From Cystobasidiomycetes sp. EMM_F5 (lineage: Eukaryota): a stretch of DNA of 64,000 nucleotides. The position numbers and the translations under genes are program-made. The stretch is taken from NCBI GenBank assembly GCA_051047955.1, contig JBPGPT010000015.1, positions 124,001 through 188,000 of the forward strand, written 5' to 3'. The notes under the pieces were generated by a model. That model was not told the DNA's origin. It ran no database searches and saw only the letters and a program-made list of their open reading frames with translations. Numbering within the stretch: position 1 is the first letter of the stretch; each line of letters opens with the position of its first letter. Shown in pieces: positions 1 through 64,000 of the stretch.

Positions 1-34
1 ACATCGAAACCAAAAATGCTGAAAGATGCCAAAT

Positions 35-691
35 CTATGGCACGGCAGGTGATTGAGGTGAGGCTGACGTCGTCACTCCATGTGATGCTGCTTCCTTCTC
101 AGCCCCTGCCAGTGTGACCACCTCTTCTGTCGCCGGCACACCTTTGCGGATTCCGCCTACAACTTGCGCTGTCCGCATGATTTCCATTAGTTTGGTTCGC
201 TTTGCAGCTGACACAGGCTGTGGGATAGATGACAGTGTTGAGTGATATGGAAGGAGCGGGAGTGTGTCGGTCGGGTGCAAGTAACGGGGGATATGTATGG
301 CGTCAATGCAGAAATTGAGCTGTTGTTATGCGAGTAGGATGAGGTGCAGACCCAACATACCGGGCACGACTGGATTCTTACGGTGTCACCGACATTTGCC
401 TGGTTCTTCGGGTCATGAGTCAACATCTGGACATGGGATTCAGTTTTTGTCGACAGAGTACCTACATGCACTAGTCTTACCCGCTTTCTCCGCCTGATCA
501 TCTGTTGTGCATGTGTATCATAGAGCAAGGTAGGAGCCGTCAGCCTACAAGTCTTCGCAGCGTTCTTTCGTATCACATCGCACCTTGCCGACCACAGGAT
601 GCATGTACTCTCGAGCGACAGTCACAGTGATAGTCTTTGGCATTCTTTTGGCTGCAGTCACAAGGCCGATGAACTGCTGTGGGCCAGACAT
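35..691 (-). CDS. MRPS17: Mitochondrial ribosomal protein uS17m (multi-exon)
   Basis: Spliced reading MSGPQQFIGLVTAAKRMPKTITVTVAREYMHPVVGK...MLTHDPKNQANVGDTVRIQSC..PVSAAKR matches the S17 pattern (G.V...KM.KT..V, HD......GD.V.I). Confidence 0.85.
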
Positions 692-805
692 GATGGACAA
701 GGCAGTAGAGAGAAAGGTCAAATAACGGCCAGCTGGATTTCCGCCTGTCGAGCTACTGATCGCAAATGAGTCTCTGCTTCCGACGACGTTCGCAGGCTCT
801 GTACG

Positions 806-2177
806 ATGAGGCGTTCGGCACTATGCAGATCTATGTGTCTCTGCACGCTGGCATTGCTTGTCTCAGCGCTCTCGCGCGCAGCTGTTATAATGCATGATTC
901 AGTCGACCGTCGCCAACAACCGACAAAGAATGCCAGCACTTCAGTGGTCATCTGGCATGGTTTTGGTGACCGCTACGATAATCCAGCCTTCACTACAATG
1001 ATACAGGACATCCGAGACGAGCTGGGCAACGATACCTTTGTACACGTGATTAGGCTGAGTGAAGACGGGGCTGCCGACTCCAAGGCGACAGTCTTTGGGC
1101 ACATGGCTAGCCAGGTGGAACAAGTCGCAAATCAGCTCAAAGATCTGCCACAACTTGCCGATGCGCACTTTGATGCAATTGGTTTCAGTCAGGGTGGCGT
1201 ATTCTTCAGAGGATATGTCGAGCTGTTCGGCCAAAACCCTCTGTATGAATATATGATGTTTAGGCTCCTGAGATTATTACGAGCTGATGTTTCGGTTTGA
1301 CCTCACAGTTATCCAAAAGTCCGTAATCTGATAACGCTTGGGTCTCCGTAAGCTCGCATCAGCGTTTAATCGTGATGTAAGTATTCTTACTCCAGGCTAC
1401 AGTCACATGGGTATTGCTGCTGCACCATTGTGCCAGCCTACGGATTACTTGTGCAAAACTGCGGCTTGGGCACTAAAGACGGGTGCATGGACGTCTTATG
1501 CTCAAAACAATAGTCCGTTTCCTCCTTCCCAAATGCCGCTGTGCAGATGCTGACTTGTAACATCAAGTCATCCCTGCTCAGTATTTCAGAAGTCAAGCTA
1601 GAATCAATCAATATCTCGCTCACTTTAACTTCTTGAAAGAGATCAACAACGAGCGCTTAAACGACCTTCAGCCAGCCTTGAGTCATCGCCTCGATCTACT
1701 AGATGAGAGCGATGACCCGCCTCGAAATAAGTCATACTACAAGTCTGTCACGGCCCTGAACAATTTTGTCCTATTCAACTTTGAGTAAGCCAGGCGTCCG
1801 CCAATTTCTACAATGGATCGGGTAGGAATAGCAACGCTGAGAAAAAATAATATATGCGCAGCTTGGAAGCCAATGTTATACCAACGACATCACCGTGGTT
1901 TACACTTCCTGCTGGCGAAGATGATCCGGACAATCCATTGCCGTGGTTGGATCTACCATTGTATCGAGAGGACTATATTGGACTAAGACAGCTGGACGAG
2001 AGTGGTAGACTGCATCGACAGACATGCAGAGGACCGCATATGCAGATAGATAACGATTGCTGGCGGGATGTGATGGCCTGGTTGGGCAAGGGTGGACGTG
2101 GTCGGGGACGGGGTGGGATTCGGGGAGGCTCGGCAAACGAGCAAACGAGTAGCAATTTTGTGATTCAGTCACGGTAG
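806..2177 (+). CDS. PPT1: Palmitoyl-protein thioesterase, secreted/vacuolar (multi-exon)
   Basis: Signal-peptide-like N-terminus, VVIWHGFGD, nucleophile motif DAIGFSQGG, NLITLGSPHMG, LYREDYIGLRQLDE, C-terminal GPHM. The start may be 833. Confidence 0.88.
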
Positions 2178-2568
2178 AGCCGTTGTATGGTGTCACTCGT
2201 TTGTACGCGTTTATGGGAGCACTTGCTTTGCCTTCAATGTGCGCACTGTGGATGAATAGTTACTCGAATTGCAACGTTGTCGGCATCATATGTGCCCTAC
2301 ACAACGCGTGTTTCTGGCAAAGTCACCACCGATTTAGACCAGAAACCCGGAGAAACCGGCAGCCGTTGCCCCAAAATCTGGCAGATCGAGCGGAATTCGC
2401 GCCGCAAACCCAGACTTTTGGTGCGCAAAATCCAGGAAGAAGTGCTAGAAACCTGAGCATTTCGTGCATACACCAATTGTGCCGATAACGCAGGAAGTGA
2501 GTACGCCAAAGTAGTCGCGTCCACACGTTCAACGCGTAAACGAGAGAGGCCGACAGCCAGCCAGGCCG

Positions 2569-5051
2569 ATGTCAGCAGACAAGACGAGCGGCAACAATGC
2601 CAACGTCACCATTGTCGGAGCCACAAACCACAACGAACTTCACGATGGAGCCAGCGGCAGTGCGAGCAGCATCAATAACAGTATGTTGCAGAAAACTTCC
2701 ACATCGTCGAAAAGCTCAAGCTCACGTTCGAATGGTGATGGCAACGTCTCGTAGGCCCGTTTCTTTGGGGAGGTCGAGTTAATACTGGCCACTTGCGGCA
2801 TCATAGCCAGGCTGTGCACGATATCGTCGACAATCATCATCGACTGAGTCCCGGCGAGCGCGACCCCGGCAGCATCGTTGACCAACACCATCGACTTTCC
2901 CAGAGCAACAACCAGACCGGCGTATCTAGTTCAAGTCTGCAGCACTCAGCAAGCCAGACCGAGCAAGGGCACGGTCATCCTGCCAGCTTTTTACACAATC
3001 CTCCTTCGCTGCAGTTGAGCGGACCAAGCCACCATTCGCACCTGCACCTCGAAAGTCCGAGACAGCTTCATCCGCAACCGATTCATACTCCGCACATCCA
3101 GACTCAACCATCTGATATTCGTAATCAGTCGCATCACACCCTGCATCACGCTTATGGGTCAAATACTGCGTCTGGCACGGATGTCGACGACCTCGACGAC
3201 CCTTTGGGCATAAATGTCATTGACGTCTGGCACCGACACCATGATCAAATGCAGGACAATACGCCATCACACAGTCAAAGCAACATGCTTCAAGTAGCTG
3301 CACCCCAGACGAGCAGTAGCAAGAAGAGCAGAAGTAGCGGAGCCGCTCGGTCCTCCAAAAAGCCCGGCGGTCGACCTCGGGACTTAGTCTGGTCTTATTT
3401 CAATGGTATGGATCCTCTATCTTCTCCATGCTTGTGCTCGTAAATGCTCGCTCTAACTTCAATTCCATGGCGTAGAAACACCCTCTGGCACAAGCAGTAC
3501 GGGCTCGAGACTGGCCGCCCAGTGCAAGGCTTGTAAATGGAAATGCGAGCAGCCGAAAGCATTCCGGATGCGGCAGCATGTGATTAATTGCGAGGCCATC
3601 AGCAGCACTGACCGGAATCAGATGCAAATCATTCATGAACAAAAGCGTGTGGCATTGGAGATACTCAACAGAGAGGGCCCTTCGAGCAGGAAGAAAAGCA
3701 GGGACGCAGGCGCAGGAGATGATGACGACGTCGAGGACGATGTGGATGAAGAGACTCCACTGCCGGATGACCAGGACAGTGACGCTTCAGTGCCCAGAGG
3801 CTCAAGAAAGGGTAGTAAGCACGGAACCACACGGTCAATCCCAGTCGATCGTCATGACAGCAACGTCAATACCAACTCTACCAACAGCACCGATAGCGAT
3901 CTTTACGGCGCCACTCAGCCCGACCTCGAACAAGTCATACCGCCACGCGGACCCATTGAAACCATTTCGCCTTGGAACACACAGCACAACCAACTACAGC
4001 AGCAGCAATCGTCGTCGAGTTACTATCCCAACTACCATGGAAGTACGATCGACAACAGCGCCAATGTCAGCGGCGGTATACAACCGTCCTCGACTTTGAA
4101 GGATCCCAATGCTTCTGGCTCTGCTGTCGCACAACGCCTGTTGGATCAGTACCGATCAAAAGGCATCAACTTTGACATTGGCGGTAACAACCCGTCTACT
4201 TCAAACAATACCTCGTCCCTCAAGAAGCGTAAACGCAGAGACGTCAAACCATCGCCTCTTCCTGAAGGCGTTGCTCCCTTCACTCTCGGCGAATCAACAC
4301 TTCTTAGTTTTGGTCAAATGGCACCGTGAGCAGTGCCTGTCGTGTGCAATATACTATACGCACAATATCTGACACAGTATTTCTCCTCCAGTCTCGTGAA
4401 ATCTCCTATCACTTGTCATGGTGAGCTCGGCCGTGTGCCTCTATCTCGATCGACTCGCTGGCTTGAAGCAGTCATGCAACAGCAGCGCCAGACGAATAGC
4501 AAGGCAGCACAGCACCATGTCGTATACGTCGTACTGACATGATGTGGCCTTGCCTCTTCCTCCCGCACCTCCGTTACAGTCCTCGACTCGTCGGCCGGCC
4601 GACCGGGTTCAAGCATCAAAATTCGGATGGAGCAGCTTGGACAGACTGGCTTCACCCACGTTGCTACGGGGTACGCTCCTCGTCGCTTGGAACACGTGCT
4701 TCGTGTAGACCCTGCTGATACTTTTTAAACCTGTTGCAACATTGCTTCCACAAACAGCACTACCGACTCGGACGGTCGCGCCAATACCTTGATGCCAATC
4801 GGCACATCCATAGAGAAGGATGCCATCTACAAGCTCACCTTTTATACCCGTGAATATTTCGACAGACTAGGTACTAGGACTTTCTACCCTTTCGTGGAGG
4901 TGAGATTTACCGCCGCTAACGGCAGCCGACAGAAAGCTGACGATTCGTTTTCCGCTCGCAGGTCACCTTCCAGATTGCAGAACCGTCCGAACACTATCAC
5001 GTCGCAGTACTCCTCAGTCCCTGGAGCTTCACGACCTATAGAGGATCATAA
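2569..5051 (+). CDS. BED zinc-finger protein in frame with a C-terminal 5-hydroxyisourate hydrolase (transthyretin-like) domain; possibly two overlapping products
   Basis: Introns at 2751-2806, 3406-3475, 4326-4391 and 4421-4579, plus two more, keep one frame. BED motif RPRDLVWSYFN..AQCKACKW..MRQHVINC; NLS-like KKRKRR; HIUase motifs SPITCHVLD, DGR, FYPFVEV, HYHV and terminal YRGS*. Confidence 0.7.
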
Positions 5052-5379
5052 TGGACAATTGCATAGAAGCGCAATCACGCGATCCTAGCAACAATGTAGC
5101 CTATAGTCGACTTTCCTTCGGCATCGCAGTTCAAGCACCTGGAGCGTAATGATCGCCTTAGCCTTATTAAGGTCTGCAGCGAAAGCCCCCTCTGACTATA
5201 TTGCCCGATCTACTTCATGCGATGCGGAGGTTACAGCGCCTCCACGAAAACTACAATATCTGCGTGTGTCAGTAAACGAGACTGCTTACTAACTGAAAGG
5301 TCTGGAACTACGGTGAATGCTGGATGCCGTGAAATGGTAATGAGTGACAAGAGTCACCGGAGAGGCTGGCGGGAGAATG

Positions 5380-6262
5380 TCATGGCAACACATTGTCGAA
5401 TGTCTGACCAAGTACACTTCCACCCGACAAGCTCTTCTTGACGTCTCGAGCAAATTTTGTCCTGTCTCTTCTCAATTCTTCCGCAGCCTCTGTGAACGGA
5501 AACACGGATCAGAATGTAAAGCTAGAGCTTTGCACATGCCAGCTTTGCCTTTGTTCAGAGGGTCATCCGCATTGGGCTCCAGAAATAGGAATTGTAAACC
5601 GACAATGACGCTATTCAAGTTGAGTACAGGTTTCCAGTCTTCTCGCAGGATGTTCAAGCACACGTTGCCGTCCAAGTCGACGTTTGGATGGTATATCTAT
5701 GTGTGCGACGATGAATGAGTAGGCTCATTTGGTTGCCGATGCGTAATACATACCTTTTGCGTGCATTTGACCTTGGGCGGCTCGTGCGGGTAATTGGAAC
5801 CGATAACGAATGTAAACTTGAAGGCTCCACCGCGGTACATGCCTATGTCATCAGATGAGATGCAGAAGTAGTTTCAGCTCCGAATTCCATCCTGTGCATT
5901 ATTGACAAAGCATATCAGGAACGCCAAGTCACCTTCATCTGGCGTAATGATAAGTTCGAAATTAAGGAGATTCTCCATGTTGCTGATGATCTTCATTGTC
6001 GAAGGCAAATCTAGCTCAGTCATGTCTGTTCATGTTAGCCAGAGTCATCACGTTTGAAGTCAGCTTGACAGGCTATTCGACAAGCAAGCGAATCAAGCGC
6101 ACCCTTTTGCACTCGTAACAGCGCGGCAGAGGTCTTGGGTTTCTTCTTAGCAGCCGCATCTTCCGTCTTCTTCATAGACCATATCTGCGTGATTTGCCAT
6201 GTAGCCGTCTAATTAGCCAGATGTTCCAGAACGGCACAGACGGCAAGACTGACTTTCATCAT
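5380..6262 (-). CDS. UBC12: NEDD8-conjugating enzyme E2 (multi-exon)
   Basis: MMKIWSMKK N-terminal extension, [59 protein letters not shown]. Confidence 0.95.
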
Positions 6263-6637
6263 CTTGGGCAAGTGGATATCGGACGAAAAGTGCGGCCAGG
6301 TTATGCAAGTGCAGGGTTTGCAGTAATGTGGTTGTTGATGCAGAGGAAAGGAGGGCAAGGCTGAACGCTCGGTCGTCCTGATCAATATGTTGTGGCGTCC
6401 AGAGCTGAGAGCTTGTTAGAGAACAAGCCAGGACGGGTGATACGGATGCAGTGCAGCTTCCATGACGGTCATAGGACCTAGAGAACTGGAATCCAGCAAA
6501 AAGTCATGGCAACGTTTAACGGAATTATAGAAGTGCGCGAAACGGTCATCGTTTGGTGTTTTATACAGTACGGTAACAACGTGTCTTCACGTCAGATCAT
6601 TGATAAGAGCGAGAGCTCGAGTGGATTAGATGATGTC

Positions 6638-8741
6638 CTACCGCCGACCACGATCCTGCATGCTCTTGGGCCCTGTGGGGAGGTTTCCCGGCAGCGGCGA
6701 GACTGCTCTTCTCGGACCTTGATTCATGCCACCGCGCATCATGTTGGGATTGTGACCTCCACCTAGCATATTGCCGCCTCGTCCACCACGTCCACCACGG
6801 AAGCCTTGTCCCTGTCCGCCAAAGCCGCCTCTCCCTCCTCGGAAACCTCCAAAGTTTTGTGGTTGTTGAGCAAAGTCATTACCCGCAGGCCGTTTAAGCA
6901 TATTTTGCGGTTGCTGCGGTTGCTGCGGTTGCTGCGGTTGCTGCGGTTGCTGCTGACGCTGTTCGGTTCCGCTCTCGTTGTCCTGATCGTCACCGTACGC
7001 AGTCTCGTTGTCATTGACGCTTCGACCGTCGTCCAGCTCGCCGTTTTCGCCGTTCGCACTAGCATTTTGTGAACCGCTACCGTTTGCCAAAGCTTGTTGC
7101 GGACCGCTGTGGTTGTTGTTGAGACTGCCGCCTTGGTGTTGCATCTGTTGAGCGGCCATCATAGGGTTCATTCCCATGCTTCCCATGGGTCCATCGAAGC
7201 GCTGCATACCAGGATTCATATTGCCGCCCATCATCATCATTCCTGCGCCTCCTTGCGGCCCGCTGCTTTGGTTTCCATTACCCATCTGCATGCCAGGATG
7301 CATCATGTTGCCTCCACCGCCCATATTACCCCCTTGCATCATGTTCTGCATGCCTTGCATGTTTTGCATGTTTTGCATACTCTGCATACCGCCAGCCATA
7401 CCCATCATACCCATCGGTCCTGCTCCACCCATCCCGCCCATATTTTGCATGCCCCCGCTCATCCCGCCAGGATTGCTAAAAGACGACATTATGGTCTGCA
7501 TCATCATCCCCTTGAGCTCCATAGGCAATGTATTCCAGGCCTCCGGGAGGGGTCGATGTGCGAAAATCTGTAGTCATGAAGGGTATGCGCAATTTAGCAT
7601 TGAATGCAGTGAGAGTGGCTGGATATCCTCTTACGTGGAATGGATTCTCTCTTTCCCTATCGCGATCTTGTCTGCTTTCTCTTTGCCTTTTCGCCCAGTT
7701 GACCCACGTCTGCTCGTCAAAGCCGTAATTGAAAAAGTCGGCGAGATTGACTCCAGGCTTGCGCCATTTCTTGTCCTCTATATCATCAAGATCGACGTCC
7801 ACAATGGGCTGCGGCACTAATTTGGCTCCCCCGTCCAGATTATCAGGTTCGGCTGACCCTGCGCGACCAGAGTATATCGCCGTATTCTCCGTTACATCTG
7901 GTGCGGGCGGTCGTGGAGGTGCTGGCACAGCCGGTCCTGTTGCATGCACTGAAGTTGCGAATGTCAGAAAGGGATTTACTGCAGGTTTGGAGGGTGTTTC
8001 TAAGACGTAGCCATTTCAGCACATAACAAAGATCAGCTCGATTTGAGCAATTTACCTGATCGTTTCTCTATAGAAGGCTGTAGCGAGGTGGATTGTGGAA
8101 GTGGATTTGGAGGTTCTGACCCAGTTTGAGTGACAGTGGGTTGTGCTTGCGCTGCCGGGGTCGCACTTATTGGCTGTCTTACTGGAATTGCGCTGGAAGT
8201 GTAACGTGGGCTGCAGAGGAGACTACAATCAATTCCTCGATGCAAGCCCGGAAAGCAGTGACGAACATCTCTTGACGACCGGCAGTAGATCCCATAGGTA
8301 CCGAGTCCATCACAAATTCCAAGTCCTGGTGTAGTATTGCGTCGCATAGCAATCGTGTATATCAGAGCAATTACATGTACCACATCAGCCCCCGCACTAC
8401 GAGACTCGGTGACCTCGCTCACGTCGTCGCTGTCTTCGTCCGGCTCATCTTCCTCATCGTTGCTTTCCTCCATATCCTCTTCTCCAGCCGCGCCATTATC
8501 TGCCGTTGCTTCAATTGGACCGTTCGCAGACCCAGTCGCAGCTCCAGACGTCACACTAGCTCCCGGTTGCTTGGGTGCTAGAGCACTGCTGGAGGCTGAT
8601 GCTGCCGGTACAGCGGACGTCGAGGCCGAGCCGTAGCTGTTGTTCAGTGGGCAGTGCAAAGCCAATACTCAGCCAGCTTCTGGTGTTTTAGCACACTACA
8701 ACAGCCTACAGAAAAGCGTCCTCGTCGTCGTCATATTCCAT
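6638..8741 (-). CDS. FIP1: Pre-mRNA 3'-end processing factor Fip1 (multi-exon)
   Basis: Fip1 motif KKWRKPGVNLADFFNYGFDEQTW; acidic N-terminus MEYDDDEDAFL; M/G/Q-rich and RGG C-terminus ending PTGPK..R. Confidence 0.92.
6905..6955 (-). repeat. 9-bp tandem repeat (CAGCAACCG)x~5 encoding QQP repeats in Fip1
   Basis: gcggttgct repeated directly in the sequence. Confidence 0.9.
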
Positions 8742-8872
8742 CGTTACAGGTCGAGTCGCGATTGTCAGGCAACTAAGCCAGATTCATGCACAGCTCGATT
8801 GCGTGCATAACCGCTATTCCAGAGACAGAGACAGAAATCACTGCTTTCAACAAATGCTACATGTTATCACCT

Positions 8873-10443
8873 CTACCGTTGACCTCTTCTCTCGTACCGC
8901 TCCAGTTCGAGCGTCATGTCCTTTATCGCATTCTTGAGCGCCGACATTTCCCATCTTCCTCCTACAAACCCTGTATACAGCATCGTAGCTCCAAGGGCTC
9001 CATTTGCGATACCCAATATAACAAATACCCAGTTTAGCCATTTGATGGGCTGGAAGGACGCAGCTACGGATATGCCGGGAATCAAGGCCAGACATGCAGC
9101 AAAGATGCCCAGTTGTCGCCGTGACAGCCGCTCGACGTGCGTAGAGTACTGGATCAGAGCTTCAATAGTCACACGCATATGTTCGGGTGCCGGAGGCCTT
9201 GCAGGAATGGGTGCTACGTATGCACCAGGCTCGGTATCCGAAGGAAGGGGAGTCAATTGAAATGTGCTTTCGATACCAAAGTGATCTGACAGCGAATAGC
9301 TAGCACCGGGCACCAGCTCAGTAGCCGTTACGTGCGACGCTACGCATGTAAGATGATGCAAGCGTTTGGGCGGTATTGGCTTTTGCACGCTATCGATATG
9401 GCTCGTAGGAGACCGATAGAGTATATAGTCGAGACGTTTACCTTGTGCACGTGTGACTTGCTCGTCGAATCGCTTTGCAGCTGAAAAGGAATTGATAGGA
9501 TTGTCGCACGTTATCCCATGGTACGTAATGGCATCCTGAGCGGTTATGGGGTTTGAGGGAGCTGAAGAGGCTTCGGGAGGATGAGCGGCTACCCACGAGT
9601 CACTCAGCTCCCCTTGCGACAGCAGAAGCTGTATGACGAGTGACGTCGGCCGCGAGTTTAGATCGCCGCATACAAAGACTTGGTGTCCCCTATCTGCCGC
9701 TTCGCTCACTAAGCGCGCGAGTTCCCACGCTTGACTGAGTCGGTGCGATGTCTTCCAGTGTTCGCTCCACTCCGGACCGCCAAATGCAGCCATGTGCGTA
9801 TTGAGGACTGTCGCGTACCCTAGCTCCGGACCTAGATCGAGCACGGCTTGCCCGCATGCTTTCGCGACGTACCAATCTCCTTCGATGAAATGCAGAGGGG
9901 ATCCGCATAGCGTGTAGGGCCGTGTCAGAGTGGACACTATCGGGTATTTGGAGAGGATGCAGCAGCCGGAGCCAAGTGCGCCGCTATACAAGAGAAGCGG
10001 AGACTGCATCAGTGATAAGAGGGCGTACAGAAGGTCAGAAGGTGGCACACCTCCAAAAGTATCGGCCATGCGTAAGGCCACTCCCGCTTTCCCGAGCATG
10101 TCGTTCAATGTACTCCCAGTCCTCGGAGCACCACACCTCCTGCAGACACACGACATCATACCTCGACCCCCCACTCGCTTGGCTCTTTCTCGTCAGCGGA
10201 GTCGAGTCCGAGTCCAGGCTCGAGGATGGGGAAGCGCCGTATTCTGAAGCGGAAGCTGCGCACACAAAGTCCGCAATAGCTCTGATTCGTTGGTGCCGAA
10301 ACTTGGACACAAACTTGAGACCCCTGTCAGCGATAGAGCGTGCAAACGTCAGAACGCAGGCCAGGCAGGCTGCAGCAATACGAGCCTACAGACCAGCAGT
10401 TGAGGCTCAGTATCCGCAGCTGGCGGGCATCCTGCTGCGACAT
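8873..10443 (-). CDS. ISC1: Inositol phosphosphingolipid phospholipase C / neutral sphingomyelinase (multi-exon)
   Basis: LRILSLNCW-GLKFVSK, YDVVCLQEVW, LNTHMAA, CGDLNS, KRLDYILYR, SDHFG; two C-terminal TM helices. Confidence 0.92.
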
Positions 10444-10595
10444 GTTGATGCGAGACGGAGCGAAGATCACTGCAAAAGATCATCGATTGCGTCAGAAGAT
10501 GTAATTTGACCCAAGTTCAACTCTGGCTCACTCCGACACTGCCATACGAGCTGACATACAGCTTCCACATGATTTCAGGATAGGACTCGCAAGAA

Positions 10596-12236
10596 ATGGC
10601 AGCACGCAGGAGCTTAGCAGAGGCAGCGAGGCAGCTGTCCGGCTCGACCACGTCTAGCCATGTCCCAGCGAGATTGGCGAGAGCAGCAAGCTTTCATACA
10701 CCTCGCTCGCACCGCCAGTACTCCTCAACATCGCTTGTGATGGGCCCGGAGGTAGAGTCTGTACTGTCTTCCACGGCCACTCCCCCGGTAATCACTAGCA
10801 CACTGGACAGGCGACGAGCAGTGCGCACAAAGCTCGCGCACATCGAAGCTACTCGTGGTGGTGTCGTATCTCCCTTTCTCACCGACTCTTTTGGCCGGGA
10901 ACACGACTATCTGAGGATCAGGTAACCGCAACATCACCAGGCTATACAAGAGACATCTGGCTTATGCCCCTCTCTTCTCTCCTGCAGTCTGACGGAAAAA
11001 TGTAATCTCAGATGTATGCTTGACTCTATCTCTGTGGAGCCCTTCTCGCCATGCTGACTCGTTACAATAGGCACATATTGTATGCCAGACGAAGGTGCAC
11101 CTCTGTCTCCAAAAGAGCAACTTCTTTCGTCCGACGAAATCATTCGGATAGCGAGTCTGTTTGTCAAGAACGGAGTGCGAAAGATCCGTCTTACCGGAGG
11201 GGAGCCCACCATCAGGAAGGACTTGGTAGAAATTGTCGGTAAGTCGTAAAACATTTCGAGGTCTTCTCGTCATCGAGAAATGACACCTCATCCATGTTCA
11301 GAACGGTTATCTGCGCTAGGCGTGGACTCTATTGGCATGACTTCGAACGGCATTGCTTTATCGCGAAAGTTGCCTGCTCTGATCGCAGCCGGCTTGACCC
11401 ACCTCAACATCTCTCTAGATACACTTGACGAGCACAAATTTGAGCTCATGACTCGGCGACGCGGTCACAGTACCGTGCTCAAAGTCATCGAGCAAGCAGC
11501 GGCTCTCAGATCGACAGTGGAAGAAGGTACACATCCTTCGTCGAACAGAGGCCTCCGGTCACTCAAAATCAACGTCGTCGTCATCAATCGTCTTAACGAT
11601 CATGAAGTTTCATCATTTGTAGAACTCACACGACACCTTGCCGTCTCTGTACGATTCATCGAGTATATGCCTTTCGATGGCAATAAGTGGTCGACGACTA
11701 AGCTCGTCCCGTCAGCCAAATTACTTGCAGATATAACGTCAAAATACCAGCATATTGGCGTGCAAGCCCTCACCCCAGCAGTCAGCGAGACAACTCGCAC
11801 GTACCGGATACAAGGCCATGCTGGCTCGTTTGGTTTCATCAGCTCAATGACTGATCACTTTTGCGCCGGATGTTCCCGCTTGCGACTAGGGACAGATGGT
11901 AGCTTGAAGGTACGTCAAACCTACAGCTATCAGTCCAAAGGCTGACCTCTTTGGTCGTCGGTATTCAGGTTTGCCTTTTTGGCGAGCCGACCCTGTCATT
12001 GAGAGACATGATGCGATCTGGATCATCAGACGAAGCAATGACTCGAGCCATCGGATCTGCCGTAAAGGTCAGTCTCGCTTTGGCCATAGCTTTCTCGCAC
12101 TGATTATGCGTACCCTGTCGTCATCCACCTCGTCACTCGATAATTTCAGAATAAGAAATTTGCTCATGATGGCAGATCAGGTCCGTCGGACATTGCCGCA
12201 AATGCCAAGAGTCCGATGGTACTGATTGGAGGATAA
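10596..12236 (+). CDS. MOCS1: Molybdenum cofactor biosynthesis GTP 3',8-cyclase (MoaA/MOCS1A), with mitochondrial-presequence-like N-terminus
   Basis: [27 protein letters not shown] radical-SAM motif, [35 protein letters not shown], terminal PMVLIGG*. Confidence 0.93.
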
Positions 12237-13022
12237 GAACCGCATCCATGGGTCGAGCAGACGGCATTACTTTCTACCTCGGGACGTCAGCCGGAGAGAC
12301 GTCTAGCGCAATCAGCCGCTAAGCTTCGACTAAATCGGCGGCAGGTACTGCTGCATATGCTCATCTCGAGCATGCCATCAGATATGCGTATGCTACACAG
12401 CGGACCTGCTCGCTGGAAGCAATCCCATAGCTTCAGCTCGAGCTGTGGTAGCATGATGCAATCAGAGCACTCCTCCAAGGACAAGTTGACCCACATCTCC
12501 GACAAGACGGGCAAGCCTACGATGGTTTCTGTGACGAGCAAGGCATCCACGACACGATCGGCAACAGCCGTTGGGCGAGTCATTATTCCGCGAGTGGCAT
12601 ATGACATGCTTGCGCAGCCTGAAGAACACAATCCAGCTGGGCAAGTGACACAATCGAAGAAGGGTGATGTGCTTATCGTAGCGCAACTAGCCGGTATCAT
12701 GGGTGCTAAGCGCACCAGTGACTTGATACCGCTCTGCCATCCTCTCAATCTAGCAAATGTTCAAGTCGACCTGGCATTGAAAAGGTCCGTGCTGCAAAAG
12801 CCGGAACCGGACAGCTGTTGGATCGAGGTCTCTTGCCTGGCTGAATGCACAGGCGCTACAGGTGTCGAAATGGAGGCCTTGACTGGTGTATCCATCGCCT
12901 GCTTGACAGTTTGGGACATGCTTAAAGCCGTGGCAGGAAAGGAGATGGCCATCGTTGATGTGAAAGTGACTGGAAAAAGCGGTGGTAAGAGCGGGGACTG
13001 GGTTCGGAGTGTGGACACTTAG
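12237..13022 (+). CDS. MOCS1: cPMP synthase (MoaC/MOCS1B) ORF, in frame behind the MoaA stop codon
   Basis: LTHI..GKPTMVSV, KKGDVL..AQLAGIMGAKRTSDLIPLCHPL, TGVEMEALTG, WDMLKAV, KSGGKSGDW; first ATG at 12357. Confidence 0.92.
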   Translation, partial: EPHPWVEQTALLSTSGRQPERRLAQSAAKLRLNRRQVLLHMLISSMPSDMRMLHSGPARWKQSHSFSSSCGSMMQSEHSSKDKLTHISDKTGKPTMVSVTSKASTTRSATAVGRVIIPRVAYDMLAQPEEHNPAGQVTQSKKGDVLIVAQLAGIMGAKRTSDLIPLCHPLNLANVQVDLALKRSVLQKPEPDSCWIEVSCLAECTGATGVEMEALTGVSIACLTVWDMLKAVAGKEMAIVDVKVTGKSGGKSGDWVRSVDT

Positions 13023-13337
13023 ATTATTGGGTCAGCGACAGGCACCTCCAACTCTGTCCATTGCATCTTACCAACTGTTACCCTGCCGCAAATTTACACC
13101 GATATCCGCTTTAGGAGACCAGTGCAATACGAAATGTTATGCATCAAACCTGCTTTATGTACCAACAAGTGACTATTACAGAGCCAGACAGCTTGAGACA
13201 ACAAGATCAATACGTCGTGAGATCATTCAATGGGGAGCCGGCCTTGAAGAGCGGTCGTGACTGTATACTGAATCGTGTCGGGCACAGCCCGCATGGGATA
13301 GCGTGCCTAGTCACCGTGAACTAGCGTCATCCTAAGA

Positions 13338-14913
13338 TCAGAGTAATTGGAGATAATTGGAAGGAACGATGCCTGTTGTGCCGTCTGCTTTACGAGCTGA
13401 AAACCATTTACCGCTGTTATCGAGAATATCGAGAAGTTCGCCCTTGATGAAGCCAATTTCATTCTATTGCCGTCAATTCAAGTCAGTAGGTCTCCATAAC
13501 CTCTCAGAGCTTGACTTTCTACATACAGGGTCATCGGGACTTGCCGTATCTGCGATGATCCGTGTATTAGTATCCACCGCGCTGACTGCAACTATACCAA
13601 TACTCACATGAATAGAGAGCTTTGGCTTTGACAACCTTCGGGCTGTCGCCGTTATTTGCGGTCTGCAGGGCGCCTGACTGCTGAGACTGAGGCATATGTG
13701 ACGAGGTTGACTGTTGTTGCTGTTGTTGCTGCATTTGCGGTTGTTGCGAGACCCTGTTACCTGCGGCCGATCCTGCTCCAGTCTGTGACGTGGGTGTTCC
13801 AAAGCCACCTTGATTGTTCATGCTACCAGCTTGACTGATACCATTCGCCTTCGAGGCTTGCCCGTTCATGTTGCCAGCACCATTGTTCCCGACATTCAGA
13901 GCAGTTTGCGATCCTCCATATGCACTTCCACCGCCCACTCCATACCCGCCGGCAGAACCATTCATCGACGTTGGTGCGCCGACATGATTCTGATGGTGTG
14001 AACTATGTGAATGCAGATCCGCTGCAGAATTGCCAATACCAAGAGCTGACGAGGTACGACGCGATTGCCGCATCGATCTGGCACGCCCGGGCGCACCTCC
14101 GGCATATGATGAGAATACAGTTGCTAAGCGCGTTTCATCATCAGCAGTAATGAAGAGCAGCCACAGGATCTGCCAAGAGTAAACTTTAGCTCTCACGGCT
14201 TGTAATGTATGGCCGTAACGCACATCAGTCATCGATAGCAACAGCCAGCCAGCGCCAATGGCTGTTTGGTAAGATAGGGATGAAAATATGCCAATGTTCG
14301 TGCCAATGACCGCAAACACAGTCGCGACTGTGAGTAATGCCGTGATCTGCAAAACAAGTGGGGATAGTTTGCTTATATCAGAAGACCGATAATCAAGTCG
14401 GATAGGCTGCGCGTACTTGAAACCGATACATTTCCAGCTCGCCGGCTGCAAGAACGAGAAGCAGGTATATTATGACCGCTAGTTGTAGAAATATGCCTGT
14501 GGAGCCATCATTACGCGCGATAAGCGATTCTGCCAGGCTTCCTAGATGACTGTTTCGTTCTGCAAAAACTCACCAAACCACGCAACGCCTACGGAGCTAC
14601 CTTTCCCTTTCGCTTCAGAAAACTTCATCTCGGAGATAATTTGCGCAATGAAGGCCGTCCACCACGCCGCGATGCTATTGGTAAGCGGGTCGTCAACACT
14701 TGTACACAACGGAATTAGCAGTCTGAAACGTACGCGACGACGAATGTCACGACGACCGGTACATTGGTGATTCTAAATACGAACAAAGACTCAATCAGTG
14801 TCGTAACGATTCCACTTTCAAGCCACTGCCTTGACGCGGTAGCCGTCTCGTTCATGCTGGCTGACTTACATGCCACCGAAATCAAAACCGCCAGCTCCAC
14901 GCCTCCTAGCCAT
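13338..14913 (-). CDS. SHO1: High-osmolarity signalling membrane protein Sho1 (multi-exon)
   Basis: Four hydrophobic segments ([36 protein letters not shown]) and a C-terminal SH3 ([38 protein letters not shown]). Confidence 0.93.
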
Positions 14914-15264
14914 TATGGACGAGTCGTATGCCCGTATTCGACTATGCTAGCCGTGCTCTGCTCAGCTTGACCTGGTTTACAGTCGTTCTCGGATCTTGTT
15001 TGGCGCGTCTCTCGGCCAGCAATGCAAAGACGAGTGCGCGTTCGTTCAGGTTGTCTTTGCAGCAACAGCTCCCAGCTTTGGCGTCACTCAGCCTATGTCG
15101 CTTTCAGATGTCAGTGGTGCGGTGGGCAGATTCGCAAGTTGGCATTCAGCGAAGCTTCGATGGGCAATAGACACAGGCTGTGCTGCGGAGCAAAGCTTTC
15201 GCGACAATGTAGCGCGACGATAAGACTGCATTATTGCCATTGTCCATTCTATAGTGTGTGATCC

Positions 15265-18200
15265 TTACGCATCCCGTTCTAGAAGGGTGCGGATCGCTCG
15301 CATGACAGGGTTGTTCTGACTATTCTGCCGGCCATTATCAGGATTGTCAATCATGCCAGCTAATTCGACATCAAGCAGGCGTCTGATGCAATACAGTGCG
15401 TAAGTCTTCCAGTGCTCAAGGTGACAAAGTGTCTAACCGTGTGCTCACCTCAGCTCGTTAACCAGCACTGACGTGCGGGGCGGCGCCCGAAGCCGGATTG
15501 TCCCATCATTGATAGACAGTCCACCCTTGAGTGCATCCGCCTTCATGTTGCGACCAAACATAAGTAGAGCTGACAGGGGCAACTATAGCCATGTGTTAGC
15601 TGTACCTCAGAATTGATGGAACAGATGGACAAACCTCAGTCGCATCACGCAAGAAAGGCTTCGAGGTAACGCTCTTATTAAAGTATGTCAGATAGCCATT
15701 CTGAAGCTTCGGCTCGTGGAACAATACGGATGCAGGATGAATGAAGACTCTCCCATCATCGTCAAAGAAGCGGACCTCTTTCGCTTCGTGATCGATTTGA
15801 GTCGAACCGGTGATGGTACTTTCGAAGCGGCTCTGAGGTAGCTTGACACGAACAGCTCGAGCTGTGCCCGCGTATATGATAGCTTTGATCATGTTCATCT
15901 GACTGTCGCCTTCGATTGGCTTCGGCAAGGGCGACACCTCCACCGTAAAGCCGGCACTCCTCAACGCCGAGATGTAGTCTGTGCGAAGCGAGATAATGTC
16001 ACGAACCGCACTGGAGCTGATGAAATGGTCTTCGCAGAACATCCGCAGCTTTCCGGGCTGGTGGTAGACACGTGCGGCAGCATCCATTGCAGCAAGATCG
16101 GTAAGCAGATCCGAATTGGAGCGGGTAAATAATGTCCTTGCCGCAGTAGCTTCGTCACGTTTCTCCATTGGAGACGTGAATATAGGTTTCGACGACAGGC
16201 TCGCGCACAGTGTCAAAACGGGATCCAGACATCCGAAGATGTAGGCCAGAATCAGCATCTGCATTATTTACGAGCAAGGTAAGAGAGCTGGATACAGCGA
16301 CATTGGATGCTTCACTTACCTTCCCGAGACGTAAATCAAGCGGTAAAAGGGCAAGATTATGTCCAAGAGGTGTCAGTCTCGCCATCCGAGGATCACCGCT
16401 TACTAGAGCACCAAGTCGTTCAAGCACACTCAGAGCATCTTCGATAGCAAGAGTGCTAGGAGCATCCAGCGCTCCCCCCAGGAACGCTGCAACATCCTGC
16501 TCGCCTCGTATCGCCTTGACTTGCAAGAGCAGCGACGCTAGGGGCGTGCGAAGAATTTCTGGCTGGGAATGGGCAGGGAGGCGTGCCTCTTGCCATTGCG
16601 TGTACAACTTCCAACACTGTCCAGGCTTCGTCCGTCCCGATCGACCTCTACGCTGTCGGGAGCCGGCAAGACTGTTCCAGTCTTCGACAAGCCGCTGTAA
16701 TCCAGCAACTGCATCGTATCGCGTCTCCTTGACGCGTCCGCAATCAATCACGTAGACGACATCGTCGATCGTGATGGAAGTTTCGGCAACATTCGTAGCC
16801 ACAATCACCTTGCGCCGCTGAGTTGATCTAAAAACGCGGGACTGATCCGAGCTCGATAGGTTGGCGTGAAGCGGCATAATATCACAGGCGTCCCTTGATA
16901 TGACTTTTTCGATTGCACTAATACTCTGAGTGATTTCAGCGACACCTGTGTACCGCACCAATGTAGTCAGCCAAAGCAACAACATTGCAAATGTACGAAT
17001 TTCTGACTTACCGGTAACAAAAATAAGTATGGCTTCACGAGGGCTGGACTTGCCGATTATGTGTTTTACAGTTGCTGCGATCAGGTCGTAATCTATTCGT
17101 TCAGCGCGAGCAAGCATTGTAAGAGTACTAATGGCTTCCGGTGCAGTTATGCCTTGCGAGATGAATGAGGATCGGATCTCGTCATTCTCGTCCTGCGTGT
17201 ATGTACGTGATGCCTTGATTGACGGAGCCTTGTAATTGGTTGCACTGATGATATCCTCGAGGTAGAAGTCTTCGATAGGAAAAGTACGTCCCGGTATGTC
17301 GATACAGGGCGCACCGCCAAAATAGGCCGCAAACCGCTCCGAGTCTGCGGTCGCACTCATCTGCAGGTCCCGTCAGCAAATGGTTCTTGTAACGAGAGAA
17401 TGTGTCCGCCTACCAATATAACCTTGATTCGCTTGTTGCGGTGTAACACTTCCTTCAGCATAAGAAGGAGAAAATCGCTATCCAAAGATCTCTCGTGGAC
17501 CTCATCGACGAACACATGGGATACGCCAAGTAATTCCGGATCGCCTCCTCTTGATAATCTTTGGAGTACTGCATTGGAAAGTTAGATTGTCGTACATGTT
17601 TGCATATAATATTCCGTAGACAGACTTACAAACACCAGTCGTACAAAAGAGTAATCGGCAGTCAGGAGAAGCCTTTCTTTCGCCGCGTATGGCATATCCA
17701 ATGAGACCTTTGCCGACCTTCTCTGCGTGTTCGTCGGCAACACGGTTGGCAACGCCAATGGCTGAAATGCGGCGCGGTTGTGTACAGATCAGCGATGCAT
17801 CAGCGCCTGCACCAGACAGTATTGCATTTTCAAGTATGTACGCAGGCACTTGTGTAGTCTTGCCAGAGCCAGTTGCACCTGAGACGACTACAACGCGACT
17901 ACCTTGTATTGTAGCCACGAGTTTATCCTTCGCTTGCCAGGCAGGAAGACTTTTCCGCTTTGCAAGCATACTTTGATATTCTGCGCAGGACTGTAGATCG
18001 ACGTATGCTTTCTTCACAGCTGAATGGTCTGCTCCCGTTGCCGGCGCTCTTGGCCGCACAGGCCGCGCTTTCGGTTGGGCTTTGGCCGAAATAGTAAGAC
18101 TGGTGATCTGCCCGACCAAGCTTGCATCTTCATCGTCAAATAGATGCTTCAAGATTTGGGATGAGGGCGGCGGATTTCGTAATTGCTCTGCAACATTCTC

Positions 18201-20054
18201 TTGAAGGTAATTGACCATTTCGTATATAATGCCGCCTTCGCCAGACTTCAGAATGTCAAGCCAATCTGCATTAGCAGGATCTCGCATCCGCTCCAAGAGA
18301 AGGGATAGCAGGTGCAGCCGGAGATATGGTGGCACTGCAGCATTTTCCGACGCGATGTAAAAGACAGGAATACCGGGAGCGCTATTTGGCCTATTTGCTT
18401 TCGAGGGATACGGGGAGGATGGTGATAGTAGTACGCGCAGGAAAATGCCATGTTGTGTCACTCCAGGACCCAGAACATGGATTTCGATGACGCTGCCGCT
18501 TTTATCGACAGCTTTTAGGCGGCAAGCGTCACCGAGCATGCTGTTCAAAGCCTCCACTTCTGTTGCACGTCGGCTTTGGATATCCGACAACTCAGCTTCG
18601 CTGTATGACGCCGCACTAAGTGTGCTATGTCCGCTCCATCCTTCGTCCTTCCATCCGACTAGCCTGCGACTAGCTATGGTGAGAGTCAAAGCTTCGTCGC
18701 CGCGACCTTGCCGGATAGCGTCCTCAAGGACGGCTATTGGAAACCCGGCTTCCTTTGACATACGCTCAACAAGCCACGTATCCGCCAGAGACAATGGCTC
18801 ATTCGCGATCGGAACAGGGGTTGATGTCCCACTACGCCCCGATAATGGCGTAGTATTAGCAGAACTAGTTATCCCGCCCTTACGGGCAATACGGATAGCT
18901 GCATCTGGTCTCCCTTGAAACCCGTGTCCGTTCACCGGCAGCTCTTCTTCAGCAAGCGTGATTTGCAGATACTGCAGGACAGTCTCTTTCAGCGCTGCGG
19001 CAGGGTTTGATGTTTGAAGCGCCGTAGCTGATAGTGGCTCCAGGAGGGGATCGACATCGGAAGAGGTGGAGCTTATGTAGTCTAAAGCTCTGTTGACGTG
19101 TCCTTCCCTGTATCCGATGGCTATCAGATCTTGCAGCAATGCTTTCCGCATTGGCACGTCAGGGACGAATGGCGGCGCCTGATCCGAATCAGATGAATAT
19201 GGTTCGGGTGGGTATAAGGCTCTCATCTGTCTTATCGTGTCCTGCATCATTTTTCGAATGTCTTGGCCGAGCTTGACTTCCGGCCAGCTCTTGTTAGCTT
19301 CCGCAGTTGGATTAACCTGGCCGTTCAGTGCACCATTTGCGGCTTGTTCGGCAGCGGCTGTTCTACTTGCTTGCGCGGCTTTCTTGCTTGCATCCTTTGC
19401 TGCTTGAGCGGCAAAGGGATCCTCAGCATACAGGAACGCGGCTTCTTTCGGTTGTGCAGCCTTCTTCTCAGCTTGCAGCGCTGTCCAGTATTCACGACAT
19501 TGCGGAGGTAGGATCATGCCAAGTTGCAGTCCGGACGCGAAACGGTGCAGCGCGTAAACACTTGCCCAGTGTTTCGCTTCAAGGGATGTCGGCTTGTCTA
19601 TAAATTCAGGTGAGTCGGGAGCTGTCGACGGACGGAAAGTGACAGTCTCTGCTCCGTTCTTTGGGTCGATCCGCGTCAGCCGCACGACGCACGAGTAGCC
19701 CGCAACGTTCTTGAAAGGCTGCACGTCTGGCTTTTGCCACCCATTCTTTTGACATCGTTCGTTCAGCAAGGATAGTGGAGTCTTGTAGCCTGGGCACCTT
19801 TGATTAGCTATTGACATGGAATGTCTGACATCGAGTCAGGTCTTACCAACAGGGAACAAGGGCGGCGGACGGCCATCATCAACTACTGCTTTTACGGCGG
19901 TCGATGATGCAGAATTGCCCGAATTACCAGACTTGACAATCCTTGCTCGCGGTCCTTTATTAGCGGTCTTGACAGAAGCAAAGGGGTTATCTTCGTTGAC
20001 TGGTGTGGCTTTCGGAGCCGAGGAGCTGGAGTTTGTTTGCTTCTGCTTGCCCAT
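15265..20054 (-). CDS. DEAH-box RNA helicase, DHX57/Ucp12/YLR419W-like (dsRBD-like, RWD-like, helicase, HA2, OB)
   Basis: GATGSGKTTQVP, CTQPRRISA, VDEVHER, MSAT, ATNVAETSITIDD, QRRGRSGR, HA2 LTPLGHNLALLPLDLRLGK. Confidence 0.92.
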
Positions 20055-20250
20055 GATGGATGCGTGATTATGGGATGCGATGAAGGGATTCAGCAATGCA
20101 GATACGGACGGATAGTGAGCGTGAGAGTTCTACAAAGCGTCAGGCAGTCATCAGTATGAGTTTGCACAGAGTATGACTGACGGCATCCTTACGCTTGATC
20201 ACATTGAGCTTGCAGGCTGCCTCTACGCCGACACACACTGCAACACCATC

Positions 20251-21568
20251 ATGGTCCGAGGCGAGATAGTGACGAGCATCACTGCAGTATCGCGGCCCAG
20301 CAAGGAGAAGAAGAAGGGTGTCCGTACCCAAGCCGCAGCTGCAAAGGCCGGTCAGCTGTCGCGGACTCAGCGTCGCAAGGAGAGAAAGCGGTCAAAGGTG
20401 TGCACATAGCTCGATGCGGAGTGTATACTCGTAAGCAGGATGCTGATGGAGTCGCGGTGTGCCAGGCCTCGCTCTTCTCGCAATGGTGCTGGTACTGCGA
20501 TAAAACCTATCTCGACGCAAAGGGTGTGTTGGTCAGCTCAGCCAGTGAGGCAGAGAGCGCAATCTGACGAGTGTGAATTGTTCGAATGGCAGTCCTGCTA
20601 CAACACCAAAAAGCAAAGCACTTCAGATGTCCACACTGTCCTCGGCGGCTCAATACCGCTGGCGGTCTGGCGGTTCACATCGACCAGGTGCACAAGCTGC
20701 CAGTGGACCGGTCAGTAGTCTTGGCTCAATCAGGGCTGCCAGGTATAGGCATGCTAACCTGCTGTTGGACAGCCTGGAAAACACGCTGCCCGGTCGAGAT
20801 TCGTTTGATATCGAAATCTACGGTATGGAAGGTATACCAAAGGATGACCTGGCAGAGTGGAAGCGAGCAAGGGAGACGGAGCTCGGTTTGGTCAATGAAA
20901 AGCCAAAACGAGCGAAATACTTCAAGGGCGTCGTTCCGATGGAAGAGATGGCAAAGCAACTAGCGATACATCGACAGCTGATGCGCAATTCGGCTGCCGG
21001 CGGTGTCGGCTTGAGGCCTCCTGGCGCGCTTCCGCTTACTCTACCGGGTGGTATACCCCTTCCTCCTGGATTCCCGCTACCTCCAGGGTGAGCCGGTTGC
21101 TCTACAATCTCAGATTAGGGCTATCCACTGACGACACCATCTCTACACAGCTTGCTCCCTCCCCCCGGCTTCGCATCACCAGCTCCTGGTCTACCTATAC
21201 CTGGCATCTCGCCTGGACCGGCGGCGCCGTACGTCATCCCAACGTCGAGGACAGAAATGAAGGGTGGAGGAGTGCTGGTGTATGGCGACAATGACGAGTC
21301 TGTAGAGGAGAAGCGTGCCAAGAATCCCAAATACGCTCGGCAAATCGTTCCAACCCCAACTCCATCTCAGATACCTGCACCGATGACCATGCCAATGTCA
21401 GGGTTCCCGCTTGCGCAAGCAATGCCCCCATCCCAGATCACTCCGGCTCCTGCAGCGGCGGCGGCATTCGCCCCGCTTCAACAACCAATTCCTCCGCAGA
21501 CATATGACGCGGCCACATTGGAACCAATCGCTGGCCAAAAGAGAGCTCGGGCAGCAGACTTTATCTAG
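20251..21568 (+). CDS. C2H2 zinc-finger protein, ZNF207/BuGZ-like (multi-exon)
   Basis: WCWYCDK..VLLQHQKAKHFRCPHCPRRLNTAGGLAVHIDQVH, DIEIYGMEGIP, GLEBS-like LVYGDNDESVEEKRA, Pro-rich linker. Confidence 0.9.
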
Positions 21569-21825
21569 GGGGATGTGGACAGTCTTACGGCAAGGTAGGA
21601 AGAAGCTCTGAGTCTGATTGTATGCTGTGTAGTAATCCAGATTACAAATGGATCGATGAGCCCAAAAGTGACTAGAGTCAAAGTGATCTGCCCGATTTTG
21701 TTCCACTTTTCACGCTCAAATTGTGATGATGTAAACGCGACGTGACCAAACAAGATGCACGGGTCTGCTAGACTGCAACAAGCACGAATGGACCAGCGAC
21801 AACGAGCACGACGCGAGCAGCTGTT

Positions 21826-24411
21826 ATGAGCGTCGAGGGCAGCGGTAGCGGGAATGCGAGTGGGCGACCGTCTGGCCGGGCAACGACAGTTCCGGATCCC
21901 AAGACTGGGACGAGACTGGTAAACGATCCTTCAGTCTCCGCATCACGAAAGAAGACACCTCGAAGCTCGTCACGGTCTTCAGCCTCGTCCTCGCCGTCCG
22001 GAAGAGCCAGTCGGAAAGCGCACAGCGCATCGTCCTTGTCGGCCCTGCTCGAGCCGTTCAATCGATCCAAGAATGGCGGCAGAATACCGTCGTCATCCAG
22101 GGTTGGAGCAGATATATCGGTGCAAAAGACGGCAAACCAGATTGGCCTCCTCGAATCGTGGAAGTACCTGCCCTTTCTCGCCCATCAAGGCAAGTGTTTA
22201 TTTATTTGCTGGCGTCATAACCGAGCTCGGTCAATGGTCGCCTCAGCAGACGAGGATATCGCACACTGACTTGTGTCTGTACAATGTACACAGCAACCGC
22301 TCTGACATCTGCATTCGTCTCACACCATGTCTTTGGACCGCCAAAGAAGAGCTGGGGAATCGAGCTTACGTTGTTTACAACGGCAGTTCGAGAGAGCGCG
22401 CAGTTCTCGCACTTGTCCTCCCTGGGCATGCTGAGAGGCTTTCTCAACCTTGGTCGGATCTTACCCACGCCCGCCGACGGTGTCGTAACGCCAGTCACAT
22501 TCAAAGTGCGACAACGCGGCCTCACAGGGTTACTGAGGGAAGCCGATGAGCGAGAGGACGGCACGCGTGAGATCACAGGAGAGTGGGTAGTGAGCAAGCG
22601 CATGTGGAGGCGTATGCAGCAAGATCACTTTGGCACTTCTTCCCGCAGTCGATCTTCCACAAGACAACCCCGACCGGACCATCAACAACCATCGTCTCAT
22701 CATTTTTCAAAAGACAAGGTTGTTCTGTACCTGCATGGCGGAGCATACTATGTCATGTCTGCAGCCACACATCGGTACATTACTATCAGCGTGTCGAAAT
22801 ATACCGACTGTCGCGTATTTGCTGTAAACTATCGCTTGGCGCCGGAATGTCGCTGGCCAGGCCAGATACACGATGCAGTATCAGCATACCTCCGCCTCAC
22901 GCGTGATCTCAAGATTCCACCTCAGAATATCATTATTGCTGGCGACTCGGCTGGAGGCGGTCTCACTCTTGCTTTATTGATGTATCTACGAGATAATGGC
23001 TTCGATCTACCATGCGGTACTATCCTCATGAGTCCTTGGGTCGATCTCACTATGTCTTGTGACTCGTGGGAGACCAACGCGGTGAGCATGGCTTGCCTCA
23101 AACAAATCGTACGCTCGCTGAGCGTGGCCAACAGCACTTCGATTATCTTCGCATGCCATCGGGCGATGACCACATGAACCCAATCGCGGCCTATCTAGGC
23201 GCAGCAAATGTAAAAACACTAGTGACCCACCCATACGTCTCGCCATTGTTTGGCGACTTTCGAGGGCTTCCACCTTTGCTCATCCAGTGCGGAGATGCAG
23301 AATGCCTGCGGGACGAAGGAACTCTACTTGCGCATAAAGCGTCACTGGCTGGCGTGCAGGTCTTCCACGAGGTATATGAAGACTGTCCACATGGTAAGTA
23401 GCATGATTGGGTGCTTTGCAAGGAGACATGCTGAGCCTCCCACTCGTCATGACTGCAGTCTTTCAAGCGCTCTTCTTTCTCGAAGCAAGCAAAAAGGCGT
23501 TCCGCTCACATCGACACTTTGTCAAGCGGATACTTCCTACCCTCGCGCGCAGCACTACGATGGATGTTGATGAGCTGGACGAAGAAGTAATGCGAGACGC
23601 GCATGCCATCAAGAAGGACGGTACGGCTGACGAGGCGGCGCTGGATGCGAGTCCGGAACAGTATTCTGCGTCACTCGAAAATGATGACGAGGAAGAGGAC
23701 GATGACGGCGATGACGAAAACGGTCGTGTCAGTCCGGATGCCGATGCGAATAACGATGGGCATGAAGGGCTGGGTAACGAAGGGTACGGTACGTTGGCGA
23801 ACACCGCGACTCGAGCCGTAGGTGACATGATACATGCCGCTACGAGCGTGTCACCGCAAACACATCACAACCTCGATACGCTAAACGAAGAGCAGAACGA
23901 GCATGTCGACGCGCTGCGGGAAGAAGAGGCCCAGTCAAATCAGACCGTAGGGCGACCTACCATTGATACATCAAGTCATATCCCAGGAGCAAGTGCACCG
24001 TTAATGATTCACTCTCCCCCGAGTCAGAAGAGCCGGCATCGATCTATCTCATCTCTCACCCTTACGCCATCCACTTCTCCGAAACAGAGTACTGCTCCGA
24101 GCCTGCGGCCTACACACTCGCGACAAACTTCTCGAGACTCGTTCTTGTCTTCTGTCCTTTCTCCGTTCAAGCCGGCAACATCTCCGTTACCCTCGTCTGC
24201 CCAGACATCGCCTACGATAAATCGACCCGGCCTTGTTGATGGCGATTTACAACGACCGGGATACTTTAAGCGGGATTCCCGTCCGCGAGCGAGGTCCGGC
24301 TCTCATCCAGACTTGCAAGCTCTGATTGATAGTTATGATGCGCATCCGTCGCAACATACGATAGTGTGGCATGGAGGAAGTGGGGAGAGCGAGGGAGAAG
24401 GGCCAAACTGA
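21826..24411 (+). CDS. Alpha/beta hydrolase fold-3 (HSL-family) lipase/esterase with disordered termini
   Basis: LYLHGGAY, NYRLAPE, AGDSAGG, SPWVDL, PPLLIQCGDAECLRDE, HVFQ. Confidence 0.9.
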
Positions 24412-25896
24412 GCGTAGCGGTGGGCGGGGGTTAGTTTATCGCACATCTCGCGATCTAGTAGTAATGAGGTGTTGGGTCTCTATATCGCTCTGTAACATAC
24501 TCTGCATGTTGCGTCGTTGCCTGCCAGGAATCTATTTTTCCGGCTTCCAAAATCAAAAGGAGATTGTAAAAGCTTTCTGCCTCTCTGACGTGTCCTCCGT
24601 ATACGTAGTGCTCACCTTGCTCAAGTATCGTGCCAGCTGACCGAGCTGTGATGATGAGTTTCCGATCTCCCCTCTTTCGGACCGAACGGGGCGCTCGGGC
24701 TTTGCGGATTTAAAAGCGAGGCCGGCATGCGTCGTGGATACGGGTCATCGGTCAAACTATGTGAGACTACAATTATTTTGCGAGGCTCATGTCGACCCTT
24801 TTCTTGCTGCTCTCCTCCCCTACATCTATCCCTTTCATGACCCTGCTCGCTGACGCAACTTTGGACCAGCTTGCATGAAACTGCCGCTGCGTGACCTGTC
24901 AGCAAGAAGCAGTCAGCGTACTCTTTTTCGGGTGACCGGTCAGCGAGTTGCGGACTCTGGACGCCGAATGCAGCTTCACATCTGAACAAAGTAGACGACA
25001 TCATCCACCTCTGCTGGTCTCCGTCTTGGTTTGAATTGGACTTCGCCCCTGCCACTTTGTTTTGCGTGATCTCGCGTAAACACGACCAGCCCCGGAGGCT
25101 GCACGCAAGGGCTGGCAGAGAAAAGGCTGGCTCTCTCGACGTTTATAATCTCGCAAGTGGAGGATATCATGTTTTGATCCTGTTCTCACAGCAGCCCTGC
25201 GTTTTGTGCAACCTTTGTGCACAAAACTCGGTCATCCTGCAAACTCGACCCACAAACCCATCAAGCAAGTATGGATCTCGTACAGAGTACTGGACTTGCA
25301 GTAGGCATACTCTTCTGCCACGCCGTCGTCGGTACGCACAATGGCAGATGGGCTGCATGGGAGGTATTCAAACTGCAGTGTGGGTCTCGTATTCCCTTGC
25401 CACCTGGTCCCGGTCATGCTAATTTCGTCCAACAGACACGTACGTCTCGTTTGTCCTGTCCATCTTTGCTCTTCTTGTTCCTGGCCATTGGACTCGCGCA
25501 ATCCATCAACGCTTCTATCCCAGACAAGCAAAGCCGGACTCGCCTGCTCGCCGAAGACGCGCCAAAGCCCGTCCTCAATCTCTCCCTCCTCCTGCCTCTC
25601 CCACTACCGACTCGGACCCTCTATCACCTCGCCCCAATAGCGCTCTGGGTATCGCTCAAGGTGTCCCAGCCATTCTCGACAAGGTTGTATCGGCTACTGG
25701 CACCCGCAACGTTACTGAAGAAGTAATTGAACGCATACGCTGTCCCGCCAAATTTTGTGGTCATACTACTCCTCCGTCACCGACACCTACTCCGACTCCA
25801 GTCGATACTCCTCTCTCCTCTGCATCAGCATCGAGTCCCATATCTGCTCACGCCCTCACTACGGCTCTCAAGAAGGTCTCGTCTCCCTTTTCTGGC

Positions 25897-26880
25897 TTGC
25901 AGAGACTACGAAGACAGTCAAAGGATGCTGCATGTGGTGTAAAGTGCTCTGAGGTTGCTACCAAAGTCTCATCTACCGCATCAGGCAAATCCAATCCAGC
26001 ACCTGTCCCCAGTCTTGGTTCTACCGGCAAGAAGGTCGAATCTTCTGCATCAGCACCAACTTCTGCAACCTCTTCACTCAAAAAGAAGGATGCTACCAAG
26101 GTCAACAAGGGTTCAGCTGTACATTGGCCAACCATGAACAATGACAACGCCTCGCCAACGGCGTCACGTAATGTCCTTCAAGGCATCCGTCACAGCCTAC
26201 ACCTTACCCGCTCAAACTCTTCTTCAACCTCGTCGGAGGCTACCACTGCAGAAGTCTCGCCTACCCCGACCCCGCAAGCAGAACTCAAGCAAGATCCTCT
26301 TGCCAAACAACAACGTCAAGCCAACAAGCCGAGACTGTCTCGCCTCTTGTCATTGCGAGACAACAAGAAAGCAAATATAGATGTCGCACCTAGAGCTCCA
26401 TCTGGTCCAACCCGCTCTGCATCGTTCCGCTCGTCTGCATCTGCGTTCTTTACTCCTACCTTTCGTCGCGCCAGCTCACAGAGCATGTCCGAGCCATCCA
26501 CTGTTTCCACATCCGCCAAGGAAAACGCTGCTCCTGCTGTATCTGCATCTGCCTCGCGCCCAGCTCAGCGGAAGTCAGTTTCGTATATTGCGCCACTCAA
26601 GGTCCAGCGAGTCGAGAAGTCATCGGCAACTACCCTGGCAGTGAACACCTCTGTCGGGAAAGCTTCATTGGATATTTCGAAAGCAAAAGACGCTATACCT
26701 GCAAATGCACGTCACGTGGAACGTCCATCACTCTCCGTCGTTACCGTCTGTGCCCAAGTCCAGGTCGCATAAGCATTGGCACTCTTGCGCAGTATGCACT
26801 TGTTCTGGTCTCGAGTGATTCAGCTCAGTCCCTGTACCTGCAGCCGTCGTTCTTCGCACTTCTCTCTCCGCAAAGCTGGT
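25897..26880 (+). CDS. Hypothetical low-complexity Ser/Ala/Lys-rich protein; boundaries uncertain
   Basis: 291-codon open frame (25897-26772) preceded by a pyrimidine-rich CAG acceptor; no recognisable domain. Confidence 0.4.
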
Positions 26881-27216
26881 AAAACCGTTATCGATCAAGC
26901 ACTCCTTCACTGCAGTGATCTCGCTTCCGTTCACGGAGTCGAACATCGGTATGCCCCTTCTGCGCTATCTTGGCTCTTTTGGATGATGCTCATCGTAGCA
27001 CTTCTCGGTAACTTGACGTGACGACCCTTCTAACGAAATTCGTACAAGTGCAGCAATACCACCCCTGTAGCGAATAGTCTTTATGCATTGCATTGTTCGT
27101 TGTCTTGCTAGATATAGCCAACAAAGCAAACTCTTTTTAAGTGGTTTGCATCATCGCACTGGCTCCCTGTCTTGTTTATCATATGACTTGTCGACAAATC
27201 TGATCGTTAGCACATT

Positions 27217-27762
27217 ATGTCTGTCCCCGACGAGGCACTGCGTAAAGTTCTGCAAGACCTGAATGACCGTGTCGTGACGTCCTCTCGGGCTATCGGGAGT
27301 ACCCGACAGCTCATCAGCTCGAGGGAAAGAGAACGACGGCTGGTCGATCTCACGAAGCGGGAACTCAAGGATGTCGACGAGAGTAAAGGCGCAAAAGTAT
27401 ACAAGGGCGTAGGAAAGATGTGAGGCCGCTGCTCGTTTCCTGATACTAGGTTACGGCCGAGCTGATTGGTATTACTAGGTTCGTAATGGAATCCCTCAAG
27501 AGCACGCTCAGCACGCTCGATGCAAAAGATAGAGAGGCAGCAGATGACCTTTCTGCGCTCAACAAGAAACTCAAGGTAAGGCCGTTGTAGCACAAAACAG
27601 TCGACACAAATCTCATCTGAGGATATTACCGCGCCAGTATTTCGAGAACGAAGCACAACAGGCGACAGCGGGGCTCAAGGTATGTCAAACATCAAGTGTA
27701 AGCTGTGTACAGTAACTTATACCTTATCACAGGAAATCTTCGAACATCAGCGCAGACAATAA
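27217..27762 (+). CDS. PFD1: Prefoldin subunit 1 (multi-exon)
   Basis: MSVPDEALRKVL..RERERRLVDLTKREL..KVYKGVGKMFV..ALNKKLKYFE. Confidence 0.88.
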
Positions 27763-28277
27763 TCCATAGACGCGGTGCAGACTACCCGCGCAAGTAATAT
27801 CGCACGGCCGTAGCAACGTGTATTGCGCCAGGGCTGTAATTCACTATACTCTCGACCACTCAGGCCATGTTGCGAGAGACGAAGCCGATCAAGTTGCATG
27901 CTCCCTGTCGTCGAGACGTCGGGCGAGGCGACAGAGACAATGCCAGGACTGGAGTATTCAGCTACAAAGATGCCAAAAAAGGCGTGCAGCAATTTAATAG
28001 TCGGCTAGATTCAGCAAATTTCGTGGAGACACGCTTCCAGTAGCTGTCGGATTGGATAGTCGGAATCAGAATGCATCAGCGGCCTGAAGTTGGAATACGA
28101 TGCTTGTGGCAGCAGTATACAGAACAACGTCTCGATTCTCTTCTACTTGCACTGTTCGTCTTATAATCGTAACAGCACTTATGCGACGTATCAAACAGAA
28201 TGCTGTGCAAAGTTGTCATAGGACATGGCATGCTCTCTAAGTAAATAGCTTGGCATCGCAGATTCGCATCATGAACT

Positions 28278-29780
28278 CTACCGACTTCGGCTGAGCACTG
28301 TCCTTGTCAGTCCTTCCAGCGCTTCGCGAGCGTCAGACTCTGGTAGGGACTTTAGGGCATCGCGAGCTTGTTGCGCGTGTCCTTCCGCCAGCGCAGCTGT
28401 TTGAGCAACGCCTGACGACCGGCGTACATAGTCTCGAGCCTGTGTACGGAAGCAGTGGGTCAGCTAAACCACGACTGATGCCACCTGTCATAATCTTACC
28501 TGATCGACATCACCATCATTCTCAAATTTACGCAGAATCATATTTCCCATCTCTGGGAATTCCTCCCATGCATACAGAGCGGGTGCGGTCGCCAATCCGA
28601 GCTTCAGGTCTGCTCCCTGGGAAGGTTTGCCGAGTCCTGCATCCGAACCCGTAAAGTCCAGCATGTCATCGACCAATTGAAAAGCAATGCCAAGATTACG
28701 GCCATAGGTGTATGCAGCGTCCTTTATCCGTTCGCCATCAGCATACCCTTGCCTTATCCCACATCCGCCTAGCACAGTCGTTGCTCTGGACGATTTTGCA
28801 ATGAGGGATGCCGTTTTGAGGTACGTTTTCCGCATATAGTGCGTGAAGATTTCTGGCGTGAGCTTTGTGGGCGGAGGAGATGGCGAAGACGAGGCTGAGG
28901 AGTCCGGAGCGTTCCCTTTGATCTGCATGACTTCGCCCTCGACGAGGTTGGCTAGCACTGAAGCCACAAGCTCGACCACTTCGTTGGACCCTAGACGTGA
29001 GAGATACAGTGAAGCACGAGCGAGTAGGAAATCGCCGCCGAGAATCGAGAGCTTGTTGCCAAATGCTGCTGGGGCAGAGGGAGCTGACCGTCTTACAGCC
29101 GATGCGTCGATAACGTCGTCGTGCAGGAGGGAAGCGACATGGATCATTTCTGTAATCTCGGCGAGCCGCTGTTGGGAGGGGAGAACGTTGGATGTAGGTA
29201 GGGTCGTGCCAAGAGACAGTGTAGAGCTTGATGACGGGTTGAAGTCGGAGAGAACATCGTCTGGGCGAACTTCGAGAGGATCGTCGATAGAGTGGGCGGC
29301 ATCGTCCATCTTGCCGCGAGCAAGTTCTCGCTGTAACCGGTCATTGTACGACGGCGACAATCCGTTTGTCGCCTGCGAGATCAGCAGCACAATCAACGGT
29401 CGGATATGTTTTCCTTCGGCCTGAAAGTAGTACTTTGCTATAGTATCGAGAGCGGGATGTCCAGACCCGAGCAGCTTCTGGACGTTACTCCGTAGCGTCG
29501 ATATCTCACCCCCGACCAAACGCAGCGGATCGAAGATCGGCATTTTGGCACTCGACTGCGACTGCAACGAGGAAGCCTGGTGCTTTGGGGCAGCGAAGCG
29601 GTTGATGAGAGCGTCTATACTCGTCGGTGCGCTGCCACTGCTCGAGCTCCCATTGACGGATATCCCAGAAGATGCGGCTGCATTCGACGTGGACTGATAC
29701 CGGTGTTGCTGATGCGTGTATTGCGCCAGTCTGGCCTGCCTGGCGCACAGCTTGCACGCACTCCGCACTGCCCGAGTCAT
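28278..29780 (-). CDS. COQ1: Trans-polyprenyl diphosphate synthase for ubiquinone side chain
   Basis: GKHIRP, EMIHVASLLHDDVID..RR, GNKLSILGGDFLL, YLKTASLIA, FQLVDDMLD, DLKLGLATAP; mitochondrial-presequence-like N-terminus. Confidence 0.95.
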
Positions 29781-30002
29781 GACTAGCCAGCTAAATCCCA
29801 ACACCAGTCCTTGTTTGTGTCGAGAAAAAGCAAGTCCAAATTGAAAGCTGACTTCATTTTATTTCGCGAAGTCGTTTGCCACACCATACATTCACTCCAG
29901 TCCGACTGGCTGGCCGACTGTACGGTAGTGACCAGCTGCGACCACGTCAAGCGCATAACTAGGCTGTGCTCAGTCGGTGTTGCGCTCCAAGCCAGCCCAG
30001 CC

Positions 30003-31275
30003 ATGAGCTCGAAAACGGGAATGTCGGCCAAACGGGTCGGAAAGGAGCTACGCGAATTGGAAAAGGAAGCATTAGATGGTGTTCGGTGGGTCTATTGCGA
30101 TATTCACGAGCAGCGGCATACGTGGCTTACGTTGTAGTGGTCAGCGCCGGCCTCAAACATCCAGACAATCTGTTCGAGTAAGCCGGTACTCGATTACAGG
30201 CACCGACGACGTGTACAGTGCACGATACGCCATTTGGACTTCTGTTGACGAATGTATACCGCGCTCGTTAGATGGTACGCGCAAATCGATGGGCCAGCAG
30301 ATTCAGTCTACGCTGGCGGCGTCTTTGATATCGAGTTGGGTTTAGACTAGCTGGCATTCCAACCTCAAAATGGCTGATTGAATATTCCGACTTTATGAAT
30401 GTCCGCTCACCTCGCACAGCATCTCTGTCCCTCCAGATTACCCCTTTCGAGCACCGAGGGCGTCCTTCAGGACCAAAGTCGTCAGTCGAATACGGTCCAA
30501 GCCATCCTGGATTGACACTGACCGAGTATCGCATGTCTTTCGGGGATAGTATCACATGAACATCAACAGCCAAGGAGCTATTTGCCTAGGCAAGTCAAGC
30601 CAAATGAAAAATAGTAGCACGATTCTAATCATTCATCTACGGATGTACAGACATTCTCAAGAGCAACTGGTCTCCTGCTCTTTCTGTGCTCAAAGTCATC
30701 CTGTCAATGTATGTCACTTCGACGTACAAAGTTCACCGTATTGCTCATGGTGACATTGGTGAAAACTCAGCCTGTCCCTCCTGACTGATCCAAACCCCGC
30801 CGACCCGCTGGTAGGCGAGATTGCGCAAATGTATCTGAGGAACAGAAAGCAGCATGACAAGACTGCTCGAGAGTGGACGCAAAATTTCGCAAAGCCGTCC
30901 ATGGCCATTCCTCCAGTTGTGCCTGCGGTCAAGCCTACAGCTAAGGAAGTACCCGCTGCCAATAGTGTAGCGCCGTCGACTGGTACGAATGCGGCGGTGT
31001 CGGCTCCAGCGCAAGTCAGGAACGCTCCGATAGTCATTGATGATGAGGCATCTTCTCCGCCTCCCGTTGCGCTATCCACGCGACCAGGGCTGAGAAGCAC
31101 AGGCAGCGCAGCATCCCTGGCGGCAAGCTCGAGCCGGACACGTTCTCGGAAACGCGGTGCGGACAGTCAAACCGTGGCAGATTCAACAAGTACGGGAGAA
31201 ACGTCAAGGAGCACCAGACAGCGTACAGCCACAAACGGTGCCGATACAAGTAATCAAATTATCGAACTAGATTGA
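30003..31275 (+). CDS. Ubiquitin-conjugating enzyme E2 (UBE2D/E-like) with long C-terminal tail
   Basis: [56 protein letters not shown]. Confidence 0.9.
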
Positions 31276-31802
31276 ACTGGATTGAAGCATGCACATACAA
31301 ATACCCCTACCCTCACGAGGCTCTGTCGCAAACTGTCAGAACCCACGAAAGCAACCATCGTTCCTTCCAGCAACGTACTTCTATCCCGTCTGACAAGCTC
31401 CACTCGTATGTAACTGTATTTTATACGCTTTGCCTGTCTCCTTCAGCAGTGCATAAATCGCCGCGCGGACCAGGGTGGCCACGATCAATCTCGCTGCGCC
31501 CGCCAATCTGTCGCAGGCTGAATTCGATGTAGCCAGTTTCAGTTCGGTACAGCATACCCCATTGCTGCATAAGAAAGTGCAGCTTACGTGCCTGCAACGT
31601 TGTTATCAGTATTACGCTATCCAATGCCATTGCTTTGAACTCTTCTGCCTCTATGCCTCGAGAGTCGAAGCAGCCCAAAAATAACCCGACTCCCGTACGC
31701 CAACCTATCCGACTAGTTACTCGCAAAGACTTGGTACAACACGTGCTCCTCCCCTCGACCAAGACAGCAGCTTATTTACTATGTTTACAACCAGCCGCTG
31801 AT

Positions 31803-33742
31803 CTACTCTTCAGTCTTCATTTCAGTTTTGACCTTCTTGGCTGCTGGTTCTGAAGCAGTCGGAGGCGCTGATGCTTCCCCTGGCACGCTGATGGAGTTGC
31901 CTTTTGGTTTGGATGGTTCAGGCTTATGATCTTCGCCATCCGCATCGTCGCGTGGGCGTTTCTTTGATTCGGCTTGATCCCGCTCTCTGTTGCGATCGTT
32001 GTCTCGACCTGCACGACGATCAGATCCGCCACGTCCTCCTCCGCGGCTGCCTCGACCACGACCGCGACCGCCTCGACCTCCGCCTCTGCCGCCGTCCCTG
32101 TCCCGGTTTTCCCGTCGATCCCGACTGTCGCCGCCGCCCGCTTTCGCATCCGCAAGCGCGATTGATGCTCGCTTATGCGCTCGAGCCAGGTGGTAATCCT
32201 TCTCTTCGTCACCAGATAGCAAAGTCCATGACAGCTTGTCGTCGTCACCGCCTAGGGTCAGATCAGCGTCCTTGATGGATTGCATTTTGTCGTCCCCGAT
32301 GACATCCTTGAAGAAGACGACACCAGTTTCTTGACCCTTCTCGTACTCCACAAACGCAGGCGGTAGGATGGACTGCAGAGCCCGCTTGAGATCCATAGGG
32401 TTGGATTCCTCTCCTTTGCTTGCGCCGCTGAAGCGCGCAATCTTGCCCGACGTAAACGCGAGTTGATCTGGGTTCTTGAGCTTTCCAGTTTCAATATCAA
32501 CATCCATCTCCTTGCCCTCTACAAACACTTTGACCTCCTTTGGTGCCGCATCTCGCCTACTTCCTCCACTCCCGTTCTGTCGTCCGGCGCCAGCCTTGCC
32601 CCAGTCACGGAAGGCATTGAACGGCCTGGATGACTGATTGTTGTCTCTTGACTTGGCAGCAGAGTTTGCGCTGGGATTGTCATACTTCGGCTCGAAGCCC
32701 TTCTCCTTGGCCTTCATTTCGACATATGCTTTTCTATATTCGCAGACAGTCCCTTAAGCGGTAACATGGTAGTTCGTGATTCATATCAGCTCACTTGAAC
32801 ATAACTTGAATGGCTTCGGATTGTCCAGGGAAGGTTGGCTTGTCCTCCATATCCACCACGGCCTTTGCAGATTCAAGCGTGGCGAACTCGACGAATACGG
32901 ATCCCTTGAACTTCTTCTGCTCATCCCGGCGCATGCGAACAGCATTCACCTTGCCAACACCCAACCCGGTAAAGAATTCCTCCAAGTCCTTTTGCAGCTT
33001 GAGACCTTTTTGAACGCTATCGCTTTTCCCTTCAGACTTGTCATCATCATCGGTCGAGTCGCCTTCAGGGAACCCTTTGGCGTATATGCTTCTGTCCATC
33101 TGGCCAGTCTGGCCAGGCGGAACAAGCTCCTTCTTCCGTCGAACCTCGTCGCCCTTTTGCGAGACTTCAATCAAGGCGTCCGCTTCTGAAGCAGGGTAAG
33201 CAACTTTGAGAGCTTCCACGATTGCAAACTCGCAGATAGTCTGCGGCCGAGTTGACTTGGAGACAATATCCTGCATTCGCTTGAAAGACAGGAGGGTGGA
33301 AAGCGGAATCCATCCTGTACCGAGCGGCTTTGACGAGTCGCTCAAAGTCTTTTGCGCTTGGGTGAAGAGAAACTAGGCAAACAGGAATTGTCAGCCTCGA
33401 CCTCAAGAGCTTGTAATGCAAAATATCCAAACCTTGTCATACGGTAAATTTGAGTCGGAGAGATAGAAGGTAACTGCATAGTCACATGGCTATTAAGCAG
33501 GAAGCTACGAGTACTGTCTCCAATTCTGGAGGCTTACTCTGCTTGACGGCATCTTGTACAATCTTTTCCTCGTTTTCGCTGTCGGACGGCTGCATGACGG
33601 GGTTATTAGCGACACAAGCACGGAGCCGGAGTACACAGTACGTCAATACCGATCAGATACTCCTTCGTTGATAGATGCAGGTTGCCCTGCTCACCTTTAC
33701 GTCGACAGGCTTGTCGGTCGCAGCTGCAGAATCTGACGACAT
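31803..33742 (-). CDS. LHP1: La protein (La motif + RRMs, RGG tail)
   Basis: FYLSDSNLPYDKFLF, GWIPLSTLLSFKRM, RSIYAKGFP, KFKGSVFVEF. Confidence 0.92.
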
Positions 33743-34036
33743 TTTTGCGTTCAATTTGCTGATGGCTGCAGAGTATGCAGGGTGTTGAAGACCGGTGCAG
33801 GGATGATGGTCGCAGACGAACTTCTTTTATGCAGAATTAGATGCAATCCATGGAGCTTCGAAGGCGAGTCGAAGCAGCCTACCAAAACTTTTGCCACAAA
33901 TTTAGCACAAAAGCCGTGATTGCATGAACGATGGTAAATTGCAACACAAATGCGCTACTAGCTCCGAACACTCGCAATGCAAGCTTTACTTTAAAATGTC
34001 CGTGTACGACTGTGCTCTTTCCCGCTACCGGCGCGC

Positions 34037-36409
<2,373 letters not shown>

Positions 36410-37548
36410 TTCAATTTTGCGAGAAGGCGACCACCCCGCCAGCGAAAGGATTCCGGCGTATTGCTGTCGACTGGACCGCTGCAGTCCTGCGGGCGCGTCA
36501 CTGGGCAGCCTTGCAGGTTTGCTAGCCTTCAAGCTGTGCGCTCTGCTTCAAGTTTCGGTCTCGGCAAGGGTGGTGCGGAGACATGCGGATACGGCAACGC
36601 GACTAGGTGACTGCGTTTGGCCTATCGAAGACACACATGCACAACTACGCATCTTCACAGTACGCTTGCGTGTACAGTCCAACAACGATGCAGATCATCT
36701 GCTGTTACACACACATGCACCAAACTCAAGCATATACATACTAGAGTACGTGTGTAGCAGAAGTCAAATGCGGACACGCGACTGATTCGTGCAAATTTCG
36801 ATTACTATAGGCATTCACAGCACTCTTGTAGCATCTTGACCACGGTCAAAACTCTGGCGCTTCTCGAGCGAAAAGGCAGCGTGACGTAGCAGCCTCGAGT
36901 TGCGATTCGGAAGTGCGGAGACGGCACTGTGCATGCATTTCAGCTGCGTCGGAAATTGAAAATTCTGCTAGGAAATGATTGCTTGGGCGAAGCGGAGATC
37001 CAACATGTTCTAGGCTGCAGGCCGCTTGTCCGCGCTCAGCCTGACATACCTTTCTTCTCCGCCGTAACCCCGCCCGCAAGCTATTCAGCTAGGCCTTTTT
37101 GCTCCCGATCGAAGAGTTTTCGGCGCATTAGGCGGCGCCCCGCCTTTTACGCTAAAATCAGTGACGTGCGGGGTGACATAAAGCGTCGTCTCCGCACTGA
37201 TGAGTGATCGAAATGGCAAAAACGTCCTGGCAAATTTGCCACCGCAGCAAATATCGTATGCGATATTGCGGAGACGAACTCCCAAATTTAGTTGGGAGCT
37301 ATGAGCTTTGCGGAGATGTGAGCCAGATAGCCATTCGCGCGGCACTCCCCCGATCTGGGCGCTTTCGGCCCCCTCATCTAATCGCAAACGGTGCGTCTTG
37401 ACCTTCTTCTTCTCACATAACTTCAGGTCTTTATCCCAGTCCTGCAGTCCTCTTCAACCTTCCCATTGTCCTCGACCTCTCATTACTGCCCAAGAGATTC
37501 GACCCAGCCATCTCCGCATTCCAGCTTCGGCGAAAGTGATACGGTGCA
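36410..37548. promoter_or_regulatory. Bidirectional promoter between glucosidase 1 and the permease, with clustered GCGGRG sites
   Basis: Divergent ATGs. GCGGAG (either strand) at 36575, 36915, 36992, 37057, 37190, 37268, 37310, 37512; GCGGGG at 37068, 37138, 37168. Confidence 0.7.
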
Positions 37549-39831
37549 ATGGCTTCCAAGATAGCCTCACGGACTGGAGAACCATACACTGAACAGCTCG
37601 GCAAGGTAGCCACCCAAGGCCAAGATGCTGTTGCTGAAAAAGTCGGCAATGAAGTCGTCGACCTCGCTGCGGAGAATACCGAGCGAGAGCGTCAGATGGG
37701 TGTCAGAGAAGCCTTCAAGCGGTACCCAAAGGCTGTCATGTTTTCCATTATCTTTTCAACGTGAGCTCTTCTTCCTGATGATGTTCGACCTTTACAAGGC
37801 TAACGCCCTCGTCCGTTCAGTGCCATCGTCATGGAAGGTTACGACTTAGTACGACATCAATTATTGCTGGCAGTGGTACACTGACTGACTCCAGTATGAC
37901 GACTAGGTCATGATCAACAGCTTCTACGCTCAAGATCAATTCAATGAGAAGGTGAGAGCGTCTTCTGAATATTCTGAAGATCAGCAGCGATCTCCGACTG
38001 ACCCAGCTGCTTCCTTCTGCCAGTTTGGTGACTACAATGCTGCTAAGGGTACATACGGTCTCACAGCCGCCTGGCAGTCTGGTCTTTCGAACGCAGTCCA
38101 AGTCGGATCCATCATCGGTCTGATGTGCAACGGTATCTTGACTGACAAGTTCGGATACCGCCGCACCATGTTGGGCGCATTGGCACTCATGATGTGCTTC
38201 ATCTTCATCACCTTTTTCGCCGTCAACCTTACCATGCTTCTGATTGGTGAAGCACTCTGCGGTCTTCCATGGGGCGTTTTCCAGACTTTGACTGTCGCCT
38301 TCGCCTCTGAGGTTTGCCCTGTTCCCCTTCGACCTTTCCTTACCACCTATGTCAATCTAGTAGGCATTATTTGTCTGAAATCCATTACGATCGGCTGATG
38401 TGATTGGCTTCTCGCCAGTGCTGGGTTATGGGCCAGTTCATTGCATCCGGTGTATTAAGAGGTTTCCTGCCAGTGCAGGGCGAGTGGGCTTTCCGTGGAC
38501 CCTTTGCCATACAATGGCTTTGGCCTGTAAGTACGAGATGCCCCGCATGTGCAGCGCACCTTTGACTGAATCTCTTTGCTGCATTAGATTCCTATTGCAA
38601 TTGGAGTATTCCTTTCTCCTGAATCTCCATGGTGGCTCGTGCGAAAGGGGCGGATTGACGAGGCTAAGAGATCGCTACGTCGCTTCACCGGCGAAGCCGA
38701 AAGCGAAGCCGATATCGAGAAGACCGTTGCGATGATTCAAGCGACCAATGAACTCGAAAAGACCTACAAGGAAGGAACCTCTTACCTCGACTGCTTCCGT
38801 GGCGTTGATCTCCGACGAACAGAGATTTCTTCGCTCGTGTGGTTCATCCAGTCGTGGTGCGGCGCCTGTAAGTCACGATCTTCTGTGATGCACTCGTGGA
38901 CAATCAATTCACGTCGTCTCCATGACAGCCTTCATGGGATACAGTACCTACTTCTACCGACAGGCCGGTCTCCCGCAGGAACGCGCTTTTGATATGTCAA
39001 TGGTACAGTACGCGCTCGGAGCTATCGGTACCGTGAGTCTCAATACTTCCAGATCTTAAGTCGCAAACAGCCTAAGCTGACCCCTGAGTAATCTGTAGAT
39101 CGCGTCGTGGGGCGTAATGAGGAAGTTCGGCCGACGAACCCTCTACCTTTGGGGTATGTACGGGATGCTTGTATTGTACGTCTCCTCTCATGTCTGCCCA
39201 CACTGAACTGACGTTTCATCACTGTTTCAGAATGGTTGTCATCGGTGGATTGGGCTTCGCACACCCTGAAAGCAATTCGGGCATTGGCTGGGCCATCGGA
39301 ACTGGTCTCTTGCTTTTCACTTTCGTCTATGATCTCACAGTCGGACCTGTGTGCTACTGCCTGGTCGCCGAATTGTCGTCGACCCGTCTCCGAGCAAAGA
39401 CTGTCGTACTCTCCCGAAATTTGTACAACATTGGCGGTATCGTCAACAACGTCATTACTCCTAATCAACTCAACCCTGATGCATGGAACTGGTAAGCTCC
39501 CAACCTTATTCCTGATCCTCCTGGCAGATGCGCTAAGCGCTGCTCGTCATGTCCAGGGGTGCCAAGGCAGGACTATTCTGGGCTGGTATGCTCGTACTTT
39601 GTGAGTGGCAAAGGTCGTTCTCGGCGCTTGCCTTGGCTAACGCGCATCTCAGGCATTATCTGGACTTACTTCCGCCTACCGGAGCCTATGGGTCGCACTT
39701 ACGGCGAGCTGGACGTCTTGTTCGAGCACAAGGTGCCAGCACGCAAGTTCGCCACCACCCAAGTCGAATCCTTCGGTTATGACTCGTCTGCTCGTGATGA
39801 CGAGAAGGAGATGCCAGTCCACATTCACTAA
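37549..39831 (+). CDS. Maltose/alpha-glucoside permease (MFS sugar porter, multi-exon)
   Basis: REAFKRYPKA, IVMEGYD, AAWQSGLSN, DKFGYRRT, GEALCGLPWGVFQTL..ASEVCP, PESPWWLVRKG, VGPVCYCLVAELSSTRLRAKT, PEPMGRTYGELDVLFE. Confidence 0.93.
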
Positions 39832-40246
39832 TGACGGACTGATAGCGGCGAATTCCCTACTACTTTAATTACGGTCAGGTTTGATCCTTACATTTCATAA
39901 CCAAGTTGATGTAATACATCAGCGTTGTTTGCATTCGTTCATAGCAAGGCATTTGTATAGCCGAGGGAAATCAGCACGTACGATCATCAACATTGTGTCT
40001 GCAAGGTCTGGGTTAAGTTTGAAGTTGCATTAGTAATACAACGTCGGAAGCCGCAAGTTGCTAGCATTTTGACTAAGGTTACAAGCATTTGGGTTATTTG
40101 CGGTCACTAATACCTTGAAATGAAATGGATTATTGTTACATTCGCATAAATACCAGAGGGACCGGACGACGATGAATGCACTAGCATAAGAACCCGTAAA
40201 CCCGTAGACTGATGACCTGAAAAAGCGCTGAATGCATTCCAAAAGA

Positions 40247-41831
40247 CTAGCGCTTGCCGAAATAGTGTTCAATCGTAGCAAAACGTTTGGCGCCTTTTGA
40301 CGGGGACCTAGGGACCAGAATACCAGAAGTACCGCTGCCACTGGCGACGGTGGAGCCTTGATTGAAAGGTCTGAAACGATTACCTTTGTTGACATGATGG
40401 AGAGAGTGGATGAAATTGAACATATTCGCTACGTCGTAGACGGATTTGCCCTGTTGCTTGGAGTCTTCAGAAAGAGCTGGCCAGATCCATCGGGTGTATT
40501 CTTGTCCATTGCATCTGTTGAGCCGCTTGGCAATGTTCTCCAGGTTGAAGTCCGGTAGATAGATCTTCTTGTTAGGATCAAGCTCTGAATCGGGATTACG
40601 AGAAAAGATCTCGTTTACAAGTCGGACCTGGGGATCATAGTATGTGAAGGATGATGCTTCGATGTCGTCTGGAAGATAAGCCTCGAGCGATAACATACGA
40701 TGGTATTCAGGACGTGAGGTTCCATAGCCAACGACCATAGCATCGTCGGACCAAGCTTTCCATTCTTCCATTGTAAGCGCCCAAGAACGCAATCTGGCAT
40801 CGGGCACAACGCCTTTGATGGTCTTGAGAGTGTCCCACCTGTTCGCACCGTCGACTCGTGTCAAGCAGGTCCATTCGTAGATATTGGAGGCTTCGTTGCC
40901 TTCCTGTATCGCGTTACATTCTGAGTCGATGTACTTGGCCTCCAGAGACGGCAGCGCTACTCTGCCCAGAATGCTTCGGATGTAGTCGTGCTTGAGATCC
41001 AAGGCTTCAAAAATGCTGATGGTTGGGGCCGGGAGCTCAGCGTTGTTTCTTCCTTTGCTGTACAATGTACCATCGTGACATCTGTCACAAGTGGTGGAGC
41101 CCTGTCGTGCTGGACTAGCACAGCTCGTACACTCGCCTCGTGCAATTTTGGCTTGCCGGCGTTCCTCAATGACTCCATTGTCCCGAAGCTGACGTTGTGA
41201 TCCGGAATTAGCCAGGTTACCAACGAGAACTTTACTTGCGCTACATACCTCTTGCATGCGGTCTCGCTCCTTCTCAAGGCAGCCTTCGCATTGTGTACGA
41301 TCTTCTTTGACGGGTTCTCCGCAACGCGTGCACACTCCGCTGAGTTTGCGCTTGTTCACTCTCTGTAAAATCAACTGAGCATCATCGTAGGTTGACTAGC
41401 TGTCAGATGCACTCACTTCCACGCTCCCTTCAATCATCGCCTCCAAGTGGAAGTCACAGAGAACGTGACCTTCTTTCGGGGGTTCTGTACACTTGACGCA
41501 TTGATGCTGCGCTACTTTGTTGTCGAAGTACTGCATGGCATCGTCAAGTCTTGCTAACCATCCTGATCAATGAGCATCATACCTTCTTGTTATTGTCCGA
41601 CTGTACCTGGCGATGCTTGGGGCAGTAGCTGTAGCCATCCTCAGCCGGCTCCGTACAGTCAATGCACCGGTTCTCCGCCTTCAGCTCGGCGCGACGAGCC
41701 TTCTTCCGTGCATTAATCGAGTCCATACATTCACGACAGCGAATCTTGCCCGGTACGGGTGTGCCGCCGCAGTTTGGACACAGATTCTTCTCGCGACGTT
41801 CAGTCTCAGCCCTCCGGAGTTTGAGTCCCAT
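40247..41831 (-). CDS. Orphan protein: five C-x2-C-x10-C-x2-C/H repeats + putative DEDD-like nuclease domain + PIP-like C-terminus
   Basis: Exons ~41831-41583, 41530-41417, 41362-41249, 41188-40247 with canonical splice sites; repeats read directly. The domain assignment is inference. Confidence 0.7.
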
Positions 41832-41985
41832 AGTGTGCGAATGGATATGTGGTTACGAGGAGGATGTGCTGGATGCGAGAGTGAAATGACGAGAGGCAAG
41901 AGACCATCTTAGCAACGCCCAGGCCGTCTGGATTTGGGCGTCAGCCTGCAGGGGTTTGATTAGTAGGCCAAGTCGATGTCGAGGA

Positions 41986-42001
41986 GGGGGGGGGGGGGGG
42001 G
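41986..42001 (+). repeat. Poly-G tract (16 G)
   Basis: Homopolymer read directly. Confidence 0.95.
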
Positions 42002-42060
42002 CACAGGGGTCGCCACCCAATCAGTGAATGGGCTTTGGTCATAGTTAACCCGCATCTCAG

Positions 42061-43247
42061 GCTTGTTCGCAAGGGCCGCATCGATGAAGCCAAGAGGTCG
42101 CTACGCCGATTCACTGGTGACGCAGAGAGCGATGCCGATATTGAAAAGACCGTAGCAATGATCCAGGCTACCAATGAGCTCGAGAAGACTTACAAGGAGG
42201 GAACCTCTTACTTCGACTGCTTCCGTGGTGTCGATCTCCGCCGAACTGAAGTATCCTCCCTCGTGTGGTTCATCCAGTCGTGGTGTGGTGCCTGTAAGCA
42301 TCACGATGGCATTTAATAATTGATCACTCTGACGCGGAACTCCTACAGCTTTCATGGGTTACAGTACATACTTTTACCGACAGGCAGGTCTCCCCCAGGA
42401 GCGTGCCTTTGACATGTCGATGGTACAATACGCCCTCGGAGCCATTGGCACCGTGAGTTTCAGCTGCGGTTCATACAATAACAAACTCAAGCTCACCCGG
42501 TCTCGTGCAGATGGCTTCATGGGGCGTTATGAGGAAGTTTGGACGACGAACGCTGTATTTGTGGGGCCAATATGCCATGTTGGTACTTATGGTCGTGAGT
42601 TCATACTGGTCTGCATTGTCTACCTCAGTATCTGAGCATAGGCTGCATGCATTCAGGTCATCGGCGGTCTAGGCTTTGCTCATCCTGAAACAAACTCGGG
42701 CATTGGCTGGGCCATCGGAACTGGTCTCCTCCTTTTCACTTTCGTCTACGATCTGACCGTCGGACCTGTATGCTACTGCCTTGTAGCTGAGCTGTCGTCC
42801 ACTCGCCTTCGAGCAAAGACTGTCGTGCTCTCTCGAAACTTATACAATATCGGTGGTATTGTCAACAACGTCATCACCCCGAATCAGCTGAACCCTGATG
42901 CATGGAACTGGTAAGCTCGAGCTACTTTCCGCTTTTCCCCCCACTATATTGACACCTATTCTCTCTTCACTAGGGGTGCAAAAGCCGGTCTATTCTGGGC
43001 TGGTATGCTTGTCCTCTGTAAGCGTTATTGGCAATGCTCTCCACGCACTAAGGCTAACTCGTAATTAGGCATCGCCTGGACTTACTTCCGCCTACCGGAG
43101 CCTATGGGTCGCACTTACGGCGAGTTGGACGTCTTGTTCGAGCACAAGGTCCCCGCACGCAAGTTCGCCACCACTCAGGTCGAATCGTTCGGTTATGACT
43201 CTTCTGCCCGTGACGATGAAAAGGAGATGCCCGTCCACATTCACTAA
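42061..43247 (+). pseudogene. 5'-truncated paralog of the maltose permease (C-terminal half only, exons intact)
   Basis: Exon-by-exon match to 38636-39831 (LVRKGRIDEAKRSLRRF...EKEMPVHIH*); no N-terminal half found upstream. Confidence 0.75.
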
Positions 43248-43606
43248 ATGATGGAATGATAGCGGCGGATTCCCTACTACTTTAATTATGGTCAGGTTTA
43301 TTGCATTTCCGGACGAGCTTGGTGTAATACATCGGCATTATTAGCATTCGTTCATAATTTGGCAACGGCATATGTATAGCCATGGTGATTAGCTCTGATC
43401 GTCAATACGAAAGGTGTCTGTTTTCATAGGATCTTTGAAGCGCCATTCGTGCTGAACACTCCTCTTCCGTGGTGGCCATATATCGTGAAAGCCAATGTAA
43501 GCGGCGTAAGCGATAGCAGGGGCGAGTATAGTCAACACATGAAAGAGTTTTCTTGCAATTCTCGCTATCATTTATACAGATGGACAGGCAGGTCTCACAG
43601 AAGCAC

Positions 43607-45169
43607 TCAAGCATACTTGGCTACATCCTCCTTGCTAGGAGGCGCAGGAGGTGCTGCGCTTGCGAGATTGCACTACACGCCAGTTTATCAGTATGACCTT
43701 ACTTGAATGAAAGCATAACATGACGCACCTGCCAGAAGGCTCGTACCTCGTCTGGGTGGAAGTGCCCACATACAGTGTGCAGGACCTATGGACACTGTTA
43801 GCGTATGCCTGATGTCGTGCAAGAAATCAGAACGTACGCCACGGTTATGGAAGAGACAGAGATCTCCTTGCTTCCAGTCATGCGCATATACGTATTTCGG
43901 TGCAATGGCAGGGCGTTGCAACTTGTAGAGAAGTTCGCGTGCTTCTTTGAGATCGCTGATAGTAGTTCCATCGGGATATAGTGCCTTGGACCGGTCGCCT
44001 TGATAATCAGCCGGTAGTGGATCTACGATGATCTTCTCCACACCGCAAGGGTGGACCTGGAAGTGCAATAGACCCGTCACCGGATTCTTCCAAGTCATTG
44101 GCAGGGTCTGGATTTGACTCTCCGTCCAAGCTGGCAACTTCTCTTTGGGAGTTTCGCGGCCCTCGCTCTCGATGCCCAAGCCAGTTGACATTGCTCTCGC
44201 ATCAGAGATTGCCACATATGGGTGCGGCATGTATTGGACCTTGCTGCGCACAGCGAGGGATTTGTATTCCGGTGAGAGGATATCAAACATGTTGGTGCCT
44301 GATACGAAGGCGGTAGTACCGAGCGGCACGTCGAGTTTGTCGCCAGTACCATCGTCGTATACTATAGTTTGACGACGTCCCGCTGGTACCGAAAGCGCAT
44401 ACAGAGTAGTTGCGACTGGATTTGCGCAAGCAATCACTCAGCCTGGTTTTGGTCACCATACACTACTGGCTCTTACCAGGAGTCTGCTTTGATTGATCGT
44501 AAAGGGCCGAGTCGATATGCCTGATCAGCTTGAATACTCAGATGAGACGCATGCCCGTTCGATGAATTCAACGCACCATCTGTAATAACGAGCTAGCCCC
44601 TCATCTTCTTGCTGCGAGGTCAAGGTCGTCTTGTGGAAAGTCTGGTGATTCGGGTGCTTCAGACGGGGCTTTTCGAGACCTTGCGTAATGCGATGATCCT
44701 CGGGCACTCCGTTACCAATGAGCTGCACCTCTGGGCGGTTCGGCAAGGTTTTGAGGTCAGGGTGCTGTCAACACCTGAAAGTCAGCAGGTCCTTGTGCTT
44801 CACCAGGGACAAGCGGAGACGGGCTTACAAGAATACTCTTGACTTCCTTTCCAGTCTTATTGTTGCCGTGACCCTGATGACAAGAAGAAGGGATGAGCAA
44901 TCCGCGTCTCGCCTGTTCAAAAACATCCTCACATAGGTCGTAGCTTGCTTATCAAACCATTTAGTCAAAGCAAGCTGCGCTTCCGGATCCACATCCACGC
45001 CATGGAATACGAGTATCGAGTGCTTGTACAGCAAGTCCTCAATCTCCTTGTAATCTTCCGGTGTGGCATTCTTGGGCGCAAAGCCTTCCACGACCCGACC
45101 AAAGTCCGGAAGCTCGGAAGCTGCGTACGGTGCTGGCGCAGTCAAGGGTGTCACTTTGATGCCGCCCAT
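43607..45169 (-). CDS. xanA: Alpha-ketoglutarate-dependent xanthine dioxygenase (TauD family, multi-exon)
   Basis: YGHGN, HPDLKTLP..PEVQLIGNG, RYYRWHIDSALY, PLGTTAFVSG, WKNPVTGLLHFQVHPC, HDWKQGDLCLFHNRGVLH. Confidence 0.88.
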
Positions 45170-45417
45170 GATGTATCGGAGATGTGTTGCGATTGGCGGG
45201 CCTCTGTTTAGCAGTTGGCTTCTCTCGGATTCGTCAAAGCAAAGCAACGCAAAGCACGAGATAACGCAAACCATGGCAATCGTGGCAACTCGGCCGACTA
45301 GGAGATGGTAGTGAAGTATCGAGCTTTTGCGTTGTAATACTCTGCGACTCTATATTGAAATCTCGGGATCCTTCTTGCACCTTTTATGTGCTTGACCAGA
45401 GCTTCTGTTAGCTCGTT

Positions 45418-47672
<2,255 letters not shown>

Positions 47673-47823
47673 GGCTGATTGCCAGTAATGAGCAGCAAGA
47701 AGCAAAGTGTCACAGCTGTCACCGAAAAAGCCCAAGGAGTGCGGGCGCATCAGGCACAATTGTGTTCTCGATTGCCCCGCAAAACAGCGCGCTCTGCCTA
47801 CTCTGACCAAGGGGTGTACACTC

Positions 47824-50223
47824 CTACAATGCATAAAGATACACACGTCCCTCCCATGGGGCTAGAACAGACTCGGCAGGTTCCGATACAGCGCTTGCCA
47901 ACAATTTCGGCTTGCAAGCTGCGCCAATCTGCGGAAACGAGAAAGGCTGCTCCTGCTCTGTAAAATTCAGAGCTACGAAGAGCAAACTCTTGTCTTTGCC
48001 CGTATAGGAAGACTTCTTGAAGAGGAACGTCTTGTCATTTGCGGCGTCTACCACATCGAAGCGTCCGAAAGTGAAAATATCGGGGTGTTGTTTGCGCCAG
48101 TCGAGCATCTTTCGCCAGAGATTGAGCGTGCTATTGACGTCGTGCTCCTGTTGCTCAACATTGATGTCCGTGTAGTGATCGCTCACACGCATCCTACATA
48201 CATTTGCATTAGCATCTGCACGTTAGTGTTCTTTTAAGTACTGGCTCACCAAGTCTTCTCAGCAGTAGAGAAGCCTGCCTGAGTATTTGCACTCCACTGC
48301 ATCGGGGTCCGAGCATGATCACGCGCTACTTTTTGCAGGCCAAAGATTGCACCTTCGACAGTGAATCCAGCATCTAGTCCGTTCTCAAGGTCTTTGGTGA
48401 AGCGCTTCCAGTATATTGTAGTGGCAGGATCACGGTACTCGTCTAACGGCCACGACTTTGGCATGTTTGGTGTCCTGCATATTCATATCTCGTTAGACAC
48501 GCTAGTACCTCATAAAAAGCCATACTGACCCGATCTCCTGACCTGTGAGCATGATACGTTAGCCACTTTCTACCAAGTACGGTGATACCTATACTCGCCT
48601 TGGTACAGCAGAAGTGTCCCGCTGAGAGAAGCCATGAAGATGCAGAGCATTTTTGCGCTGACTTCCCTATATTCAACTGAATCATTGCCGAAACGGCTCA
48701 CGCTCCGAGCTTGATCTGAAGGACGCGGTTCAGTCGAATATCAAGACATCAATGCTTACCATACCATGTGACTCAAAATAGGTCGCCAACCATGCGCTGA
48801 ACTTGGGATCAGCTAGGTCCTGCTCCATCTTGGTCATGGCCTTGATATCTGGCAAATAAGGTTCCTTGTGATACATGTAGTATCGGCCATCGAGACCTTC
48901 AGAGGTGGACGTCAGTCAGCTTATAACCTCCGAGAAGTGTGGTTAGGAGTCCACATACCGAAATGGTCAAGATAGACGGTGTTAACTGTTTGGATTTTGG
49001 TTTAGGCCATTCCTCCAGCACCGTATACGCAATACTCACATCGAATAGCCATGTCATACTTTTTCTGATGCGCAGCAAGGTACTTGAGCATAGTTTCGTT
49101 TGTTGTTTTGCCTGGCAGTTCCGCAATGGTGACGGCACCGTACTTGGCGAAAGTTTGAGCATTGAGTTCCTGCAGGTAAGTATGCAGGTTGGGTCCTTCG
49201 TGCATGCGATGCAGCGCAGGCTGCACGTAGTTGAGCTCATCGACTATCTCAACATCCTCAAATGCATGCTTAGAGTACAAGCCGGAGACATCAACGCGGA
49301 AACCATCCACGCCCCGCTCCAGCCAGAATGTGACTGCCTCCTCGTAGATTGCCTTGCGAACCTCCTTGTCCTCCCAATTCAGATCGGGTTGCTAAAATCT
49401 CATTAGCCGGTCATTTATTGCTCGTCGCCTCACGTCAACCTACTTCGACAGTGAACAAATGAAGATAGTATTCGCCCGTGCGTTCGCTATATTCCCAGAC
49501 TGAATCGCCAAATACAGCCCGCCAGTTTGTGGGAGGCATCCGATTTCCATCTGCATCATAACGAGGTGGTCGCCAATGATAGAACTTTCTGTACGGATTG
49601 TCTTTTGATTTCTCGGACTCAAGAAACCAGCGATGCAAGTGACTGGTGTGGTTGATGACTGGCGAACTCTGTTAGTGGAATACTTGAATGATTCATAAAG
49701 AACATACCGAGATCAAACAAAACTTTGAGGCCCCGGTCATGACAACCTTTGATAATTGCATCGGCATCTGCCAGACTGCCATATCTAGGGTCTACAGCCC
49801 TGTAGTCGCTGATATCGTAGCCGCCACTATGTTCCACATATCAGGGACGACGATATCCGTGCGCATATACGCTGACATACTCGACGTTCGGAGTCTCGAA
49901 GAATGGAGAGATCTGTTTTTAGGCACGCAAGTTAGCTATAACAGTAAGGATACGCTGCGTTGGCTTACCCAGACGGCATCGACCCCGAGACTCTTCACAT
50001 AATCCAATTTGCTGAGAATGCCTTGAAGGTCCCCAAAGCCGTCTCCGTTACTATCCTTAAACGAAGCTTGAAAGACATTCAGTACTCCTGGGACATCACA
50101 GAACAGTAATTTACCTGGATAAATCTACGCAGGGACTCAGCACACTCTCCCATTGCACTCAAAAAGATAGTGACCCACTTGATATACGCATGCGCTTTTC
50201 CACCATTGCTGTGCAGCATCCAT
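47824..50223 (-). CDS. GH13 alpha-glucosidase 3, isomaltase-type signature (multi-exon)
   Basis: [49 protein letters not shown]. Confidence 0.92.
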
Positions 50224-50729
50224 ACTGTCGAAATCACGGAATGCGGTCGCAAGGTAAAGAGACGAGGAAAGCGCTTGCGCTCATCATCAGCAGTCAGTGC
50301 CGATGTTGTACGATAGTCTGAACGTATAGCTTCTGTAGCGAGATACACCCGTGACCTAGCCGAGACGGTACGTTAACGACCATGGAGCCTTCGCTTCGGT
50401 CATTGGGGAAGTCTCGGCTAAGGTATGCGGACGCGAACAGTGGCAGAAGATTGGATGGGAAGACTCTTGGTACGATGCTGCCAGACTCCTCGACTTTCGT
50501 CGTCAATCAAGCCAGCTCATCGCATCAGACTTTTTGGGGCACCGGCGCTGACGTATATCGTCAGTGTAGTATACAGGAAGGTGCCTTTGCTGCATCATCG
50601 ATGCTGTGATCGTACTCCGCATGCATGATATTCGAAGATTGGGACGAGCAGGATGAGCAAAAAGGTTGGATTGACTCGGTGCGAACACTGCAAGGTCCAC
50701 GATGGGGAAGTACAACGAAGGTTGACAAG

Positions 50730-53126
<2,397 letters not shown>

Positions 53127-53391
53127 CGCTGTTGGAGTATTGCAGAGACTAGACCTACTCTAGCGAGCTATTCTCAGCCTCGTTTGTGCGCCACGCGATT
53201 CGGGCAATGTCTTGCCGAGCATTCGTTTACGACTAGCGATGCAGAGAAAAGTAACCACAATTGTCCAAGGCGACTTTACGGTCAAGTCAGTTGCATTAGC
53301 CCATGTTGGAATACAAAGCGGCTCAGTATACTTGACCTGGACGCAATTCGACTTTACGCGTTGTTTGGCTAGGCACTGACTACGAAGCAGC

Positions 53392-55226
53392 ATGGAAATT
53401 GACACTGAAGCCGGGCCATCAGGTCAACCGCAGCTAGACACTGCAGCAGCTACATCTGAGCCTGCTGACGCTGCCGTGAGGCTGTTGGCCAAGTCGCCGG
53501 CTGGCCGAGTCGTTCTTAGCGATGACGACCCATTCGACCTCGATGCATACATTCAGCACTACCAGGGTCGGCGGCGTATCGAGCGCTTGTTGTTTGTCGC
53601 TCGTCGCAGCCCGACTCTGCACGAAAAGGCTCTCAAGCTTGCGTTGCAAGCTGTCGAGCAGTCATCGCTCGACTACAAGCTGTATCTAGCCATCCTCAAA
53701 GAATGTCCGCAAGCTGAAGGTAGTCAAGGATCGGCTGCTTCTCACACTGGAGGTAGCGAAGAGTGGGCTGAGAATGCCAGAGTCAAGCAGGAAAGTGGGA
53801 TGGAGAAGCTCGACGTCGAACTCAAGAATTATCAGAACAACCTCATCAAGGAGAGTATCCGGGTGCGTAGATGAGCTCAAACCAATCCCATATACCGCCC
53901 TCTGACTGTGTATTTCCACCAGATGGGATTCAGAGACATTGGTGACTTTCAACGCAAGTCTGGAGATTTAGCTGGGGCTATCCGTTCATACGGCAAGTCG
54001 AGGGAGTTCTGCACAACATCTCAACACATACTCGACATGTGTCTGAGCGTGGTGGATGTGGGTGTTTGTCGTCTATGGATAAACCTCAAAACCGGCTAAA
54101 GGGAACCATTGCAGACTGCGCTTGACCAGTGCTCGTATGCCACAGTTCGCGCTCACGTCATGAAAGCCGAGCACGCGCTATCATCTGTCACAGGCAGCGC
54201 AAAGAGCGTAGAAACCGCAGCCAGTCGTGGTGTGAATTTGCCTGGCATGCTCGCTGCCAATCAACCAGGGAGACGAGAGGAGGAGGCGCGGACGAGACAG
54301 CTACAGTTCTTAGGAGAGAAACTCACAGTCGCCAACGCTGTTGCGTCACTCGGCCAATCAGATTATAAAGGCGCCGCTAGAGGGCTCCTGAATATCTCTT
54401 CTCCACAATCTGGCTCAATTGCTGCAGTATCCAGTTCCAGAGAATCCACATCGACAAACACAGCACACTACATCTCAAATGCTGATATCGGATTGTATGG
54501 CGTACTTTGCGGAATGGCAACATTGACAAGGCCAGAATTCAAACGACTCGTTTTGGAGAATGCAGAATTTCGTCCATACCTCGAGCACAATTCCTTCCTC
54601 AAGGACGTAATGCTACAGTACTACACCTCGAAATTCCAGTCGGCTATCCACATTCTCGAGAAAAACATGTCTAGAATGTTATTAGACATTCACCTCTTCA
54701 AGCATGTAGCTCATCTCGTTGGAAGAATCAAGGACAAGATGGTCGAGCTGTACTTTGAGCCATTCAAAGCTGTCAAGCTGGACAAAATGGCCGTATCTCT
54801 CGGCTGGGATAGCAAGATGCTGGAACATGAGCTCGTTCGGCTCATTCAGAACGGCACGCTCAAAGCCAGAATCAACACCATGACAAAGGTATGAACTGAC
54901 GATTCCTGATATCAGCACATGATTGATTGAATTGAGCATAGACACTGGTGGCGCATACTCCTGATGAGCGGGCAACATTGTTCGACCATACCCTTAGAAC
55001 TGTCAACGACAACGATGCGACTGCCCGCGCTATGGCATGGCGGATGAAGCTGATCCAGGCAGACATCATTGTCGATGCGAAGAAGGACTCGACCCCGCAG
55101 CATAACGGGCAACAACAACAGGGCAATCATCAGAAGGGCGGCGGCCAAAAGGGCGGAAATACCAAAAAGAGTGACAAGCACGCTACCTCTCGTAGTGTCG
55201 ACATGCGCAACTCGCATACCGCATAA
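53392..55226 (+). CDS. CSN1: COP9 signalosome subunit 1 (multi-exon)
   Basis: FDLDAYIQHYQGRRRIERLLF, EKLDVELKNYQNNLIKESIRMG, SREFCTTSQH, PCI-domain end LKARINTMTK. Confidence 0.92.
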
Positions 55227-55461
55227 ATCGGACTTTTGAGCTTTCCCGTTGCAGTCAGCGTAGTCTCAGAAGCAGTAGAAATATGAGTAAAAGTGCAGTA
55301 AGCATTGCGGTAACCTCCTACGTACCGAGGCGCCGCTTCAGACATGTTGTGATTCCTACAAGCCCAACGGCCAGTCATCGCATTCTCCAATTGACTGTCA
55401 AAAACAAGGCAATCGATAGCTAACAGTAGGACTGGCACAGTAATACTGGGTAAACAGCACG

Positions 55462-56847
55462 TTACGCTCCACCATCAAAGCCTTTGCCCGAAGCGTACAT
55501 GTACAGGCGCCTTCGATTCGTTCCCTCCGTTTGTGGCTTTGCGCCTTGGTCGAAGATGCACCGGAGAATAAGATTTCTAATATCGCTCGGCTGGTCCGCA
55601 AGGATATTGCCGTACTGTTCTTCCTCTTTGCTCACTGCGTCATCCCCCTTTCTCCGTTTCGCAGGTGGCTCGGATTCATCTTCAGCGTCTGCATTTTTGC
55701 CGATCGCATCCAGTAACGGGTCGAAGATGTTCTCGGTGATGCGCATTATGGCAGTCTTGTTAATAGCAACACTCAATTGGACCATGAGGGGTTCTAGTAT
55801 CGCGACCAGAGGTGCCGGTACACGAATTGCGTCTTCGGAACCTTCCGCAGTTTCAGGATTGCAAGAGGCCAACGCGCGATCAAGCTCGTCGAGGTAGATG
55901 TCTATGATATGGTACGCCATGCTGACAGATGTCTGATTATCCTGTAGGCTGGAGTGCAATATGTCAGAGATGGTATTGACTGATCCACCCTCATATACAC
56001 ACTGGAGGGGACCTCCCAGACGAGTCAATATGTCGAAAACTTCTTGCATCAGGATAGTATTCCATTGTGACTTTGCCATCATCTGAAATGTACAGCAGAG
56101 CATACGTCTCATCAACGTGTAGAATTTGTCCGTTCTGCAGCCAAGTCAGACTTGCGGCATTTCTCTGGAAGAGAGGTTGCCTACCTATGCTTGTCGACGT
56201 TTGGCCACTCTTTTGTCATCGTCGACCAGAATGCAGAGAGATAGGTTACTGCAGCTTTGTTCCGTTTGGCCTGTGACGATAATTGCTTGTTTTCCAGTAG
56301 CGAAAGCAACGGTGTGGCCAATTGATTTGCTAGTTGGTGCTGAGGCATGGGCTTATCACACATGTACATGCCTGTAGTCGCAACGTTCTCAGAACGGAGC
56401 GCTACGGACATCGTCTCATCTTTACATACAGTAGAAACAGCCTTGCCAGAGGACCAGCATCTGTTCTTGTCGAAACGCTTTCGGCAACTTGATAGAGTTC
56501 CAGTCCTCCCTAGTTGTTGGCAATTGCCCGTCCTGCTCCTGCTCCTGCTGCTCCTTTTGTAATTCCTCTTCATTGTTGTCGTCTGTACCAGCTAGGAAAT
56601 CAAGTAAGCGCTCTACGGCAGCTTCGCGGATGTCCTTGTCTGCAGATCAAGGTCCATGCGCGTCAGCTTGCAATACATCTTTGCAATGTCCGTACATTTA
56701 CGTACCGCTGGACGCCAACAAGCGACCTAATGGCGGCTTCGACTTCTGCTTGCTGCCAGCAGGTCGGCTCTTCTTTAACGTCTTGCGCACGGCATGGTCA
56801 ACGATAGCGGAAGTGGACGGTTCAGCGAGAACAGTGATGCCAGACAT
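55462..56847 (-). CDS. RRP1: Nucleolar rRNA processing protein Nop52/Rrp1 family (multi-exon)
   Basis: LGRLLASS.KDIRE, WSSGKAVFYCMYMCDKPMPQHQLA, AFWSTMTKEWPNVDKHR..KFY, YHIIDIYLDEL. Confidence 0.85.
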
Positions 56848-56964
56848 GATAATGGCAAGATGCTACGCAAACAGACCAGATTTTTATCAGACATGAACAT
56901 AACGCCGACGTGATCGATGAAACGAATGCAAAATCAATGCTGACGGCTTTGCAGTACACGAAGA

Positions 56965-58395
56965 CTATCTCTGTACAATGCAAGCGATCTTCATACGTGC
57001 ATTGAAATTATTGCGACTGTCTGGAACCTGCATGGACGATCTGCCAAATGCAGATGCTTGCGAGTGAAAGAGGAGCGTTTCGGATCGATGTGCATATTCA
57101 GTACTGTCGTCCTCGTCTTCCAGCAGCGGTGTATCTGCGTACGACATCAATATGCGTTCCGAATAGCTTAGTCAGTGCATTGACCCTACCCCGTTTGCTT
57201 CGAGCACGAGACGACCGTCCAAGCAGGTTCTTCTGCCATTGTGCTTTACACAACCATGGCAAGAGCTGCTCCTCGAAGTGCCTCAACTCTGGATGCGCCT
57301 TGATAACCGTAGTCAGATGAGCTGAGCATACGTAGACGTGCGAAAGCAGCAGTAGCGTGGAGAGCGAAAGAACCGGGAATCTGGCAGGAATCCAATAAGT
57401 CCACCTTCGCGCAACGACCGCTCGACTTACTTGTGCAATAGCGAAGTCCGTAAGGATACATTCTCCTCGTACTCTGCTAGCTCCCTCACATCCAGTAGCG
57501 TAGCAGACTTGATGTCGTGTATGATGATGAGCGGTTCAGCCGGAGGTTCAGCTGTGAGATGGGCTAGTCAGAACTAGATCGAAAGACGCTCTCTGTTGTG
57601 ACAAACCATCTTTCTTCTGTTTGTTGTCGACTACTTTCTTTTGCTCAAGCAAAACTGTCGTCATGAGGTTCTCGTCCATTCTTTGCTTGTCGAGCAGGGT
57701 CACCAGCGGCGGTAGCATCGCCACATTAGCTCGCTCAAAAGTGTCCAGGAATGAAGGAGGCAATATTATCAGGTCTGCCTTCTGTAAACGTGTGAATGCA
57801 GTGAGTGGAAAGCTACAGCATATGGTGCGGCTGCAGATACCTTGTACGGGGTCTTTGCGGCCCATTCTCGAATCGCATCCACTTCAAAAGCGTGTCTGCC
57901 ATCCTCGTCGTCCAATTCGTGCAAGTCTATCCGCATTGGCAGTCTGGAAGGCTCTTTAGCAGATTGTGGCGTGGATGGTTCGTCGAAACCTGGCGGTAGA
58001 GCAGATGCAGGTTTGCTACGTTGCCGAATAAAAGAAGATATAGTCGCATGCTGCCATTGCGGTGCGATAATGACGGTATCTGAAGTCCATTTTAGCGTCG
58101 TCTGCGCACTTTCATGCTAAATCATCATACCAGTCACGCCTGCTTCTTCCACCCAGCGCAACACCCCGTCGATGCGAGGTTTGCCTTTCACTATCTGCAT
58201 TGCTTTCGGCAGCAGCTTCTGTGGGGGTCTACTACTAGATGCGCCGTCATCGCTGTCGTCATCGCTGTCCGCGCCGATGCGAGGTCTGTAGTCGTCCTCG
58301 TCGTCCAGCAGAATGAGAGCAATGAACTCTGGCGAGCGATACAGCGCCGATGTAGACGTCGAAGCTGCTGAATTATCAAACATCGTGGTTCCCAT
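56965..58395 (-). CDS. eIF2B gamma-like protein, N-terminal nucleotidyltransferase-like domain only
   Basis: EFIALIL, LLPKAMQIVKGKPRIDGVLRWVEEAG, DLIILP, SLRTSLLHKFPVLSLSTLLLLSHVYV, EEQLLPWLCKAQW; start uncertain. Confidence 0.6.
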
Positions 58396-58668
58396 GTTGG
58401 TTGGCAAGGTTCTAGCATGCTACTGATCTCTTCATCGTGAAACGGCGAATGGCTCGCTTGTTTACAAAGGCAAGCCACCGCTTGCTGGGAACTCTATCGC
58501 ACTCATCAGCTGGATCTACATCCTGGGCAAGATTGTCGCTGTCACTACTTCGTCCAAGCAAGGAATGGGCCATCAGTTGGGTCATGTTCCGGCTGACGCA
58601 AGACCCAGATAATTTCTCAATATGCAATATCATTCCGGTCCCTGAATACTGATATAATCAATTCACTG

Positions 58669-60969
58669 CTACGCATTGACTACACGTAGCGTTCGTCGCG
58701 GTACTAAATGACTACAGCGAGACAGTAGTTAGGCCAAGAGAACCTCCCCACACTTTGTACAGACTCACCTAAATTGTGCGGCGTAGCCCTGCGTCGCTTC
58801 CTCCACGTCATCTGCCGCTGAATATGGACCTTGCGTCTCCAGCGGATCGCTGACTACGGACTGCGGCGAATCGCCATTTCCTATCATTCCTGTCTTCTCG
58901 CCTTCGAGGGCCTGCCTCTTCTGCGACCGTTTCCTCAGCCCGTACCATATTGTAGCAGCTATCATTAATGCCCCTAGCACTCCTCCCACAACGCCGCCTA
59001 CGATGGCGCCAGTGCGAGTACCGTTACTACTGTCTCTCGACCCGTTGTCTCCGAAGGAAGCGCTTGTATCGGTATCATTGAGACCGGTTCCAACAGCATA
59101 CCCAGTACCAGACGTTGATGTACCAGATCCGCGCCCGCCCGCTATGTTGATAATCACGGGACTATTGGGCGTTGTATAAACGGAACCTACGTCAAACTTG
59201 GTAGACCAGGCTAATGCAGTCGTATCGAAAACATAAACACCGGGTTGTTCGCAGCTGTGAATTTCACAATGTGCGAGTCAGCATTTGACGACGACAATCT
59301 CCTATGGATCAGAATGCATACATCACATCTTCACTAATATAGCCTCCCACAATGACCATTTGGCTGCCGATCAACGTGCAAGCTGCGTATATGAAGGTCA
59401 GACTCTCGGGTTGGCATCTTTCGTGAAAACCTACTGTGCGCAGCTCTGCCCGTCGGTTGTGACGGTAAATTGCGAGAAATGAAAGTCCAAGTGAAAGATG
59501 GTAAAGACAAGACATACCTATTCGTCTTATGGATTAGTAAAGACTAGTGCAACTCAGACGCAACACATGTTGTGAATCTCACATTTCGCTATTCTGACCG
59601 TCAAGGATTTGAGTCGTCCTATTGGATGCTTGGCCGCCGTATACGAAGATTTGATGTTGGAGCTGACCGTTGACCTTGGCAGACCCTCTTACAGCACAGT
59701 GCGATACTCGAGGCGTGAGAATGTCGCCTTGAGTTGCCTGGCGTACCCATCCGCCTGCGCCGATATCATATACATCCAGTATAGTATTGTCGAGAAGCTG
59801 ATTCGCATTGCCTCCACCGATACTGACAAGTACGCCTTGGCCGTCAGTCCCGATTCCTGGTACAAAGGTGAGCGTGTTGTCGGCTCGCAGCAGCGGCGAA
59901 GTCTCGATGGTGCTGTTGCTGGTAGCCTTGCCGCTGCTGGTATACTGCAGTCGCTGGATCAGCTGTCTTCTCCGCAAAATCGGCTATGCTACCGTACGTA
60001 CCGAGGAGTGGTTTGTCCAGGTGGCCGACGCACGGTCATACTCAATCATAGAATTCAAGTAGACGCGAGGTGTCTGGTTCGACCATCTGTGAACGGCCAC
60101 CTTTTTAGCTTGCTTGTCTTCTAATGGCTAAGTCTACTCACCCAGCTACGGTGTACGAGTCTTCGTGACCTCCAAAATAGAACCAGCTTAGATCACTGAG
60201 ACCACGCTGGGCCGGAATGACTGCTGCAGCGCCTTCTGCAGCCCGGACTACGTTGTCGCCTTTGGTGTTAACTTTCGACCATGATCCGCCAGCGGTAACA
60301 TCGTATCGGAAAAGCGACAATGGATCTGGGTCAACGTGCGGAGTTTCCGAGTAATAGCCGCCATAGCTAGGCGTCAGAAAACGCAAACGCGCGTTCGGCT
60401 CAATTCGATTTGCCACTACAAGGTGCTTTCTCCACTTACTAGAACAGAGATTGTCCCTTCGTGGTAGACCACATTGCCCCGAGACTGGTTTGAGGTGGAA
60501 AGTATGAGTTTCCATTATCTGCTTCTACCACGGCCAGAGGTGGATTGGCAATGCTCCAGCTTTTCGAGACGTCGAGAGCTATCAACGCATTTGTGCGCGT
60601 ATTGGTCGTTTGGGAAGTTGACGTTTTCGCATCTCCGCTAAAGCAGGCAGGGAGTAGTCATATTCGACACACGTCAGAGCAAGTGTACGGATCGCATGCA
60701 GACAACGCACCCATAGAGATAGATGGTTGATAGAGCCGAATTATTGGTCGCCGACACGCCAAGCGTGGACGAATGCGCCCACCGCAAACAGGGTGACGGC
60801 TAAATGGCGTATTCTGTCAGAGTAAGCAACAAGACTTATTGAAGCATTATGCGCATACCTGGGCTTGTTGTGCATTTATCGGCCTGGCGACCGACGCCAA
60901 AATCACGGCAGACGACGTCAACAATTTGGAGCCGCACGAGCACCGTCCGGATGGTCTTCGAGACAGCAT
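58669..60969 (-). CDS. Kelch-repeat single-pass membrane protein (multi-exon)
   Basis: Signal-like N-terminus, repeated YGG/FGG/IGG blades with downstream W, TM segment GAIVGGVVGGVLGALMIAATIWYGL followed by RKR, end HLVPRRTLRVVNA*. Confidence 0.8.
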
Positions 60970-61415
60970 GTATGCAAGCTATACAAGAGTCTGGTGTATC
61001 CTCTCCCAAATACCGATGTTGTGGGGCGATTTTGCTCGATGATTCACCTTCAGCCTTGAGGTCGTCTGGCTTTAGGGACGCGCGCAAGTGTCTCGCAGCT
61101 GCCAAGTACGTAAAAAGTAGCAGCAGACTCGTCAGGATCATACAGAAGGCATGCAAATGGGCATTCAAAATGAAACAGCAACTACCTAGACACTGTTTAG
61201 CGCCGTCGGACAACAAAATCGTGGCCAAGGAAACATCGCGCTCGGGCCCAAACAAACGGTGACGGCAGACGCGACTGTGACGCGAATGGGCAGAAGCGTT
61301 ATGGTCATGGTCGATACTGACTTGGCTGTTACAACGACATCGTAGAAAGCTTCAACAGACTATTCGATACTTATGATGTGTGAGCGAGCTCGATTCGGTG
61401 CTCACACGCCTCTAG

Positions 61416-64000
61416 CTAGCTTGTAGCAGCAATGCTACTAATGTCCGTGTTGTCAATGGAGATAGTCTTGGTCATGTTCTTGGTCTTGTACACTCCAGTT
61501 AGACGGGAGCTTGCTTCAAACATTTGCGAACTGTTTCCCCACGAATGTTAGTCCAGCGATAGTCTACAAGAGCGCCCTGGCCTGCTCACCGTAAGGATAT
61601 AATGATAAATTGGGCAGTCTTTGTACGCTGTTTGAGCATCTGCGAAATGATGCTCGTGTTGCGCCAGTCGAGTGCCGCATCAATCTCGTCCATAAAGTAG
61701 AGCGGGGTCGACCGGAACTGATGAAGTGCGAAAATCATGGCCAGCGAACTGAGTGTCTTCTCTCCTCCTGATAAATTTGAAATGTTCTTCCAGCTCTTCT
61801 TTGGCGGCATGACACTGAACAAGATGCCTTCGTTAAAAGGGTCCATTGAGTCGACCAGCTCAAGTTCGGCATTGCCGCCCATTGTAATTAGCTGAAAAAC
61901 AGCGAAGATTAGTCGTGGTCCGTTGCTGCTACCCTGAAGTCCAGGCGTACCTGATACGTCTCCTTCAATCGCATACTGATAATCTTGAAGCCAGCCATGA
62001 ATTCGTCTAGCCGCTGCTGCCGGAGGTCGTCGCATTGCTTCTTGGCCGTGTCTCTAGCCAGAGTAATCTGCTCAAGAGCGAGGGCGCGCTTCAAGAACTC
62101 CTTTTCACGCTTCTTATACTCTTTAAGGACTGCCATGTTTGGCGTGGCTTTACCAATCTCCTCCTCTAGGTACGCGATAGTTGCCTTCAATTCGTCAACG
62201 TTGAATGCCTCCAAGTCCTGCTCAGAGAATGTGGCCAGCTCCTCGATCGGCTTTGGTTCCGCATCGACATCGGCTGCCTCGTTTTCATCATCGTCATCCT
62301 CTTCGATCTCGTGCAACTCCAGCTTCTGCAGTTTGCGCACAACATCCTTAAGCAGCCCGTCATTCTCCGACAGCTTGCGTTTAGCCTTCTCCAAGTCCTG
62401 TTCCAGCTGCGTCTCTCGCAAACGGAACTTGTTCATATCAGCTTGTTTCTCATCCAAGAGAGCCTTCAATTCGCCAAGCTCTTCACTCTTCTCCTCCAAG
62501 AATGCAACCGCCTTTTCCACCTCGCGGCGAATAACGTCCAAGCCTGCACGCTTCTCGCGGTGCGTTTTATCGAGCGCAGCAACCTCTTCTTGCAGAATCT
62601 CAAGGGCTTCTTCGTTCGAAGCAATTGCCCTTTCGAGTTTGGCAAGATCCTTTTCTGCCTTATGACATCCCACTTCCGCACGAGTAAGCTGGTCATTAGC
62701 ATGATCCGACATTTCCTTGATGCCTTCCACCTTGACTTGCTGAGACCGCAAGCGAACACCTCCGACTTCGAGTATCTTGGCTTGTAAGGCCTGAATATCC
62801 GTTTGAATGCGGTCTCGCTTTTCTTCCAATGACCACATCTCGTCTGTGAGCTTCTTGATGGTTTTGTCAAACGCGGCAATCTGCTGAGTATCATCCGCTT
62901 GCGGTCTATTTTGCGATCTAGAGGGTTTCAAATTAGAGTCGATCAGACTGCCCCAGGTGCGTGTACGTACTCAAGCTCCTTGATGCGTCTTTTAGCTTCA
63001 TCCATCCGCTGTTTGTCAGCGCGCAACGCCATCTCGAGCTTCGATACTTGCAGTTCTAGATCAGGGAGTTTCCTTTTGAGCTCCTCCACCTCCTTCTCTT
63101 TATCGTGCTTGGCGATCGTGCATGTCGAAAGAGCGTCGTTGGCCTTGACAACATCTCGCTCGAGGCGTGCGGTGGCGTCAGGTGATACGTCCTCGTCTGC
63201 AGCAAATTTGGAGCTCATGCCACCTTTAGCAGGGCGAGCTCCGCCTCCACTCATAGTACCCGAAGTATCGATCAACTTCCCGTCTAGCGTAACAACACGC
63301 CATCGTTTCTGACCGAAGGCGATCCGATTAGCTTGCGTGAGGTCATTGGCGACGAGCGTGTTCTGCAAAACATGGTAGAATGCTGGAGCATACTTGGCAT
63401 CTTTCGGCGTGACCAGGTCAAACAGCCTCGGTGCGTTTTCGGGCGTGTCAATGCGAGCCAAATCCCGCTTCGCCAGCGCGTCCAAGCACAAAATAGTGGC
63501 GCGACCAAGTGTGTGACTGCGCAGATGATCCAAGCAGGCCTGGCCTGCGGCGACATTGTCGCATACCAGGTTGTCGAGTGCAGCGCAAGCTGTGGATATA
63601 GCAACATCATATTTGTCGTCAATTCGTCCAAGGCTACCCAAGCGGCCCTGCAGAGGAGCGATAGTTAGGGCAGTAGCGCATTATGCCGCAAACTTCATCA
63701 CTTACATGGAAACCGTTCAAGCGACCTTGGTCTCTCAGCTTGGTCAGACTCTGTAGTACATCCCCTCTGGATTGGCTGGCTTGCTGATTACTCTTGGCGT
63801 CCTCTGCCTTACTTCGGGCAGAGCCAGCCGCAGCCCGGAGTTTTTGGTCTTGAGCGTTCAATTTCTACACCAGCGAGGTGAGCTGAGTCTCCGTCATATA
63901 CTCAGCTGATCGAATGACGTACCTCTAGGTCTTTGGCGTGCGCTGCTAGGTCCTCCTTGATCGTTTGCTGCTCCTGTATTAGTTCTTGCATACGTGCAAC
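61416..64000 (-). CDS. SMC4: Condensin subunit Smc4 (3' part; 5' end outside window)
   Basis: Hinge GRLGSLGRIDDKYDVAISTAC..WRVVTLDGKLIDTSGTMSGGG, coiled coil, PPKKSWKNISNLSGGEKTLSSLA, PLYFMDEIDAALD. Confidence 0.96.

Follow-up and report, generated by a model that had tools for sequence, protein, structure and literature searches.

A four-exon gene of Cystobasidiomycetes sp. EMM_F5 is here proposed to encode a divergent DnaQ-like (DEDD) 3'-5' exonuclease with a zinc-ribbon tether, which would work as a clamp-recruited trimming nuclease associated with DNA ends or forks. We assign this reading a probability of roughly 0.55. All coordinates refer to the window, that is, to the whole 64,000-nt stretch of DNA that was analyzed (contig JBPGPT010000015.1, positions 124,001-188,000, forward strand), and the residue numbers of the C-terminal part (Asp88, Glu90, Glu161, Lys248, Asp252, and residues 50-313) are those of P0001, the protein specified by the last exon.

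Gene model and zinc-ribbon array

The features of the gene and of its surroundings are collected in Table 1. In the predicted gene model, splicing restores an exact 38-residue period of the ribbons, the first four of which begin at residues 18, 56, 94, and 132, with the period spanning introns 1 and 2. The removal of intron 3 is putative, because this intron is in frame and has no stop codon inside. Each intron is placed 10 residues past the last zinc ligand, and exons 2 and 3 are exactly 114 nt each. The frame of 472 codons is intact, the splice sites are canonical, and the GC3 value is 0.575, with 0.48-0.57 in the neighboring genes. Rfam and tRNA scans of the 64-kb window gave no matches.

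Table 1. Coordinates of the gene, its predicted domains and motifs, and the flanking duplication, as positions in the window
Feature	Position	Strand	Basis or remark
Whole gene	40247..41831	minus	4 exons, spliced CDS 1419 nt, 472 aa, predicted
Exons 1-4	41583-41831, 41417-41530, 41249-41362, 40247-41188	minus	stop codon 40247-40249
Introns 1-3	41531-41582 (52 nt), 41363-41416 (54 nt), 41189-41248 (60 nt)	minus	all GT..AG
Zinc ribbon 1, CPNC-x10-CREC	41727..41780	minus	regular expression; sub-threshold Pfam DZR (E 7.3e-4, 20.1 bits, cut-off 27.3)
Zinc ribbon 2, CIDC-x10-CPKH	41613..41666	minus	regular expression; on exon 1
Zinc ribbon 3, CVKC-x10-CDFH	41447..41500	minus	regular expression; on 114-nt exon 2
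Zinc ribbon 4, CTRC-x10-CEGC	41279..41332	minus	regular expression; on 114-nt exon 3; sub-threshold Zn_Ribbon_1 (E 0.0015, 18.7 bits, cut-off 25)
Zinc ribbon 5, CTSC-x10-CDRC	41078..41131	minus	regular expression; on exon 4
Putative nuclease module, residues 50-272	40373..41041	minus	AF2 and VIA-align
ExoI-type D-x-E: Asp88, Ser89, Glu90	40919..40927	minus	conservation; end of strand β1
ExoII-type Glu161, motif YG-x2-[RK]-P-E-x2-R	40706..40708	minus	conservation and topology
ExoIII-type K-x3-D: Lys248 to Asp252	40433..40447	minus	conservation; start of last helix
Disordered Ser/Gly-rich tail, residues 273-313	40250..40372	minus	pLDDT <50 for 281-313
PIP-like FATIEHYF, residues 303-310, then GKR and stop	40259..40282	minus	motif match
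Complete Sugar_tr permease	~37.9-39.83 kb	plus	left neighbor of the gene
Repeat copy A: permease 3' half and ~130 nt downstream	38634..39962	plus	direct repeat
Repeat copy B: 5'-truncated permease duplicate	42060..43381	plus	77.6% identical to copy A
Unique 2.1-kb segment holding the gene	39963..42059		no other copy in the window
G16 homopolymer	41986..42001	plus	C16 on the gene's strand

The preliminary description of this region had reported five units with the exact spacing C-x2-C-x10-C-x2-C/H, and all five are confirmed: the expression C..C.{10}C..[CH], applied to six frames of the 64-kb window, finds five matches, all of them inside this gene. Its further remark that there is roughly one ribbon per exon applies to exons 2 and 3, which carry one each, but exon 1 carries two, and exon 4 includes the fifth together with the whole C-terminal domain. 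The linker preceding ribbon 5 is modeled by AF2 as a helix, and this ribbon lies 14 residues ahead of the conserved LPxP that opens the nuclease module. In the relatives P0006 and P0010, too, a ribbon immediately precedes the domain, with the same spacing (13 residues).

Ribbons of the Pfam DZR and Zn_Ribbon_1 families contain two CxxC knuckles each, like the units of this gene, although the Pfam matches are sub-threshold only. RanBP2-type fingers, some of which bind single-stranded RNA, have the same C-x2-C-x10-C-x2-C spacing, and zf-RanBP is absent from the listed Pfam matches for the protein. Unlike the ribbons of either kind, units 2 and 3 of the five have His as their last residue. Membership of the ribbons in the RanBP2 type or in DZR was rejected, as the Pfam match is either absent or below threshold.

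Predicted fold and putative active-site residues of the C-terminal domain

The C-terminal domain is very likely to have a DnaQ-like fold, judging from its AF2 model. The module comprises a family-specific N-terminal extension of two helices (residues ~50-80), strongly conserved as LPxPxxSIFEAxDLKH, and the DnaQ-like exonuclease fold proper (~81-272). The alignment used as input has 26 rows and is shallow, with many fragments and an Neff of 3.9 (hhalign); the model obtained with it has a pLDDT of 85.0 and a pTM of 0.75, with 83.6-85.0 for the five models and mostly 94-98 in the core blocks. Prediction from the last exon as a single sequence gave a pLDDT of 33.9 and was unusable.

Comparison of the model with known structures points to proofreading-type enzymes. 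The top Foldseek matches are RNase T, TREX1, ExoI, and a DnaQ domain (probability 0.97-1.00). Among the 48,161 chains compared by VIA-align, 27 have a Z score of at least 8, and the best 50 listed are all DnaQ-like exonuclease or exonuclease-like domains, headed by ExoI (1fxx_A, Z 11.0, rmsd 3.3, 150 residues aligned) and including the epsilon subunit (1j53_A, Z 10.1) and TREX1 (3u3y_B, Z 10.0). A second VIA-align run gave the same picture. Proteins that have the DnaQ fold and are not exonucleases, namely the exonuclease-like domain of Pol α, Exuperantia, and ESRP1, also appear in the match list. The DEDD-like exonuclease fold suggested earlier for this part of the protein is thus borne out by AF2, by Foldseek, and by the best 50 VIA-align rows. 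At the level of sequence, Pfam, the PDB profile search, and hhalign show no link to any DEDD family, the hhalign probability for the family against E. coli epsilon being 0.3%. A language-model look-up of the relative P0006 returned only RNase_H_2 and RNase_T exonuclease clusters, with scores of 0.80-0.88, a result at the level of a lead.

The motifs quoted in the preliminary description (YIDSE, VVGYGTSRPEY, KSVYD, and the terminal ATIEHYFGKR with the stop codon, the last at 40250-40279) are present at the sites given there, and it is the residues that it assigned to ExoI, ExoII, and ExoIII that show conservation. Asp88 and Glu90, in strand 85-91 of the AF2 model, are each found in 14 of 14 family members. 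Equivalences to residues of known enzymes were taken from the ends of the aligned ranges and from secondary structure. The aligned ranges start at pairs 83/7 (epsilon), 83/10 (ExoI), 81/11 (TREX1), and 83/107 (T4 polymerase), the first number in each pair being that of the present protein. Given a gapless alignment of the strand, Asp88 and Glu90 would fall on Asp12 and Glu14 of epsilon, the numbering of which was checked, and on what we take to be Asp15/Glu17 of ExoI, Asp18/Glu20 of TREX1, and Asp112/Glu114 of T4 polymerase. The range offsets also agree with the Asp and Glu of RNase T and ExoX in the numbering that we assume for these two enzymes.

Position 161 is occupied by Glu in 14, Asp in five, and Gln in one of 20 members, the present protein having Glu; Arg164 is conserved in 21 of 22. 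In the AF2 model, Glu161 follows closely on strand 151-153 and opens helix 160-169, and it corresponds to the ExoII Asp by topology alone; hhalign against epsilon, at a probability of 0.3%, places it one position off that Asp. At the other end of the domain, where the last helix (248-267, AF2) begins, Gly247 is conserved in 14 of 17, Lys248 in 14 of 18, and Asp252 in 12 of 14 members. The aligned ranges end at 265/180 (epsilon), 270/204 (ExoI), and 265/337 (T4 polymerase), so that a gapless helix would bring Asp252 onto Asp167 of epsilon and, presumably, onto Asp186 of ExoI and Asp324 of T4 polymerase, with Lys248 on what we take to be Tyr320 of the latter. No conserved His five residues, or Tyr four residues, before Asp252 was found, the sequence being Gly247-Lys248-Ser-Val-Tyr-Asp252, and the Tyr immediately preceding Asp252 is not conserved among the relatives. 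Both peculiarities noted previously, the ExoII Glu and the missing ExoIII His, are therefore real, and a Lys stands four residues before the Asp. The four acidic residues are shown, in the predicted model, at the ExoI, ExoII, and ExoIII positions, with the ExoII equivalence topological only. On this model the domain is probably active as a catalyst, and DNA is somewhat favored over RNA as its substrate.

The closest structural counterparts are the DEDDh enzymes (ExoI, Pol III epsilon, TREX1/TREX2, RNase T, and the N-terminal exonuclease of DinG), which have the same fold over ~140-150 residues (Z 10-11) and the same order and topology of the acidic residues: D-x-E ends β1, an acidic residue, which in the family would be that at position 161, opens the helix after β4, and an Asp is found in the last helix. 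The family differs from them in the lack of detectable sequence or profile similarity, in its preference for Glu at ExoII, in the Gly-Lys pair present where a His stands five residues before the last Asp, and in its own two-helix N-terminal extension, to which this protein adds the zinc-ribbon array and the PIP-like tail. The DEDDy domains of family B and A polymerases (T4/RB69 gp43, Pol II, and T7 polymerase) likewise have this fold (Z 7.9-9.4), as well as the same x-x3-D spacing. However, the family has Lys in place of Tyr, and the protein stands alone, with no polymerase fused to it.

Relatives of the protein and its C-terminal tail

The exonuclease domain was previously unclassified and represents a new family inside the known DnaQ/DEDD superfamily. 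This family is apparently small, scattered, unnamed, and eukaryotic (fungal-type). An exhaustive search of 1.84 billion representatives found 26 at E<=1e-3, the gene itself included. The other 25 are distant relatives, 24-49% identical, with the best at 42-49%. A word-indexed search of 5.8 billion clusters matched the gene alone, and the same search with the family alignment matched the gene and P0029. The earlier label of an orphan gene is correct as regards the absence of a Pfam family, but not as regards relatives, of which there are 25.

Although the DnaQ/DEDD superfamily is well charted, no search with Pfam, NCBIfam, PHROGs, PADLOC, or PDB sequences detects the family, which came to light only when an exhaustive search without profiles was followed up by structure prediction. 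Pfam gave no exonuclease family for P0001 at E<=10 and no family for any of the 26 members at E<=0.01; the profile search of PDB sequences gave only a chance-level match (E 2.2), and PADLOC, PHROGs, and NCBIfam have no match for the last exon. The ESM Atlas, queried with P0001, returned no usable match. Two metagenome scans yielded 106 and 394 pattern matches, none confirmed as a relative by tblastn. A scan of viral contigs found no relative of the family, and the viral structures of BFVD gave generic RNase H or DEDD matches only (E of at least 7.9e-5), with no close viral relative. A dedicated search for longer, fused forms of the family found none, which is weak evidence. No description of the family was found by full-text literature search or in the passage on 'exonuclease' of 10.1101/2024.06.28.601215.

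The PIP box (PCNA-interacting peptide) has the consensus Q-x2-[ILM]-x2-[FY]-[FY], and FF or YF motifs are also used by partners other than PCNA. The tail had been described earlier as PIP-box-like without the Gln. This motif is present, and its core, xxx[ILMV]xx[FY][FY], an expression written after the family tails had been viewed, recurs in four of 10 of them (this protein, P0008, P0025, and P0030). Shuffled tails contain the core in 0.27 cases on average, and none of 2000 shuffles reaches four. The canonical Gln at the first position of the motif occurs in P0030 only (QKTLKGFF, followed by KRK), the present protein having Phe303 there, and the 60-residue tail of P0007 has no PIP-like core. 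A basic patch of the KRK type follows the motif in some relatives. From these sequence features, binding of the tail to PCNA may be put forward tentatively.

Proposed function, alternative readings, and the locus

In the mechanism that we propose, a two-metal exonuclease domain would remove nucleotides from 3' ends, with Lys248, in the place normally taken by His or Tyr, orienting the water for attack. The array of five zinc ribbons, with its basic helical linkers, may serve as a nucleic-acid-binding tether. Recruitment of the enzyme to the sliding clamp in the nucleus would be through the PIP-like motif and could make it a trimming nuclease at DNA ends or forks, so that the fork association suggested in the preliminary description would depend on PCNA binding. 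APE2 is a 3'-5' exonuclease of the EEP fold that has a PIP box and, for binding single-stranded DNA, a zinc ribbon of the Zf-GRF type. The analogy is confined to function, in that a clamp motif and a zinc-ribbon binder would accompany a 3'-5' nuclease; the nuclease superfamilies are unrelated, the order of domains is opposite, and APE2 has one Zf-GRF compared to five plain ribbons.

An alternative that we consider rather unlikely is a 3'-5' exonuclease acting on RNA, with a role in processing or silencing like that of the QIP, ERI-1, Rex, or ISG20 enzymes, the ribbons binding RNA and the aromatic tail binding a partner other than PCNA. RNA-acting DEDD enzymes do score at similar Z values (QIP 9.6, RNase T 9.0, REXO2 8.7, 3'hExo 8.3, and ISG20 8.0), and, as matches within one Z unit are tied, the fold does not separate DNA enzymes from RNA enzymes. 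The ribbon spacing is also that of the RanBP2-type fingers, although Pfam lists no zf-RanBP match. On the other hand, the best-scoring matches are the DNA exonucleases ExoI, DinG, epsilon, and TREX1/2, and the tail has a PIP core, which in P0030 takes the canonical form Q-x2-L-x2-F-F with its basic patch. Less probable still is a DnaQ-fold scaffold that has lost catalysis, or a gene in decay that is not expressed. Neither His nor Tyr stands at its canonical position, ExoII is Glu, inactive DnaQ folds are among the structural matches, and merely 228 nt are available upstream of the gene before the truncated permease. However, this protein retains the Lys and all four acidic residues, which are also conserved in relatives of only 24-49% identity, and, contrary to decay, both the reading frame and the splice sites are in order.

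The gene was also thought, in the preliminary description, to belong to a selfish or mobile element or to a genome-defence system, and, as cargo or effector of such an element or cassette, it would have been inserted into the second permease. It is indeed located exactly at the breakpoint, the order being complete permease, gene, and 5'-truncated duplicate, as that description had it, with the homology of copy B beginning within an exon, at LVRKGRIDEAK; it has no relation to the sugar genes around it, and 26 of 1.84 billion representatives, a word-indexed search that matched only the gene itself, and a best relative at 49% fit a patchy distribution. Yet no terminal inverted repeats were found, the best pair spanning the ends being 13 nt at 85%, no more than chance would give, and the window contains no second copy. 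The neighboring ORFs scanned include no transposase, integrase, or captain-type gene, PADLOC and PHROGs have no matches, and the gene has three host-type introns and a GC3 close to that of its neighbors. Moreover, the locus itself contains old duplications, with four GH13 genes and two copies of the permease, so the breakpoint needs no transposon. A selfish, mobile, or defensive origin therefore finds no support in these tests and is improbable; the gene has the appearance of a resident fungal gene with introns, lying in a MAL-type sugar locus prone to rearrangement, and not of a demonstrable mobile element. An even bolder version is a long shot: the founding example of a 'DEDD-K' family with Lys as the general base instead of His or Tyr, lineage-restricted and patchy within fungi, tethered by a modular zinc-ribbon array, and recruited to PCNA, which would travel as a small gene cassette landing at double-strand breaks or rearranging loci and would be a nuclease associated with forks or breaks, having a selfish or genome-defence role rather than a housekeeping one. 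A DDE transposase of RNase H fold with an N-terminal zinc-finger array binding DNA is extremely improbable and was rejected. Zinc fingers followed by an RNase H-like core are a common transposase layout, and Foldseek finds weak matches to the transposase domain of Metnase (E 4.6e-3, probability 0.57) and to RuvC/Ydc2, but the best 50 VIA-align rows of either run include no transposase or integrase, the conserved pattern D-x-E...E...K-x3-D is DEDD-like, and terminal inverted repeats are absent.

The proposed clamp-recruited exonuclease combines a proofreading-type nuclease with an unusual Lys at a putative catalytic position, a five-unit ribbon array with symmetrical 114-nt exons, and a recurrent tail resembling clamp-binding ones. 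If active and bound by PCNA, it would be a new accessory 3'-end-trimming nuclease for fungal replication and repair, and it would test, in a natural setting, whether a two-metal exonuclease can use Lys in the place of His or Tyr. Should the family instead turn out to be multi-copy and to vary among strains, it would point to a small mobile or defence cassette of a kind new for fungi.

The G16 homopolymer is positioned 58 nt inside the right-hand junction of the unique segment and ~155 nt upstream of the ATG of the gene.

Fold and predicted active site of the C-terminal domain

The last exon of the gene encodes the C-terminal part of its product (conceptual protein P0001, 313 residues, used for residue numbering here). 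With this single sequence AlphaFold2 gave a pLDDT of 33.9; with the 26-row family alignment the mean pLDDT was 85.0 and the pTM 0.75 (83.6–85.0 over five models), the core blocks being mostly at 94–98 and residues 281–313 disordered. Foldseek against the PDB returned RNase T, TREX1, exonuclease I (ExoI) and a DnaQ domain with probabilities of 0.97–1.00 but weak E values of ~1e-3, as well as Ydc2, Metnase, RuvC, and terminase nucleases at lower probability. In the VIA-align search, which is independent of Foldseek and compared 48,161 chains, 27 chains were found at Z ≥ 8, and each of the best 50 rows was a DnaQ-like exonuclease or exonuclease-like domain, the list being led by E. coli ExoI (1fxx_A, Z 11.0, rmsd 3.3, 150 aligned), the DinG exonuclease (9ii8_A, Z 10.4), a TREX1 homolog (Z 10.2), Pol III epsilon (1j53_A, Z 10.1), TREX1 (Z 10.0), and T4 polymerase (1noy_A, Z 9.4). 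VIA-align re-scoring of Foldseek's best 1000 chains gave the same picture (224 chains at Z ≥ 8), and a language-model look-up of the relative P0006 led only to RNase_H_2 and RNase_T exonuclease clusters (0.80–0.88, lead level only). The predicted structure and both structure searches return the DnaQ-like fold, in line with the DEDD exonuclease proposed in the preliminary description. The structural matches span model residues ~81–272; residues 50–80, with the strongly conserved LPxPxxSIFEAxDLKH, form two helices specific to the family.

Among the family members covering each alignment column, D88 and E90 are both present in 14/14, E105 in 14/15, R164 in 21/22, G247 in 14/17, K248 in 14/18, and D252 in 12/14, while position 161 is Glu in 14, Asp in 5, and Gln in 1 of 20. 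In the AlphaFold2 model, D88 and E90 close strand 85–91, E161 is located at the opening of the helix that follows strand 151–153, and the last helix starts with K248 and D252, which puts them at the canonical places of the ExoI, ExoII (for E161, by topology), and ExoIII motifs, respectively. The motif assignment made earlier agrees with these modelled positions, as do the Glu noted at ExoII (Asp in a quarter of the relatives) and the missing ExoIII His; the model places the conserved K248 at the position of the DEDDy Tyr.

Residue equivalences were taken from VIA-align range offsets, not from coordinates, with β1 and the last helix treated as gapless. On this basis, D88/E90 would correspond to D12/E14 of epsilon (offset 83↔7, numbering checked on the E. 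coli sequence), D15/E17 of ExoI (83↔10), D18/E20 of TREX1 (81↔11), and D112/E114 of T4 polymerase (83↔107), and D252 to D167 of epsilon (265↔180), D186 of ExoI (270↔204), and D324 of T4 polymerase (265↔337), the last offset also placing K248 onto Tyr320. For TREX1 and RNase T, the C-terminal offsets deviate by 1–2. The family profile compared with epsilon gave a probability of 0.3%, which is not significant, and the short aligned stretch is the ExoII region, one position off.

Relatives and domain architecture

The gene had been called an orphan, which holds in that its C-terminal domain belongs to no named family, but not in that relatives exist. The best Pfam matches of P0001, Methyltransf_12 (E 0.057) and HTH_38 (E 0.21), are far under the cut-off, no meaningful match was found among PDB sequences or in PADLOC, PHROGs, and NCBIfam, and in a word-indexed search of 5.8 billion clusters the gene matched nothing but itself. 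Counting the gene itself, an exhaustive phmmer search of 1.84 billion representatives found 26 proteins with E ≤ 1e-3, of which 11 reach 1e-10 and 3 reach 1e-30; the closest are P0006 (391 residues, 42% identity, E 6.9e-65) and P0007 (292 residues, 49%, E 3.1e-63). None of the 26 carries a Pfam domain, metagenome scans and one viral-contig scan yielded no genomic context for the relatives, and the available portions of the literature contained no description of the family. Many relatives are fragments, five sharing the start MYG and four the end GK, a pattern that we infer to reflect gene prediction of the prokaryotic kind applied to eukaryotic genes with introns. Ribbons of this type also occur in P0006 (three or more) and P0010 (one); in each of these proteins one ribbon precedes the LPxP at the domain start by 13 residues, compared with 14 in the gene under study. 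Since these relatives keep a ribbon upstream of LPxP, the combination of ribbon and domain is a family trait.

By its short GT..AG introns and ~51% GC, the window is fungal-type eukaryotic DNA. Splicing as predicted, with introns of 52, 54, and 60 nt (GT..AG in all three), would join four exons into a coding sequence of 1419 nt and 472 residues. All five zinc ribbons listed in the preliminary description are present with exact C-x2-C-x10-C-x2-C/H spacing, and they are the only five matches to this pattern in all six frames of the 64-kb window; because every match falls within one gene, the array is not due to chance. Units 1–4 start at spliced residues 18, 56, 94, and 132, an exact 38-residue period across introns 1 and 2, and each of the three introns follows the final zinc ligand of one of the units by 10 residues. 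In the conceptual transcript, the regular period, equal exons, and fixed intron placement are the hallmark of a module that grew through duplication of exons, which supports the intron model. The units are old, with only 6–10 of 38 residues in common, mostly ligands, one Pro, and one Gly. Matches to Pfam DZR (E 7.3e-4, 20.1 bits, cut-off 27.3) and Zn_Ribbon_1 (18.7, cut-off 25) are below threshold. Lys and Arg make up ~20% of the first 200 residues, and AlphaFold2 predicts a helical linker ahead of ribbon 5. Intron 3 is in frame and stop-free, so that a retained-intron isoform would stay open, and the database protein P0005 runs straight through it; splicing to another AG located 24 nt further 3' would change the spacing of ribbons 4 and 5 from 47 to 39 residues, near the 38-residue period.

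The last ~40 residues are disordered in the AlphaFold2 model and terminate in FATIEHYF-GKR-stop. Ten family tails could be delimited, and a PIP core without the Gln, xxx[ILMV]xx[FY][FY], is found in 4 of them (the gene under study, P0008, where it occurs three times, P0025, and P0030); among the five that are 44 residues or longer, it is missing only in P0007. Shuffled tails gave a mean of 0.27 matches and reached 4 in 0 of 2000 shuffles, with an expression written after the tails had been inspected. In the tail of P0030 the motif takes the canonical form, QKTLKGFF, with KRK after it, and KRK-type basic patches lie close to the C terminus in P0008, P0025, P0030, and P0007. A clamp-binding role of this recurrent motif is plausible. 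Beside the PIP-like motif, the tails of P0008 and P0025 have another short one in common, FFLP ... [LM]PSF, and in P0008, P0025, and P0030 the basic patch is followed by a terminal acidic SEDE/DDE patch; both appear to be additional conserved linear motifs.

Locus and origin

Features of the gene and its surroundings (window coordinates)
Feature	Position	Strand	Remark
Exon 1	41583–41831	-	conceptual splice model
Exon 2	41417–41530	-	conceptual; 114 nt exactly
Exon 3	41249–41362	-	conceptual; 114 nt exactly
Intron 3	41189–41248	-	predicted; 60 nt
Exon 4	40247–41188	-	conceptual; last exon, encodes P0001
Tandem 8-mer	40191–40206		AACCCGTA, twice
GH13 α-glucosidase genes (four)	~34–36.5, 45.4–47.1, 47.8–49.4, 50.7–52.8 kb	-	α-amylase family, maltase-like
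Sugar_tr permease, complete	~37.9–39.83 kb	+
TauD-family gene	43.7–45.3 kb	-
Permease repeat, copy 1	38634–39962		77.6% identity to copy 2
Segment between copies	39963–42059		2.1 kb
Homopolymer	41986–42001		perfect G16 (C16 on the gene's strand)
Permease repeat, copy 2	42060–43381		truncated permease
Open frames in copy 2	42333–42635, 42642–42914, 43065–43247
GH13 DNA match	46739–47082 and 49289–49629		72.7%

A sugar-utilisation locus surrounds the gene, which is located at a real breakpoint, as had been described. The window has just one DNA repeat of notable length, which comprises the 3' half of the permease and ~130 nt downstream, and its second copy begins mid-exon, without the 5' half; the gene is the sole one in the segment between the copies. 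The G16 tract, unusual at a rearrangement joint, lies 58 nt inward from the border with the truncated permease; the ATG of the gene is ~155 nt downstream of the tract. The truncated copy keeps open exon-sized frames paralleling those of the complete one.

The preliminary description had read the gene as a fork-associated nuclease from a selfish or mobile element or a defence system. The nuclease part is supported by fold and conserved residues, and clamp binding is plausible; a mobile-element or defence origin is unsupported. No second copy of the segment is present in the window, no convincing terminal inverted repeats surround it, no recombinase was found near the gene and no RNA genes in the window, and the GC3 (0.575) and GC (0.52) of the gene match its neighbours. 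No test result marks the gene as mobile. The gene is best read as representing a new family, as yet unnamed, of DnaQ-like 3'-5' exonucleases in which Lys replaces His/Tyr and the domain is combined with a modular zinc-ribbon tether and a PIP-like tail.

The sugar locus is a patchwork of old duplications. The GH13 copies are an old tandem array that may include pseudogenes; the three downstream ones look like short ORF pieces, and their DNA similarity is almost gone, with a single remaining match. The tandem 8-mer in the presumed 3' UTR of the gene is probably trivial.
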